A DNA stretch of 62,213 bases, the filler included, from an uncultured bacterium (GTDB taxonomy: Bacteria; Hinthialibacterota; Hinthialibacteria; Hinthialibacterales; Hinthialibacteraceae), in NCBI GenBank assembly GCA_964449065.1. It is 18 parts of 18 records of this genome, joined end to end, with 100 filler letters (N's around TTAATTAATTAA, not from the genome) between each part and the next. Parts side by side here need not be neighbours in the genome. Positions count along the whole stretch, not along the records: positions 21,252 to 24,667 come from CAYVAZ010000459.1; 17 more parts are not named here. One strand, written 5' to 3'. Shown here one piece after another: positions 1-62,213 of this stretch. Position 1 is the stretch's first letter; each line of letters begins with the position of its first letter. Both the position numbers and the translations under genes were made by a program. Under the pieces are notes generated by a model. That model saw nothing but the letters and a program-made list of their open reading frames with translations, did no database searches and was not told where the DNA came from.

Positions 1-2
1 AC

Positions 3-230
3 CACCGGCACCACGCGCTGTTCGTCGGCTATGCCCCGATCGATCGGCCGCGCTTTGCCGTCGCCGTCGTGGTCGAACACGGCATCGGCGGATCCCGGAC
101 CGCGGCCCCGCTCGCCCGGGACCTGTTGCGCGAGACCCAGGTGCGCGACCCGTTGCGGCCCCGCCAGTCGGCGGCGGTGCCCGCAGCAGCACCGTTGGCG
201 GCGGACGTGCCGCCCGCCGGGACGGAGTAG
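3..230 (+). CDS. mrdA: Penicillin-binding protein 2, C-terminal fragment (5' truncated)
   Basis: Frame 3 reads HALFVGYAPIDRPRFAVAVVVEHGIGGSRTAAPLARDLL; directly upstream of rodA. Confidence 0.85.
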   Translation, partial: HRHHALFVGYAPIDRPRFAVAVVVEHGIGGSRTAAPLARDLLRETQVRDPLRPRQSAAVPAAAPLAADVPPAGTE

Positions 231-234
231 GCGG

Positions 235-1386
235 GTGGCCTTCAACCTTGGCGCCAATCCGGTCGAACGCACCATCCTCGACAAGCTGTGGCATGTCGGC
301 TGGCTGTTCCTGGGTCTCATCAGCGTGATCGCCGGGATCGGTGTCGTCGCCCTCTACTCCGCGGCCAACGGCTCGTTCGAACCCTGGGCTTCGCGACAGC
401 TGGCGCGGTTCTCGATGGCGATGGCGCTCCTCCTGATCATGGGGCTGATCGACCTTCGCCTCTATCTGCGCCTCGCCCATGTCATCTATGTCGGGGCACT
501 CGGCCTCCTGGTCGCCGTGGAACTGGTCGGGGACGTCGGCATGGGGGCGCAGCGCTGGCTCGACCTGGGCTTCATGCAACTGCAGCCGTCCGAAATGATG
601 AAGGTGGCGCTGGTCCTGTCTCTGGCACGGGTCTTCCACCTGGCAGCACCTGAGGACATCGCGCGGCCGAGCTTCCTGCTCCTGCCGACGGCCATGGTCC
701 TCGCCCCGGTCGCTCTCGTCCTGATGCAGCCGGACCTGGGCACCGCCGTGATCCTGCTTGCCGTCGGCGGGGTCATGTTCTTCCTGGGCGGGGTCCGGAT
801 CTGGAAGTTCGCGCTGGTCATCGCGGCGGGCCTGGCGGCGATACCGATCGCCTGGCAGTTCCTGCACGACTACCAGCAGCGCCGGGTCCTCACCTTCCTG
901 AATGGCGAGGACGACCCGCTCGGGGCGGGCTACCACATCATGCAGGCGAAGATCGCCCTCGGCTCCGGCGGGGTTTCCGGCAAGGGCTTCCTGCAGGGCA
1001 CCCAGTCCCACCTGAACTTCCTGCCGGAAAAGCAGACCGACTTCATCTTCACCCTGTTCGCGGAAGAATGGGGCCTGGTCGGCGCCCTCGGCCTGATCGG
1101 CCTCTACCTCCTGGTGATCGTCTACGGCTTCGCCGTGGGCCTGCGCGCGCGCAGCCAGTTCGGCCGGCTGATCGCCCTCGGCCTGACCGGCAACCTCTAC
1201 TTCTACGTCTTCGTGAACATCGCCATGGTGATGGGCATGATCCCGGTGGTCGGCGTGCCCCTGCCGCTGATGTCCTATGGCGGCACGGCGATGCTGACGG
1301 TGATGATCGGCTTCGGCCTGATGATGTCGGTCCTCGTCCACCGGGACCTCAGGCTCGGCCGGCGCGCTCTCTACGACGACGAATAG
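235..1386 (+). CDS. rodA: Rod shape-determining protein RodA (SEDS glycosyltransferase)
   Basis: GAQRWL, QPSE, QPDLGT, LPEKQTDFIF, GVPLPLMSYGG motifs; GTG start at 235 chosen over the ORF-track start. Confidence 0.95.
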   Translation: MAFNLGANPVERTILDKLWHVGWLFLGLISVIAGIGVVALYSAANGSFEPWASRQLARFSMAMALLLIMGLIDLRLYLRLAHVIYVGALGLLVAVELVGDVGMGAQRWLDLGFMQLQPSEMMKVALVLSLARVFHLAAPEDIARPSFLLLPTAMVLAPVALVLMQPDLGTAVILLAVGGVMFFLGGVRIWKFALVIAAGLAAIPIAWQFLHDYQQRRVLTFLNGEDDPLGAGYHIMQAKIALGSGGVSGKGFLQGTQSHLNFLPEKQTDFIFTLFAEEWGLVGALGLIGLYLLVIVYGFAVGLRARSQFGRLIALGLTGNLYFYVFVNIAMVMGMIPVVGVPLPLMSYGGTAMLTVMIGFGLMMSVLVHRDLRLGRRALYDDE

Positions 1387-1423
1387 ATCGCGCACGAGCG
1401 CGCCGGACCCCGGGCCCCTCCCT

Positions 1424-2896
1424 CTAGACGTGATCGACGGTCGGCAGCGCCATCGGCGCCAGCTCGTCCAGGGTGCGGCCGGCCCAGTCGTTGGTCGGCA
1501 CCTTGAACGACGCCCGCTTCTGGGCCTCCTCCAGCGCCGCGCTCGCGGCCTCGAGGTCGATGGTGGTGACCTGCCCGTCGGCGACGACCTGGCGGCCGTC
1601 CACGAACACGTCCTTGATGGCCCGCTCATGGGCGACATAGATCAGGCTGCGCATCGGCTCGCGCAGCGGCCGCATCGACGGTGCCATGACGTCGACCAGC
1701 ACGACGTCCGCCTTCATGCCGACCGCAAGGCGCCCGATATCGTCGCGGCGCAGCGCCGTCGCCCCGCCGATGGTGGCGGCGTTCAGGACATCGACGGTTT
1801 CGACGTCCGCGACCGATTCCCCGATCACCCGATTGGTGTGGAGGGCGTTGCGCATCTCGTCCAGGAAGTTGTGCGGATAGGTGTCGGTGCCGATGCCCAT
1901 GTTGACGCCGGCGCGGACATAGCCGCCGAAGGTCCTGAGAGAGATACCGCGGCGCAGGAACACCGTCGGGCAGTGGGCGACGGTCGCCCCGTTGTCCGCC
2001 AGGAGGCCCAGATCCTTGCGCGTCGTCCAATGCAGCCACGGGTGGTGGTCGAGGAAGATGCCGTGGCCGATGATCGAATGGTCGCCCAAGGCACCGATCG
2101 AGTGCATCCACTGGATCGGCGTCATGCCGTGCCGGCGCTGCATCTCGTGGAACTCGGTAACGCTCTGGGCCGCGTGAATCTGGAACGGCAGGTTCCGTTC
2201 GTTGGCGTAGTCGTAGCTGTCGCGGATCAGCTCGGCCGAGCAGGTATCGATCTGGGCCGGCGTGATCATGCCGGACAAGCGGCCGGACGGGTGCTGGCGC
2301 GCAAGCTCGACCAACTGGCGCGCGCGGTCGAAACCGTCGCGGCCGGCCTTCTGATCCCACTCGTATTCCAGCTCATGGCCGTTGCGGGTGAACCAGCGCG
2401 CGTCGCGGTACATCGGCGCGATGCAGGCCCGGATGCCGCTGTCGGCGAGGACGTCGAGCCAACCGTCGAACGGCATCGACAGATCGGCGACCGTGGTCAC
2501 ACCCGACTGCAGCAGTTCCGCCAGGGCGACCTGCATACAGGCCACATACCCCTCCGGATCGGGGTTGATGACCGTCAGGTACTCGTAAAGGGAGGAGTGC
2601 CAGAAACCGGGGCTGCGCGTTTCGTCCGTGATGCCTTTGCGCAACGGCTCCGACGTCGGATGCGTGTGGATGTTGACCAGGCCCGGCATGACCATCCGCG
2701 CCCGCCCGTCGATCTCCCGATCGGCCGGCCCGACATAGCCCTTGCTGACGAAGGTGATCTGATCGCCCGTGAACGCCACGTCGGCGTCGCGCAGATAGAC
2801 ATGGGCAGACGTCGCCTTGTCCCAGGCCACCACCCAGGCGGCATTGCGAATCACCGTGGTCGCCGTGGCGGCGGCGCTGGTCGAGGTATCGGTCAT
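1424..2896 (-). CDS. Metal-dependent amidohydrolase (AtzA/SsnA/MtaD-like)
   Basis: PGLVNIHTH (HxH), QIHAAQ, GHG, HCP, GIGTD, G-KADVVLVD motifs. Confidence 0.9.
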   Translation of the reverse strand: MTDTSTSAAATATTVIRNAAWVVAWDKATSAHVYLRDADVAFTGDQITFVSKGYVGPADREIDGRARMVMPGLVNIHTHPTSEPLRKGITDETRSPGFWHSSLYEYLTVINPDPEGYVACMQVALAELLQSGVTTVADLSMPFDGWLDVLADSGIRACIAPMYRDARWFTRNGHELEYEWDQKAGRDGFDRARQLVELARQHPSGRLSGMITPAQIDTCSAELIRDSYDYANERNLPFQIHAAQSVTEFHEMQRRHGMTPIQWMHSIGALGDHSIIGHGIFLDHHPWLHWTTRKDLGLLADNGATVAHCPTVFLRRGISLRTFGGYVRAGVNMGIGTDTYPHNFLDEMRNALHTNRVIGESVADVETVDVLNAATIGGATALRRDDIGRLAVGMKADVVLVDVMAPSMRPLREPMRSLIYVAHERAIKDVFVDGRQVVADGQVTTIDLEAASAALEEAQKRASFKVPTNDWAGRTLDELAPMALPTVDHV

Positions 2897-3220
2897 GTCC
2901 GGGCTCTCCTTCGGTCGGGGAACAGTCTCAAGGCATCGAGATCATAGCCCTCCCCCGTGGATGACGCACGACCTGGCTTAATGTAGCATTCATGCATCAA
3001 TAGCCATGGTGATTTCGCCACGATTCGGCTGATTCAGGGGGATTCACGCTTGCTGCAGCGACAAGCCTGACGCACCTTCTTCCTAGCACTCCCCCTCCCC
3101 ATTCCGTGAGCCTCCCCGGGCGAGCGGACCCTGGCAAGGGTCGAGGGGTGGGGAGTCAGTAGGGGGCACGTGAAAGGTCGCGGCAGCCACCGCCGACCGG
3201 TCGTCGAGGACATGGGCGAG

Positions 3221-3477
3221 ATGGAAAAGCTGAGCGAAAAGACCAAACGCCGCTTCGTTCAGGAAGCGCTGTCGAGCGACGGCAGTTTCTCTGGCCTGTG
3301 CCTGAAATACGGCATCACCCGGCGCACCGGCTACAACTGGAAAGCCCGTTACGAGGACGAGGTCCGCGCGGACATGGAACGCGCCGCGGCCGAACGGACC
3401 AAGGCCCGCGCCAAGCCCGCAGCCCCGCGCGGCAGCGGTGCCAGGACGAACGCCAAGGCCGGCAAGACGGCGGCGAC
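3221..3477 (+). CDS. HTH protein resembling the IS481-family N-terminal HTH, with Ala/Lys-rich tail (3' truncated)
   Basis: RRFV...SFSGLCLKYGITRRTGYNWKARY. Confidence 0.55.
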
Positions 3478-3577
3478 NNNNNNNNNNNNNNNNNNNNNNN
3501 NNNNNNNNNNNNNNNNNNNNNTTAATTAATTAANNNNNNNNNNNNNNNNNNNNNNNNNNNNNNNNNNNNNNNNNNNN
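3478..3577. other. Artificial contig linker N44-TTAATTAATTAA-N44 (first of 17; others at 7032, 10569, 14102, 17630, 21152, 24668, 28167, 31665, 35141, 38613, 42076, 45508, 48908, 52285, 55622, 58939)
   Basis: Same 100-nt N-padded all-frame-stop spacer recurs; contig lengths decrease monotonically. Confidence 0.98.
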
Positions 3578-3627
3578 ATCTGTTAAGCCGTTTTGATTTT
3601 CGTGAACAATCCAAATTGGAAATGGTA
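3578..3627 (+). mobile_element. MITE family A, right end (partial)
   Basis: Near-identical to 6702-6744 and to the reverse complement of 48855-48907; ends GGAAATGGTA. Confidence 0.75.
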
Positions 3628-3690
3628 TTATTACACAAATCGCCCGGAATTTTATTCAGTCAGGGGGGACCGGTATCCGTCATTTAATCG

Positions 3691-3728
3691 TTGTCACCAG
3701 GTAGGGGCACGTTGCAACGTGCCCCTAC
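3691..3728. repeat. GTAG-family REP palindrome GTAGGGGCACGTTGCAACGTGCCCCTAC
   Basis: Perfect palindrome at 3701-3728; second copy at about 38955-38977. Confidence 0.8.
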
Positions 3729-3772
3729 AAAGAAGGGGGATCGACACCCGTCATCTTATCGTTGACAATGTA

Positions 3773-4651
3773 CTAGTTTTTGTGAAACCAGCGGATAAGA
3801 CGGTTGCATAAATCTTCGAAGACGGGGTTGCCTTCGTTCATAAAGTCATTGTGCTTTCCGTCAATCACGAAGAATTCCTTCGGCTCATGCGTGAGGTAAT
3901 GCAGAACTTGCGATTGCTCAAGGGGATGGAGATTGTTGTATTTGCCGTGTCCGATAAAGACCGGGCAATTGAGTTCATAGGCTTTTGCAAGCGGCTTAAA
4001 CCGCATGATGGATTCCACCACTTCAAGAGAGACTTGACCGCTGAATTTATCCATGCTGCGCAGATGGGTTTTGACGATTCCGGCGGTATCGGGATCGAGC
4101 GGATAGCCAATAAAGCAATCCACGTAGGTGATTTTTCCGTTTTTTATGCGTTCGATTCTGTCTTGTTCGATCTTTTTCTGCAGGTCGTTAAATTGAGATT
4201 TCGAGTAAACATGTTTATAGAACATACGGCCGTCAAATAGACCATTCAACACAACTAACGATTGCACTTCTTCATCTGTGATTGCCACATCCAGCGCAAG
4301 ACCGGCTCCCATGCCCCACCCCAAAAGGTTGATGGTTTCGCCTTCGATAAACTCTTGCAACAGCAGGTATTGAATGGCGTTGCGAATATCGGATGTCTGC
4401 TCTTCTAAAATAATGCGTTTGGCCATCCCCTCGCTGGAACCCTGCCCGCGGTAATCAAAACCTAACACAACAAAGCCCGCGGCTGTGAAGCGGCTGGCAA
4501 ACATTTTGGGGTAAAACGCATTCAAGCCGGTATAGCCGGAACAGACTACTATACCGGGATATCTATCGGATTCATTAAAATAATCCGGGACATAAAAGGC
4601 TGCATCCAGTTTGAGGTAATCACTGTAAAAGTGGGTTGGAATGACTTGCAT
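3773..4651 (-). CDS. Alpha/beta hydrolase fold protein with atypical nucleophile elbow
   Basis: FDYRGQGSSEG, GWGMGAG (Gly in place of Ser), C-terminal GKHNDF. Confidence 0.85.
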   Translation of the reverse strand: MQVIPTHFYSDYLKLDAAFYVPDYFNESDRYPGIVVCSGYTGLNAFYPKMFASRFTAAGFVVLGFDYRGQGSSEGMAKRIILEEQTSDIRNAIQYLLLQEFIEGETINLLGWGMGAGLALDVAITDEEVQSLVVLNGLFDGRMFYKHVYSKSQFNDLQKKIEQDRIERIKNGKITYVDCFIGYPLDPDTAGIVKTHLRSMDKFSGQVSLEVVESIMRFKPLAKAYELNCPVFIGHGKYNNLHPLEQSQVLHYLTHEPKEFFVIDGKHNDFMNEGNPVFEDLCNRLIRWFHKN

Positions 4652-4918
4652 GGTACGACTCCAGACCGGTGAGGAAATTGGAAGAAAACAAACGTTGGCG
4701 GTTAGTCTATCACATTTTTTTGATTTTCCAGGGAGTCAAACAGGGGGAATAAAAATCCTGCTCATTTTTTTAACTTTAGTTTTATGGCTGTATCCACCTT
4801 TCGTTGACAATACAGAATCCCTTCGCTCCTTGCCATAATGCTTATGGGTATGGCAAAATAGGATATTGAAGTTTACATTTTCTATCTGTATAAAAATCAC
4901 AACTGAAGGAGAGGAAAA

Positions 4919-6262
4919 ATGGCATCTAAAAAAACGAACCGCCGTACATTCTTTAGACAAAGCCTAGCGGCCGGCAGCGGACTGATGATCCTGAACCACA
5001 ATGTTCTCCATGCCGCCAATGAAAAATTGAATATCGCCTTGATTGGCGCGTATGGACGGGCAAGAGCGCATTACTCTACCCTGCGCGATGAAAATGTGCT
5101 GGCAATCTGTGACGTGAATGAGAAAAGCATTGCCCATGCCAAGAAAGAGTTTCCCGACGCGAAGGTGTATGAAGATTGGCGCCGCTGTTTGGATCACCCC
5201 GGCCTTGATGCGGTGTTGTGCTGCACAACCGACTTCACCCACGCGTTTATTTCAAACTGGGCGCTGAACCGGGATTATCATATTTATATGGAAAAGCCGT
5301 TAGCGATCACGGTAGAAGAAGCACGCATCGTGCGGGATAACTACATGAAACGCAGAAACAAACTGGCCACGCAGGTGGGAATGCAGCGCCATGCCTACCC
5401 CAACTTTAACCGCATTCGCGAAAGCATTCATGACGGGGCGATTGGAGAACTAAAAGAAGCCTGCGCGTGGGGCAACCGCCAAATCCGCAAAGACGGCTAC
5501 TACAAAAAAGAGAGCCCGGTTCCGCCGCATATCAATTGGGATTTGTGGCTGGGGCCATCGCCGGAACATCCCTACAGTTCGAAATACTTTGATGCCGGCC
5601 CCGGGGCGGGCTGCTTACAATGGAACATGTTTTGGGATTTCGGTATCGGGCAGATGGGCGATATGGGCAGCCACACGATGGACATTTTATGGAACGTTGT
5701 CGATGCCGAATTACCGACCAGCATTCAAGCGGAAAGCCCGGAAGCATTTGATCCGGAAGTCACCCCGGTTGAATTAACCGCTTATTACAAATTCCCCGCG
5801 AACAACTGGCGGGATGAAATTGATGTGACGTGGTATCAAGGCGGGGCGATGCCGGAATCACCCTCACCGTGGCTTGATTTAAACAAGATCGGGCATGGGG
5901 CCATGTTTAAAGGCGATAAGGGTGTATTGATTACCGATTTCCGTAAGCACCTGATTATCCCAGATGATGAAATCCGAAACATGGCGCATTTTGATCCGCG
6001 GTCCACGGAAGAAGCGGCACCAGATTTGGGGCATTTTCAAACCCAGTGGAAAAACGCGTGCCGCAACGGCAAGCCCGCGGATACCGCCTGCAACTTTAAA
6101 TACAGCGCCGATATGATCGAGACCATGGCTCTTGGTTTGGTCGCGTTCCGGGCGGAAGGCGATTTGAATTACGACGGTAAAAACGGTGAAATCACCAACA
6201 ACGCCAGCGCGAATGAGTATTTGTCAAAACCCTATCGTGAGGGTTGGACGTTGAACGGATAG
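4919..6262 (+). CDS. Tat-exported Gfo/Idh/MocA oxidoreductase
   Basis: NRRTFF Tat motif, IALIG, EKPL, WDLWLGP, DMGSH. Confidence 0.92.
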
Positions 6263-6355
6263 CGGGTTCCAGTGTGTTTGCTAACAATTGCCTCGCTTTA
6301 GGCCCCTTCTCATTTCTTTGACTCATTCAGGGGCAGATGTTCTTTCACATGATAC

Positions 6356-6418
6356 CAGGGGCGGCGTTCTCTTCGGTTACTCTGCCCCTGGCTATCTTTT
6401 GTAACCCCGCTGGAGCAA
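6356..6418. repeat. REP-like imperfect hairpin (CCAGGGGC...GCCCCTGG)
   Basis: Inverted repeat in the intergenic region downstream of the oxidoreductase. Confidence 0.55.
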
Positions 6419-6484
6419 ACGGCTCAAGCCAATGGCAATGAGCTTAAACTTGATCTTGGACTTCTATTGCTGATTTATGTGTTA

Positions 6485-6753
6485 TACCATTTTCAAATAG
6501 AAAAGTTCACTATGAATGACGGAACGGAAAATAGTATTCATAATAGTGCAGGCATCTTGCCTGCAAAAGCCTTTGTCTCCCCCAAAGCATTTGGGGGAGA
6601 TGTCCGACGCAAGGAGGACAGAGGGGGCGCGAAGAGAACCATAAACCATAAAGATTCAACCTGCTTTAAAAAAGTTTTTCCCATGGCAATCAAACAAAGC
6701 AATCTGTTAAGCCGTTTTGATTTTAGTGAACAATCCAAATTGGATTTGGAAAT
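6485..6753 (+). mobile_element. MITE family A, near full length (about 270 bp), with internal REP-like hairpins
   Basis: Left end TACCATTTTCAAATAGAAAAGTTCAC is an imperfect inverse of the family right end GTGAACAATCCAAATTGGAAATGGTA; other copies at 3578, 28057, 48855. Confidence 0.75.
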
Positions 6754-6754
6754 A

Positions 6755-6904
6755 TACCGTTTGCAAATAGAAAAACCAAGTTAAAAAGAGCCAATATGTG
6801 TGCAGGCAAGGATGCCTGCACCACAACGATTTCTAGGCTGTATTGTAGTGCAGGCGTCCCGCCTGCTTATGTTGTTTTCTCGGAAATTAAAATTGCAAAC
6901 GGTA
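6755..6904. mobile_element. MITE family B (150 bp) carrying an inverted REP doublet
   Basis: Perfect 12-bp terminal IR TACCGTTTGCAA/TTGCAAACGGTA; internal GCAGGCAAGGATGCCTGCACCAC and GTAGTGCAGGCGTCCCGCCTGC. Confidence 0.75.
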
Positions 6905-7031
6905 TTACACCCAGCCGCGTATAAAAAGTGAGTGATCGTTCACGCAGCCATACGGGATAATGAAACTGTAGTAGTCTGACAGAGTCTTAATGTCGGGTTG
7001 TATTGGGAGGGCGAGGCTCCCGCCGAGCCAC
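6905..7031 (+). repeat. Repeat family C plus GGAGGGCGAGGCTCCCGCCGAGCC REP (contig end)
   Basis: ATAAAAAGTGAGT...GCAGCCATACGGG also at about 17757-17795; REP also at 38584-38607. Confidence 0.65.
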
Positions 7032-7131
7032 NNNNNNNNNNNNNNNNNNNNNNNNNNNNNNNNNNNNNNNNNNNNTTAATTAATTAANNNNNNNNNNNNN
7101 NNNNNNNNNNNNNNNNNNNNNNNNNNNNNNN

Positions 7132-7710
7132 TTTCCAAAAGAACTCATTCCATTTTGCCATGGCTTTAGACCGACCCGCATCATCGCGTTTAAAGTTGTC
7201 TTTGTGTTTGATGTCGGTCGAAGCAATTAAATAATCGCCAAATTTGGCGTGTGCCTCTTGCCATTCGCGCTGGTTGATGGGCAGCCAATCGTTGGGGTTG
7301 CGGTGGCTGTTCAAAGCATGCATTCCCTCTAACCGTCCCTTGATGTTTATGTAGCGGTAGGTTAAAAACCGCCATTGTTTGGGGTTGGGTTTAAAATCAT
7401 TCAATACATCTTTCATGGCACGGTTATTGGATAAATACGGTACCGGCTTGGAGAGGGGATCGGTTAAAATAAAGGGGATAAACCCATCAATATCAGGGGG
7501 TAATGAGCCGTTATCCATCCGGTATGTTTCGAGTGCCAGTTGAATGGTTTTCATATCCGCCAGTGCCGTGCTGATTTTTGCCCGTTCTTTAGCCAAACGA
7601 AAATTGGTTGTAACCATCAAGGACAATATGCCGATTATCCCTACCACGACAAGAAGTTCAATGATAGAAAAACCGTTTTTTTTATTTCTTGCATTACGCA
7701 TGATAAACAC
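7132..7710 (-). CDS. Prepilin-type N-methylation protein (3' truncated)
   Basis: KKNG|FSIIELLVVVGIIGIL class III signal; LALETYRMDNGSLP. Confidence 0.88.
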
Positions 7711-8102
7711 TCCTTGCTTGTGAGTTTATTGTAAACGACTTGATCTGTAAAATGTTCTAAATATTGATAATTCTATTAAATGTAAGTAGAACCATCTACA
7801 GATTGAATATCGAATCTTGGTTAAGTATACAAATCTTTTGTATTGCGTCAAGTCCCCGAAAGAATTTTTTTGAAAAAGTCGAATTCGAGTCATTTTTGCG
7901 GCGCCGGATAACCAAAGAGAACGAAACTCTCAAGATAATACCGATTCTATTTTAGATGCTAGAGGAAACGCCGCGATGTGCCTCTGCGAAAGAAGATGTA
8001 TACCAGCTTGCAAAAAGAAAGTGAGTGATTCCATCTTTTTTCTCCCACAACCTCATAAATGCTTCTCATAATTCCCTATGAACAGTGTAGGATTCAGGTT
8101 GA

Positions 8103-9212
8103 TCAAATTACGATCCGCCCCAACTTGTTACACATCCCAATCAAACAGGCCATTTCATAACTGATGGTTCCCGCCCGCTCAGCCAATTCATCCAGCGTGA
8201 CTGTTTCATCCCCTTGCCTGCCCACCAATACGCATTCATCCCCGATCTGTACATGGTTCAAATCGGTCACATCAACGGTGACGAGATTCATCGATACCCT
8301 CCCCACCACCGGACAGCGTCTGCCGTGAATCAACACATCCGCGTTGTTGGAAAGCGTTCTCAGGTAGCCATTGGCATAGCCGATGGGCAGGGTTGCAATG
8401 CGGCTGTCCCATCCAGTTGTGTAGGTCATCCCATACCCAATTGTGCTGCCTTTCGGTACTTCTCTCACTTGTACCACACGGGTTTTCCAATTCATCACCG
8501 GCTGCAATTCACTTGGCAATATGAAAGAGTTCGAGGGCCGCAATCCATACGATGCAATCCCCACTCTCACCATACTATGGGTTCGCTCCGGCAGCCGCAA
8601 TGATGCCGCGCTATTTGAGGTATGAACAATCAATCCGCTTTGGTTGATTGGCAGCGTATCCAGTAACGATACAAACCGCTTTTCCTGCTCCAATGTAACC
8701 GCATCATCTTCATCCGCGCTGGGAAAATGCGTCATTACCCCTTTGATTTTGAGATGCGGCAACGAAATGCTTTGGTGCAAATCTTCATATTGTTGCGGCA
8801 GATGAAAGCCCATGCGGCTGATGCCGGCATCGATTTTTAGGTGTACAGAAACGGTTTGGTTTCGTTCTTTTGCCGCGTTGGAAATCAATACCGCGGATTT
8901 GTATGAACCGGCGATTTCTTCAATTTGAAGAGGGATGGCTTCCCGTACTTCTTCTAACAAGGCCGGGCGCAGCCGTAAGAGCGGGAACTGAATCCCCAAA
9001 TCACGGATGACCTGTGCTTCCTGGTTTTCGGTGATTCCTAAATAAGAAACACCGGCTTGGATGGCCTCGGGGGCCAACGCTTCCAGCCCGTGTCCATAAG
9101 CATCCGCCTTAACGACAGCGCAGATTTTGGCCGTTTTAGGCAACCGATTTTTGATGACTATTATATTATGATGATATGCCTGCGCATGGATTGGAACGGA
9201 GGATGGATTCAT
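8103..9212 (-). CDS. alr: Alanine racemase family PLP enzyme, Bsr-like variant
   Basis: CAVVKADAYGHG, HLKIDAG, MTHF, VRVGIASYG, IGYG, GYANGY, VGRVSMN. Confidence 0.9.
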   Translation of the reverse strand: MNPSSVPIHAQAYHHNIIVIKNRLPKTAKICAVVKADAYGHGLEALAPEAIQAGVSYLGITENQEAQVIRDLGIQFPLLRLRPALLEEVREAIPLQIEEIAGSYKSAVLISNAAKERNQTVSVHLKIDAGISRMGFHLPQQYEDLHQSISLPHLKIKGVMTHFPSADEDDAVTLEQEKRFVSLLDTLPINQSGLIVHTSNSAASLRLPERTHSMVRVGIASYGLRPSNSFILPSELQPVMNWKTRVVQVREVPKGSTIGYGMTYTTGWDSRIATLPIGYANGYLRTLSNNADVLIHGRRCPVVGRVSMNLVTVDVTDLNHVQIGDECVLVGRQGDETVTLDELAERAGTISYEMACLIGMCNKLGRIVI

Positions 9213-9314
9213 CGCTCGGTTGACCCTTCTCGTGTGGTTGTGGGTAGTCTATGATGAGCACAGACGGCTGTCAAACATTGAATTCTATGATTGTATTACT
9301 TGAGGAGCATTTCC

Positions 9315-10484
9315 ATGGCGCACTGCACAGACGCGTTCAGCCAAGGCTGGCAGCACATGGCCAAAGTGTTATTTTCGCCATTTCACTTCGGCTTTTGGCT
9401 GTTAATGGCCTTTCTTATCTTTGTGGCGAATGATTTGTCCAGCATCAACCCATCACAGTTTTTGACGCAAGAACAAATAAAAACGGTCATGAAAGATCCT
9501 GCATCTATACAACCTTATTTGATGACCATTTTAATCATCGGAGTGATTTATCTATTTATGATGGTTATTCTTCTGTTTCTTGCCTCTGCCGCGAGGATGC
9601 TATTCTTTGTTGGCGTGCGAAACGGCAAGGTCGATGTCTCGCAATCATTGGAAAATTTGTTGGGCAAGATGATCACCTATTTTTTATGGAACCTGATCGT
9701 CCCCATGTTGGGGCTGTTCATCATCTTTGTGTTGGCAATGATTATCGCCATGGCGGTTTTGCTCCCCGCCGGCGGGGCGGATGTGCAAAGTGCCGGAATC
9801 GTTTTCTTCATCGTGATGGCTATGTTTGGCTTGTTTGTATTTATCGTTGTCTTTTTCTACATGGTATTGATGAATTCATTCGTGCTGCCGCAGATGATTT
9901 TTCAGGACAAAGGTATTTTCGAATCCTGGGGTTCCGCTATCGGTTTGGCATTGAGTGAATTTTCCGAATTTATCGGGTTCTGCTTAATTCGCTCCGGGAT
10001 TTGGGTTGTGCTTTTTGTGGTTTTGCTGATTCCTATGATAATAATGGGATTGCTGTTCGGTGTGTTGGAAATATCCTTGGGGAATCAGCCGATCGTGCTT
10101 GGCGTGCTAACCATCATTATTTCCCTGCCGTTTCTGTTTGTTTTGGAAGGAATTCTCTTGCCCGCGACCGTTTTTTTGGATGCCTATTCGCTGGCGTTTA
10201 TCCGCAACGTAACCGGAGACGAACGCTTTCTTCCAGGATATGAAAGTGCGTCAGTCCCCGCACAAGAAGAGGGACCACCGTCTCCTTCTACTCCGCCACC
10301 GCCGGCCAATCCGCCAACGCCGCCCCCGCAAGAACCGCACGACAATAACGCGGTCAATCATGAACCGGTTGCGTTCAAAGACATCCCGGTAGAAGAAACC
10401 GGCGGATACTCCGCCCTGCCGCCTCCTCCAGCAATCAGCCAAGAGGATGAAAAAAAAGAACCGCCAACGCCGCCCCATCTTTAA
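9315..10484 (+). CDS. Multi-pass membrane protein with Pro-rich C-terminal tail
   Basis: About 6 hydrophobic segments; GAGGAG RBS before ATG at 9315. Confidence 0.75.
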   Translation: MAHCTDAFSQGWQHMAKVLFSPFHFGFWLLMAFLIFVANDLSSINPSQFLTQEQIKTVMKDPASIQPYLMTILIIGVIYLFMMVILLFLASAARMLFFVGVRNGKVDVSQSLENLLGKMITYFLWNLIVPMLGLFIIFVLAMIIAMAVLLPAGGADVQSAGIVFFIVMAMFGLFVFIVVFFYMVLMNSFVLPQMIFQDKGIFESWGSAIGLALSEFSEFIGFCLIRSGIWVVLFVVLLIPMIIMGLLFGVLEISLGNQPIVLGVLTIIISLPFLFVLEGILLPATVFLDAYSLAFIRNVTGDERFLPGYESASVPAQEEGPPSPSTPPPPANPPTPPPQEPHDNNAVNHEPVAFKDIPVEETGGYSALPPPPAISQEDEKKEPPTPPHL

Positions 10485-10832
10485 ACAGGGACGAGTGACG
10501 GGTGACGAGTAGAGTAGGGTGGGCTCAACACTCTTAAAACGATGATTACGCTTTATATCAAAGCGGGTNNNNNNNNNNNNNNNNNNNNNNNNNNNNNNNN
10601 NNNNNNNNNNNNTTAATTAATTAANNNNNNNNNNNNNNNNNNNNNNNNNNNNNNNNNNNNNNNNNNNNACCTGGATCGCGCCCAGAAGCTTATCGATACA
10701 ACACCGGAACTCGCGTCTGGCTTCAAGAGACTGGGCTGGTTCCATTCCAGCGTTTGATTTGCAAGGTCGGCTTTGGGCGCAAAAGAGACGTAAGAAATTG
10801 CTATATTAGCGTCTGCGATGGTGGCTAAGCGA

Positions 10833-11990
10833 TTACAAAAAGAATAGTGGCCATTCTGGTTGAAGGCCCAGCTTCACGCGCCCGACGTCTGCTTGCATCA
10901 TTGGCTGCGCAACGATGTGCCTGAGCATGGCACGCAGATCGCGCATACGCTTTTCTATGGGTGAAGCTTCATAAAGGGCTGATGTACCGCTCAGATCGTG
11001 CAGCACCTCTACAGCGTCCTTAACTGAATCAATGACTTGAAACCCTGCTGCGTAGAGCGCCGTTGTTGCCTCTGCATCAGGCGGTGCTCCTCCCGCCGCA
11101 TTGATCCATACAAGTTCGGCCCTTGCGTGAAGTCGCTCACTCGCCACAGCTAGTGCTTCGCCATGTTTCGCGATGGCTATTTGATAGTCGGGTCGATCTC
11201 TAGGATCGGGCATCGGCCCGGGCGTGATCAGGGACTTCCCGCGATCCAATGCGTGGTCATAAACCGCGCTTCCAAGACCAAGCAGCTGAGATGCAAAGAT
11301 CGCAGACACACAAGCGAAAATGGGAAGTCGATCGGACGGCCCCGCGATGACAGTATCGTTTGCGAATGAGAACACGCGATACGTAGGTACGGCGACATCT
11401 TCGAGTTCGATATCGTGACTACCTGTCCCGCGCAGGCCGCTTGTGTGCCAGGTATCGATAATCTTGAAGGCATCTCGAGGGATTGTCGCCATAACTACCT
11501 CCGGCATGCCAGTTTCACTCAGAACAGGCTGACCGTCATTGAAGAGTCTGCAGCTTAACACCGCCCAATCTGCACCGGGGCTGCCGGACATGAGCGGCCA
11601 GCGTCCGCGCACCACAGCCCTTCCGCCGTCTTGGTGAAGTTCTCCTGCCGGAATTGTGGACTGGCAAATGAGTTTGTTACGACCCGCAAACAATTCCTCT
11701 CTCAGCGCTTGCGGCATGTAGCGCGCGTAGAGACCGATCAGTCCGGCATTCCACATCACCCAACTGACGGCAGCATCTTCATACGCGATCGCTTCAAAGA
11801 GGCTCAGCATTTCGGGCAATGGCGTTCCCAGTCCGCCATTCGCCTTAGAGATCGGCATGCCGAGAAGTCCGCTTTCGCGAATGGCTGAATAGACGTCTTC
11901 AGAAAGCTGCCGGTTCTTCTCCGCGTCCCCTCGGTTCGCGACAACAACCGGAAGCAAAAGGTCCGTCGGATCGATCAGGGATTGCGTCAT
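10833..11990 (-). CDS. Acyl-CoA dehydrogenase-like flavin-dependent hydroxylase (HsaA/HpaH type)
   Basis: VRGRWPLMSG, DTWHTSGLRGTGSHD, SGTSALY..PIEKRMRD. Confidence 0.88.
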   Translation of the reverse strand: MTQSLIDPTDLLLPVVVANRGDAEKNRQLSEDVYSAIRESGLLGMPISKANGGLGTPLPEMLSLFEAIAYEDAAVSWVMWNAGLIGLYARYMPQALREELFAGRNKLICQSTIPAGELHQDGGRAVVRGRWPLMSGSPGADWAVLSCRLFNDGQPVLSETGMPEVVMATIPRDAFKIIDTWHTSGLRGTGSHDIELEDVAVPTYRVFSFANDTVIAGPSDRLPIFACVSAIFASQLLGLGSAVYDHALDRGKSLITPGPMPDPRDRPDYQIAIAKHGEALAVASERLHARAELVWINAAGGAPPDAEATTALYAAGFQVIDSVKDAVEVLHDLSGTSALYEASPIEKRMRDLRAMLRHIVAQPMMQADVGRVKLGLQPEWPLFFL

Positions 11991-12096
11991 AATTGGCCTC
12001 TACGCTTGGGTCAGTTCAAACCTCTCAGGTCGGCGAAAATAAATCTACTACGATTTTCGAAGTTGATTTTCGCGCGCGCGCGATCACACTGCGCTC

Positions 12097-12840
12097 ATGA
12101 AGAGCATATATGGACAATATTGCCCGGTATCACTGGCAACAGAGATCCTGGGAGAGCGCTGGACCATCCTCATTGTTTTGGTTCTTGCCGACGGCTTTCA
12201 TCGCTTCTCAGAACTGGAGCGGGCTTTGCCGAGGATTTCGGCATCGACCTTGAGTGTAAGACTGAAAAGCCTCGAAGACGCTGGAGTGGTCGAGCGACGG
12301 CCCGGCGATAAAGGCGAGAAATCGCTCTATTATTTGACACCGGCTGGGGATGAGCTCGGCGAAATCGTATTTGATCTTGGGCGTTGGGGGCATCGGTGGG
12401 GGCGTGACCTTGCGATCGATGACTTTGATCCAGAGCATCTCATTTGGAGCATGCATATGCGGATGAACACCGCAATCATGCCGACGAAACGCACGACCAT
12501 TGCTTTTGAGTTTGCCGACCAACCTGCGAATAAAAGATATTTCTGGATCGTATCGGAAAACAATCGCGTTCAGGCCTGCCTCAAACATCCCGGGTTCGAC
12601 GAAGATCTCCGAGTCATCGCAAAAACTAGGTCACTCACCTATGCTTGGCGAGGATTTGTTTCGCTCCGCGATGAAATCTTCAAGGGCAATATCAAAGTGC
12701 TCGGTCCGGCAAAACTGGCGCAAGCGTTCCCGGATTGGTTGTTGGGCAGCATGTTGGCAGATCAGGAACGAATGTCCCCGGGTAAAGAACGCGATTTGCA
12801 GCGCGCGGCTCATCATCAAATGGCACGAGCCAGTAGTTAG
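12097..12840 (+). CDS. HxlR-family transcriptional regulator with C-terminal SCP2-like domain
   Basis: YGQYCP..LGERWT..RFSEL...YYLTPAG; divergent from the hydroxylase. Confidence 0.9.
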   Translation: MKSIYGQYCPVSLATEILGERWTILIVLVLADGFHRFSELERALPRISASTLSVRLKSLEDAGVVERRPGDKGEKSLYYLTPAGDELGEIVFDLGRWGHRWGRDLAIDDFDPEHLIWSMHMRMNTAIMPTKRTTIAFEFADQPANKRYFWIVSENNRVQACLKHPGFDEDLRVIAKTRSLTYAWRGFVSLRDEIFKGNIKVLGPAKLAQAFPDWLLGSMLADQERMSPGKERDLQRAAHHQMARASS

Positions 12841-12856
12841 AGAGTATCCGTCTTGG

Positions 12857-13780
12857 TCAAGCGATCCTTGGGGTCCATTTTCGATCATCGCGGATGAGGG
12901 CATTTGCCAGTTCGATGAGCTTTCGCATGATGGCTGTGAGGGCGACCTTGGCCGGTTTTCCGGTCTCTCGCATGGCCTGGTATTTGGCTTTGAGGTCTGG
13001 GTTGAACCGGGTGGCGACGAGTGCGGGCATGTAGAGCGCATCGCGCAGGAACTTGCGTCCACCCTGGATGAAGGCCTTTCCATGCCATCGCCCCGATTGT
13101 CGTGTCATGGGCGCCAGCCCGGCGAGCGATGCGACCTGTTTGCGGTCAAGCGTGCCAAGTTCGGGACCTTCGATCAGCAGGGTTGCAGCCGTGACCGGGC
13201 CAATGCCGGGAATGGATGTCAGGATGTCGAGCGGCCTGGCCTTGTGTTCGCCAAGGCGCGCCTGGATCGCGGCGTCGATGGCGGCCAGTTGCCTTTCGAT
13301 CAGGGCGAGACGGGCTTTTGACTGGCGCTTCGTCAGGGACAAGGTTTGCGTCTTGATGCGGTTGAGACAGCGCGTGCGATCCTTGACGAGGGCTGTGCGT
13401 TCGACCTGCAACTCCTTGAGTTCATGCTGGTTCTTGTCTGTGGGCTGGTCAGGCGCAAGGGCGAAGGCCTCGCCCATCACGGCCAGCATGCGAGCATCGA
13501 CACGGTCGGTCTTGGCCCGGCTGCCGCGCGCCTGTGCAAACCGCCTTGCCTGCAGCGGGTTCACCTTCACAAGCGGCAGATGGCCAGAGCAGGCCCGCTC
13601 GAAGGCGCCATGATAGGCCCCCGTCGCCTCATAGACGACCCGCTCAAGCGGGCGATCAAGCCATTGCAGCAGCCGGCGAAAGCCTGCCGGCGTGTTGCTG
13701 AAGGACCGGTGCTCGCCCATGCTGAGGCAGAAGGCGTCAAGCCGGTCTTTTGAAATGTCTATGCCAATGCTATCGTTCAT
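12857..13780 (-). CDS. IS110 DEDD recombinase/transposase
   Basis: GIDISK, YEATG, KTDRVDA (D-E-D-D), IPGIG, QSG catalytic Ser, AIMRKL. Confidence 0.95.
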   Translation of the reverse strand: MNDSIGIDISKDRLDAFCLSMGEHRSFSNTPAGFRRLLQWLDRPLERVVYEATGAYHGAFERACSGHLPLVKVNPLQARRFAQARGSRAKTDRVDARMLAVMGEAFALAPDQPTDKNQHELKELQVERTALVKDRTRCLNRIKTQTLSLTKRQSKARLALIERQLAAIDAAIQARLGEHKARPLDILTSIPGIGPVTAATLLIEGPELGTLDRKQVASLAGLAPMTRQSGRWHGKAFIQGGRKFLRDALYMPALVATRFNPDLKAKYQAMRETGKPAKVALTAIMRKLIELANALIRDDRKWTPRIA

Positions 13781-13782
13781 TG

Positions 13783-13975
13783 TCTTCGCTGTCCTATGCT
13801 TGTCATGCAGAGCCAAAAGCTGCTGCGTATCCGTTCAGGCCTCATGCGAAGACGGTGGTCGATCAAACTCTAACACGGTCCTTCAAGACCAAGCCCTTAC
13901 CGATCCGGCCACCGCCACTGCCGCCGGGGTTGAGACGGAGGCAGTGGCTTCTCTTTCGCAGAAAAGCCGGGATCC
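13783..13975 (-). ncRNA. Predicted IS110 bridge RNA
   Basis: Non-coding leader contains ACGGATAC and GACAAG matching the two element ends, plus segments resembling the target flanks; boundaries approximate. Confidence 0.72.
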
Positions 13976-14201
13976 TCATAAGACAAGCAATTTCCGATCA
14001 ACCTGGTTCAGTTTGAACGGAAAACGCTTTAAAGACCCGTTTCCGTGCGGATATAGGGTTTCGCGTTGTCCTCGATCCCTTTCCAGGCATAGGGGTCCTC
14101 GNNNNNNNNNNNNNNNNNNNNNNNNNNNNNNNNNNNNNNNNNNNNTTAATTAATTAANNNNNNNNNNNNNNNNNNNNNNNNNNNNNNNNNNNNNNNNNNN
14201 N

Positions 14202-15614
14202 GTTGTACGTTCCGTTCGTATGTTGTACCGCTCCCCGGTAGTGTTCGGCGTTTGACCGTTTCCCGTGTGCGGCGTATTCTGCCGCGACATCAATAAGAAG
14301 TTGAGATTCAATACCGGCAATGGAAGCATATTCATCCAAGGATTTTTCCATGGTTCGATCGCGGTAGTGTTCTAAAGATGTTTTGCACGGTATACCGTTG
14401 ACGATAACAACACCAGGGAATAGGTCGGCCGAATCAACACTGGTGTTCGCTGCCGCTTGTCCGTTGCTCCAGACAACAAAGTCATCGGCTTCACCGAGAC
14501 CGGCTTCCGAACCGCGAAGATATCCACTGCCTTCTTCCAATTTAACGAGGTGGGTCGCGTCCGTGAATGTCGATTCGTTGTTCGGGTTCGCAGCATCTTT
14601 ATGAGGACGAGACAAATACCCCGTATCGATTTTGTCCGTTTCGAAAAGAAAGCGGGCGATTCCGAGTGCAAGTGCGGCATCGGTACCGGGTTTCAGCGGA
14701 ACCCAGATATCCGCTTTTGAAGCGGCGATGCTAAAGCGGGGATCAACGACAATTAATTTTCCGCCTCTTTCCTTAAAACGCAACAATTTTCTTGACTGGG
14801 CAACAAAAGGAAAATTCGCGGCGCAGGGGTCCGTGCCAAAGAAAATAATACACTCCGCGTTTTCAAAGTCTGTACTGCTCTTCGTTTTCCCTTTCGTTCC
14901 AATACTCTCTCCTGTCATCATTGAATACGCGATGTGATGACTGGTTTCACATATACTTGTGTGATCATGGCGTTTATTGACTGTTCCATAGCAATTTCCC
15001 CAAAAGCGGTCGGTAAACTCTTTTTGACCATGTTCATTCCGCCCGCCGGAAAATACGACTTTGTTGGCGATTGACCCTAATTCAGGGGCGTTCGGATCGA
15101 CTGGTGTATCCAAGTCTCTCAATTCAAGCAATTGATCTCCAATTTCCTGTACTGCCTGATCCCAACTGATAGGCTCCCACTCACCACTGCCGCGGGGGCC
15201 AATTCTCTTGAGGGGTTGTTTAATCCGGTGAGGATCAAGCAACACCTGAACACCCGATTGCCCTTTGGCGCAGGCCCTCCCCGGGGTTAACTTCGCAACT
15301 TCAGGATCCGTATCGTACGGAAGCCATTCTTCCAATGTGTTTGGATGATAGGGGTTGCCTTCTACTTTCGTTAAAACACCATCAACAACTTTGCAGCGTA
15401 TCCCACAAGCACTGTGACAGGCGAGACAGACACTATATTTGATTTCAACATCGCTTTCCATTTCAAGCGGATCAGGCCGGCCATAGACGGCGGCATGAGA
15501 TTTGGAAGGCGTGAAAACCGATGGACCCACAATGGCAGCAGAACCTAGTAGACCCGCGAATTTTAGAAATCCACGTCGATTGAACGTAGATGTTTTGTGT
15601 GATTGATGTTTCAT
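14202..15614 (-). CDS. Tat-exported molybdopterin oxidoreductase, tetrathionate reductase A-like (3' truncated)
   Basis: NRRGFLK Tat motif; CLACHSAC...C [4Fe-4S] motif; GNPYHP; HTSICE; VVDPR. Confidence 0.85.
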
Positions 15615-15616
15615 GA

Positions 15617-16087
15617 TTATTCACTCCTTCCTTGGGAACCGGTGACTGGACACATCTCCATAACCGCCCAATCGTGAACAGCCGTTTCATCCGTATTGAC
15701 CGCATAAAATGGAAGCGGACCGCTACTTCCATGACACGAACTCGTGGAGCAAGAAACCTTATCCACGTTCTGTCTTATGTTGGCAGCGGAATGATTAATG
15801 AAATCGGTAGCAACATGGCAAACTTTGCATCGATCTGAGCCTGTTCCCAAAAATTCCATCGTTGAGTGCGCTTTCTCAATCTTCAAATCCAAGGAAATTT
15901 CCTCCAACCGATAACCATGACACGCCGTACAGTCGTCTATGTAAAATGTTGAATCTGGATCATGAATCGGTATCCAATAGTATTGCGTTAAAAATAACCC
16001 TTGACCGATTTGTGCATACGGAACAAACACACTGGCCACAACAAAACATGACGCTGTCCCAAAGATAAGAATCCATTTTTTCTTCAT
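15617..16087 (-). CDS. Small exported multiheme cytochrome c
   Basis: CTACH, CKVCH and non-canonical CSTSSCH; N-terminal hydrophobic signal; 2 bp from the TtrA-like gene. Confidence 0.8.
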   Translation of the reverse strand: MKKKWILIFGTASCFVVASVFVPYAQIGQGLFLTQYYWIPIHDPDSTFYIDDCTACHGYRLEEISLDLKIEKAHSTMEFLGTGSDRCKVCHVATDFINHSAANIRQNVDKVSCSTSSCHGSSGPLPFYAVNTDETAVHDWAVMEMCPVTGSQGRSE

Positions 16088-16718
16088 GTCTTTTCTCCTG
16101 CTGAATTCTTTACACGTATTATAGATATTAATATCATAATATATCTATTTAGTAAAGAGAGTTGTTTTATACTAGGTGATTTTTTTGGGATAATTTGGAG
16201 TAGCTGCCGGTGCCAGTTCGTTTCATGAGTTTTACACACAAGCAAGCGTGAGGGAGGTCGCCCCGTTCCGGCACAATAGGACGAAGCGGCAAAAAGTCAT
16301 GGGCGGATTCAGTAGAATATTCCATGAAAATATAGAAAATATGCCAGCAAAAGAGTGGGGAATCTTCTATTCTTAACCCATATTATTTCAGTGGGTTAGA
16401 GTTAAGATGTGCTGCGAATTACTACCAATGAACATCTGTCCTTACTGGATCCCTTCCAGTTCCTAGGACCCAAACGCAAATATAGACGACCGGCATGTTG
16501 GCACAGAAATTTGGCGTCGGGCCGAGTGCTAAGGGAAAGTTCGATTTCCCTTGCCGATCAACCATCCCATTGAAGCGCTTAAAAATGGAAGCGCCGTTAG
16601 CAAGCGAAAAGAATACGAAAACGATTTCATTCTCAACAACTACATCGTGCGTCAAATGTCCCCGGCGACACGCAGGCGCATCACAAAGGCAGACTTCGCT
16701 TGCCTTTGCCACCCAAAC

Positions 16719-17063
16719 TCATACGGCTGTAGAGGATATTTTCGGATCAACCGGATCAAACTCAATGCGGATTCTCCGGTTGAGGGCGGCGGCGATTCTG
16801 CGCAGCATGTCGAGTGAATGTCCGTCATAATCAGCCGCTTCCAGTCGGGAAATGACCGACGAAGTAGTGCCCACACGTTCTGCCAGCTGCTTTTGGGTCA
16901 ATCCGGCTTCTTTGCGCAGGTCATAGATCTTGCGGGCGACATCGGCGTGTTCGCGTTCTTCTTCAAGGCTGGCAAGCCGTTCCGGCTTGCCTTTGTAGTA
17001 ACGCTGATGCAGAATTTCTAAGCCGTTATCGGTTTTTGTTTTGCGTTTCGTATTGGGTGTCAT
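16719..17063 (-). CDS. XRE-family HTH antitoxin (HigA-like)
   Basis: LRKEAGLTQKQLAERVGTTSSVISRLE; follows the toxin gene. Confidence 0.88.
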   Translation of the reverse strand: MTPNTKRKTKTDNGLEILHQRYYKGKPERLASLEEEREHADVARKIYDLRKEAGLTQKQLAERVGTTSSVISRLEAADYDGHSLDMLRRIAAALNRRIRIEFDPVDPKISSTAV

Positions 17064-17066
17064 GGT

Positions 17067-17426
17067 TTATTCCTCATAACCATACGTTTCAGGCGATAAC
17101 TCGAATCTTACTTTTCTATTGATTGCCATCTCGATTTCTTTCGGTGGAATCCTCTTTTCTTTCGTCAATCCATGCGAAACCACCACAGCCGATTGTTTAA
17201 AGAAAAAGTACAGTATCCGGTAATGAATCCGTAGATACCGAATTCGGAGTTCATAAATCCCATCGCGCAAATAATCGGCTTCAGGTCTGTGCAGGGTATG
17301 TCCCAGTTCTTCAAGCCGTTCAAGTTTGACCGTGCACTTATCCAATGCTTTCTCTGGTATCCTATCAAACCAATCCAATATCGGGACAGTCCCATCATCT
17401 TCTTGAAAAAAGATTATCTTCGGCAT
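17067..17426 (-). CDS. RelE/ParE-family toxin (HigB/Gp49-like)
   Basis: ADYLRDGIYELR...YRILYFF...SHGLTKE; toxin-first order. Confidence 0.88.
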   Translation of the reverse strand: MPKIIFFQEDDGTVPILDWFDRIPEKALDKCTVKLERLEELGHTLHRPEADYLRDGIYELRIRYLRIHYRILYFFFKQSAVVVSHGLTKEKRIPPKEIEMAINRKVRFELSPETYGYEE

Positions 17427-17435
17427 ATCTATAGT

Positions 17436-17460
17436 TTCGCATATTTGCGAAGTATGTCAA
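17436..17460 (-). promoter_or_regulatory. TA operator palindrome TTCGCA-N4-TGCGAA beside a -35 TTGACA
   Basis: Palindrome at 17436-17451, TTGACA on minus strand at 17455-17460, about 10 nt from the toxin ATG with no SD (possibly leaderless). Confidence 0.6.
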
Positions 17461-17928
17461 TTTAAAATGTTTATGGCTAAATTGTACGAGATATTTCCCT
17501 TCGCCGCGCTCCTGCATCTTTTGCTCTTCCGATCAACTATCCTTTTTCTCTATTGGAAGGTGTTCCGAAAGGCAATATTATTTATACGCTTCAAACCCAT
17601 CCACATTCGATTGCGCAACCGATGTCCCCNNNNNNNNNNNNNNNNNNNNNNNNNNNNNNNNNNNNNNNNNNNNTTAATTAATTAANNNNNNNNNNNNNNN
17701 NNNNNNNNNNNNNNNNNNNNNNNNNNNNNCGTGGATAATGGATTATACCAAGTTACATATAAAAAGTGAGTTATCTTTTATGCAGCCATACGGGGTGATG
17801 AACCCTGAAGGGTGGGCTCAAAGCAAAGCGTAGCCCACCATGACCATCATTGATCACTCTATTTTATCTACCATTCCCATTGCAACTTGGTATTATTCTA
17901 ATTTCGTTGAGGGAAAGTCTGAGCAGCA

Positions 17929-19341
17929 ATGGCCAAAGCAACCGTACAGAATTTACCCGAAATGCAGTCGCTTCCGCACAATTTAGAGGCGGAAAAGAAA
18001 GTGTTGGGGGCGATGATCCGCGATATCGAAGCGGTGCACCGCGCCAGTGAATTCTTGACGTCCGAATCGTTTTATCAACCCAGCCATCAAAAAATCTATC
18101 AAGCCCTTATCGAACTTTCTACCCAAAGCACACCGATTGATTTGCTCACCTTGGGTGAACTCTTAGACAAAAAAGGCGAGCTGGAATCCATCGGCGGGGC
18201 GTTCTATCTCACCGATTTGGTGAACAGTGTGACCAATTCCGCCAACATTGCCGCGCACGCGCGCATTGTGAGTGAACGTTCGCTTCGCCGCCGTTTGATC
18301 CGCCAATGCACGGAAATTCAACTCGAAGCCTTGCAGGGCAGCGAAGATATCGGCTACATCCTGCACGACGCGGAGGGCCGGATTTTTCAACTCTCGCAAG
18401 GCCGCGCCACCCGCTCGTTTGATCCCATCGGCAAGTATTTGGAATCGGCGATCGATAAGATTCAAGAAGCCCAAAACCAAAAGAACGCGTTAACCGGAGT
18501 CACCACCGGCTTTAAAGACCTGGACACCATGACCTCCGGCTTTCAACGCTCGGATTTAATCGTCATTGCCGCCCGTCCCTCCGTCGGGAAAACCAGTTTG
18601 GTGCTCAACATAGCCGAGGCGGTCGCCATGACCGAACGCAAAACGGTCGGCATCTTCTCGCTGGAGATGAGCAACGAACAAGTTGCAGAGCGGGTGCTTT
18701 GTTCGCAAGCCCGTGTCAACCTAAAACACCTGCGGTCCGGCTTTTTCACCAAAAAAGAAGCCGGTGAACTGATGAAAACCGCCTCCCTGATTCACGATAT
18801 CCCCCTATTTGTGGATGACACACCCAACCTAACCCCTGTGGATGTATTCAGCCGGGCGCGGAAACTGAAATCCGAACAGAAAGATTTAGGCCTGCTGATC
18901 ATCGACTATTTGCAGCTGATGTCCAGCGGGGGACGTTCCGACAACCGCCAGCAGGAAATCTCTGAAATCTCGCGCGCATTCAAAATCTTGGCGCGTGAAT
19001 TGGATTGCCCGGTGATTGCCTGCTCGCAGCTCTCACGTGCTGTGGAAAAACGCGATGACCATATGCCGCGTCTTTCCGACCTGCGTGAATCCGGCGCGAT
19101 TGAGCAGGATGCCGATTTGGTCATCTTTATCCACCGCGAGCCGTTGAAAGGGGATTTTGAAGGCGGGGGAGAAGAAGAACTTGAATCCGGCAGGCAGATG
19201 CATTATTCCTACAAACTCATCATCGGAAAGCACCGCAACGGCCCGGTAGGCGAGGTCGAGATTTTCTTCGACAGCGCCTGCACCCGCTTCGCCGACGCCG
19301 CCCACCTCAACTTCCAAGACGACGCCGAAGTTCCGTTTTAA
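17929..19341 (+). CDS. dnaB: Replicative DNA helicase
   Basis: AARPSVGKT, FSLEM, IIDYLQLM, SQLSR, DLRESGAIEQDAD, KHRNGP; no intein. Confidence 0.97.
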   Translation: MAKATVQNLPEMQSLPHNLEAEKKVLGAMIRDIEAVHRASEFLTSESFYQPSHQKIYQALIELSTQSTPIDLLTLGELLDKKGELESIGGAFYLTDLVNSVTNSANIAAHARIVSERSLRRRLIRQCTEIQLEALQGSEDIGYILHDAEGRIFQLSQGRATRSFDPIGKYLESAIDKIQEAQNQKNALTGVTTGFKDLDTMTSGFQRSDLIVIAARPSVGKTSLVLNIAEAVAMTERKTVGIFSLEMSNEQVAERVLCSQARVNLKHLRSGFFTKKEAGELMKTASLIHDIPLFVDDTPNLTPVDVFSRARKLKSEQKDLGLLIIDYLQLMSSGGRSDNRQQEISEISRAFKILARELDCPVIACSQLSRAVEKRDDHMPRLSDLRESGAIEQDADLVIFIHREPLKGDFEGGGEEELESGRQMHYSYKLIIGKHRNGPVGEVEIFFDSACTRFADAAHLNFQDDAEVPF

Positions 19342-19546
19342 ATTTGATAGCAATTTCAAACTTTTTTGTTATAATAGGTGAATACAAGTGAAGATAATTG
19401 GTATTATACGGATTCAAATAAATTCTGTGTGATTCCTCCAAAAAAGGGGATCATCGGCTTCCAGCCGGTACCACACACCGCATATTATTTTATTGAAGCG
19501 GTATTAGCTGACAATCCAAATAATAAATGGTATGATCCGTTTCAAT

Positions 19547-20197
19547 TTAAGGTGTACTAATTTCGAAGAGAGTTTTGATCCAATTTACAAACTCACCGGC
19601 TTGGGGACAATCCGAATCTAAATATTTCTTCAGCACCGCTTGGCCTAATGGAGCCCCCGGATCATCTTGCCATGCAAGCCATGTATGAATGACCGCTTTT
19701 GATGTGTAAGAAGGTTTAAATCTTGGGGTTTCAATCGAATTGACACATTGGTTTGCATACCCAATGAGATCGTCACCCGCCAGGACTAAAAATTGTGTAA
19801 AATCTTCCAGCATTCCCGTCTTTTCATTATCCGGCATAACCCAAATACCGATTGTAGGCGAAAAATCATTATACGGGGGAACAACCAATCCGCCCTTTTG
19901 CGGCTGATCCGGAATGGACGAGTATCCTGCATCACGAAAGGCTTTGGTGACGGATTCCCATCGGGCTGGAAGATTTTCATTGGCATCAACCATAACACCG
20001 AGTTTTGCGTTTTCTTCTCCGTGATGTTGTCGAATTAAAGCGGGGAGTCGTTTAACAAGAAGTTCATACCCACCCAAGTCTTCAATACGAAACCAACTGC
20101 TACTCTCGATACCATGTTGTTTTAAGAGTTGTGCAACAACATGCAAATCATCTCTACCTTCAACCAGTAATGTTTTGTCCGGCGGAAATTCCATCAC
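19547..20197 (-). CDS. DUF3226-like TOPRIM-type protein
   Basis: LLVEGRDD, VMVDAN, GMLEDF, KAVIHTWLAWQDDPG; 4-bp overlap with the ATPase. Confidence 0.75.
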   Translation of the reverse strand: MMEFPPDKTLLVEGRDDLHVVAQLLKQHGIESSSWFRIEDLGGYELLVKRLPALIRQHHGEENAKLGVMVDANENLPARWESVTKAFRDAGYSSIPDQPQKGGLVVPPYNDFSPTIGIWVMPDNEKTGMLEDFTQFLVLAGDDLIGYANQCVNSIETPRFKPSYTSKAVIHTWLAWQDDPGAPLGQAVLKKYLDSDCPQAGEFVNWIKTLFEISTP

Positions 20198-21151
20198 CGA
20201 ACCTCCATTTTAGCCTGCGCGATGTCTTCTAACATCTCTTTTTCAAAAACAGTCGCACAGAATTTCTGTTTCACCTTTGTTAAGCGGATAAGTTCACAAT
20301 CCACATCCTCATGCTCGGAAGACGCTTGATAAAAGGCTTCAATGCAATCCCAACTGTGCGTGGTAGCGAAGACTTGCACGTTAAGGCGCTTGGCGAGAGT
20401 AAAGATTAACTTCCAAACATCCGGCTGCACCGAGTAGTGCAAGCCGTTTTCAACTTCGTCGATGAGTAATGTCCCTTCCTTAGATTTCACAATTGCCAAA
20501 ATCATTTCAAATAATCTGTTAACACCTTCACCTAAACTGCTCATTGCTACAGGTTTATCGCCCCCTTTTAATCGAACTCTAAAATAGTAATTATCATGGA
20601 CTTTAATATCGTATACTGATGGTCTAACTTCTTCCACTTTTGGGTTTATTTCTTTCAATCCATTTTTAATGTCGTCTTCAAATGATGTTAATTCTAGTTC
20701 TTTCCAAAGTTTATACTTTTCATTATCTGCAATTTTGTCAGTATGAATAAAGTATATGTTTTCTTTTATTTCTTCTTTAAAAACAATCGTCTCACTAAAA
20801 AAGTGCTTGAGATTTATATTATTTGGTTCATAATCTGTATAACTTATCAAAATACTATCTTCTAAATCCAATCTAAAAACGTCGTTCATATGTTCTGTCT
20901 GATCATTTAAGCCTACTTTTATAGTTTTGTTTTTATCGCTTAACACAATTTTTGACAATGAGGATAATTGAAAATCATAATCGTGATATAAATGGTTTAA
21001 CATTGATTGAGTATCATTTATATCCCCAATTTTTCTAATTAACTTAGGAGAAAAATTGTTTTTGAAGAGATATATCGCTTCAAGCAATGACGATTTCCCC
21101 ACCCCATTCTCACCGGTAATCAAATTAATCTGCGCAAGCTTATCAATCACC
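20194..21151 (-). CDS. AAA_15/AAA_21 ABC-type ATPase (5' truncated)
   Basis: GENGVGKS Walker A, SLGEG signature, LLIDEVENGLH, ATTHS. Confidence 0.9.
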
Positions 21152-21251
21152 NNNNNNNNNNNNNNNNNNNNNNNNNNNNNNNNNNNNNNNNNNNNTTAAT
21201 TAATTAANNNNNNNNNNNNNNNNNNNNNNNNNNNNNNNNNNNNNNNNNNNN

Positions 21252-21388
21252 CGCAACGAAGAGACTGTCGTTGTTATCCCCCCTTATTAAGGGGGGGGTA
21301 GGGGGGATCGAAGCACGCTTTCAACAACGCAAAATCCCACGCAAAATCCCCCGGAGCCTACGGCTCCACCCCCTTATGTAAGGGGGTT
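21252..21388 (+). repeat. Repeat/MITE family E (CCCCCCTTATTAAGGGGGG hairpins)
   Basis: Matches 41982-42075 and the reverse complement of about 45388-45490. Confidence 0.75.
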
Positions 21389-21537
21389 ATTGTACTGCAT
21401 TTCAAATTTCTCAACGTTTTCATATGGGCATTACTGCCTCCATATTTTGTTGCATTTCTTCTTATTTAGTGACTATCAAAACGGATTTAAATCTCGCAAC
21501 AATACCTACCGTATAAAATTTTGCGTACCGTCAGATA

Positions 21538-22560
21538 CTAATTGACGGACGGGACGTTAAACTGCGTTTCGCTGAGTTTTCCGGGCACTTGCCCGTTGTT
21601 GGAAAACCCGCCCTGCCGCCCGGCATTGCTTTGCGGATTTCTGTTGCCGCCCAAATTGGTCATGTTGCCGGCGGGGATATCGGTTGTGGTCATTAACGTT
21701 TCGCCGTTATCCATTGTCATGGTGATTTTAATGACTTGGGGCGGCCCTTTTTCGCGCACGATAATATCGGTGAGCGCGTTAAACGTAGGGCTTTGGACCG
21801 AGGTTTTGTATTCCCGCACGATTTCTTTGGAATCCCAATCCGTTCTAAAACTATCGGAATCGGCGTATTCGAATTTGATTTCTTTGATGTGTTCTGCCAG
21901 TAAATACGATTTGTTAATGGTGCCGTAATCGCCGATATACACATCCAAGGGCGGGGCCTCGGGATTGTTGCCGACGGGGCGGTAGCGCACATCCGTGGTG
22001 CCGGCGGAGGCGAACGTAAAGCCGTTCAACTGGGTTTGAAACTCGACCTGATACCACCACGAGGCGCGCTTGATCATTAGCAGCGATTTCACCACGGTGA
22101 GCAGCAATTGTTCTGTTTGGGGATCAACGTGAATTTTGCACACCTGCAAATCGAAAGGCGGGTTGGAGTTGAGTTGGTATACCTTGCGGGTAAAGACGAC
22201 AAAGTCTTCTTGGCCCACGAATTCAATTTTGCCGGGGTCGCGTTCTTGTACGACCGGCCCGGTCATGGCCGCAAAGGCTTGTTCGGGCGGCAGGATTTGG
22301 ATTTGGGTATCGGGCTGCCAAAAGGCGTTGCCGGATAACGCGAAACGTAGTTCATCCGCCACTTGGCGTAGGCCGATGCGGGCCGCTTGGTTGATTTCCA
22401 TCGCTTGGATGCCGTTGGTGTGCGCGACCATGGCGGTATTTAACATGCTGTAGGCGCCCACGACCACCAAGGCCATGATGGTCATGCCCAAAATTAACTC
22501 GACGAGGGTAAACGCGTTTTGGTGTTTACCGTTGTTTTTCTGTTTCATGGTATGCTTCAT
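21538..22560 (-). CDS. Minor pseudopilin (GspJ/PilW-like)
   Basis: NA|FTLVELILGMTIMALV class III signal. Confidence 0.85.
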   Translation of the reverse strand: MKHTMKQKNNGKHQNAFTLVELILGMTIMALVVVGAYSMLNTAMVAHTNGIQAMEINQAARIGLRQVADELRFALSGNAFWQPDTQIQILPPEQAFAAMTGPVVQERDPGKIEFVGQEDFVVFTRKVYQLNSNPPFDLQVCKIHVDPQTEQLLLTVVKSLLMIKRASWWYQVEFQTQLNGFTFASAGTTDVRYRPVGNNPEAPPLDVYIGDYGTINKSYLLAEHIKEIKFEYADSDSFRTDWDSKEIVREYKTSVQSPTFNALTDIIVREKGPPQVIKITMTMDNGETLMTTTDIPAGNMTNLGGNRNPQSNAGRQGGFSNNGQVPGKLSETQFNVPSVN

Positions 22561-23102
22561 CGTCTTTGCCTGCTTCCACCCCTCGACCGACTGCCGCGCA
22601 TGGTGGGTTGATAGCCGTTTACGACAAAATCGTTATAGCGGGCGGTCGGCACCATTGAGATCAGTTTGAATCCTTCCGGGTTGCGGCGGTTGTACCAGTT
22701 GGAACGGAGTTGCTGTTCTTTTTGTACCCACACGGCGATCAGGTAGGCATCGTGGTCTTTGCTGTAATCGACTTTTGCCGTCCAGATGAAATCGCGCAGA
22801 CCGCTTTCGTCAAATTTGCCGCTGAAGGTGCCCAAATCGGCTAACGGTTTGAACGAGTACATCATTTCGTATTCGTGAATTTTGCTTTTGGCCAAAAAGA
22901 TCAGTTTGGATGTCTCGCGCGCTTTGCGGGCGGCGTTGATGGAGTTTTGAATCGAACGCAGCAATCCCGTTCCGGCCACCGCCAGGATGGTCATGGAGAG
23001 CAAGACCTCGACCAAGACGAAGGCTTTGGCCATTTGTTTGACCTGCCGCCGGTAGGCGTTTAACTCGGTTTGATTTTGTGCTGCTTGAAACACACGAAAC
23101 AT
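22557..23102 (-). CDS. Minor pseudopilin (GspI-like)
   Basis: KA|FVLVEVLLSMTILAV; start may be downstream at MAKAF. Confidence 0.8.
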   Translation of the reverse strand: MFRVFQAAQNQTELNAYRRQVKQMAKAFVLVEVLLSMTILAVAGTGLLRSIQNSINAARKARETSKLIFLAKSKIHEYEMMYSFKPLADLGTFSGKFDESGLRDFIWTAKVDYSKDHDAYLIAVWVQKEQQLRSNWYNRRNPEGFKLISMVPTARYNDFVVNGYQPTMRGSRSRGGSRQRR

Positions 23103-23111
23103 GGTTTTGAC

Positions 23112-24107
23112 CTACAATAAGTTTGGATCGTCGTAATAGCCCCGATAAAAATCCGAGCCTTGTTTTTCGGTTCTGCCTTCCATCATTTGAACATTGCCGG
23201 TTGCGGGGTTGATCTTCACGAAAATCCGCATTTCCTTATCGCGGTCTTCCGCCAACCGCAAGAGCGTGAAAAAGGCGGCATCGGCTGACCCGTCGGGGTA
23301 AAAGGTGAACGATTCCTCTCCGCGTTTGACTTCATCGTCGGTGCTGACTTTGTAGACAAACTCGAAGATGAATCCTTCGGGCAATTTTCCTTCAATTTCT
23401 TTGACAAACTCGGTTCGGTCGCGTCTGGTACTGCGCCCGCGTGAGGTGCTGCTGCGGCGGCCGCGGCGGGTGGAGTAGACCCGTTTTTCTTCGACCTGCT
23501 CGACGGGCACCCAGAAGCGGTTTTCGCTGACATCCACAAAAAACGAGATCGGGTAGCGCTCCATCACCGCGCGCTGCTGGGCGTAACGCAACGCGCTGAC
23601 AAAATGCGCCGAGGCCTGCTGCATCTCCGACTTGGACCACAGCGAATTGAAGCTGGGGATTCCCAGGGCGGTGATGACCGCGAGGATCATCACCGCCAGG
23701 GAGATTTCAATTAGTGTAAAGGCGCGTTTCTCCTTCTCCCCTTGGGAGAGGGCTGGGGTGAGGGAGCAGTAGATTTCATCAACAATATCATCTAATTTTG
23801 AAAAGATATCATTATTCCAATAACGAATAACTTTAATCCCCTGCGATTCAAAATATTCTGTCCGTTCCCGGTCATGCTTTACAATATCTTCTTCTATGTG
23901 TTGACCGCCATCCAATTCAATCACCAATTTTGCATCGTGACAGTAAAAATCCGCAATGTAATTACCAATTGGATGTTGTCTTCTAAACTTCATTCCTGCA
24001 ATCTTTGAACCTCGTAATTTACTCCACAATAGTTTTTCCGCCTCGGTTTGATTCTTCCGAAGGTCTCTACAATTTTGTTTTATGATTGTGGTTAGAGGCT
24101 TCTTCAT
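23112..24107 (-). CDS. DUF559 (Vsr-like) endonuclease fused to a GspH/FimT-like pseudopilin
   Basis: N-terminal LRKNQTEAEKLLW..FRRQHPIG..ADF..IELDGGQH..VIRYWN, then REP-encoded SLTPALSQGEKE, then RA|FTLIE and FYPDG. Confidence 0.88.
   Translation of the reverse strand: MKKPLTTIIKQNCRDLRKNQTEAEKLLWSKLRGSKIAGMKFRRQHPIGNYIADFYCHDAKLVIELDGGQHIEEDIVKHDRERTEYFESQGIKVIRYWNNDIFSKLDDIVDEIYCSLTPALSQGEKEKRAFTLIEISLAVMILAVITALGIPSFNSLWSKSEMQQASAHFVSALRYAQQRAVMERYPISFFVDVSENRFWVPVEQVEEKRVYSTRRGRRSSTSRGRSTRRDRTEFVKEIEGKLPEGFIFEFVYKVSTDDEVKRGEESFTFYPDGSADAAFFTLLRLAEDRDKEMRIFVKINPATGNVQMMEGRTEKQGSDFYRGYYDDPNLL
23730..23765 (-). repeat. CCCTCACCC...CCCTCTCCC-type REP, translated in frame
   Basis: Inverted relative to the copy at 24123-24157; encodes SLTPALSQGEKE. 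Confidence 0.85.
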
Positions 24108-24157
24108 GGTTTATCCGCGCTTCCCCTCACCCTAACCCTCTCCCAGGGGGAGAGGGG
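24095..24157. repeat. 55-nt REP+start-codon module, copy 1
   Basis: 24095-24149 is identical to 24613-24667. Confidence 0.92.
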
Positions 24158-24175
24158 ATGGATGTTGAGATTCTT

Positions 24176-24625
24176 TTAGTCCTTCTTTTCATGTTTCACT
24201 TCTAGTGTTCTATCGTCTTCGGTTCCGAAAGTTGAATCGAGACCGCTATATTTCAAGATATACAAGAGGTCTTCCGAACCAACATATTTATATTGGTATT
24301 CGAGTTCTTCGGTTTTTAAATTCAATAAAAAACTTTTTCTAAGCAGCCGCGGGCCATTCCAACCTTCGATTTTATCTTGCAAGAAGATCTCAAGACCTTC
24401 TTCGTTTGTCGGATATCGTCCAAAGGTTTTATGAAACTGATTCAATTCCAATTTAATCAACGAAAATCCTGAATCGGCCATCATTTTGTTTGCGTTTTTC
24501 ACCTGTTGACGAATCTCTTCCCGCTTCGATTCAATAATAATTTCTGTATAAAAGCCGCAACCATTCATTATAATTATTGTTATGAAGCAAAGACTATGTG
24601 ATAAAAAGAACTGAGGCTTCTTCAT
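24176..24625 (-). CDS. GspG-like domain protein lacking a prepilin signal, possible lipoprotein
   Basis: FGRYPTNEEGL, WNGP, SGLDSTFGTEDD; lipobox-like MNG|C. Confidence 0.7.
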   Translation of the reverse strand: MKKPQFFLSHSLCFITIIIMNGCGFYTEIIIESKREEIRQQVKNANKMMADSGFSLIKLELNQFHKTFGRYPTNEEGLEIFLQDKIEGWNGPRLLRKSFLLNLKTEELEYQYKYVGSEDLLYILKYSGLDSTFGTEDDRTLEVKHEKKD

Positions 24626-24667
24626 GGTTTATCCGCGCTTCCCCTCACCCTAACCCTCTCCCAGGGG
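24613..24667. repeat. 55-nt REP+start-codon module, copy 2 (runs into contig end)
   Basis: Identical to 24095-24149. Confidence 0.92.
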
Positions 24668-24767
24668 NNNNNNNNNNNNNNNNNNNNNNNNNNNNNNNNN
24701 NNNNNNNNNNNTTAATTAATTAANNNNNNNNNNNNNNNNNNNNNNNNNNNNNNNNNNNNNNNNNNNN

Positions 24768-25146
24768 AACTGATGTTACGCAATCAATGATTGACTATTG
24801 CTTGAAAATGGTTTTTTTATAAGCCAACTATTCTAGAGTATGTTCCAAAAGTATGTTCGTTTTGGGGAGCATCGGCTTCCAGCCGGTGCGTGATAAAATG
24901 ATTTGTAATCTGAACGTATTTTTGGCAATCACTATAAGCTAAGCGCAATGTCTATCGTCTTCTCCCTTTGGGAGAAGATAAGAGATGAGGGTGATGAGAG
25001 CGATTGCTCCCCATGACGCAATGGCGTAATTAGAGGTGTATTCCTCCCGAACCCTCACCCCGTCCCTCTCCCGGTGGGCGAGGGCGATAGATTCAGCGAA
25101 CGATGAGAAAAACGGGCATATCATAATGTAGTGCGTAACATGAGAT
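24768..25146 (+). mobile_element. MITE family D with nested insertion
   Basis: TIR AACTGATGTTACGCA/TGCGTAACATGAG; homologous copies at 35241-35511 (reverse) and 38723-38921. Confidence 0.82.
24834..24936. mobile_element. About 100-bp MITE nested in family D at a TA
   Basis: Absent from the 35241 copy; TA at both ends; imperfect 25-bp TIR (18/25 by eye); internal GCATCGGCTTCCAGCCGGTGC REP. Confidence 0.75.
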
Positions 25147-25161
25147 AGGAAATTCACATAG

Positions 25162-26565
25162 ATGAACCAAACCACACTCTACCTACGGGAAGACACCATC
25201 GCCGCCCTCTCCACCCCGCAAGGGGCAGGGGCCGTCGCGCTCATCCGCGTTTCCGGCAAAGAAGCCATCTCCATCACACAAACCATTTTTCAGCCACAAG
25301 GCAAATCCAATTTATCCAAGCCGCGGGTGGCTTGTCATGGAACCATCATCGATCCGGAACACGGACAGCATGTGGACGATGTGTTATGCACCGTCTTCCT
25401 TTCACCCAAATCCTACACTGGAGAAAACGTGGTTGAGATCACCTGCCACGGCAGCATGGCGGTCGTTCGCAAAATACTCGAACTGCTCTATCAACATGGC
25501 GCGCGCCCCGCCGAACCGGGTGAGTTCACCTTCCGCGCGGTACGCCGCGGCAAAATGGATATCGCCCAAGCCGAAGGAGTCGCAGCCCTCATCGAAAGCC
25601 GTTCGCAACTGGCACGCAGCCTTTCTCTGCGTATGTTAGAAGGAGCGTTTTCGCGCGATTTACAAGCATTGAAAGATGACGTGGTCTCCGTTTTGGTTGA
25701 AGTCGAAACCCAAATCGAGTTCCCCGACGATTCGATGGAAGAAGAAATCTGCCAAAACCTCGAAGAACGCACCCAAGCCCTGTTTGACAAAATTCAGCGA
25801 ATCCAAAAAAACGCCGTACGCCAGCAGCGCTTTGAGCAAGGCGTAATGGTGGTCTTGGCGGGAAAACCCAACGTCGGCAAATCCAGCCTCTTTAACCGCC
25901 TGCTGGGCAAAGAACGCGCCATCGTAACCCCCCACCCCGGTACCACCCGCGACAGCATCGAAGGCACCATCGAACTGCGCGGCTGCCCCGTTACGCTAGT
26001 CGATACCGCCGGCTTGCGCGAAACGCAGGAAGAAATTGAAGCCATTGGCATCGAGCGTTCCAAACAACTGCTCACCACCTCGCACATCATCCTCTTCATA
26101 TTCGAAGCGAAAGAAGGCATCACCCCGGCAGACCAACACCTGCTGCACGACATCGCCAACGGATCAAGCAACTCACAACTGATTTTGGTGGCCAACAAAG
26201 AAGACCAACTACAAAGCGAATTCAACCCGGTTGCACTCGAACAGAATTATACAGTCCTCAAAAGCTCGGCAACCCAAGAAGGCGGCGTGGATTCGCTACT
26301 CGCCGCGTTGGAAAAACGGGTGCAATCGATGATCCCCGCTGAAGGCGACAACGCTTACATGATCACCAGCCGCCAGGAACACATCTTGACCGAATGCACC
26401 CAGACTTTAGACCGTGTCGCGCAATGGATGAAAGAACGCCACCCCATGGAACTCCTCGCCGAAGAATTGCGCGGCGCCCTGAAGCAAATCGCCCAACTAG
26501 ACGGCACTGGCATAACACCGGATATTATGAGCGCCATCTTCTCAACATTCTGCATTGGAAAATAG
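25162..26565 (+). CDS. mnmE: tRNA modification GTPase MnmE
   Basis: DTIAALST, SYTGE, GKPNVGKS, GTTRD, DTAG, NKED, C-terminal FCIGK. Confidence 0.97.
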   Translation: MNQTTLYLREDTIAALSTPQGAGAVALIRVSGKEAISITQTIFQPQGKSNLSKPRVACHGTIIDPEHGQHVDDVLCTVFLSPKSYTGENVVEITCHGSMAVVRKILELLYQHGARPAEPGEFTFRAVRRGKMDIAQAEGVAALIESRSQLARSLSLRMLEGAFSRDLQALKDDVVSVLVEVETQIEFPDDSMEEEICQNLEERTQALFDKIQRIQKNAVRQQRFEQGVMVVLAGKPNVGKSSLFNRLLGKERAIVTPHPGTTRDSIEGTIELRGCPVTLVDTAGLRETQEEIEAIGIERSKQLLTTSHIILFIFEAKEGITPADQHLLHDIANGSSNSQLILVANKEDQLQSEFNPVALEQNYTVLKSSATQEGGVDSLLAALEKRVQSMIPAEGDNAYMITSRQEHILTECTQTLDRVAQWMKERHPMELLAEELRGALKQIAQLDGTGITPDIMSAIFSTFCIGK

Positions 26566-26758
26566 ATTGATTCTAAAAATAGGTTTCGGGTAGCACCGGC
26601 TTCCAGTGCATTTCAGAGTTAAATAGCCTGGGAGCATTGGCTTTCAAACGAAGCAATCTGCTTTTTCACGTTGAATGGAACCAATCATCCAAATGAGCAA
26701 TGGTATGTTTAGTTCGCGCGCAACATATTTTTACCCCGTTCTAATTACACCGTATTTC

Positions 26759-28000
26759 CTACGCGGGCAAAAACTCCCTCTTGCCATGGTCATACCGCAT
26801 CATCCGTTTCTGCTGGATCGATTCATACGCCAATAGAGTCGCCACCGCGTGCTGATATCCCGCTTCGATATCCGCGTTCGGCTGCCTACGGGTGCGCAGA
26901 CATTGCAGCCAGTTCTCTATATGCCGCGGAATATCCACATCCGGCACCTGTGCTTCTTCCTCAATCGGATTTTCCACGCTCGCCCCGTCTCCCGAAATGA
27001 TCGGCTTGCGCCAGTCGGTGGCGTCTATCAAACCGCGTGTTCCTTGAAACCGCGTATAGTTCCCGGCTCCGTTGCCATAACACGCGCCAAAGCTCACCAT
27101 AAACCCTTCCGGATAATCCAACAACGCATGAACAGAATCCGGCTGCGTGCGCCGGTCATCAAACGCGTATGTCCCGTTCATCGCCACTGCGGTTGCCGGA
27201 AACTTCGCGCCGGTAATGTAATGGACCAAATCGATATAGTGGCACATCATGGTAGTAATCGCTCCCAGTGAGAAATCGGTATACCCATACCAAGCCGTGT
27301 GCTGATCGCCGTCAAACGGCCGGTCCTTGCGGTTAAATAAAAACGCGTCCCAATGCGTGTCCGTTTCCTGGATTGGCTTTTTATACCGAACCCAATACGG
27401 TTCCGCGCTATTGCGGATTTGCGATATTTTCACAATAGTCCCCAGCGCGCCTTCCTGCACCGCCTTCCTGCATCCGGTAAACGAGGGATAACTCCGCAGC
27501 TGCGTTCCGATCTGCACCACCCGGCCGCTGCCTGTAACGGCGTCATAGCACATCCGTGCTTCCGCAAGGGTAAATGCCAGCGGTTTTTCACAATAGGCGT
27601 CTTTCTTCGCGCGCATGGTTTCGGTCAAAATGGTTGCATGGGTATGTTCCGGTGTGGCAATCACTACCGCGTCAATCGAATCATCCGCCAGCATATCTTT
27701 ATAGTCATGAAAACGCTTCGGCCGCTTTCCCCATGCGTTTTCTACCATCTTCGCCGCCTGCTGTCTTGGCTCGCTCCACACATCGCACACCGCCGCAATC
27801 TCCACGTTCTGCTCATCCCGTAAGCGGATGATATCCGCCATCAGCGCTTCCCGCCCGCGCTGCCCGCATCCAATCACACCAATCGCGATCGTATCATTCG
27901 CGGATTGTGCCCGGGTTGGAATTAGCATGGCGGATGAGGCCATGGCAATTTGGGAAAAAGCTGCTTGGGATAAAAAAGTCCGGCGGTCATGGCGCTTCAT
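26759..28000 (-). CDS. Tat-exported Gfo/Idh/MocA oxidoreductase
   Basis: DRRTFL, GVIGCGQRG, IATPEHTH, YCEKPL, QIGTQ. Confidence 0.92.
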   Translation of the reverse strand: MKRHDRRTFLSQAAFSQIAMASSAMLIPTRAQSANDTIAIGVIGCGQRGREALMADIIRLRDEQNVEIAAVCDVWSEPRQQAAKMVENAWGKRPKRFHDYKDMLADDSIDAVVIATPEHTHATILTETMRAKKDAYCEKPLAFTLAEARMCYDAVTGSGRVVQIGTQLRSYPSFTGCRKAVQEGALGTIVKISQIRNSAEPYWVRYKKPIQETDTHWDAFLFNRKDRPFDGDQHTAWYGYTDFSLGAITTMMCHYIDLVHYITGAKFPATAVAMNGTYAFDDRRTQPDSVHALLDYPEGFMVSFGACYGNGAGNYTRFQGTRGLIDATDWRKPIISGDGASVENPIEEEAQVPDVDIPRHIENWLQCLRTRRQPNADIEAGYQHAVATLLAYESIQQKRMMRYDHGKREFLPA

Positions 28001-28056
28001 GGTAACTCTCCTGTATTGGGTTTCTGGTAAAATAAAAAGGATTATTCTTTGTATAA

Positions 28057-28166
28057 TATCATTTTTAAATAGAAAAGTTCACTATGAATGACGGAACGGA
28101 AAATAGTATTGATAATAGTGCAGGCATCTTGCCTGCAAAAGCCTTTGTCTCCCCCAAAGCATTTGG
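28057..28166 (+). mobile_element. MITE family A, left end (partial)
   Basis: Near-identical to 6485-6594. Confidence 0.8.
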
Positions 28167-28266
28167 NNNNNNNNNNNNNNNNNNNNNNNNNNNNNNNNNN
28201 NNNNNNNNNNTTAATTAATTAANNNNNNNNNNNNNNNNNNNNNNNNNNNNNNNNNNNNNNNNNNNN

Positions 28267-28773
28267 CAGCATGAGATCATCCCGCTAGATGTGTTCATTC
28301 AAAACCGGAAATACAATGCGTTGGAAGGGGCGCAGGTTGAGGTAACGGTGACTACGCCATCCGGCATGGAATTGCCGCTGCCGGTAGACGAGTCGATTCA
28401 GGAGGCGGGCGTGTATCAGTTGGAGATGGAGAGCGGCGAAGCGGGGATGTATACGCTTTCCATCACGGCAAAAGACCAAGAACTTACACCGATTGCTGAG
28501 CATTCCGAGGCGGTACTGGTTCAACCGGATATGCGGGAGTTTCAAAACGCGCGGTTTAACCCTGCTTTTTTGCAAGATATATCGAACCGGACCGGAGGGC
28601 AATATTTCCATCTGAGTGAGATGAGCCGGTTGGTGGATCAATTGCCGTGGAATCCAAGCGAAGATGCCAAGCAAAAGACGGTTTATTTGTGGCATCATCC
28701 ATTCTTTTTAACACTGTTGATCGTCTTGCTTTCGGTTGAATGGTTCTTGAGAAGAAGAAAGGGCTTGGCGTAA
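28267..28773 (+). CDS. C-terminus of a membrane-anchored protein (VWA/glutamine-amidotransferase-associated type; 5' truncated)
   Basis: LQDISNRTGGQY and LLSVEWFLRRRKGLA tail. Confidence 0.7.
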   Translation, partial: QHEIIPLDVFIQNRKYNALEGAQVEVTVTTPSGMELPLPVDESIQEAGVYQLEMESGEAGMYTLSITAKDQELTPIAEHSEAVLVQPDMREFQNARFNPAFLQDISNRTGGQYFHLSEMSRLVDQLPWNPSEDAKQKTVYLWHHPFFLTLLIVLLSVEWFLRRRKGLA

Positions 28774-29783
28774 TGAAGTTGCCTTTTTTTATCCGGTTTC
28801 ATTCCGTTTTTCTTCTTTTATACGGTTTCGTATCCGGTAATGTATATGCAGACCGTTATGCCGTTATTTTATGCGGCAGCGGTGGTACGGATGAGTATAT
28901 CGAACGTTTTACCAATTGGGGGAACCGGCTGCATGATGTGCTCACCGATGAGACCGGTTTTGAGTACGAGAATACCGTTTTGTTTTCATCTAATATTGAT
29001 GAAGCAACCGAGACTGTTTCTCTTCCACTTACACTCGATACGCTAAAGATGCATTTTTTCCTACTCCAAGATCAGATTACGGCAGAGGATGAACTGTTTA
29101 TCTTCATGGCCGGGCATGGGAGCTATTTGAAAGACGATGTGACCTTTCAGCTTCCCGGAGAGGATCTAACCGCGACTGCGATGAATGAATTGCTTCAGGA
29201 TTTTCAGTGCCAATACCTGTTTGTGTTGAATTCAACATCCAGCAGCGCCGGATTTATCAACCGGTTGAGTGCGCCGAAACGGATTGTATGTACATCCACG
29301 AAGAGTGTGGACGAAACCAACGCGCCGGAGTATATGGAATTTTTTATACAGGGGTTAAGCGATGGAAGCGCGGACGCGAACCGGGATGAGCGGATTACAC
29401 TTTTGGAGGCGTGCCGGCAAGCCGCAATCTTGACAAACACTTGGTATGAGAAGAATAATTTTATCGCGACAGAACATGCTTTGATTGACGACAACGGTGA
29501 TGGATTGGGGACACGGCTGGTTCCGGAAGAGGAGACCGATGATGCAACAAAAAAAGATGTCCAAAGCATTGACGGAGGTTTTGCTTCTGAGTGCTTGATA
29601 AAAGATTATCACTTTCCGGATGATGCGCCGCGGCAATTGATTGACGATTATCTATCGGCGTTGGAAGAAATTAATTTATTGAAACAGAAAAAGCAGGATT
29701 ATGAGAACGAAAAATATTATGAGATGCTGGAAGCGAAGTTGATCGATGCCGCATCAATGCATTATCAAATTCGGCAATATTAA
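28773..29783 (+). CDS. Secreted caspase/peptidase C13-like fold protein
   Basis: YAVILCG, LFIFMAGHG, ADANRDERITLLEA, TEHALIDDNGDG; Cys position reads SSSAG. Confidence 0.65.
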   Translation: MKLPFFIRFHSVFLLLYGFVSGNVYADRYAVILCGSGGTDEYIERFTNWGNRLHDVLTDETGFEYENTVLFSSNIDEATETVSLPLTLDTLKMHFFLLQDQITAEDELFIFMAGHGSYLKDDVTFQLPGEDLTATAMNELLQDFQCQYLFVLNSTSSSAGFINRLSAPKRIVCTSTKSVDETNAPEYMEFFIQGLSDGSADANRDERITLLEACRQAAILTNTWYEKNNFIATEHALIDDNGDGLGTRLVPEEETDDATKKDVQSIDGGFASECLIKDYHFPDDAPRQLIDDYLSALEEINLLKQKKQDYENEKYYEMLEAKLIDAASMHYQIRQY

Positions 29784-29820
29784 AGTATGAAAATCAAATC
29801 ATGAAAATCAGGGAATTCTA

Positions 29821-30519
29821 ATGTTTAATCCGGAAAAATTGTTAGGCAAAATGGTAAAATCCACAATGGGAAAAGGCAAGAAGGGCGCGGCCAAAGGGTC
29901 TTTCGGTTTGGGAAGCACGGCCAAAGGCGCTCTCGCCATGGGGGCATTGGGGGTTGCGATTGCCGCGTTTGATCATTTCACGCAAAAGCAGTCACAGGCC
30001 TCTACACAGCATCCCTATCCGCATCAGCCGTTATCGCCGAATCAACAGATATACCCCAACCAGCCGCAATCGCCTCCGCCGCAGCCAGGGGCTGCGCAAA
30101 CAGCACCTCCCGGCATGAATGTACCTCCACCCCCACCGGGGGCGCCTACCCCGCAGGTTGAAACGCCTATTCAAGCGGATGCTGTACTCTTGATTAAATC
30201 CATGATTGCGGCCGCCAACGCGGACGGTGTGTTGGATAAACCGGAACGGGAAGCGATCTTGGGAAAACTTACAGAGGAAGAATTATCCGCGGAAGAAAAG
30301 CAGTATGTTACGAATTCATTTATTGATCCTCCAACGCTGGATGATATTGTACCAAATGTAAATTCCAATGAACTGGCGCAGCAGGTGTATGCGGTCTCGT
30401 TGATGACGATTCGGATTGATACGCCGGAAGAAAAGCAGTATATGCAGCAATTAGCCAGCCGGTTGAATTTGGATGTGGAAACGGTCAGCCGCATCCATTC
30501 TGAAGTTGCAAGCGTGTGA
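29821..30519 (+). CDS. DUF533/TerB-like protein
   Basis: LLIKSMIAAANADG, QVYAVSL, YMQQLASRLNL. Confidence 0.85.
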   Translation: MFNPEKLLGKMVKSTMGKGKKGAAKGSFGLGSTAKGALAMGALGVAIAAFDHFTQKQSQASTQHPYPHQPLSPNQQIYPNQPQSPPPQPGAAQTAPPGMNVPPPPPGAPTPQVETPIQADAVLLIKSMIAAANADGVLDKPEREAILGKLTEEELSAEEKQYVTNSFIDPPTLDDIVPNVNSNELAQQVYAVSLMTIRIDTPEEKQYMQQLASRLNLDVETVSRIHSEVASV

Positions 30520-30586
30520 AATAATTTGCCTACCTATTCGTAGAGCGTATTGCAATACAAATTCAATAACTTCATCGAGGTGAGAG

Positions 30587-31570
30587 ATGGCTCAATGGTA
30601 TTTAAGTCAGGATGGCCAGCAATACGGCCCGTTTGATCATTCAGAAGCAGTTGAGAAGGCAAAAGCGATGCCGAACGGATATGTTTGGCGTTCCGGTTTT
30701 GCGGAATGGCTGCCGGTTTCGCAGGTAGGGGAATTGAATCCGGGATCGGTATCGGTTGCGGCTCCGCCACCGCCAACGGCACGAAGTTCGGATGAGATCG
30801 ATTTTAAAATTGTTGGAACAGAGATGCAGTTTGTGGAAATCGAACTGGACCCGGGAGAAAGCGCGATCGCGGAAGCCGGTGCCATGATGTACAAAGACAG
30901 TACCATCGAGATGCATACGGTTTTTGGAGACGGCAACGATCAAGGCGGCAGTTTTATGGGCAAGTTGCTGGGGGCCGGTAAACGGCTGCTAACGGGTGAG
31001 AGTTTGTTTATCACGGTGTTTACCCATACCGGACAGGGCAAAGCGCATGTGGCGTTTGGCGCGCCCTATCCCGGCAATTTGATTCCCGTGATGTTGTCCA
31101 ATGTGGGTGGTAACCTGATTTGCCAGAAAGACAGTTTTTTGTGTGCCGCGAAGGGCGTTCAGATAGGGATTTTCTTTCAACGGAAAATCTTAACCGGTTT
31201 GTTTGGCGGTGAAGGATTTATTATGCAGAAGTTGGAAGGCGATGGGCAGGTATTTCTTCACGCCGGCGGTACGGTTGTTGAACGGGTATTGAAACCTGGT
31301 GAAGTGCTGCATGTAGATACCGGTTGTGTGGTTGGTTTTGAACCGCAGGTTGATTTTGATCTTGAACAGGTAAAGGGGATAAAATCGTGGTTATTCGGTG
31401 GTGAGGGCGTTTTCTTTGCCACGCTGCGGGGACCGGGAAGAATTTGGCTGCAATCGCTGCCGTTTTCACGTCTGGCCGGCCGGATGCTGGCGGCATCTTC
31501 CGGCGGCCGCGGTGAAGGTTCCGTGTTAGGCGGATTGGGCGGTATGTTGGATGGCGATAATCGTTTTTAA
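30587..31570 (+). CDS. GYF_2 domain plus AIM24 (TIGR00266) protein
   Basis: WYLSQDGQQYGPF..VWRSGFAEW; AEAGAM, GGEGF, GPGRIWLQSLP. Confidence 0.9.
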   Translation: MAQWYLSQDGQQYGPFDHSEAVEKAKAMPNGYVWRSGFAEWLPVSQVGELNPGSVSVAAPPPPTARSSDEIDFKIVGTEMQFVEIELDPGESAIAEAGAMMYKDSTIEMHTVFGDGNDQGGSFMGKLLGAGKRLLTGESLFITVFTHTGQGKAHVAFGAPYPGNLIPVMLSNVGGNLICQKDSFLCAAKGVQIGIFFQRKILTGLFGGEGFIMQKLEGDGQVFLHAGGTVVERVLKPGEVLHVDTGCVVGFEPQVDFDLEQVKGIKSWLFGGEGVFFATLRGPGRIWLQSLPFSRLAGRMLAASSGGRGEGSVLGGLGGMLDGDNRF

Positions 31571-31764
31571 AGGCAGGGGATAGAGAATAGTCACTAGTAC
31601 TCTATCAATAATGAAATGATGGTAGGTGGATGCATACCCCCATTGTTAAGGAGTCTGTCGTTGTNNNNNNNNNNNNNNNNNNNNNNNNNNNNNNNNNNNN
31701 NNNNNNNNTTAATTAATTAANNNNNNNNNNNNNNNNNNNNNNNNNNNNNNNNNNNNNNNNNNNN

Positions 31765-32127
31765 CTGAAGAGCGACTGGCTCACCGTGTCATCGAATGAG
31801 GCCGAAGCGCAGGCCGGCGCGATCGAGCGCGGTGTCGATCAGGGCTTCGTCCAGCGCTACGAGGATGCCAGCGGCAACACGGTCCTCGCGATCACCTTCT
31901 GGGCGGTGAGTGAATCGGGAGCCGAAACCGAAGCCGATGTGATCGTCACCGGCACGCCGGAGCGGGCGGCCGATCACACCGACGATCTCTATTTCCGCGC
32001 AGGCCGGACACGAAAACGTACGCGCCAGAAATCCCGCGACCCCAATCAGCTCGATCTTTTCGGCTCCGTGGAGACCGCTGATGGCGACGACGCCAGCATC
32101 AACGGGACCAAAGACGACGAAAAATGA
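31765..32127 (+). CDS. Hypothetical protein C-terminus with QLDLF motif (5' truncated)
   Basis: Open frame from contig start; DPNQLDLFG. Confidence 0.5.
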   Translation: MKSDWLTVSSNEAEAQAGAIERGVDQGFVQRYEDASGNTVLAITFWAVSESGAETEADVIVTGTPERAADHTDDLYFRAGRTRKRTRQKSRDPNQLDLFGSVETADGDDASINGTKDDEK

Positions 32128-32155
32128 AAAGGGCCGCCCCGAGGGACGGCCCTTT
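32128..32155. terminator. Bidirectional intrinsic terminator
   Basis: AAAGGGCCG...CGGCCCTTT hairpin between convergent genes. Confidence 0.75.
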
Positions 32156-32182
32156 CCCTGAAATCCTGAACAGACGGACCTA

Positions 32183-34678
32183 CTACTTGCCGCCGAACTT
32201 GTAGCGCAGACGCACGCCAATAGTGCGCGGCGCGCCCAACGTTGCGTAATGCGTGCGCACCGTGACCGGGTCTCCGTTTTCGTCAAACACGATCTGGTTC
32301 GAGAGTGGCGTGCCGACGAAACCGGTCTCGATGTACTCGTCGAAGAGATTGTTGACGTAGAGCTGGGCCGACCATGTGTCAGCATTGTAGCCCGCCGCAG
32401 CATTCGCGACACCATAGCCGTCGAGAGTGACGCTGGAGCCACGACCACCCGTCCGGGTGAGGACATCACCCTGATAGGTATAGCCGCCGTTGAAGACCAG
32501 CTCATTCCCGCTTGCCAGGGGCAGGTTGTAGCTGCCGAAGACGGCGAACTGCGTTTCAGGTGAGCCCGGCAAGCGGTCGCCGGCCTTGCCGTCCTCAAAG
32601 GCCGTGCCGAAGCCCGGCGGCGTGATGGTCCGGATCAGGAAGGGCACGTCTTCTGTCAGTTCAGACTGGGTGTAGCTGAACGAACCGCGCAGGTTGAAAT
32701 TGTTGCTGACCTGCCAGCCGCCCTGGAGTTCGACGCCCTTGGATTCCGCGCCGCTGGCGTTGATGGTGATCGGAATGTTGGCGTTCACCGTGGCTGAGGA
32801 CAGCTGCGGATCGGTCCATTCCACGTAGAAAACCGCACCGTTCAGGGTTAGCGCACCATCGAGCCAGGCTGTCTTTGCGCCAAGCTCGTAGTTCCGGGTC
32901 TCGTCTGGTCCGTACTGGCGTTCGTCGAACTGTGCGATGTCACCGGGGTTCGGGCCGAATTGCTGTCCCGGTGCGAGGGCGCAGGAGCCCTGCCCCGCAT
33001 CGGGATCGAACGGCGGGCAGGGCCCCAGACCGTTGGAGTTACCGATCCGGTAGCCCTCCGAAACCGTGAAGTAGCCGAGAATGTCGTCGGTGAAATTGTA
33101 GGACGTGTTGAACTTGTAGAGAAAGCCATCATCGGCCTGGCCAAGTTCAGGATCGAAGGGATTGTTCCTGATCTCGTCCAGTGACGACGCGACGAAGTCC
33201 GGATCGAACAGAGGAAAATCAACCGCGCTGAATTCCTTGAGGTCGTACTCATAATAGCGCGTGCCAACCGTCACCGACCAGGCATCGGTAATCTGGTAGG
33301 CAAGCTCACCATAAAGCGCCTTTTCCTCAAGCTCTGAATAGCCCTGAGAGAAGTACTCCAGATCGTCAGGCCGGTCGAAGCCCGCAAACTCCGCGTATCC
33401 CGGCGTGAATTCCGACGACGACCCTACGCTTTCCTGTTTGGAGTAGAAATAGCCCACAATATAGCTGACCGGGCTGTCGATGGTGGAGACAAGACGCGCT
33501 TCTTGCGTAAATGTCTCGGTCTCGCCCACTTCCAGCGTCTGCGAGATGAAGGCCGGGAACAGCTCGTAGGAGTATTCAAGCGACACCAGAAGGTCGTTCT
33601 GGTCGCGGTTGCCGTCATCCTCGAAGGTGGAATAGCCGGTCGCGGAGGTTAGTTCGGCAAATCCGAGATCAGCGGTCACTTCAAGGGCGATGAGGTCGTT
33701 AGTGATCTTGTTCGGCTCGGCAATGCGCTTGGCATTGTCGAACTCGCCTGCGGTGAAGATCTCCGGACCAGCACCGGGGTAAACCGAACGGGCTGAGGAA
33801 ATCCGACGTCCGCCGACATCGACCTGCTGGTAGTAATAGGTGAGCGTACCATCCAGCCAGTCGGTCGGCTGGAGACGCGCGGCAAGACGGCCGGAAATCG
33901 CCTCTTCGGTGTCGACATCCTCTTCACTGCGCAGATTGGCGGCAACATCGGCGGCGTCGGAGAAATCGGGGTCAGGATTGGACACACCCAGTTCGCGCAC
34001 AAGGAAAGGCTGATCGACGAAGCCGCTGTCGTCGAGGAAATCGAGCGATCCACGGACCGCGAATTTGTCGCCGAACTGCTTGTTGAAAGTGAAGCCGACA
34101 TCATACGAAAATTCCTCGGCCTCGGAATACTGGTAGGCCTCAGCGCGGACCTCGATCGAATCCTCGTCGAATTGCGGCTTCACGGGGATGTAGCGGATCG
34201 CGCCTGCGAGCGTCCCAGCGCCGTACAACGTGCCCTGCGGCCCGAGCAACACTTCGACACGCTCAAGGTCGTTGAGCTTCAGGTCAATGAAGAGCGGAAC
34301 CTCGCCCAGATACGTCGCAACCGTGCCGCCACCATCATTGTTACCGTCGCCGGAACCGATCGGATCGGCATTCAGGCCCCGCACGATGATCGGGTTACCC
34401 TGGCGGGGTCCGCGATCGACGGTATTGATCCCTGGTACGTATGCGATGAGGTCGGCAAGCTCCTGGAGCCCCTGCTCCTCGATTTGTTCAGAACCCACCG
34501 CCGCGATGTTCAGCGGAATGTCCTGAACCGTTTCCTCGCGGCGGGTCGCCGTGACGTAGACCACGGCCTGGCGCGCCTCATCCTCGTCGCTGGCAGCTTC
34601 CTGCGCCAGTGCACCGGTCGGCAGCCCAAGGCAGATTGCCACCAGCCCGGTCGTTGCGGACAGTCTTGCTTTCATCAC
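32183..34678 (-). CDS. TonB-dependent receptor
   Basis: Signal peptide, VYVTATRRE, ERVEVLLGPQGTLYG plug, NYELG, PRTIGVRLRYKF. Confidence 0.95.
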   Translation of the reverse strand: MMKARLSATTGLVAICLGLPTGALAQEAASDEDEARQAVVYVTATRREETVQDIPLNIAAVGSEQIEEQGLQELADLIAYVPGINTVDRGPRQGNPIIVRGLNADPIGSGDGNNDGGGTVATYLGEVPLFIDLKLNDLERVEVLLGPQGTLYGAGTLAGAIRYIPVKPQFDEDSIEVRAEAYQYSEAEEFSYDVGFTFNKQFGDKFAVRGSLDFLDDSGFVDQPFLVRELGVSNPDPDFSDAADVAANLRSEEDVDTEEAISGRLAARLQPTDWLDGTLTYYYQQVDVGGRRISSARSVYPGAGPEIFTAGEFDNAKRIAEPNKITNDLIALEVTADLGFAELTSATGYSTFEDDGNRDQNDLLVSLEYSYELFPAFISQTLEVGETETFTQEARLVSTIDSPVSYIVGYFYSKQESVGSSSEFTPGYAEFAGFDRPDDLEYFSQGYSELEEKALYGELAYQITDAWSVTVGTRYYEYDLKEFSAVDFPLFDPDFVASSLDEIRNNPFDPELGQADDGFLYKFNTSYNFTDDILGYFTVSEGYRIGNSNGLGPCPPFDPDAGQGSCALAPGQQFGPNPGDIAQFDERQYGPDETRNYELGAKTAWLDGALTLNGAVFYVEWTDPQLSSATVNANIPITINASGAESKGVELQGGWQVSNNFNLRGSFSYTQSELTEDVPFLIRTITPPGFGTAFEDGKAGDRLPGSPETQFAVFGSYNLPLASGNELVFNGGYTYQGDVLTRTGGRGSSVTLDGYGVANAAAGYNADTWSAQLYVNNLFDEYIETGFVGTPLSNQIVFDENGDPVTVRTHYATLGAPRTIGVRLRYKFGGK

Positions 34679-34765
34679 TTACTCTCCCGATGATATTGCA
34701 ATTGCATCATACTCACACTCACCTGACTGGGCCTGTATATCGGCGATTGCGGTAGAACGTCATTT

Positions 34766-35140
34766 TTGTGTCACAGTGCGGCAAAACAGTCACAACTGCC
34801 CAGGATCAGAGCAATCAGCGACCAGGTTTCCATCAACGCCCTTCTCCTCGACGCCCGCCGCAGACTGGTCCGACGGGATTACGAGGGCGCTCACAAGGCC
34901 TGTTTGCTGGCACTGAAAGTCGATGGGACCCTTGGAGAGCCCTTGCATTTACTGGGAATCATCGCTGCTGACCATGATAATCACGGCAAGGCGATGGAGC
35001 TTCAGGACCGGGCCATCTGGGCCGGAGCCGACCGCGGCAGCGCACTTGCCCAGAAAGCGCGCAGCCTGATTGCACTGAACCGCCGCGAGGACGCAATCGA
35101 GGCGGCGGAAGCCGCTGCGCAGGTTGATTGCGCAAGCGCC
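34766..35140 (+). CDS. TPR protein N-terminus (3' truncated; start uncertain)
   Basis: LHLLGIIA..HGKAMEL, ARSLIALNRREDA TPR-like helices. Confidence 0.6.
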
Positions 35141-35240
35141 NNNNNNNNNNNNNNNNNNNNNNNNNNNNNNNNNNNNNNNNNNNNTTAATTAATTAANNNN
35201 NNNNNNNNNNNNNNNNNNNNNNNNNNNNNNNNNNNNNNNN

Positions 35241-35511
35241 CACTACATATTATGATATACCCGTTTTTCTAATTGATCGCTGAATCTATCGCCCTTGCCC
35301 ACCGGGAGAGGGACGGGGTGAGGGTTCGGGAGGAATAAACCTCTAGGACGCTACTGCTTCATAGGGAGCAATCGCTCTCATCGCCCTCATCTCTTATCTT
35401 CTCCCAATGGGAGAAGACGATAGACACTGCGTTTGACTTGGAATAGTTGGCTCACAACAAAAACCATTTTTCATGCAATAGACAATCATTGATTGCGTAA
35501 CATCAGTTATA
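35241..35511 (-). mobile_element. MITE family D (copy without the nested insert)
   Basis: Reverse complement aligns with 24768-25132 minus the 24834-24936 insert. Confidence 0.82.
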
Positions 35512-35605
35512 AAGTTGAGTCAGCCGTTTCTTTTGTGGATTTTTCAAGGCCATAATAATCCACAAAAAAATAGAGGGGAAAATTCAATCCTGTATGGATA
35601 TATAG

Positions 35606-35675
35606 AGATAATCTTATCTATTTTTATAAAAAATAATTCCAAACACTTGTCAAACCCCTCTTCATCCGTTATGCT
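35606..35675 (+). promoter_or_regulatory. Fur-box-like palindrome and sigma70-type promoter of the feo operon
   Basis: AGATAA-TC-TTATCT at 35606-35619; TTGTCA-N17-TATGCT at 35647-35675. Confidence 0.55.
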
Positions 35676-35737
35676 AACTAATCAGATGAGTTGAAGCAGA
35701 AACCTTCGCAATATTCAGTAATAGCAGGTAGGGTAAT

Positions 35738-35983
35738 ATGAACGAATGTCAACTGCATGAGTGCCCCAATGGAACCGCTTGTATTGTCTCCCGTGTGGAA
35801 GACTGCACCAAATGCGCGCCCCGGTTGCGCGAATTGGGGATCATTCCGGGCCAATGGGTGGAAGTGCTGCAAACAGGAAGCCTTTACAAACTGGCGGTTG
35901 GCGATTCCCGCATCTGTTTGCGGAAAGAGCAGTTGAAGGGCATCTCGGTTTGCCCGGTTGCGGCACCGCAATTCGTATCCTAA
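35738..35983 (+). CDS. feoA: FeoA family protein
   Basis: RLRELGIIPGQWVEV; Cys-rich. Confidence 0.82.
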   Translation: MNECQLHECPNGTACIVSRVEDCTKCAPRLRELGIIPGQWVEVLQTGSLYKLAVGDSRICLRKEQLKGISVCPVAAPQFVS

Positions 35984-36010
35984 ACTCTAACGATGCTTGT
36001 ATAGAAAAAT

Positions 36011-36238
36011 ATGAAAACCTTAGATCAATTCCATCCAGGGGACAAAGGTACTGTGTCCGTAATTTCCGGCTCCGGCGCGTTCAATCAGCGTCTCCGCGAA
36101 ATGGGCATTATGGAAGGCTGTGTGATTGAAGTGGTCCGGTTGGCCCCGTTTGGCGACCCGATAGAAATCCTCGTACAAGGGTATAACCTGTCGCTGCGCA
36201 AGCACGAAGCCTCTTTCATTGAGGTTGAACATGGTTGA
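36011..36238 (+). CDS. feoA: FeoA family protein
   Basis: RLREMG..VVRLAPFGDPIEI..LSLRKHEA. Confidence 0.93.
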   Translation: MKTLDQFHPGDKGTVSVISGSGAFNQRLREMGIMEGCVIEVVRLAPFGDPIEILVQGYNLSLRKHEASFIEVEHG

Positions 36239-38576
36239 AACAGTGATTCGCGAAACCGCAATCAAGCCGCGCCGCATCGCGCTGGTGGGCAATCCCAATA
36301 CGGGAAAAACCACCTTATTTAACGCCCTCACCGGATTGCGCCAAAAGGTCGGCAATTATTCCGGTGTCACCGTCGAAAAGAAACTGGGCTACTTCAAAGC
36401 GGGAGAACATCCCGTCGAAATCGTCGACTTGCCCGGCACCTACAGCCTCGCCGCCCGCTCTCTTGATGAACTGGTTGTTACCGATCTACTTTTAGGCAAA
36501 AAAGAAGGCGAACCCGCACCCGAATTGGTGGTCGTCATCGTTGATGCAGGAAACATCCAACGCAACTTCTACTTGCTCTCTCAAATTCTCGAACTGAAAT
36601 TGCCCGTCATCGTGGCGTTAAATATGCTTGATGTTGCCGAATCCAAAGGCATCTCCATTTCCGCGGAAACGGTATCGGCGAAGTTGGGCATACCAGTCGT
36701 TCCTATCGTGGCCAGCCGCAAAAAGGGCATAGTGGAACTGAAGCAAACCATTGCGGAATCGCTTTCCGGAACTCCCCTCTATCCGCAAACCACACCCGAT
36801 TTCGGCAACGATGTGAACAAAGCGATTCAATCCGTCCGCGATCATATTGAATCCAATTCCCAAGACGGTCCAACGGATTTAAGCGATGCCGAAATCTTTC
36901 GCGCCATAATGGATGAAGGCGGCTCCGCGCAGGACCGCTTTCAAAATTGGTACGGCAGCGATTGCGTGGATAAAATCAAAGAAACCCGGCAAGAACTTGC
37001 CGGTCAATTGCCCATTGCCGCGCTGGAAGCCAAAACCCGTTACGGCTGGATCAATGAACTGCTCGAAGGCTCGGTTACCCGCAAAGAAACACAAGCACGT
37101 ACGTTTTCCGATAGACTCGATTCCATCCTGATTCACAAATTTTGGGGCTTGCTGATCTTCATCGGGGTGATGGCGCTCATCTTTCAATCCATCTACAGCT
37201 GGGCCGGTCCGTTGATGGATCTCATCGACGGATTCTTCGGCAGCATGGGAGAAGCGGTGGCAACCACGCTTCCGGAAGGTGCCCTACGCAGCCTCGTTGT
37301 CGATGGCGTCATCGCGGGAGTCGGCGGTGTGTTGATATTTCTTCCGCAAATCTGCATTCTCTTCTTATTTATATCGATTCTTGAAGATTGCGGCTATATG
37401 CCCCGCGCGGCCTTTTTGATGGACCGCATTCTTTCCCGTTTCGGGTTATCGGGCAAATCGTTCATCCCCATGCTTTCCAGCTTTGCCTGCGCGATCCCCG
37501 GCATCATGGCGACGCGAACCATCGAAGACCGGCAAGACCGCATGACGACCATCTTTGTCGCTCCGCTGATGAGCTGCTCGGCCCGCCTGCCGGTATACAT
37601 TGTCTTCATCGGCGCGTTTGTGCCCGACCGCAATCTTTTCGGCTCTTGGCTCAACCTGCAAGGATTCACGCTGCTGGCGATGTATTTGGTCGGCATTCTC
37701 GTTGCCATACCGATCGCATGGCTGCTTAAAACGTTTTACTACAAATCCGAAACGTCATCTTTTATTATGGAACTGCCGCCCTATAGAATTCCCAATGCGA
37801 TGTCGGTACTGATTTATGTTTGTGACCGCGGCAAAGCCTTTATCTACCGTGCTGGAACCATCATCTTCTGTGTGGCGGTCGTGATTTGGGCCATGGCCTA
37901 TTTTCCCCGCTCAACCGAAGTCATCAACCAATATGAAACCATGCGCGAACAGCGGCAGGAACAGTTTTTTCAAAACGCGTATCCGCAACTGCAAAGCGCG
38001 CTCCCCAACCAATTTACGGATGGTTTGAATCAACAAGATGTGATCACGCAACTGGAAGAAATCGATTCCTACCCGGAATCTGTCCAGCCGGTCATTGATT
38101 CGTATGTGCAAGACATGCAGCAATATGATCTCAACGAAAGCGGAGAACTGCTGCGCCGCAGCATCCTGGGCCGCATGGGGCAATGGGTGGAACCGGTGGT
38201 TGAACCACTGGGGTGGGATTGGCGCATCGGCATGGCAGCGATTGCATCCTTCCCCGCGCGCGAGGTCATCATCGCCACCCTGGGAACCATTCTCAACATG
38301 GGCGATGAAGTGGATGAAGAATCCACCTCCCTAAAGACTGCTGTGCAGGAAGCGAAACGTGATGATGGCACACCGCTTTTCTCATTGGCGGTGGCACTCT
38401 CGATCATGGTCTTCTTCGCGCTCTGCTGCCAATGTGCCGCCACGCTGGCCACCATCTACCGTGAAACCAACTCATGGGCATTGCCGGTTTTTGTATTCAC
38501 CTACATGACCGTCCTGGCCTGGATCGGCGCCTTCATCACCTACCAGCTAGCCTACGCCATCGGCTGGGGCGCTTAA
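36231..38576 (+). CDS. feoB: Ferrous iron transporter FeoB
   Basis: GNPNTGKT, NYSGVTVE, DLPG, LNMLD, SCSARLPVY, FFALCCQC. Confidence 0.97.
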   Translation: MVETVIRETAIKPRRIALVGNPNTGKTTLFNALTGLRQKVGNYSGVTVEKKLGYFKAGEHPVEIVDLPGTYSLAARSLDELVVTDLLLGKKEGEPAPELVVVIVDAGNIQRNFYLLSQILELKLPVIVALNMLDVAESKGISISAETVSAKLGIPVVPIVASRKKGIVELKQTIAESLSGTPLYPQTTPDFGNDVNKAIQSVRDHIESNSQDGPTDLSDAEIFRAIMDEGGSAQDRFQNWYGSDCVDKIKETRQELAGQLPIAALEAKTRYGWINELLEGSVTRKETQARTFSDRLDSILIHKFWGLLIFIGVMALIFQSIYSWAGPLMDLIDGFFGSMGEAVATTLPEGALRSLVVDGVIAGVGGVLIFLPQICILFLFISILEDCGYMPRAAFLMDRILSRFGLSGKSFIPMLSSFACAIPGIMATRTIEDRQDRMTTIFVAPLMSCSARLPVYIVFIGAFVPDRNLFGSWLNLQGFTLLAMYLVGILVAIPIAWLLKTFYYKSETSSFIMELPPYRIPNAMSVLIYVCDRGKAFIYRAGTIIFCVAVVIWAMAYFPRSTEVINQYETMREQRQEQFFQNAYPQLQSALPNQFTDGLNQQDVITQLEEIDSYPESVQPVIDSYVQDMQQYDLNESGELLRRSILGRMGQWVEPVVEPLGWDWRIGMAAIASFPAREVIIATLGTILNMGDEVDEESTSLKTAVQEAKRDDGTPLFSLAVALSIMVFFALCCQCAATLATIYRETNSWALPVFVFTYMTVLAWIGAFITYQLAYAIGWGA

Positions 38577-38722
38577 TTATTTAGGAGGGCGAGGCTCCCG
38601 CCGAGCCAAAGCNNNNNNNNNNNNNNNNNNNNNNNNNNNNNNNNNNNNNNNNNNNNTTAATTAATTAANNNNNNNNNNNNNNNNNNNNNNNNNNNNNNNN
38701 NNNNNNNNNNNNAAACGGATTA

Positions 38723-38921
38723 TCTATCGTCTTCTCCCTTTGGGAGAAGATAAGAGATGAGGGCGAACAGAGCGATGGCTCTCTATAACGCAGTAGCGTA
38801 ATTAGAGGTTTATTCCTCCCGAACCCTCACCCCGTCCCTCTCCCGGTGGGCGAGGGCGATAGTTTCAGCGAAAAATTAGAAAAACAGGCATATCAAAATG
38901 TAGTGCGTAACATGAGTTATA
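38723..38921 (+). mobile_element. MITE family D, right part
   Basis: Aligns with 24951-25146; ends TGCGTAACATGAGTTATA. Confidence 0.8.
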
Positions 38922-39008
38922 AGGTTGGATTCACGTAGTGTTTGTAGGGTATTCGTAGGGGCACGTTGCAACGTGCCTTTGCATTTCTCTATGATAATCT
39001 AACCGGAT

Positions 39009-39728
39009 TTACGAATGGATATCGCGAACCGGTCCCGTTTGGGCGGGTACTTGCGGAGATGAGGCATTGCAGCTGGTAAACGGATTGTTCAAATTAAATT
39101 TTTCGCGCAATCCTTCCAGCGCCGTGGCTTGTTCTTTGGTGAATAAATTCACTTTGCCCAGTTGTACTGCTGTGAGGAGAATTTTCGAGAAATGTTCCAT
39201 GGTTTCCATGCGGTAATAGGCTTGCATCAGGTTGTCGCCCCAGGTTAGCGCGCCGTGGTTGGCTAACAAAACCGCGCTGTTCTCTTTTACATAAGGTGCA
39301 ATCGATTGTGGAATTTCATCGGTGGACGGCAACCCATACGCCGCGCAGGGAATTTGCCCGATAAGGGCGACCACTTCCGGCAGCACGCATTGATCCAGAG
39401 ACATGCCCGCCACGGCAAAGCCTGTGGCTGTCGGCGGGTGGGCGTGGCAAACCGCGCGCACATCAGGGCGTTCGCGGTAGACATACAAATGCATCTTGAT
39501 TTCGGATGACGGATTCAGCATCCCGCCGCCGGTCTTGCGGCCTTCGCTATCCACCACAATCATATCGCTGACTTCCATAAACCCTTTGCTAACGCCGCTG
39601 GGCGTGCAAACGAATTCGTTCTCACCAATCCGGCACGAGATATTGCCGTCATTCGCGGCCACCCATTCGCGGGTCCACATCCGCCGCCCGATTTCCACGA
39701 TTTGGTGTTTGGCTTCAAAGAGGTTCAT
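39009..39728 (-). CDS. Class II aldolase/adducin family (fuculose-phosphate aldolase-like)
   Basis: ANDGNIS, TPSG, PSSE, HAHPP, LLANHGA. Confidence 0.92.
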   Translation of the reverse strand: MNLFEAKHQIVEIGRRMWTREWVAANDGNISCRIGENEFVCTPSGVSKGFMEVSDMIVVDSEGRKTGGGMLNPSSEIKMHLYVYRERPDVRAVCHAHPPTATGFAVAGMSLDQCVLPEVVALIGQIPCAAYGLPSTDEIPQSIAPYVKENSAVLLANHGALTWGDNLMQAYYRMETMEHFSKILLTAVQLGKVNLFTKEQATALEGLREKFNLNNPFTSCNASSPQVPAQTGPVRDIHS

Positions 39729-39729
39729 G

Positions 39730-40062
39730 TTATTCCTGTTCGCTTATATTGGGTTCAACGGTTTCGCTGATTTCATCCGCAATGAGGGGGGCATCGGGTT
39801 TGGTCAGTTTGAGAGGGGGAATGGGTTTGGCCTCAATCAACAATTCCGAGGCGGTTTGCTCCAAACCGGGAATCTCCAAAAAGTTTTCCCACTCTTCAAA
39901 TTCCGACAGTTGGTAATATTCATGCGTCGCGAACGGGCCGCGGGTGCGGTACGGAAATGACCCGCCGAAATCGCGGGAACGAACCTGCAAGTTCATCCAT
40001 ATAAAAATGATAATCGCAATCGAAGCGCATATATATTTAATTTTGGGAAACCACTTATCCAT
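39730..40062 (-). CDS. Hypothetical single-pass membrane protein
   Basis: N-terminal TM segment; 1 bp from the aldolase. Confidence 0.55.
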   Translation of the reverse strand: MDKWFPKIKYICASIAIIIFIWMNLQVRSRDFGGSFPYRTRGPFATHEYYQLSEFEEWENFLEIPGLEQTASELLIEAKPIPPLKLTKPDAPLIADEISETVEPNISEQE

Positions 40063-40228
40063 TTTTTCATCCTAAACCGTGTTCAAAACTGTTCGGTGTA
40101 TTCACGATGCAAAAGAATATTTTACCGGCTATCTTTACCGGTCAAACCCTTACTCTTGCCTTGTTTATCATTATTCTTATTTACAGGGTTCGTTTTCTCA
40201 CACTCGGGTTTTTTGGATACTACGCTTT

Positions 40229-40819
40229 ATGTGGAAGAATGTCACGCTCAAACAGGCCTTGCGGGCCATGAATTTACCCAATTTGTTTACCATGAGCCGT
40301 TTGTTACTGGTTCCGGTAATGTTTATGTGTTTGTTTTATCAATTCAAGGGCTATGCCGGTATGGAATTATGGACCAAAGCGATTTTGGTCATCATTATCA
40401 TCAGTGATTTTTTGGATGGGTTTTTGGCGCGCTGGCTGGATCAAATGACTCCGCTGGGAAGTGTTTTGGATCCGCTGGCGGATAAATTGTTTGTTTTAAC
40501 CTCTTATATTCTGCTGGCGGTATTTCAAAAAATGCCAGTCTGGCTATCGATCATTGTCGTCGCCAAAGATATTTTGGTGGTATGCGGTTGGTTCATCATG
40601 ATGCTGATGTTTCACCAATATGAAATTCGGCCTACGCTGTTAGGAAAAACGGCCACCGCATTTCAATTTTTTACGGTCTGCGGTATCATTTTCTTTCCAA
40701 ACGCCTATGTTTTGAATTGGTTATACTACCTCACAAGTATTGTAACAATTTTGGCTTTGATCCATTATGGATTCCGGTTGTCTGTTCAGGCGCAGGAGCA
40801 CAACAGCGAAATTGGATGA
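40229..40819 (+). CDS. CDP-alcohol phosphatidyltransferase
   Basis: PNLFTMSR; SDFLDGFLAR...GSVLDPLADK. Confidence 0.92.
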   Translation: MWKNVTLKQALRAMNLPNLFTMSRLLLVPVMFMCLFYQFKGYAGMELWTKAILVIIIISDFLDGFLARWLDQMTPLGSVLDPLADKLFVLTSYILLAVFQKMPVWLSIIVVAKDILVVCGWFIMMLMFHQYEIRPTLLGKTATAFQFFTVCGIIFFPNAYVLNWLYYLTSIVTILALIHYGFRLSVQAQEHNSEIG

Positions 40820-40825
40820 GTTATC

Positions 40826-41398
40826 TTGAAAAACAACTTTAACATTCCCAACACTTTAACGGTAATCCGGATTTTTGTGAGTCCGCTCATCGCCTATTTT
40901 TTACTCTTAGATGATGTGGTTTCCGCGTATGTGGTTTTGGGATTGGTACTGTTTTGCGAGTTTACCGACTTGGCAGATGGCTATATGGCCCGCAAGCATG
41001 GCATGGTCACCGATTTAGGCAAACTGCTGGACCCGATGGCAGACAGCATTTACCGCGACACCGTGTTTTTAAGCCTGGCAGTATCGCAACAGGTTTCGTT
41101 GTTTTTGGTGCTTCCTATTCTCTACCGTGATTCGATTTTGCAAACGCTGCGCACCGTTTGCGCCTACAAGGGGATCGTATTGGCCGCCCGGTGGAGTGGA
41201 AAAGCCAAAGCGGTGGTGCAGGCTGTAGTCATCATTGCGATTGTCCTATTGCGAATATTAGGCGCGCAAGATACCGCTTTCGCTTCCAACTTATATGTCT
41301 ACAATAATATACTGATGGGAATTGCCTGTGCCGTAACCATTCTTTCCGCTGTGGATTATCTTCGTGCCCAAATCCCGGCGATTATGCAAAAAAATTAA
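40826..41398 (+). CDS. CDP-alcohol phosphatidyltransferase (PgsA-like)
   Basis: PNTLTVIR; TDLADGYMAR...GKLLDPMAD; GKAKA. Confidence 0.92.
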   Translation: MKNNFNIPNTLTVIRIFVSPLIAYFLLLDDVVSAYVVLGLVLFCEFTDLADGYMARKHGMVTDLGKLLDPMADSIYRDTVFLSLAVSQQVSLFLVLPILYRDSILQTLRTVCAYKGIVLAARWSGKAKAVVQAVVIIAIVLLRILGAQDTAFASNLYVYNNILMGIACAVTILSAVDYLRAQIPAIMQKN

Positions 41399-41436
41399 AA
41401 TATCTCTTGTCGATTGCCGTTTAGACAACATAAAAT

Positions 41437-41883
41437 ATGACCATGAATACTGCGTCCTCTTCCAATTCAAACACCGCCGGGATGAATACCGAATTGTTTT
41501 TGGCGGTTCAAAAACACGCCTTTGCTTTGCATGAGCAACTGATGGAGCTCATTCGCCCGCATCAACTCTCATCCAGCCAATACAACATTTTACGCATTTT
41601 ACGCGGCGCCGGTGAGAACGGATGTACTTGCAGTGAAATCGCCGAACGCATGATCTCCAAAGACCCGGATATCACCCGCCTGTTAGACCGTTTGGAAGGC
41701 AGAAATTTAATCAACCGTGCCCGCAGCGAAACCGACCGCAGGGTCGTAAAAAGTTTTATCACAAACGAAGGAAGCGAATTGTTGAAGACGCTGGACCAAC
41801 CCATCGCAAAATTGCACGAAGAACAATTCAATCACTTATCCCCAACACAAAAGCAACAATTACTGAAGTTATTGGATTCCTGA
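41437..41883 (+). CDS. MarR-family regulator
   Basis: QYNILRILRG, DITRLLDRLE, DRR..IT..G. Confidence 0.92.
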   Translation: MTMNTASSSNSNTAGMNTELFLAVQKHAFALHEQLMELIRPHQLSSSQYNILRILRGAGENGCTCSEIAERMISKDPDITRLLDRLEGRNLINRARSETDRRVVKSFITNEGSELLKTLDQPIAKLHEEQFNHLSPTQKQQLLKLLDS

Positions 41884-41981
41884 TTATTGAAAGAAGCGGG
41901 TGACAGTGCCGGAGGCTTTGGGCAGCCACTGTTCCCCCAAGCAGATTTGGAACGCCTGCACACCATGCCCCTACAATTTAC

Positions 41982-42075
41982 TAACTCCTGTTACGCAACG
42001 AAGAGACTGTCGTTTTTACCCCCCCCTTATTAAGGGGGGGATCGAAGCACGCTTTCAACAACGCAAAATCCCCCG
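41982..42075 (+). mobile_element. MITE family E, left end
   Basis: Starts TAACTCCTGTTACGCA, related to the family D TIR; matches 21252 onward. Confidence 0.72.
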
Positions 42076-42253
42076 NNNNNNNNNNNNNNNNNNNNNNNNN
42101 NNNNNNNNNNNNNNNNNNNTTAATTAATTAANNNNNNNNNNNNNNNNNNNNNNNNNNNNNNNNNNNNNNNNNNNNTGAGAAAATCGATTCGATTTTTTGA
42201 AAATGCACTTCATATCGCTGACCTGTTACGATCTATTTAGGAGGATTTATTTT

Positions 42254-43159
42254 ATGAAATCGTTTTCTGTAATTATTTTTGTTTGTCTGACTTTCGCTTT
42301 AACCACAATCGCGCAGGAGCCCCGAGTTGAACTGCGCTATCCCTATGGGCCTGATTCGATGCGGCATGATGATGTGCCGCAAGGAGAAGTGACCGAACAC
42401 GTTTGGAAGGACAGCAAGGTCTATCCCGGCACTATCCGGCGTTACTATATCTATGTCCCCGCGCAGTATGACGGCAGCAAAGCGGCCGCGCTGATGGTGT
42501 TTCAAGACGGCCATGCCTACATCAGCGAGAACGGAGACTTTAAAGTACCGGTTGTGTTTGACAACCTGATTCACAAAGGCGATATGCCTGTCACCATCGG
42601 CGTGTTTGTTGATCCCGGCCATAAGAAGGATGAACTCCCGCCCGAACGGGGCTGGCAGCCGCGTCCGGAAAATCGCAGTGTCGAGTATGACACCCTCAGC
42701 GATGATTATGCTGAATTTCTCTTAACCGAAATTCTCCCTGAAGTGAGTAAGTCATACAACATTACGGATGATCCCGAAGGCCGCGCCATCTGCGGGATCA
42801 GCAGCGGCGGCATCTGTGCCTTTACCGTCGCGTGGGAACACCCGGATGCGTTCCGCAAGGTGCTTTCGCATGTCGGCAGCTTTGTCAACATTCGCGGCGG
42901 GCATAACTATCCAGCGATCATCCGCAAACATGAGGACGTGAAGCCTATCAAAATCTTTATGCAGGACGGCAGCAATGATCTTGACAACCGGAACGGCAAC
43001 TGGCCGCTGGGGAATAAGCAGATGTATGCCGCGTTAACATTTCGAGACTATGAGGTGAAGTTTGTGTACGGCGAAGGCGCCCACAACGGCAACCACGGCG
43101 GGGCGATATTGCCGGAGTCGCTTCGCTGGTTGTGGGATGATTATGAACTGCCGGAATAA
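42254..43159 (+). CDS. Secreted Fes/enterochelin-esterase-like alpha/beta hydrolase
   Basis: YIYVPAQY, VFQDG, GISSGG nucleophile, GAHNG. Confidence 0.9.
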   Translation: MKSFSVIIFVCLTFALTTIAQEPRVELRYPYGPDSMRHDDVPQGEVTEHVWKDSKVYPGTIRRYYIYVPAQYDGSKAAALMVFQDGHAYISENGDFKVPVVFDNLIHKGDMPVTIGVFVDPGHKKDELPPERGWQPRPENRSVEYDTLSDDYAEFLLTEILPEVSKSYNITDDPEGRAICGISSGGICAFTVAWEHPDAFRKVLSHVGSFVNIRGGHNYPAIIRKHEDVKPIKIFMQDGSNDLDNRNGNWPLGNKQMYAALTFRDYEVKFVYGEGAHNGNHGGAILPESLRWLWDDYELPE

Positions 43160-43177
43160 ATTGATAGGAAATTGAAC

Positions 43178-43831
43178 ATGAATATCATCACTTCACGCCG
43201 TCAAATTTTGCAAGCCGCCGCGATGACGACATCCGCATTGTTTGTTCCGGGTGTGTTTGCGGAAACGTTAATCCATACCCCGCGGCAAACCGAAGGTCCG
43301 TTTTACCCGAACCACCTGCCGCTTGATACCGATAACGATCTTCTGATCATCAACGAAAACATGACCCCTGCTGTTGGTGAGGTAACCCAAGTGACAGGAA
43401 AAATATTGGATTCCAAGGGTGATCCGGTACGCAATGCGTTGGTGGAAATCTGGCAGGTCGATAGCAACGCGTCTTACTTGCATACCGGAAGCGATAACCG
43501 CGAAAAATACGACGGCAACTTTCAAGGGTTTGGAAAGTTCTTAACGGGTTCGACCGGTGAATATTATTTCCGAACCATCAAGCCGGTGCCTTATCCAGGG
43601 CGGACTCCGCATATTCATTATATGGTGAAAATTAAAGGAAACCCTGAATTTACGACGCAGTTGTATATCAAAGGGCATCCGCAAAACGCGGGCGACGGCA
43701 TATATAAACGGATTGATTCAAAAATTCGGCACACCGTTGAATCGGATTTTGCTCCAATCCCCAATTCGCCGGCGAAAGAGTTAGCGGCAACATTCGATAT
43801 TGTGCTGGGGTATACACCCACGGATCAATAA
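43178..43831 (+). CDS. Intradiol ring-cleavage dioxygenase family, Tat-like signal
   Basis: SRRQIL; EGPFYP, VEIWQ, Y..RTPHIH iron ligands. Confidence 0.9.
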   Translation: MNIITSRRQILQAAAMTTSALFVPGVFAETLIHTPRQTEGPFYPNHLPLDTDNDLLIINENMTPAVGEVTQVTGKILDSKGDPVRNALVEIWQVDSNASYLHTGSDNREKYDGNFQGFGKFLTGSTGEYYFRTIKPVPYPGRTPHIHYMVKIKGNPEFTTQLYIKGHPQNAGDGIYKRIDSKIRHTVESDFAPIPNSPAKELAATFDIVLGYTPTDQ

Positions 43832-43949
43832 ACGGCGGACTAAAATTGTCTACCCTTTTGTTATGTGATACCATTCGCAATTTGAGATTGCTGCCTATTG
43901 AATACTTAACTTCTTCCTTTCGCTGGGCTTACGCCGTGCTTATCAGTCA

Positions 43950-45245
43950 TTATTCCTCATAATCATACGTGTTGACGACCGTATCAAATGCATCAACAAA
44001 ATAGGGGTAGGAAAGGTTAATACCATGAATGCCGTCCAAGATATAGTTACCGTCTTTTATGCGGCAAAAGAAAATGCAGTTGGTTCCAAAATTAAGATAC
44101 CAATCCAGGCGGTCGTTCATAAGCTGATTCCAATTGCCCGGCAGTGCGATGTCCACTTCGCCGGTGCTATTTACCATTTTATAGGAAGTTTTTGCATTGA
44201 TTTTAAACGATCGGGTACCGTTGCGTTGAATCGGCAAGCCATAGAGCACATCATCCGCCTTGGCAAAGCGTTCTGCCACGGGGTACAAAATCATTCCCAC
44301 CCATTCGGTCATGAGCGGCAAATAAACCTCTCCAACTTCCCATTCTGAGGGTTCATCTTGCAGCAGATACGCATACATGGCTTCATGCTTGCCTTCTTCC
44401 CAATATACCGGATCAATGAATTCGAGCATTTGCTGGCGGAGGGTTTCTTTCATCCAGGGATTGGTCAAAAAGGGATCGTGGATGCACACCTGTTTAAAAC
44501 AGCGGATGCCGTATTCATAGTTACCCATATCGCGCCAGCCCTGGGCCATGCGCATGACCGCCATTTCAATTTGGCCGTCGTTAAACCAAAGATTTTTGGC
44601 TATCCCCACATGATAGGATTTGTATTTGTTGAATGTTTGCAGGAAGATTTGCTGGGCTTTTTCTTCATCGCCTTCCGCCAAGGCGGTTAATCCCAAATCG
44701 ATATTATGCAGAATCGCGCCGCGCTGTTTGAATTCGTCAAGCACATACCAAATGCAAAACGCGCAGATGCAGGTTAAGAAAAATAAAAGAATGAGATGAA
44801 AGAAACTGCGTTTAAACAAGGCATCTTTCATTCGTTGATAGTTGATTTTGGGAATGACCTTGCTGGACACAAAACGCTTACGCTTTTTCTTTTTTGGAAT
44901 CGCTTGCGTATCCGGCTGCTTCTCAATCGATACCTCTTTTTCTGTATCTTTAAGAAAGGAGGGATGGGCATCCTTCTCTTTTTCTTGGATAGTTTTCGGG
45001 ATTGATCGCTTTTCCGGCTGTTTGGGTCTTACTTTGGCTGGTTCTTTTTTCGCGGTTGTTTTTGACTTGGGCTTCGCGGATTTGGGTGCTGTATTTTTAG
45101 CCGCCGGCTTGGATGTATCCGGTTTGGGAGTTTGCGGCTTGGATTGCGTTTGTAATTTCTTTTTCTGCTTCAGTTTTTTGAGTATATCCGCAGTGGATGG
45201 GGGCTTCTTTTTTTGGGGTTTACGTGGGCCTTCAGTATCTGGCAT
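43950..45245 (-). CDS. Hypothetical single-pass membrane protein with Lys/Pro-rich N-terminus and TPR-like segment
   Basis: 431-aa ORF with one TM helix. Confidence 0.7.
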   Translation of the reverse strand: MPDTEGPRKPQKKKPPSTADILKKLKQKKKLQTQSKPQTPKPDTSKPAAKNTAPKSAKPKSKTTAKKEPAKVRPKQPEKRSIPKTIQEKEKDAHPSFLKDTEKEVSIEKQPDTQAIPKKKKRKRFVSSKVIPKINYQRMKDALFKRSFFHLILLFFLTCICAFCIWYVLDEFKQRGAILHNIDLGLTALAEGDEEKAQQIFLQTFNKYKSYHVGIAKNLWFNDGQIEMAVMRMAQGWRDMGNYEYGIRCFKQVCIHDPFLTNPWMKETLRQQMLEFIDPVYWEEGKHEAMYAYLLQDEPSEWEVGEVYLPLMTEWVGMILYPVAERFAKADDVLYGLPIQRNGTRSFKINAKTSYKMVNSTGEVDIALPGNWNQLMNDRLDWYLNFGTNCIFFCRIKDGNYILDGIHGINLSYPYFVDAFDTVVNTYDYEE

Positions 45246-45387
45246 AATGGCATCCGCCGCCGTGGCTTATGGGTTTATTTTACAGTAACGGCTAGTAGTT
45301 CATCAAGGCTTACATGATGGGTGATAACTTAGCCATCTCCATGAAATGAATGGGATCAGTCATTCACAAGCGTTAGCGCAGTGCCAC

Positions 45388-45490
45388 AACCCCCTTGCAT
45401 AAGGGGGTGGAGCCTTAGGCTCCGGGGGATTTTGCGTAGTTGGAAACGTGCTTCGATCCCCCCTAGCCCCCCTTAACAAGGGGGGAAACA
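45388..45490 (-). repeat. Family E repeat copy
   Basis: Reverse complement resembles 21270-21388. Confidence 0.7.
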
Positions 45491-45608
45491 ACGGATAGCC
45501 AGCCGTCNNNNNNNNNNNNNNNNNNNNNNNNNNNNNNNNNNNNNNNNNNNNTTAATTAATTAANNNNNNNNNNNNNNNNNNNNNNNNNNNNNNNNNNNNN
45601 NNNNNNNG

Positions 45609-46901
45609 ATCGAAACCTATTTGCAAAACGATACCCTGTCGGTCGATATCTTCGCCGTCAGCAACCAAGACGGTTTTGACACAACACCTCTTCAAGATGA
45701 GAAACCGTATGCTGTGACTCCAGGAGAAACCGTTCAGATTGAAGTCGTGGTTCGCAACCGCAATGTCGGTCACAGTTTTCCAGGCGGTACCAACGATTCA
45801 AACGAAGGCTGGATCGCGTTTACCATCACCGATGAAAACGGGGATAGGATGTTTCAATCCGGCAGTGTGCGGCCTGATGGGCACGTCGATCCGAAAAGCC
45901 ACTTCTACAAGGCGTTATTCGTGAACAAACACGGAAAACCAGCATTAAAGCGCAACGCGCAGAATTTTCATACGTTGGTTTATGCGCGTGTCATCGGGCC
46001 GGGGACGGCCGATGTTGCGCGTTTTCGCTTTACCATTCCGAAAGATGCCACCGGAAAAGAATTGCGCGTATCCGCCAAGTTGATGTGGCGCAAGTTCAAC
46101 CAAACCTTCAACCGGTTTGTCTTTGATAACGAGAAGGTACCGGATGTTCCGCATTTAGAAGGCAAGAAGTATCCCGATTTGCCTATCACCGAAATCGCTT
46201 CCGACACAAAGATACTCGAGGTAAAAGGACGTTCGGATGAACAGCCGGTATTGGATGCCGGCGATTGGACGCGGTACAACGATTTTGGCATTGCCAATTT
46301 CTTGCAAAACGATTTGCAGTCATCCGAATGGGCGTTTCAGCAAGTCGCGCGGGTGGCTCCAGACCGGCTCGACGGCCCCCGCAATTTGGCCCGCATCGCA
46401 ATTACCGAAGGCCGCTTGGACGACGCCTTTCGCTATTTGGAAACCTGTGAAAAAATGAAACCGGGTGACCCGCAAACCGCGTGGTTCTGGGGCTTGGCCC
46501 GCCATGCCGACGGCCGCTATCAAGAAGCGGTCAATGCCTACAAGCGTGTTGTAGCCTACTTTCCCGAAGACCGCGCCGCTTGGCGCAACCTGGGGCAATC
46601 GTATTACAAAAACGGGCAGTACGAAGAAGCCTTACAAGCCTTTATGGAAGTGTTGAAAATCGATCCCGAAGACCGCGCCGCTCATTACAACCGGATGCTG
46701 ATCTACCGGGCAGTGGGTAAAACCAGCGCTGCGGCTGAAGCGGAAAGAGCATACATCAAATACAAACTGGATGAAAACGCGGAGGCAGTATCGCAACAGT
46801 ACCGGCTGGAAAACCCGGCGGATAATAATGCCAGCCAAAGGATCATTGTTTATGATCTAAAACCGCTTCCACTAACCCGGTTGTCTTCAATTACAGAATA
46901 A
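45609..46901 (+). CDS. TPR-containing protein C-terminus (5' truncated)
   Basis: VGHSFPGGT domain typical after multiheme cytochrome modules; several TPRs. Confidence 0.8.
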   Translation: METYLQNDTLSVDIFAVSNQDGFDTTPLQDEKPYAVTPGETVQIEVVVRNRNVGHSFPGGTNDSNEGWIAFTITDENGDRMFQSGSVRPDGHVDPKSHFYKALFVNKHGKPALKRNAQNFHTLVYARVIGPGTADVARFRFTIPKDATGKELRVSAKLMWRKFNQTFNRFVFDNEKVPDVPHLEGKKYPDLPITEIASDTKILEVKGRSDEQPVLDAGDWTRYNDFGIANFLQNDLQSSEWAFQQVARVAPDRLDGPRNLARIAITEGRLDDAFRYLETCEKMKPGDPQTAWFWGLARHADGRYQEAVNAYKRVVAYFPEDRAAWRNLGQSYYKNGQYEEALQAFMEVLKIDPEDRAAHYNRMLIYRAVGKTSAAAEAERAYIKYKLDENAEAVSQQYRLENPADNNASQRIIVYDLKPLPLTRLSSITE

Positions 46902-46911
46902 GGAATCGATT

Positions 46912-48699
46912 ATGAAACCAGATACACTATTGTTTGAAATTCTGTTTGGAATTACTGTCAGTTTGTTTTTGATTCAGTGTGGGAGCGAAACGGCTATGGA
47001 ACCGGAGGCGCCTGCCCCCGAAGCCTACAACGCTCCCGAACCCACACCGACTCCAAAGCCAATTAATACGATCCCCGAAATAACCTATGCCGATATCACG
47101 AAGCAAGCCGGTATAACATTTCTCCACAACAATGGTCATACAGGGAAAAAATATATGCCCGAAACCATGGGCGGCGGCTGTGGATTTTTTGATTATGATA
47201 ACGACGGCGATCTGGATATCCTCTTCACCAACGGACGTGACATCGTTCCTTCTGAAGATACTCAAATGACAACGTTCGCTTTATATAAAAATGACGGAGC
47301 AGGAAACTTTACCGATGTAACAGCAGAAACCGGTATGGATATTGAACTTTACGGAATGGGTTGTGCCATGGCCGATTATGATGGCGATGGAGATATGGAT
47401 ATTTTTGTAACCGCGGCCATCGACGGTCAGCGTTTTATCCGCAACGACAATGGAGAATTTGTTGATGTAACTGAAGAAGCCGGTCTTACCGCTCCAACAT
47501 GGACGGATGACAAGGGAAAAACGATTCCCTATTGGTCAACCAGTGCCGCGTTTTTGGATTATGACAAAGACGGCTGGCTGGACTTGTTTGTCTGCAACTA
47601 CATTCAGTGGTCAATCGAAAACGACATTTTCACATCCATTACCGGCATTGGAAAAGCATTTACCCGCCCCGATCTCTACAAAGGCCTCTCCCCCTTGCTC
47701 TATAAAAACAACGGCGACGGGACGTTTGCCGATGTCTCAAAAGCGTCAGGGATATGGAATTTGGACGGCAAAGGCTTGGGCGTATCGGTTGAAGATCTGA
47801 ACGAAGACGCTTGGCTCGATATCGTAGTCGCCAACGATGCACAGCCGGATTTTATGTACATAAACAATGGAGACGGCACCTTTACCGATATGGGGCTCGC
47901 ATCCGGCATCGCGTATGGGGATGACGGCCGCGCCCGTGCCGGCATGGGGATCGATATCGCCTTTCCATTAAAAAACGAAAGCTCCGTGATCGCGGTCGGC
48001 AACTTCAGCCATGAACCGGTCTCGTTTTTCGTGCAGGAAGCGGAAGGCTTTTATATAGAGGCCTCCGGCAGAACGCGAATCAGCCGCCCTAGTCTCCTTT
48101 CGCTCACATTTGGCTTGGCCTTTTTGGATTACGATTTTGACGGCTGGCTGGATTTGGTCATTGCCAACGGGCATATCGAACCGGATATCGAAAGGGTTGA
48201 AAAAGAAGTGTCCTATAAACAGCCTCCGCAGTTGTTCCGCAATATCAATGGCGAAACCTTTGAAGATGTAACAAAAGAAGTCGGAAAAGAATTCGCGGAA
48301 CCGATGGTTGGCCGCGGCTTGGCGTATGGTGATATCGACAATGATGGCGACTTGGATTTGCTGTTAACCGAATGCGGCGGCCCTCCCCGTTTATTACGCA
48401 ATGATGGAGGGGCCAACGCAAATAACTGGATTCGCTTTAAACTCCAAGGAAAAGCGCCAAACCCGGATGCCATCGGCAGCCGGGTGATATTGCAAACAGA
48501 TGGCAAAACGCAAATGCGCCGGGTGCGGACGGGATCATCCTACGTGAGCCAAAACGAACTTACGCTATCATTCGGTTTAGGGGATGCAGAGAAACTGGAA
48601 TCGCTAACCATAGAATGGCATGATGGCCCAGTGCAGAAATTTACGAAAGAAGAGATGAAACACATTCAAATCAATACAACGCATAAAATTAAACTGTAG
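46912..48699 (+). CDS. CRTAC1-family FG-GAP/ASPIC-UnbV lipoprotein
   Basis: ETMGGG, repeated DYDNDGDLD motifs, GSSYVSQ...FGLG. Confidence 0.92.
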   Translation: MKPDTLLFEILFGITVSLFLIQCGSETAMEPEAPAPEAYNAPEPTPTPKPINTIPEITYADITKQAGITFLHNNGHTGKKYMPETMGGGCGFFDYDNDGDLDILFTNGRDIVPSEDTQMTTFALYKNDGAGNFTDVTAETGMDIELYGMGCAMADYDGDGDMDIFVTAAIDGQRFIRNDNGEFVDVTEEAGLTAPTWTDDKGKTIPYWSTSAAFLDYDKDGWLDLFVCNYIQWSIENDIFTSITGIGKAFTRPDLYKGLSPLLYKNNGDGTFADVSKASGIWNLDGKGLGVSVEDLNEDAWLDIVVANDAQPDFMYINNGDGTFTDMGLASGIAYGDDGRARAGMGIDIAFPLKNESSVIAVGNFSHEPVSFFVQEAEGFYIEASGRTRISRPSLLSLTFGLAFLDYDFDGWLDLVIANGHIEPDIERVEKEVSYKQPPQLFRNINGETFEDVTKEVGKEFAEPMVGRGLAYGDIDNDGDLDLLLTECGGPPRLLRNDGGANANNWIRFKLQGKAPNPDAIGSRVILQTDGKTQMRRVRTGSSYVSQNELTLSFGLGDAEKLESLTIEWHDGPVQKFTKEEMKHIQINTTHKIKL

Positions 48700-48854
48700 T
48701 CTCTATCCGCATTTTCCTCCTCCAATGCAAGGCTGATCTTTCCCCAAACGTTTTATCCCAACTGAAAACAGTATTTCCGGGAAAGCATCATTGAACTCTG
48801 GCGGGTTCTCGTCAGCAACCAACCATTTCTGACCGGTATGTTCAACGCATAGAA

Positions 48855-48907
48855 TACCATTTCCAAATTGAATTGTTCACGAAAATCAAAACGGCTTAAC
48901 AGATTGC
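48855..48907 (-). mobile_element. MITE family A, right end (reverse)
   Basis: Reverse complement of the 3578-3627 type sequence. Confidence 0.75.
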
Positions 48908-49008
48908 NNNNNNNNNNNNNNNNNNNNNNNNNNNNNNNNNNNNNNNNNNNNTTAATTAATTAANNNNNNNNNNNNNNNNNNNNNNNNNNNNNNNNNNNNN
49001 NNNNNNNT

Positions 49009-49617
49009 CGTAAGACGGAAGATTTTCTGCATGAGCGTTTTGAATACCACTGGAAAGAAGAACTCGAATCAGACCGTAACTACCGCTTCGATGAAGATGA
49101 ATCGCCGGATGATCTGATTCAACTCAGCAAGCAGTTACTTACCGTTTACTACAAAAACTTCTCATTCAAAGACTATCGCGTACTCAATGTGGAAATGCCG
49201 TTTTCGTTTCAGGTTGAAGGAGTCGATGTACCGATCATCGGAGTCATTGACTTGGTCGAAGTGGATTCCAGCGGTTTGGTGATTATCACCGATTTTAAGA
49301 CAGCGTCCAAAGCGTATTCAAAAGCCGATATCGATTCCAGTCTGCAACTCACGTTGTATTACATGGCTGCTCGACGCTGTGGATTCGACGCCAATGAGAT
49401 ACTGCTGAAGTTCGATTGCATGATAAAAACCAAGACGCCGAAGTTTGCGCAGTATTACACGGTACGGACGGAACAGGATGAACTTCGCATGGTGAAGAAG
49501 ATTCAAGAAGTCTGGAAAGCGATCCAGAACAATACCTTTGTACCCCACGATGGAACCTGGAAATGCGGTTATTGCTCATTTCGCAATCATTGCGACAACT
49601 GGTTCAACAACCTATGA
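49009..49617 (+). CDS. PD-(D/E)XK RecB/Cas4-like nuclease (5' truncated)
   Basis: VE, GVIDLV, ITDFKT, QLTLY, C-terminal CGYCSFRNHC. Confidence 0.88.
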   Translation, partial: RKTEDFLHERFEYHWKEELESDRNYRFDEDESPDDLIQLSKQLLTVYYKNFSFKDYRVLNVEMPFSFQVEGVDVPIIGVIDLVEVDSSGLVIITDFKTASKAYSKADIDSSLQLTLYYMAARRCGFDANEILLKFDCMIKTKTPKFAQYYTVRTEQDELRMVKKIQEVWKAIQNNTFVPHDGTWKCGYCSFRNHCDNWFNNL

Positions 49618-49807
49618 CCAATCCTATGAGCAAAAATAAAAATACCTAATACATTAGGCCTTTTTCCGCATTAGTTTTCCACGCTTTTTCGATATTCCCC
49701 ATTTTCCCCTGTCAAAAGTTGTCATAGGTCTCAACGAGAATCTCTCATAGTCCATTACCGTCATTACGGTCAAATCACAAAAAAAAATCAAATAGGAGAA
49801 ACCAGTC

Positions 49808-50737
49808 ATGAATACAATGACCACGCTTGGTAAAGTGCAAGAAGTACTCGAATCGCAATCTTCGGCTCATTGGGACGATCTGGTTCCAGTATCTGATATG
49901 GAATTCGTTGATTTAAGCACGATGGAGATAGCCGGTTCAAAACATCGTCTTCAACCAGCAGCACAACGCTCCATCGCTCAACGACTTGGAGTACCGTTGT
50001 CATACTTGCAGCGCTGCGATTCTGATTTGCAGCAAGTTAATCTGAATACCTGGTTACCAAAAGAACGCAATGAACGCTTGTTTCTGCGATTTGACGGCGA
50101 CTCGATTCGCGCAATTTTCACTCCACGCTATACGCCAGTGGATCATCTGGATGTATTGCAGCAATTGCGAGAGCAGGGGTTTGTGGATCGAACTCCAGTC
50201 CAATGCAAACTGGATAATGAAATGCTGCTGCTCAGTATTCCAGATCGTGAAAATGCGTTTCATGTGCGAAAAAATGATGAGATTCAACCTGGAATCTCCA
50301 TTGTCAACTCGGAAGTCGGAGTGTCTTCATTGACCATTTCGGCGTTCTGTCTGCGCTTAGTTTGCACCAATGGTCTCATCTCACGAACGTCGGTGGATTC
50401 ATCGTATCGGCATATTTCGGATCGCGTACTGCATGAATTTCCAACCATACTGCAAAACGTAAACCACTCGCTGCAAGATTCGCGCAACTCATGGCAGATA
50501 TCAATCACCAGTCATGTCGAGAATCCAGAATCGACGTTGAAGTCGTTCAACTCACGGTATGGACTCGACAAGCGGCAGATTGAAGCGGTGGAGTGGGCGT
50601 ATCCACAGGAACAGGGCGACAGTATGTTCCATATCGTGAACACATACACCAAAGCGGCGCAATATGATCCACTGAATGCCGAACAAAGCGCTGGATTACA
50701 ACGCACGGGTGGAATGGTGCTGGCGATGTTGAATTGA
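49808..50737 (+). CDS. DUF932-like mobile-element protein
   Basis: GISIVNSEVG..LRLVCTNG; VNTYTKAAQ. Confidence 0.8.
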   Translation: MNTMTTLGKVQEVLESQSSAHWDDLVPVSDMEFVDLSTMEIAGSKHRLQPAAQRSIAQRLGVPLSYLQRCDSDLQQVNLNTWLPKERNERLFLRFDGDSIRAIFTPRYTPVDHLDVLQQLREQGFVDRTPVQCKLDNEMLLLSIPDRENAFHVRKNDEIQPGISIVNSEVGVSSLTISAFCLRLVCTNGLISRTSVDSSYRHISDRVLHEFPTILQNVNHSLQDSRNSWQISITSHVENPESTLKSFNSRYGLDKRQIEAVEWAYPQEQGDSMFHIVNTYTKAAQYDPLNAEQSAGLQRTGGMVLAMLN

Positions 50738-50888
50738 GAGAATAGAATATTAATCTATTAGATTGCTTTATTCCATTTATGGCTTGAATATTCTCAAGCA
50801 GCGGAACTTACTTAATTCGGGGTTATCAAAACCCTCATTTTTTTACTGGATATTGATTTCATCAGATTGAAACACTTGTTGTTTAAAT

Positions 50889-51950
50889 TTAAGTTTCATC
50901 GGATTTACGCTTTGTTTTTGGTTGGATTTGTTTTATTGCGTTGTCAAAATCTGACGTTGATTTGTCAATGTTCTCGATTTGCTTCAAGTGATATTTGTCA
51001 TATTCATCTTCAGCCAGTTGTTTGGCGATTTCGTGTGAGATTTTTCCTGCATGGTTGAGAATATCGCGGTCATTAATGGTTAAAAAACCGTCTAATTTTT
51101 TGATCCAGTCATCCATATACATCGGAACTCGTCTCATGGCCTGGCCCTCTGCGAAAATAAGATATTGTTCGACGAGATTATTCAGCGACGCGAGCTCCTC
51201 TTCATTCAGATAATTTTTGGCGATAGTTACATCTTGTTTTCTCACCTTAGAGCCACGAAAACTGGTCAACCCCATATTGGGTTGTGACGAATCAGCCCTG
51301 GAGTGAACAATCTCAGCAGCGGTCTGTCCGGTAATCGCCCAGTGCATTTTGTTTTGAACTGTCTTGAAAAATTGGATACTGATTTCTTGGGTTGGGTCAT
51401 AGTCGATGCTGGTCGAATAAATATCAGTGATCTTCTGATAAAAGCGGCGTTCTGAGGTGCGAATGTCCTGTATTCGCCGCGTCAGTTCTTCAAAGTAATC
51501 GAAGGGCAGGTCAGGGTTCTTCAAACGCTCATCGTCAAGCGTAAAGCCCTTGATGATATATTCTCTCAACCGCTGGGTCGCCCAGATGCGAAATCGGGTC
51601 GCAATTCGGCTTTTGATTCGATAACCGACTGAGATAATGACATCTAGATTGTAGTAATCAATCTGGCGTTTAACTTCACGATTTCCCTCCAATCGAACTA
51701 ACAAGAATTTCTTGTTAGTTGCCTCTTGGAGCAGTTCAATCTCTTCATAAATATTTGTGATATGTTGACTTATGTTTTGTTGTGTGGTTTGAAAGAGTTC
51801 AGCCATATGCTGTTGAGTCAGCCAGACTGATTCTTCATGTAGACGAACATCAATCTTGATCTGACCGTCTTCAGCTTGGTAGACCAAAAATTGGCCTTTG
51901 GGGTCAGAATAAGCGTCGTCTTGAGTTTTAGATGAATTAGTTGCGTCCAT
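50889..51950 (-). CDS. RhuM-family protein
   Basis: VWLTQQHMAELF, YNLDVIISVGYR, FRIWAT, IRTSERRFY, AKNYL. Confidence 0.93.
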   Translation of the reverse strand: MDATNSSKTQDDAYSDPKGQFLVYQAEDGQIKIDVRLHEESVWLTQQHMAELFQTTQQNISQHITNIYEEIELLQEATNKKFLLVRLEGNREVKRQIDYYNLDVIISVGYRIKSRIATRFRIWATQRLREYIIKGFTLDDERLKNPDLPFDYFEELTRRIQDIRTSERRFYQKITDIYSTSIDYDPTQEISIQFFKTVQNKMHWAITGQTAAEIVHSRADSSQPNMGLTSFRGSKVRKQDVTIAKNYLNEEELASLNNLVEQYLIFAEGQAMRRVPMYMDDWIKKLDGFLTINDRDILNHAGKISHEIAKQLAEDEYDKYHLKQIENIDKSTSDFDNAIKQIQPKTKRKSDET

Positions 51951-52034
51951 TTCAGCTATTCTCAAATAGTTTTGATTTCAGTATTTGGTGACAGTTGTGT
52001 GAAAATCTATATATTATGCACTTTCACTAGATTA

Positions 52035-52235
52035 TTAGACAAGAATACTATCCATCATCTTCTTCACATATGTATCTTTATCGTCTGCTTGGAAGAAAAC
52101 ATTGTGCTTTTCGAGTTCTGGTTTAGATAGTCCCCAAAATTTGATTTGCTGATAGTTTGTATTGGAAATGATGAATGAGTTCAGTTCTACATTTGAATCA
52201 TTCAAGCGTTTTTCAAGTAGTTTGATTTCTTTATG
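52035..52235 (-). pseudogene. 3' remnant resembling a type III restriction Res/helicase C-terminus
   Basis: HKEIKLLEKRLNDSNVELNSFIISNT...HNVFFQ; frame closed by a stop shortly upstream, before the contig end. Confidence 0.5.
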
Positions 52236-52793
52236 GCGCTCCGGTAAAAACTCGCATTTGTGATTTCTGCTGAAATCTTAATCTNNNNNNNNNNNNNNNN
52301 NNNNNNNNNNNNNNNNNNNNNNNNNNNNTTAATTAATTAANNNNNNNNNNNNNNNNNNNNNNNNNNNNNNNNNNNNNNNNNNNNAGATCCGCCTGGCCAA
52401 ACAATTCACAAAACTGAGAGAATCAGATAGATCAGAAATTATCGAAAGAGTGGCCAATCTGAAGGTTTATGGTAAGTTTGAATATTATAAGAAGGTGTAA
52501 ACCTAAAAACATGTTCGAGGCCTTCACCGGATAATGTAAGCGATTCCAACATCCCTTTTATAAAACCAGGTTGATAATACCTAAAGTATCCTGGTTGTTC
52601 TGGTTTTTCTTTTTTCGGATGTAATTTGTAATCTGAAATGGTCTTTAATTTATTTCAGGTCAGATTTACAAATACAACCGAATACAATCGAATCAGGGAT
52701 AGCCTTCCCCTTAATGCGAAGTAACAATTTAATGACAAAATAAGTGAACCCTAACTAAGATAGTATTGTTCCATATGTAAATTTATTTAGACC

Positions 52794-53228
52794 ATGGTTT
52801 TTAGAAAGTTTTTTATTTTGTTAATTTTTATGAATTTGAGCTATACATTACCGGGTCAAAATCTTATTGATCATAGATGGAAAGATCGTATAATTTTGCT
52901 TTATACTCCAGACCCGGGATCATCTCAGTATAAAGAACAGGTAATTGAACTTACCAGGGATAAACAAGGATTCACTGAGCGAAAACTTGTTCTTTACAGT
53001 GTAACGGATACGCATGTGAAAAAAGGATGGGAAAATGCAGAATGGGTAAAAAGGAATAACTCGCTTGAGATCTATCTTAAAACCGATAATAAATTCGAAA
53101 TCGTACTATTAGGGCTGGATGGCGGTGTGAAATTACGACAGGAGTCTTTTCTTGAATCTGAAAAACTTTTCAGTAGGATAGATGCCATGCCTATGAGAAG
53201 GAGTGAATTACAAGGAAGAAAAAACTAG
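52794..53228 (+). CDS. DUF4174 family protein
   Basis: HRWKDR, LLGLDGGVK, IDAMPMRRSE. Confidence 0.88.
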   Translation: MVFRKFFILLIFMNLSYTLPGQNLIDHRWKDRIILLYTPDPGSSQYKEQVIELTRDKQGFTERKLVLYSVTDTHVKKGWENAEWVKRNNSLEIYLKTDNKFEIVLLGLDGGVKLRQESFLESEKLFSRIDAMPMRRSELQGRKN

Positions 53229-53261
53229 CATCAATCATAACCCTTTAAAATATTATAAATA

Positions 53262-53630
53262 ATGGAGATCATTATTCCGGTAATTAAAATTTCAATTTCA
53301 TTAACCTTGCTAATGGTTTGGCTGGTCAGGTCTGGAATGCCAACATCCTACCGCGGTGGAAATTCCAGAAACCTGAGAGAGGAATTTGCTGTATATGGAT
53401 TACCCTCCTGGTTTATGATATTAATTGGAATTTTAAAAGTAGGATTTGCCCTGCTTCTTGTTGCAAGTATCTGGTACGATCCCTTAACCACTATCAGTGC
53501 AGGTGTAATTGCATTGCTGATGGCTGGGGCTGTTTCCATGCACCTGAAAGTTAAGGATTCAGTAAAAAAATACCTTCCGGCTTTGAGTCTTTTGCTTTTA
53601 AGTGTAGTAATCCTGGTATTTACTGTTTGA
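53262..53630 (+). CDS. DoxX-family membrane protein
   Basis: EEFAVYGLP, LMAGAVSMHLKVKD. Confidence 0.85.
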   Translation: MEIIIPVIKISISLTLLMVWLVRSGMPTSYRGGNSRNLREEFAVYGLPSWFMILIGILKVGFALLLVASIWYDPLTTISAGVIALLMAGAVSMHLKVKDSVKKYLPALSLLLLSVVILVFTV

Positions 53631-53726
53631 TTATGTGGAATACACGAGAATTATAGTCCATAAATTTATTAATAGTAAAAGAATTCCGTATCGGATTAAT
53701 TATTTACTTGAATTTGAATAAATCAA

Positions 53727-54122
53727 CTAAAGCATTTCCACGATTTGAATATGGTTTCCGCACGTGTCGTTAAAGACGGCAAATTTGGAGGTTCCCATTT
53801 CTGTGGGCTTCACACTGAACTCAACACCAATATCCACAAGACGCTCGTAGTCTTTTTGCACATTGTCGGTATTGAATTGCGTCCAGGGAATTCCCGCATC
53901 GAAAAGTGCTTTTTGGTAAACTTTGGAGGGTTCAAAATGATTGGGGGCGGGTTCGAGCAGGATTTCCACGCCATCCGGATCTTCCTTGCTCACCAGGGTA
54001 AGCCAGCGGCTGCCCTCGCCCAGAGGCATATCAACCTTTTTCAGAAATCCTATTTTCTCAGTGTAAAACTGCAATGCTTTTTCCTGGTCCAGCACCGGAA
54101 TACTAATAATCTCTACTCTCAT
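53727..54122 (-). CDS. VOC/glyoxalase family protein
   Basis: VLDQEKALQFYTE..GF, DTCGNHIQI. Confidence 0.92.
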   Translation of the reverse strand: MRVEIISIPVLDQEKALQFYTEKIGFLKKVDMPLGEGSRWLTLVSKEDPDGVEILLEPAPNHFEPSKVYQKALFDAGIPWTQFNTDNVQKDYERLVDIGVEFSVKPTEMGTSKFAVFNDTCGNHIQIVEML

Positions 54123-54167
54123 TTTCGTATTTTTTGGATTTGACCCGTTAAAAATCCGAAAAAGAAT

Positions 54168-54560
54168 TTAAACCGACTTTATAAATGTTGCTCTTTTTTG
54201 AAATTGAGAGGGGGAGATTCCGGTCCGGGATCTGAAAAACGTGCTGAAGGAGCTCGGACTGTTAAAACCCGTTTCGTAACAGGTCTCCTTAACCCTATAT
54301 CCTTTTCTCAGCAGGATCATGGCCTTTTCCATGCGTTTGTCATACAGGTATTGCCCGGGTGTTTGTCTGTAATACCTTGCGAATAAACGGATTAAATGAT
54401 ATTTTGAGGTGAAGCGGACGCTGGAAAGCAAGTCCAGATTCAGTTCTTTGTCATAGTGTTCGTTAATATAATTGCGCACCCCGATAACCGTCTCCAACTG
54501 TCCCTTGTTTGAATACAATTCATCTCTTAACCGGGTTATTTTGGAAAGGTAAAGGCTCAT
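54168..54560 (-). CDS. AraC-family regulator (DNA-binding domain only)
   Basis: SKYHLIRLF, GFNSPSSFS...GISPSQF. Confidence 0.9.
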   Translation of the reverse strand: MSLYLSKITRLRDELYSNKGQLETVIGVRNYINEHYDKELNLDLLSSVRFTSKYHLIRLFARYYRQTPGQYLYDKRMEKAMILLRKGYRVKETCYETGFNSPSSFSTFFRSRTGISPSQFQKRATFIKSV

Positions 54561-54741
54561 GGCTCACTATTCTGTCTCCAAAAATAGGGTTATTTTGAAA
54601 AAAATGGCAGAGCATGAAAAAAAAACCTAACTTGTTAAAGAAAGTCACCATCCTATCCAGCCTGAGGGTGGCTTCCAGTTCGCAATATTGCCTATTCTTT
54701 GAGCACCGGATAAGGACTGAATAAAACGAAAAACGGTAGGA

Positions 54742-55047
54742 ATGAGTTATGCAGGACATGTAATTGACATGATTAACAGGTTCAAACAGAACAGGGACCT
54801 GATTAAATCACGCCGCGAAAAAGTAGCCAGGTTAAGAAGCATGTACCTGGATTTTATTCCGTATGAGAATCATCATTTTTATGAAAAGAAAATTCCTAAG
54901 GAAGAGTTGGAGAGGATAAAATCAGGATTTAGAAAGAAAATCATCCGCGAAAGGAGAAGAGGTATGGTTTTTTCGGTTTCCCTTACCCTGTTGATCCTGA
55001 CTCTGATAATCCTATTCCTGAGAAGGGTGATTGAAACTGCGGACTGA
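54742..55047 (+). CDS. Hypothetical protein with C-terminal TM helix
   Basis: 101-aa ORF. Confidence 0.6.
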   Translation: MSYAGHVIDMINRFKQNRDLIKSRREKVARLRSMYLDFIPYENHHFYEKKIPKEELERIKSGFRKKIIRERRRGMVFSVSLTLLILTLIILFLRRVIETAD

Positions 55048-55188
55048 CCCTTCAGCCTAAATGATTCTTTCGTTTGCAAAAAATACATTGTGATTTACGG
55101 ATTACACCCTTGGTACAAATTTTGAAAAAACTTCTGTTAGAATTAACGCAGTGCTTTTTCAAAAAAATAATTATCAATATGAAATCCT

Positions 55189-55563
55189 ATGAAAAAATCA
55201 ATATTTCTTTTCATCATGATCCTTATTTCGGGAATGACTTTCAGTCAGACACCTAATGAGTCTGAGCAAATCCCTGGTAATGACACAGTTCAGGATGACT
55301 ATCTGACCATAGTATTTACCGGATTTTTTATAAACACCCAAAAGGCATACATTTCCATTAATGGCGAAGAGTTTGAAACACGAACCTTAACAAGCATCGG
55401 CTATTATAATTATAATGAGGCCATTAAAATCATGAAAGAGTATAACGAGCAAGGTTGGACATTAAGAAACTCTAACGTTTCCTTTATGGAGAAATCCGAT
55501 TATTTGTTCATTCTGATGTCGAGAAAAAAGGGTAAACCTGAAAATTCATCCGGGATTCATTGA
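55189..55563 (+). CDS. Hypothetical secreted protein
   Basis: MKKSIFLFI..TFSQ signal; YNEQGW. Confidence 0.65.
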   Translation: MKKSIFLFIMILISGMTFSQTPNESEQIPGNDTVQDDYLTIVFTGFFINTQKAYISINGEEFETRTLTSIGYYNYNEAIKIMKEYNEQGWTLRNSNVSFMEKSDYLFILMSRKKGKPENSSGIH

Positions 55564-55721
55564 AAACATGCGGACAAAATGGGACTTATCCTTTGTTGAC
55601 CATGATCTTTTTAGATTTTAGNNNNNNNNNNNNNNNNNNNNNNNNNNNNNNNNNNNNNNNNNNNNTTAATTAATTAANNNNNNNNNNNNNNNNNNNNNNN
55701 NNNNNNNNNNNNNNNNNNNNN

Positions 55722-55822
55722 ATGGATTCTTGCCGTTCCACACTCATCCGTTTTAAGAATTCGTAAACTTCGGGTGAGAAAGATACCGACATTCTTTTTG
55801 GGTATTTTTGATATAGCAAAAT
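55722..55822 (-). CDS. Ribbon-helix-helix-like small protein (3' truncated)
   Basis: Minus strand reads YPKRMSVSFSPEVYEFLKRMSVERQES after a GAGGA RBS. Confidence 0.4.
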
Positions 55823-56225
55823 GTTTTCCTCCACGAACCAATGAAGATTTGGTTCTTTTTAATTTATCGTAGATTTTTGAAAAAATATTATTCGGGAATA
55901 TTTGGAAATCTTTTTTTAACCTTGATCGTAGGTTTTATCATTCTCTTCATCCAGTTTGAGACGTATTCCTTTGCATGGATCGGCTACCTTGTTTAGCCCA
56001 ATGAAAATACTCTTGTTTCCGGTTCGATTTCTTTATCGGTATCTTCTACTGTATCAGGAAGGAAACCACCAATCACCAATGTAGATTCAAACACGTCAGC
56101 GGATTCGGATAATATATACCTCTCTTCAGCGAGATGATTGATATAGGGTCATTTTCGTTCGCCTTTGCGGCCTTGGTCAACGTATTTTGAGGAGGCAAAG
56201 TGGAATGCTTTTGTGATTTGATAAC

Positions 56226-56873
56226 TCATTTTAAAGCGACGTAAGCAACAGAAGTTTCGAGTTGATCGGATTCACCTATGATGTCACCGCTCGGTGAAAA
56301 CTCAATCACTTTGTCAACATCATAACCATATTTATAACTATGGATTTTTCCCCGCGGAAAAATTGAACCTATTTCTGAACTGTCATGCTTTGTATTGTAA
56401 TGCTGAACAATTATCTTTTTGATATCGTCTATCTGTTTCTCGATGGGTTGTTTGTTGCGTTGAGGATCTACGACGATGTATCGGCGGTTTTCCAAAAAAG
56501 CCAACGCAAATTTGGGCAATGTATTATTCGCAATTTTGAAATTCGTTTCAATAAAGATATACGGCTTGAACCGAATTTTTTCTTGATACAATTCTTCCTT
56601 GATTTTCTCAATAGCAGGTAGATAAATGTCTTCATCAATATCCAGAACTTAACATAACTTTTTGATAAAGCCGGTACTGTCGTATTTGAAATCAAAATAT
56701 GGAATATCCAATCCCAAACACTCTGAGTCAAGCAATTTGTTTAAATATACTTGCGGACTCTGTTTCAAACCTTCTTTGCCGGATGCATAGCCCATCGACT
56801 TTAAGATTTCAATAGCGTCACAGTTTTCCAATTTTTCTTTCAGCAGGTTTTGAAGTTTTTTATCATTTTGCAT
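56226..56873 (-). pseudogene. Hypothetical gene split by one in-frame TAA
   Basis: ORFs 56649-56873 and 56226-56591 share a frame, joined by 19 sense codons after the TAA. Confidence 0.75.
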
Positions 56874-57378
56874 GATGATACCCTATCTCTTCAGATCAAA
56901 ACGTTTCTCCTGCAATCGAAGTATTAAATCTCATTATATACCACATTATTTGAAATGACAACATAATATTGCATTTATTGAAATATGGGTTGTTTTTTCA
57001 AAATCTCTTTTTCTATGGTCTTTCCTTTTACCGGTTTGACCTGTCTTTCAGATAACCGTACTATTTCTCTATTCTTCGTTTTGCATTCAGGACCATAAAA
57101 AAAGACCGTCAATAATTTGATTTCAATAAAGGCATGGCATTCCCTGATAACTTTCAATTCCACTTCGCAATTTTCGCAGACAGATTCAAATTCGCCACTC
57201 TCATATTGGGTAATTCTGCATTACTTTATATTCAAGATTTCATTTCGATTCTTTTGTTTAGACAGATAACTGTTCACAAATCATATAAAAAATGAATAAC
57301 TCCTACAGAATAACCAATTGATAATATTTTACTCTTAGCTATTCCAATTCTCTACTACTTCATTTACAATACTCTCAT

Positions 57379-57552
57379 GAACGGTTCAAAAAAAGCCGTT
57401 CTAGGGCGTAGCAACCCTTTCCATAGGCAGTTTGGTATCGACTGAGACGGATACCGCTTCCGAGCCAAAGATGGCCGGGGGCGGCTATTATGTCCAAGCC
57501 TCGGCTAAAAGTAGCCGGGTCGTCCTATGGCGGCTTGCTAACTCCCGGCTAT
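57379..57552 (+). ncRNA. C4/CI-like antisense RNA cloverleaf (57471-57552) with upstream target boxes
   Basis: Closing stem ATGGCCGGGGG/CTCCCGGCTAT; CCTATGG and TTGCTA complementary to upstream CCATAGG and TAGCAA. Confidence 0.6.
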
Positions 57553-57648
57553 CACATATTCGATAGTGATTTCCAACGCAGTACAAACAAGCAGGTAAAG
57601 GAAACCTCATCCTAACCCTGCTGTATCCACTCAAAGGAGAGTTTACAG

Positions 57649-58938
57649 ATGAACCGCATAGCATTTCTATTGATTTCACTCATTGTTTCCGTATCGAGTC
57701 TTCAAGCACAAAACATCAATACACCGGAGAATTTTCCCGATCCAAACTTTCGGGTTGCTGTGGAACTATTTATGGGCATATCTTCAGGAGGTACGTTTAC
57801 GGCAGAACAAGCTGCGAGTAAGAGCGGAAAATTGACTTGTAGCAACAGGAATATTTCGAACATGAAAGGTTTGGAATATTTTACGGGAATTACAGAATTG
57901 GATTGCTCTGATAATCCTTTAACTGCGATAGATATTTCTCAAAATGTGTCTTTGCATAATTTCGACTGTAGACGGTGCCAATTGCAGAATTTAGATGTCT
58001 CCAACAATCCCAATCTGCATACCTTGGATGTTGGTTGGAATTTAATTGAGACCATTAATCTCTCCAACAACTTACGACTACAAGCATTATGGATTACTCA
58101 TAATAATTTCACTGAAATCGACTTATCTAACAATATAGAATTGAACGAACTCCATGCCGGTGATAATCAGTTAACGGCATTAGATGTAAGCAATAATCCC
58201 CATCTTACTTTCCTTAACTGCGGGCGCAATCCCATCACACAACTCGATTTTACTCAAAACCTAGAACTGAAAGATTTGAACATTCATGATACCGATATCA
58301 CTGAAATCGACCTCAGCCATAATACCGAATTGAATAGCTTTTTGTGCACCGTCAATCACCTTACAGAACTAGATATCTCAAAAAATACAAAATTGGTCTA
58401 TTTAAACTGCGGACATGGGAATATTGAGCAGTTAGACTTTTCGAACAATCCTTTGCTGTATCTAATCTCTTGCGAGAATAATCCTCTAGGCAAGATTAAT
58501 GTTTCAACCAACGAAAACCTAGAGATACTAACTGTTTGGGGTACGGGTATAACTGAATTAGATTTATCTTCGAATTCGAGATTACGAATTCTTTCTTGTT
58601 GGTCCAACGATTTGGATATTCTTGATCTTTCAAATAACCCTCTTTTGGAAGAAATACTTGTAAATCAAAATCAATTACATACCCTTGAAGCACTTGATCG
58701 TCTCACAAATCTGAGGGCTTTAAATATAAGAAATAACAATTTCAATTGTAGTGATTGGTCATGGATTTCTGAGTTGCGTTCACAACTGGGTCCCCCAGTA
58801 TTTAACCCAACCAATGCCGTTCTGATGGAATCGGGTTTTGCATTTTCTCCACAAAACAATTTCCCTCGTCTTTTCAATTGCGAACAAAACATCAATACTC
58901 CTGAGAATTTCCCCGATCCGAATTTCAGAGCGGCAGTG
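57649..58938 (+). CDS. Secreted internalin-like leucine-rich-repeat protein (3' truncated)
   Basis: Signal peptide; about 13 LRRs of about 21 aa; cap QNINTPENFPDPNFR repeated. Confidence 0.92.
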
Positions 58939-59038
58939 NNNNNNNNNNNNNNNNNNNNNNNNNNNNNNNNNNNNNNNNNNNNTTAATTAATTAANNNNNN
59001 NNNNNNNNNNNNNNNNNNNNNNNNNNNNNNNNNNNNNN

Positions 59039-59451
59039 TGGGTTGGAAAACTGCGACCATGAATAACCACACCTAGTTCATCCAATTTGACTGTTTCGAC
59101 TTTCCTTGAAAAAAAAATCTTCATGTTCGAGGGGCTATCCAAGGACTTTGTCATTCGATTTGCTGCATCATGGTTTCCTAATACAGAGAATACTTTGATG
59201 TTATGTTGCCCCAATCGCCCCATCTGTTTGCTTAGAAATATGCCAGTGCTGTAGTCTTTCCAGTCGCCGTCATACAGATCACCTGCCAACAGGACAAATT
59301 CCACATTCTCTTCAATTGCACGCTCTACAAGATTTTCAAACGCACGCCTGCAGGCATCGCGGATAGAATCTACGGGAGCGGATTCATACCGTGACAATCC
59401 GCGTAATGGACTGTCCAAATGAATATCAGCTGCGTGAATGAATTTGAACAT
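59039..59451 (-). CDS. SbcD/Mre11-like (YhaO) exonuclease (3' truncated)
   Basis: HAADIHLD, AGDLYD, GNHD. Confidence 0.92.
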
Positions 59452-59517
59452 TTACATCTCCTCGTATTGACGAATACGAAAGCCTGAGTTCAGCGGCGGA
59501 TCAAAGACTCTTGGCAA

Positions 59518-59937
59518 CTATAAACCGCTGTAACTTAACAGGTCCCGATGAGCAAATGCTGAATAAGAGAATCCATGGCATGACCTGCTTTTCTGCGCTC
59601 CTAAACACATATCATAGAATATTGCGGGCTTCAATCGTGCTAAACACAACTTAGCCTGAATGCGTGGATTGAATCCTGGATCGGTATCGTGTATCCGGAT
59701 TCGTATCCTCTTTTTTGTTGGGTTGACTATGGAAATGGCATATTCAGAAAAATCAGCAACGATAAGAGAAAACCAGACTTCTGAACCTTCCGTTATGATC
59801 CCGTTTTCCCAAATAGACAACTCAAGCCTCTGAATTTCTTGACGTGGGGAGAATTCTTGTTGGGAACCATTTTGATTAGCGCAAAAACCAAATTGGATTG
59901 TAATAGTAATGAATAATAGGGCTATTGAGATTCTCAT
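59518..59937 (-). CDS. Hypothetical exported protein, possibly truncated
   Basis: Signal-like N-terminus; C-terminal part looks non-coding. Confidence 0.4.
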   Translation of the reverse strand: MRISIALLFITITIQFGFCANQNGSQQEFSPRQEIQRLELSIWENGIITEGSEVWFSLIVADFSEYAISIVNPTKKRIRIRIHDTDPGFNPRIQAKLCLARLKPAIFYDMCLGAQKSRSCHGFSYSAFAHRDLLSYSGL

Positions 59938-60004
59938 AGTAGAAGACTCCTATGATGGTTGTAATATGAGATTTGAACATCGATTCAATTGTTCATGAAG
60001 AAAC

Positions 60005-61804
60005 TTATTCTAAATCGTTCGCTTTAAGATCATCTACGATAAGAGTGGATGGATTATCGATAGTTGAATTCTGGAGAATCATTAAGATATCTTGGTCTGG
60101 ATTCATGGATTCAAACCGACCACCAATTTGCAAACTTTCAGATTGAATATCAGAACCAAATATTGGCAAATCACCCACATTGCGGAATAACCCCATATTC
60201 TGGTTTCCATTTGTGAGCACAAACGCCAATGTGCCACTTGTAACACCTGGGTCTCGAAATGCATTGACTGAAGCCAATTGAAAATTAGGAAACTCGAATT
60301 CATCATTTGAAATGGTTGTAGCGAAATTGGCAAACGTGTTTTGAGAATCCACTTTGAGTTTCAAACCAATATCGCTAAAGGTTTTGAAAAACGGTTCTAC
60401 GATTCCTGTAGCGTTATTCAAATTCACCAACAACTTATCGAGCTCACTGTTAAAATCGCCTTTTACCTGAAGTTTTACCCTATCCCCAATATCGCCTTGA
60501 AACTGCCTTATACGTATTTCATCCACCCACACAGTGGCGGATTGAAATGCATCTGTAAGATTAACGGCTTGAATGGCGAATTGAATTCGATCATTTGGGG
60601 GATCATAGAACAGATCAACGTCCTCATAATTTTCTAATGGTAGATCATCACCCGTGATATTCACATAGGCGATTTGACCGTCTACCGGGCTATTCAATGC
60701 CACCAACGCTAGGAAAATTTCTTTCGACACACTCTTAAACAAACCTGAAATGTGAGCCAATCCATCTATCATCACAGGCTCATTGGATGTCATGAAAATT
60801 CCCTGACCAGGAAGTAAATCAATCGATATGCCTTGCCCGCTAGAACGCTCGTCTTCCGGAATCTTCCCATAACGAACATTCCCTTCATTGAAGCCAGATG
60901 GCGCATTTTGATTTAACTGTGGAACTGATTCATTAAAAAGAAATTCTGCCCCTTGTGTCGGCGTCGGTGTGGGGGTAATTGTTGGTGTTGATGTAGGTGT
61001 TACTGTAAGAGTTGGTGTAGGTGTTGTAGTCGATATGAGTGTCGGAGTTGGTGATACTAAATTGATTGAGACATCATAACTTTGATTCATAAATAATACT
61101 TTATTTTCGGTAAACATAGGAATTGCGTTTTTATCGTATACAGATACAGGAATGATATTTATCTCGGATTGTGTATTTGACGTCTTAATTACTTTTATTG
61201 TTAGTATAGGACTTTCACTAGATACAGTATTATTTACATGTACATAATTAACAAATATTCTATTGTCTTCTTTTACATGATTAACAATAACATTATCTGG
61301 TTCAATATTAACTATTTCCTTAAGTTTTACATCCAATGAGTTATATGATATTTCTATATCATACGCAGCAATAGAAAAAGATTTTCCATCTAAATATATT
61401 TCTATGATGTTTTCTGTCGGAAATCCCGGTACATTTTCCACATTTACCCTAATATCATATGGTATTTCTCCTTTTAATCTGCTGTATTGTTTCTCTTTAG
61501 AGACATTTTTGAGATTTGCCAAAATCTGACGTATTTGTAATGCATCCATAATATTGATAGCGCCATTACCATCTAAATCTGCTGCAGCAGGTTCAACTAG
61601 GCTATTACGAATACCAGATAGAAATTGTAAGATTTTTAATGAATCGCCAATATCAACTACATTGTTTGAATCAACATCACCAAGAGTATCTGATCCATTT
61701 TGTAAAGGTTTTTGTGAAATTGATGGAAATGTAACTGGTGCAATTAATATCAAAATAGATGTTGTTGCTGATATTAAAATAGGAAAAAATATTATATGTT
61801 TCAT
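60005..61804 (-). CDS. Secreted protein with dockerin, cohesin-like domain and Pro/Thr linker
   Basis: GDVDSNNVVDIGD...ADLDGNGAINIMDA; AAYDIEISYN; TPTPT linker. Confidence 0.8.
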   Translation of the reverse strand: MKHIIFFPILISATTSILILIAPVTFPSISQKPLQNGSDTLGDVDSNNVVDIGDSLKILQFLSGIRNSLVEPAAADLDGNGAINIMDALQIRQILANLKNVSKEKQYSRLKGEIPYDIRVNVENVPGFPTENIIEIYLDGKSFSIAAYDIEISYNSLDVKLKEIVNIEPDNVIVNHVKEDNRIFVNYVHVNNTVSSESPILTIKVIKTSNTQSEINIIPVSVYDKNAIPMFTENKVLFMNQSYDVSINLVSPTPTLISTTTPTPTLTVTPTSTPTITPTPTPTQGAEFLFNESVPQLNQNAPSGFNEGNVRYGKIPEDERSSGQGISIDLLPGQGIFMTSNEPVMIDGLAHISGLFKSVSKEIFLALVALNSPVDGQIAYVNITGDDLPLENYEDVDLFYDPPNDRIQFAIQAVNLTDAFQSATVWVDEIRIRQFQGDIGDRVKLQVKGDFNSELDKLLVNLNNATGIVEPFFKTFSDIGLKLKVDSQNTFANFATTISNDEFEFPNFQLASVNAFRDPGVTSGTLAFVLTNGNQNMGLFRNVGDLPIFGSDIQSESLQIGGRFESMNPDQDILMILQNSTIDNPSTLIVDDLKANDLE

Positions 61805-62213
61805 TGACATATCCTCATCACGATCCATCTAATTAACGGATCATGCACACTGAAATTCCCAATGTTGGAATTTTCTCCAAACTCTTGTTGATTCACAAAA
61901 TCCCACCCAAAACGTTCAGTCGGTGGTGAATTTGTGCCATTTTCGAAACTTAAAAACTCTATTTTTTGAAATTCGATTGTAACCAGTTCTGCATTTTCTT
62001 TGTCCAAACTTATGAAATCAATATCAACAACCTTGCAGTTATGAACCACTATTATTAGAGTAGTAACAAATTGTGAACCAAAGGGAAGTGTTGCTGAACC
62101 GATGGATTCCACCGCCAAATAACTCCGATATAGTTTGATATTCTCTCCATCGGGTTTTTGCATAAATTGGATTTGATTCTTGAGGGTGGAAGAATCCAGC
62201 GATTTGTTTAGAT
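61801..62213 (-). CDS. Protein C-terminus with Hcp-like motif (5' truncated)
   Basis: ELVTIEFQKIEF...RFGWDFVNQ. Confidence 0.45.
   Translation of the reverse strand, partial: LNKSLDSSTLKNQIQFMQKPDGENIKLYRSYLAVESIGSATLPFGSQFVTTLIIVVHNCKVVDIDFISLDKENAELVTIEFQKIEFLSFENGTNSPPTERFGWDFVNQQEFGENSNIGNFSVHDPLIRWIVMRICQ

What the first reader, a model, noticed from the sequence alone, without database searches (positions are those of the whole stretch)
23112..24157. REP-bracketed DUF559 endonuclease fused in frame into a pseudopilin leader
Seen: a full, AT-richer DUF559/Vsr-like nuclease domain sits between two inverted CCCTCACCC..CCCTCTCCC REPs (24123-24157 and 23730-23765). The downstream REP is read in frame (SLTPALSQGEKE) and runs straight into KRA|FTLIE of a GspH-like pseudopilin within an intact H-I-J type cluster. 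Established: prepilin peptidase cleaves before F+1 on the cytoplasmic side. Inference: a REP-DUF559-REP mobile unit occupies a disposable leader, so host processing would restore normal pilin and release the free nuclease, an intein-like neutral insertion without splicing. DUF559 is a candidate mobiliser or processor of this REP family, which also occurs inside MITE D.
Basis: partly seen in the sequence, partly recalled or inferred. Interest (0 to 1): 0.82.

Follow-up and report, generated by a model that had tools for sequence, protein, structure and literature searches.

The report
Nuclease cassette serving as pilin leader
A small nuclease-family gene boxed by two inverted copies of an old, unexplained bacterial repeat sits in frame where a pilus-subunit gene's start should be, so the subunit is likely made only as a fusion that the cell's pilin-trimming enzyme is predicted to cut apart, a likely way for selfish DNA to be tolerated without splicing.

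Summary
Observation confirmed. ORF 23112-24107 (-) joins an intact, AT-rich DUF559 domain to GspH through a repeat-coded linker. Two separately assembled contigs bridge the junction without mismatch (same study). The 'REPs' are BoxC/PIT/triplex motifs, not RAYT-type REPs. GspH has no start codon of its own. Ala at -1 is normal here (51 of 120 prepilin motifs), and a prepilin peptidase gene is present. Two other metagenomic proteins carry the same fusion with in-frame linkers of different length, while 26 of 26 relative loci lack the nuclease. Pilin and nuclease both look conserved. The repeat-DUF559-repeat cassette recurs at unrelated loci and inside many cytoplasmic enzymes, so a cleavable leader is one tolerated site, not the cassette's general strategy. 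Cleavage of a 129-residue folded leader, nuclease activity and mobilisation by DUF559 are untested. The genome's abundant repeat copies ride in a MITE with its own ends. I found no description in the literature searched. This scan noted the cassette, and other nucleases as prepilin leaders, on other DNA before.

The parts
23112..24107 (-). Fused ORF, 331 aa: DUF559 + repeat-coded linker + GspH-type pseudopilin
   Evidence: junction bridged
23763..24107 (-). DUF559 (YcjD / Vsr-like) nuclease domain, residues 1-115, with family-invariant E24, D53, E64, D66, G67, H70, D79, R82, R95, N98
24124..24156 (+). Upstream BoxC/triplex motif; its reverse complement matches the TMECO consensus exactly
23732..23764 (-). 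Downstream BoxC/triplex motif, inverted to the upstream one, one mismatch to the consensus, read in frame as part of the linker
23721..23762 (-). 14-aa linker LTPALSQGEKEKRA ending in Ala-1; predicted prepilin-peptidase cut between 23721 and 23720
23112..23720 (-). Mature GspH-type minor pseudopilin, 202 aa, F+1 and E+5
22557..23102 (-). gspI-like minor pseudopilin
21538..22560 (-). gspJ-like minor pseudopilin
24176..24625 (-). AT-rich GspG-like ORF upstream of the cassette, a possible passenger; no homologue found; link to the cassette not bridged by the laid contigs
24095..24149 (.). 55-nt block (part of the upstream repeat plus the DUF559 translation start), copy 1 of an exact direct repeat
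24613..24667 (.). Copy 2 of the 55-nt block, at the contig end, supplying the start of the GspG-like ORF

Best explanation
A DUF559 nuclease gene boxed by inverted BoxC/triplex repeats sits in frame in place of the gspH start and leader, so GspH is likely made only as a 331-residue fusion, which prepilin peptidase is predicted to cut after Ala129, likely leaving a normal mature pseudopilin in the membrane and a free nuclease in the cytoplasm. Shown: the fusion, the missing own start codon, the intact cleavage motif and peptidase gene, the empty alleles in relatives, the recurrence of the cassette at unrelated loci, and the same fusion in two more proteins. Inferred: the cassette arrived by insertion between gspG and gspH in one sub-clade. 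It lacks a stop codon before its downstream repeat, which is open in this frame, so it read through into gspH, and an in-frame trimming of the linker removed the gspH start in this lineage. The fusion persists because the leader is discarded anyway. Least certain (about 0.35-0.4): DUF559 itself cuts at or near the triplex repeats and so spreads the cassette.
For: No ATG/GTG/TTG lies between codon 65 and F130. In contrast, 118 of 120 prepilin motifs in the genome have one 2-18 codons upstream, and one more has none in a 15-codon open stretch. Ala-1 occurs in 51 of 120 motifs, and PMC10191384 allows Gly or Ala with cleavage on the cytoplasmic side (passages). A PilD gene with both A24 domains is present. 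The same fusion is in P0121 (343 aa) and P0002 (354 aa), with in-frame linkers of 14, 23 and 37 aa; the window's linker equals P0121's minus 9 residues. All three lie in one 6-row pilin clade (100/99) with a repeat-remnant form (P0003) and two short forms; the window's pilin end branch (0.11) is not long. The window and P0121 nucleases are sisters (100/95 and 100/97) and differ at 3 of 41 conserved versus 35 of 73 other positions. 26 of 26 relative loci have no DUF559 before gspH, and a gspG-type end lies 23-250 nt upstream. 15 of 18 full-length DUF559 loci have a triplex motif in a flank, against 2 of 27 gspH loci. In 4 other genomes the downstream repeat starts at the same offset (-5) from the domain end.
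Against: Leaders described in a review are 6-26 aa, and that review calls Gly-1 critical (PMC4471445, passages); I found no report of processing of a 129-aa folded leader. No RNA run or proteomics was available. The DNA of P0002, P0121, P0003 and P0004 was not retrieved, so it is unknown whether these have their own starts, and protein databases show only in-frame cases (ascertainment bias). One origin versus two is unresolved (AU p 0.27). P0002 has Asn at the otherwise invariant D79. The cassette is fused to many cytoplasmic enzymes without a cleavage route. No target-site duplication could be tested for the cassette. 5 of 22 genomes without a full-length DUF559 still have 10 or more repeat copies, one of them 462. 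The genome has other pilin clusters with a distant GspH paralogue, so this GspH may not be needed.
Confidence: 0.62

Rival explanations
1. The fusion is tolerated debris. The cassette knocked out normal gspH translation, the fused product is poorly inserted or not cut, and this GspH is dispensable or covered by a paralogue.
For: The leader is five times the reviewed maximum. Other pilin clusters and a distant GspH paralogue exist in the genome. Short forms P0004 and P0122 are sister to fused P0121, so the fusion is lost or bypassed in close kin.
Against: The mature pilin keeps every column invariant across 10 orthologues and shows no long branch. The fusion persists across 18-24% pilin divergence. 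gspE-F-G and gspK onward are intact and syntenic. PMC4471445 states that GspH-K are essential for T2SS (passage).
Confidence: 0.14
2. GspH is translated separately from a non-standard internal start or by re-initiation or frameshifting, and the long frame is incidental read-through.
For: An ATC codon lies at position 112. An AAGGAG sits at the end of the repeat, and a short +1-frame ATG ORF (22 codons) overlaps the linker (read by eye). The longer linkers of P0121 and P0002 could hide their own starts.
Against: No standard start codon follows the AAGGAG. The +1 ORF stops inside the pilin's first codons. Three linkers of different length all keep the frame. 118 of 120 prepilin motifs have a standard start close by.
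Confidence: 0.1
3. The host has domesticated the fusion: pilin processing works as a switch that keeps the nuclease tethered to the membrane until PilD releases it, for defence or DNA handling linked to the pilus.
For: Purifying selection on the nuclease between the window and P0121. The downstream repeat carries a change that breaks the consensus but is conservative in protein (Arg to Lys).
Against: Only 3 of 37 pilin rows are fused, and close kin lack the fusion. P0002 has lost an invariant Asp. Selection could date from the cassette's mobile life. The same cassette sits in unrelated hosts.
Confidence: 0.1
4. The fusion is an assembly chimera or error at the repeat.
For: Short, low-depth contig of a fragmented bin (515 contigs). 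The laid runs come from one study.
Against: Two Logan contigs bridge the junction with no difference. The repeat is 33 nt with unique flanks. P0121 matches end to end at 73% identity.
Confidence: 0.03

Closest known systems
BoxC / PIT / TMECO intrastrand triplex motifs (Holder et al. 2015, PMC4666352)
   Same: The upstream repeat matches the published consensus exactly and the downstream one with one mismatch. The motif is multicopy and occurs in inverted pairs. E. coli ycjD (DUF559) has TMECO no. 9 about 170 nt downstream.
   Different: That paper found no mobility genes around the motifs, and its main text does not mention ycjD or 'endonuclease'. Here the motifs bracket a nuclease gene and one is translated.
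REPtrons (RAYT transposase gene flanked by GTAG REPs; PMC3733652)
   Same: An enzyme gene between inverted structured repeats that are also dispersed in the genome.
   Different: The enzyme has a Vsr-like fold, not HUH/Y1. No GTAG or CGTC tag is visible. The genome's 3 Y1 hits have no such repeat within 700 nt.
Vsr-like / EDxHD homing endonucleases (PMC2677866, PMC3239194) and inteins
   Same: Related fold (profile E 6e-4 to I-Bth0305I; Foldseek target TM 0.72). Some DUF559 relatives in this phylum lie in intein-like frames. It works like an intein in outcome if the host protein is restored after translation.
   Different: No Hint domain, no intron and no separate N-terminal DNA-binding domain. 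Removal would be by a host protease and needs a terminal, discarded position.
GspH / EpsH / FimU minor (pseudo)pilins with class III signal peptides
   Same: A|F cleavage motif, E+5, hydrophobic helix, operon position between gspG and gspI, and fold hits to EpsH, FimU and GspH.
   Different: The leader is a 129-aa folded nuclease instead of 6-26 hydrophilic residues.
Rickettsia palindromic elements and intragenic REPs (as cited in PMC3733652)
   Same: A repeat read in frame inside a protein-coding gene.
   Different: Here a whole nuclease domain travels with the repeat.

Membership tests
DUF559 / YcjD (PF04480) | Profile score above the curated cut-off, invariant residues present | tested here: met
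   130 bits vs 20.6; all 11 columns invariant in a 28-row alignment that includes the window
DUF559 / YcjD (PF04480) | Nuclease activity | not testable with these tools
   Fold similarity only
Class III signal peptide / GspH prepilin | Gly or Ala at -1, hydrophobic tract with Glu+5 | tested here: met
   KRA|FTLIEISLAVMILAVITALGIP; TIGR02532 21 bits vs cut-off 16.3; Ala allowed per PMC10191384
Class III signal peptide / GspH prepilin | Short hydrophilic leader (6-26 aa in PMC4471445) | tested here: not met
   129 aa; nearest standard start is 65 codons upstream, inside the nuclease
Class III signal peptide / GspH prepilin | Orthology and position in the gspE-F-G-H-I-J-K cluster; prepilin peptidase in the genome | tested here: met
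   52-60% identity to full-length orthologues in 18 of 19 family genomes; synteny; PilD. GspH profile scores are below cut-off
Class III signal peptide / GspH prepilin | Processing by prepilin peptidase | not testable with these tools
   Needs an experiment
BoxC / PIT / TMECO motif | Consensus CCCTCNCCC N3-6 GGGNGAGGG N3 GGGNGAGGG, multicopy | tested here: met
   Upstream copy exact, downstream one mismatch; 75 exact copies in the genome, 0 for the reversed control
BoxC / PIT / TMECO motif | Forms an intrastrand triplex | not testable with these tools
   The folding tool handles duplex pairing only; hairpin z-scores were unremarkable
REPtron (RAYT + REP) | HUH/Y1 transposase between the repeats | tested here: not met
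   No Y1 hit in the ORF; Y1 genes elsewhere lack this repeat
REPtron (RAYT + REP) | GTAG or CGTC tag at one end of the repeat | tested here: not met
   Read by eye
REPtron (RAYT + REP) | Enzyme gene flanked by inverted repeats that are also dispersed | tested here: met
Intein | Hint splicing domain around the nuclease | tested here: not met
   No Hint or intein family at E 0.01
EDxHD homing endonuclease | Vsr-like catalytic domain | tested here: inconclusive
   Weak profile hit (E 6e-4) and Foldseek E 0.03
EDxHD homing endonuclease | Separate N-terminal DNA-binding domain and intron or intein context | tested here: not met
   The domain starts at residue 1-9 and the flanks are triplex repeats
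Insertion sequence-like mobile cassette | Target-site duplication against a near-identical empty allele | tested here: inconclusive
   DNA of the closest empty and filled alleles was not retrieved

The most novel reading that the evidence does not exclude
DUF559 nucleases are the missing mobilising enzyme of the BoxC/PIT triplex repeats and define a class of minimal selfish cassettes that are translated as part of host proteins. At discarded N-termini (prepilin leaders here, possibly HupE/UreJ signal peptides) they borrow the host's start of translation and its leader peptidase as a splicing-free exit, which releases active nuclease every time the host protein matures.
Probability: 0.3. Interest if true: 0.86.

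Novelty: new variant of a known kind. Interest (0 to 1): 0.62.

Why it matters
BoxC/triplex repeats have been known since the 1990s without an enzyme that spreads them (PMC4666352). A cassette with the repeat at a fixed offset from a conserved Vsr-fold nuclease gives a direct biochemical test. The pilin fusion adds a second testable point: whether prepilin peptidase will remove a folded 129-residue domain. If it does, class III leaders are safe harbours for selfish genes, a host protease can stand in for intein splicing, and annotation tools that expect short leaders will miss such pilins.

Tried and rejected
Scans of metagenome and genome contigs and a family search did not return the DNA of P0002, P0121, P0003 or P0004, so insertion ends and target duplications could not be read. 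No RNA holder was listed. Run X3 did not cover the locus, and the join between the GspG-like ORF and the cassette was not bridged by any listed contig. Monophyly of the three fused nucleases was neither shown nor rejected: 0 of 200 bootstrap trees under LG+G4, 34% under the mixture model, AU p 0.27. No other DUF559-prepilin fusion appeared in the best 150 of 25,983 representative hits or the best 120 of 523 hits; these lists are not exhaustive. Duplex folding of the repeats gave z-scores of -0.3 to -1.6, no better than shuffles. The promoter and terminator scan found fewer sites than shuffles. Foldseek on the two-domain model gave no match at E 0.001 or better. Weak PDB profile matches to unrelated oligomeric B-subunit chains (E 0.004-0.7) were treated as chance. 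A RAYT/Y1 mobiliser was rejected. 'The cassette ends are MITE copies' was rejected: they differ from the MITE consensus at 6-7 of 33 positions but by 1-3 from the nearest cassette ends in other genera. The paper search returned only noise.

Full report
SETTING. The window is a string of short contigs of a 5.2-Mb, 515-contig bin joined by N spacers. The finding lies on contig C459, window 21252-24667. Sources label orthologues of the pilin 'Candidatus Hinthialibacter sp.' among other names; that this points to the OLB16/Hinthialibacterota group is my recollection. The laid runs are microbial-mat metagenomes.

1. THE OBSERVATION. It holds. ORF 23112-24107 (-) has 331 codons. It carries DUF559 at residues 9-116 (E 3e-38) and a GspH-type pilin from residue 128 (TIGR01708 E 1.2e-8, under the cut-off; TIGR02532 over its cut-off). 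Two 33-nt repeats in inverted orientation bracket the nuclease part (24124-24156 and 23732-23764). The downstream one is read in frame and ends 11 nt before F130. GC is 35.9% in the nuclease and 54.7% in the pilin. An AlphaFold model (mean pLDDT 68, 10-row alignment) shows two domains with a low-confidence linker at 122-130. Its best Foldseek rows, none at E 0.001 or better, are the DUF559 protein 3hrl, FimU, EpsH, I-Bth0305I and GspH; by sequence 3hrl matches at E 4e-26. Logan contigs of 2 of 3 laid runs bridge the junction without any difference; they are from one study, and one may be the source sample. No 33-mer over the junction recurs in the assembly.

2. THE PILIN SIDE. The gene is the gspH orthologue of a conserved cluster. 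gspE-F-G lie on C401, gspH-I-J on C459, and gspK onward on C147, which overlaps C459 by 42 nt. 18 of 19 family genomes have a full-length orthologue at 52-60% identity, and the 19th gave a partial match. In 26 of 26 loci examined (L003-L028) no DUF559 lies in the locus, and a gspG-type end sits 23-250 nt before F+1. Nine further orthologue clusters (26 members, 107-248 aa) hold no protein long enough to be fused. In the window the last in-frame ATG/GTG/TTG is codon 65, inside the nuclease. Of 120 prepilin motifs in the genome, 118 have such a codon 2-18 codons upstream, one has none in a short open stretch, and this gene is the other exception. Ala at -1 is used by 51 of the 120. A PilD gene with both A24 domains is present. 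PMC10191384 (passages) says that leaders end in Gly or Ala, vary in length and are cut on the cytoplasmic side. PMC4471445 (passages) gives 6-26 aa, calls Gly-1 critical, and says many peptidases are promiscuous. PMC6497953 (passages) gives 8-18 aa for S. sanguinis. I found no report of a folded domain as a natural leader in searches (listings only, apart from the papers named).

3. THE FUSION RECURS. P0002 (354 aa) and P0121 (343 aa, hidden in the 90% cluster of the short P0004) have the same layout. Linkers from the repeat to F+1 are 14, 23 and 37 aa, all in frame, and the window's is P0121's minus 9 residues. In a tree of 37 mature pilins (P0019 dropped for lack of the motif) the three lie in one 6-row clade (100/99). 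That clade also holds P0003, whose 52-aa leader contains repeat-like peptide remnants, and the short P0004 and P0122, which are sister to P0121. The window's end branch is 0.11, not long. The window and P0121 nucleases are sisters (100/95 among 87 rows; 100/97 among 37 rows). They are 67% identical against 82% for the pilins, with changes at 3 of 41 conserved and 35 of 73 other positions (conservation was taken from 226 homologues found with the window protein). P0002's nuclease does not group with them, but one origin is not rejected (AU p 0.27), and it has Asn at the invariant D79. Caveats: only in-frame alleles show up as fused proteins; the selection may predate insertion; the DNA of these alleles was not retrieved.

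4. THE REPEAT AND THE CASSETTE. The repeat is the BoxC/PIT/TMECO intrastrand triplex motif. PMC4666352 (passages and the first part of the Discussion) gives the consensus, shows triplex formation in vitro but not in vivo, and states that no mobility genes were found near the motifs. Its supplementary tables on neighbouring genes were not read and may list ycjD. The upstream copy matches the consensus exactly; the downstream copy has one mismatch, which turns the consensus Arg into Lys. In E. coli K-12 the motif listed as no. 9 lies about 170 nt downstream of the DUF559 gene ycjD. From the phylum search (20 of 35 genomes with a match) I took the 17 near-full-length hits that came with a locus, plus E. 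coli; partial hits and one hit without a locus were left out. With a generic triplex scanner, 15 of these 18 have a motif in a flank and 9 have one on both sides, against 2 of 27 gspH loci (flanks of about 250-300 nt). Of the three without, one has weak intein-family hits, one ends in an intein-like motif (my recollection; no Pfam hit), and one is decayed. In four other genomes the downstream repeat starts at the same offset from the domain end as here; one of these cassettes is in frame inside a DNA methylase. At protein level, 98 of 228 DUF559 homologues show repeat-coded peptides at a flank, against 13 of 291 control windows (hand-written patterns). Of the 228, 56 have DUF559 N-terminal to 100 or more residues, 27 internal, 23 C-terminal and 122 near-solitary (the set is length-biased). 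Pfam on 55 of the 83 N-terminal or internal ones names RimM, HisF, PrmC, Sua5, Mur ligase, EPSP synthase, IGPS, a tRNA synthetase, many restriction-modification enzymes and HupE/UreJ, and no other prepilin. The cassette is therefore tolerated in many places where nothing would cut it off.

5. IS DUF559 THE MOBILISER? Not shown. For: the fixed geometry, foreign composition, patchy distribution, and genome-level co-occurrence (10 of 13 genomes with a DUF559 hit at E below 1e-20 have 10 or more exact motifs, against 5 of 22 without; Fisher p 0.004, kin not independent). Against: one 96%-complete relative has 462 motifs and no full-length DUF559 was found in it. This genome has a single DUF559. 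Of its 75 exact motifs, 37 lie within 400 nt of a MITE end and 30 more near contig ends. That MITE is about 270 bp with its own terminal repeats, and 3 of 7 complete copies show 7-bp target duplications, which from general knowledge points to an ordinary DDE transposase. The MITE's motif differs from the cassette's ends at 6-7 of 33 positions, whereas the nearest cassette ends from other genera differ by 1-3.

6. MECHANISM. Shown: fusion, missing own start, intact motif and peptidase gene, empty alleles, recurrence. Inferred: insertion between gspG and gspH in one sub-clade, read-through across the downstream repeat, in-frame loss of the gspH start in this lineage, translation from the cassette's ATG, membrane insertion by the first hydrophobic helix with the nuclease in the cytoplasm, and cleavage after Ala129. 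My rough odds: fusion real 0.97; only route to GspH 0.8; cleaved by PilD 0.7; DUF559 mobilises the cassette 0.35-0.4. Rivals are a dead or dispensable gspH, a separate non-standard start, domestication as a protease-released nuclease, and an artefact.

7. RELATION TO KNOWN SYSTEMS. It works like a REPtron in layout and like an intein in outcome, but it fails membership of both: no HUH/Y1 enzyme or GTAG tag (PMC3733652, passages) and no Hint domain. The nuclease fold is related to Vsr-like homing endonucleases (PMC2677866 and PMC3239194, passages) but lacks their context. Searches for DUF559 (25 papers hold the term, 22 listed, titles and abstract starts seen), DUF559 with palindromic repeats, BoxC, triplex with endonuclease and ycjD or Vsr-like in-frame insertions showed no description of the cassette or of this fusion; the library lacks most subscription papers. 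Earlier notes of this scan describe the same cassette in many other genomes, and GxxExxY nucleases as prepilin leaders. They are unchecked AI notes and are not counted as support.

8. VERDICT. A real, conserved oddity and a clean special case of a widespread, apparently unpublished nuclease-repeat cassette. The mobiliser claim and neutrality are open. New variant of a known kind; interest 0.62.

Noticed in passing
window 24176-24625 (-), with 24095-24149 = 24613-24667: AT-rich GspG-like ORF with no homologue in the 5.8-billion search, 34% identical to the host gspG. It shares an exact 55-nt start block with the DUF559 gene, as if a passenger were added by duplicating the cassette's left end; not bridged by the laid contigs.
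   Followed up: partly
window about 24770-25143 (+) and about 170 terminal-repeat matches genome-wide: MITE family of about 270 bp with terminal repeats C(T/A)(G/C)ATGTTACGC, 7-bp target duplication in 3 of 7 complete copies, carrying a variant triplex motif; a copy begins right after gspG on C401.
   Followed up: partly
window 21275-21310: A second triplex-like motif (C-run, hairpin, G-runs) in a repeat between gspJ and gspK, with over 100 BLAST matches in the genome.
   Followed up: no
L037 5298-5750 and L003 (G010): Another genus has a second gspG-like gene plus a lone triplex motif 128 nt before gspH F+1; L006 and L027 also show motifs or an extra gspG-type end near gspH, so this interval may be a hot spot.
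   Followed up: partly
proteins P0073, P0115, P0118: DUF559 plus a repeat-coded linker fused in front of what looks like the signal peptide of HupE/UreJ proteins, a possible second case of insertion at a discarded N-terminus.
   Followed up: no
whole genome G000: 120 prepilin motifs, most of them near-identical FTLIELLIVVAIIGILAAIAVP paralogues scattered over many contigs, with only one prepilin peptidase found.
   Followed up: no
run X1, joint 23762 to 24123 (table 5c): A contig with two inverted motifs only 21 nt apart, resembling a non-coding doublet of the cassette ends; probably from another organism.
   Followed up: no
L081 409-1998 (-) and L072 2-886 (+): DUF559 domains in intein-like frames without flanking triplex motifs, linking the family to intein-borne Vsr-like endonucleases.
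   Followed up: partly
window 16719-17426 (-) and 19547-21150 (-): Gp49-like (DUF891) plus HTH pair, a likely toxin-antitoxin module, and an AAA ATPase plus DUF3226 pair, on neighbouring unrelated contigs.
   Followed up: no
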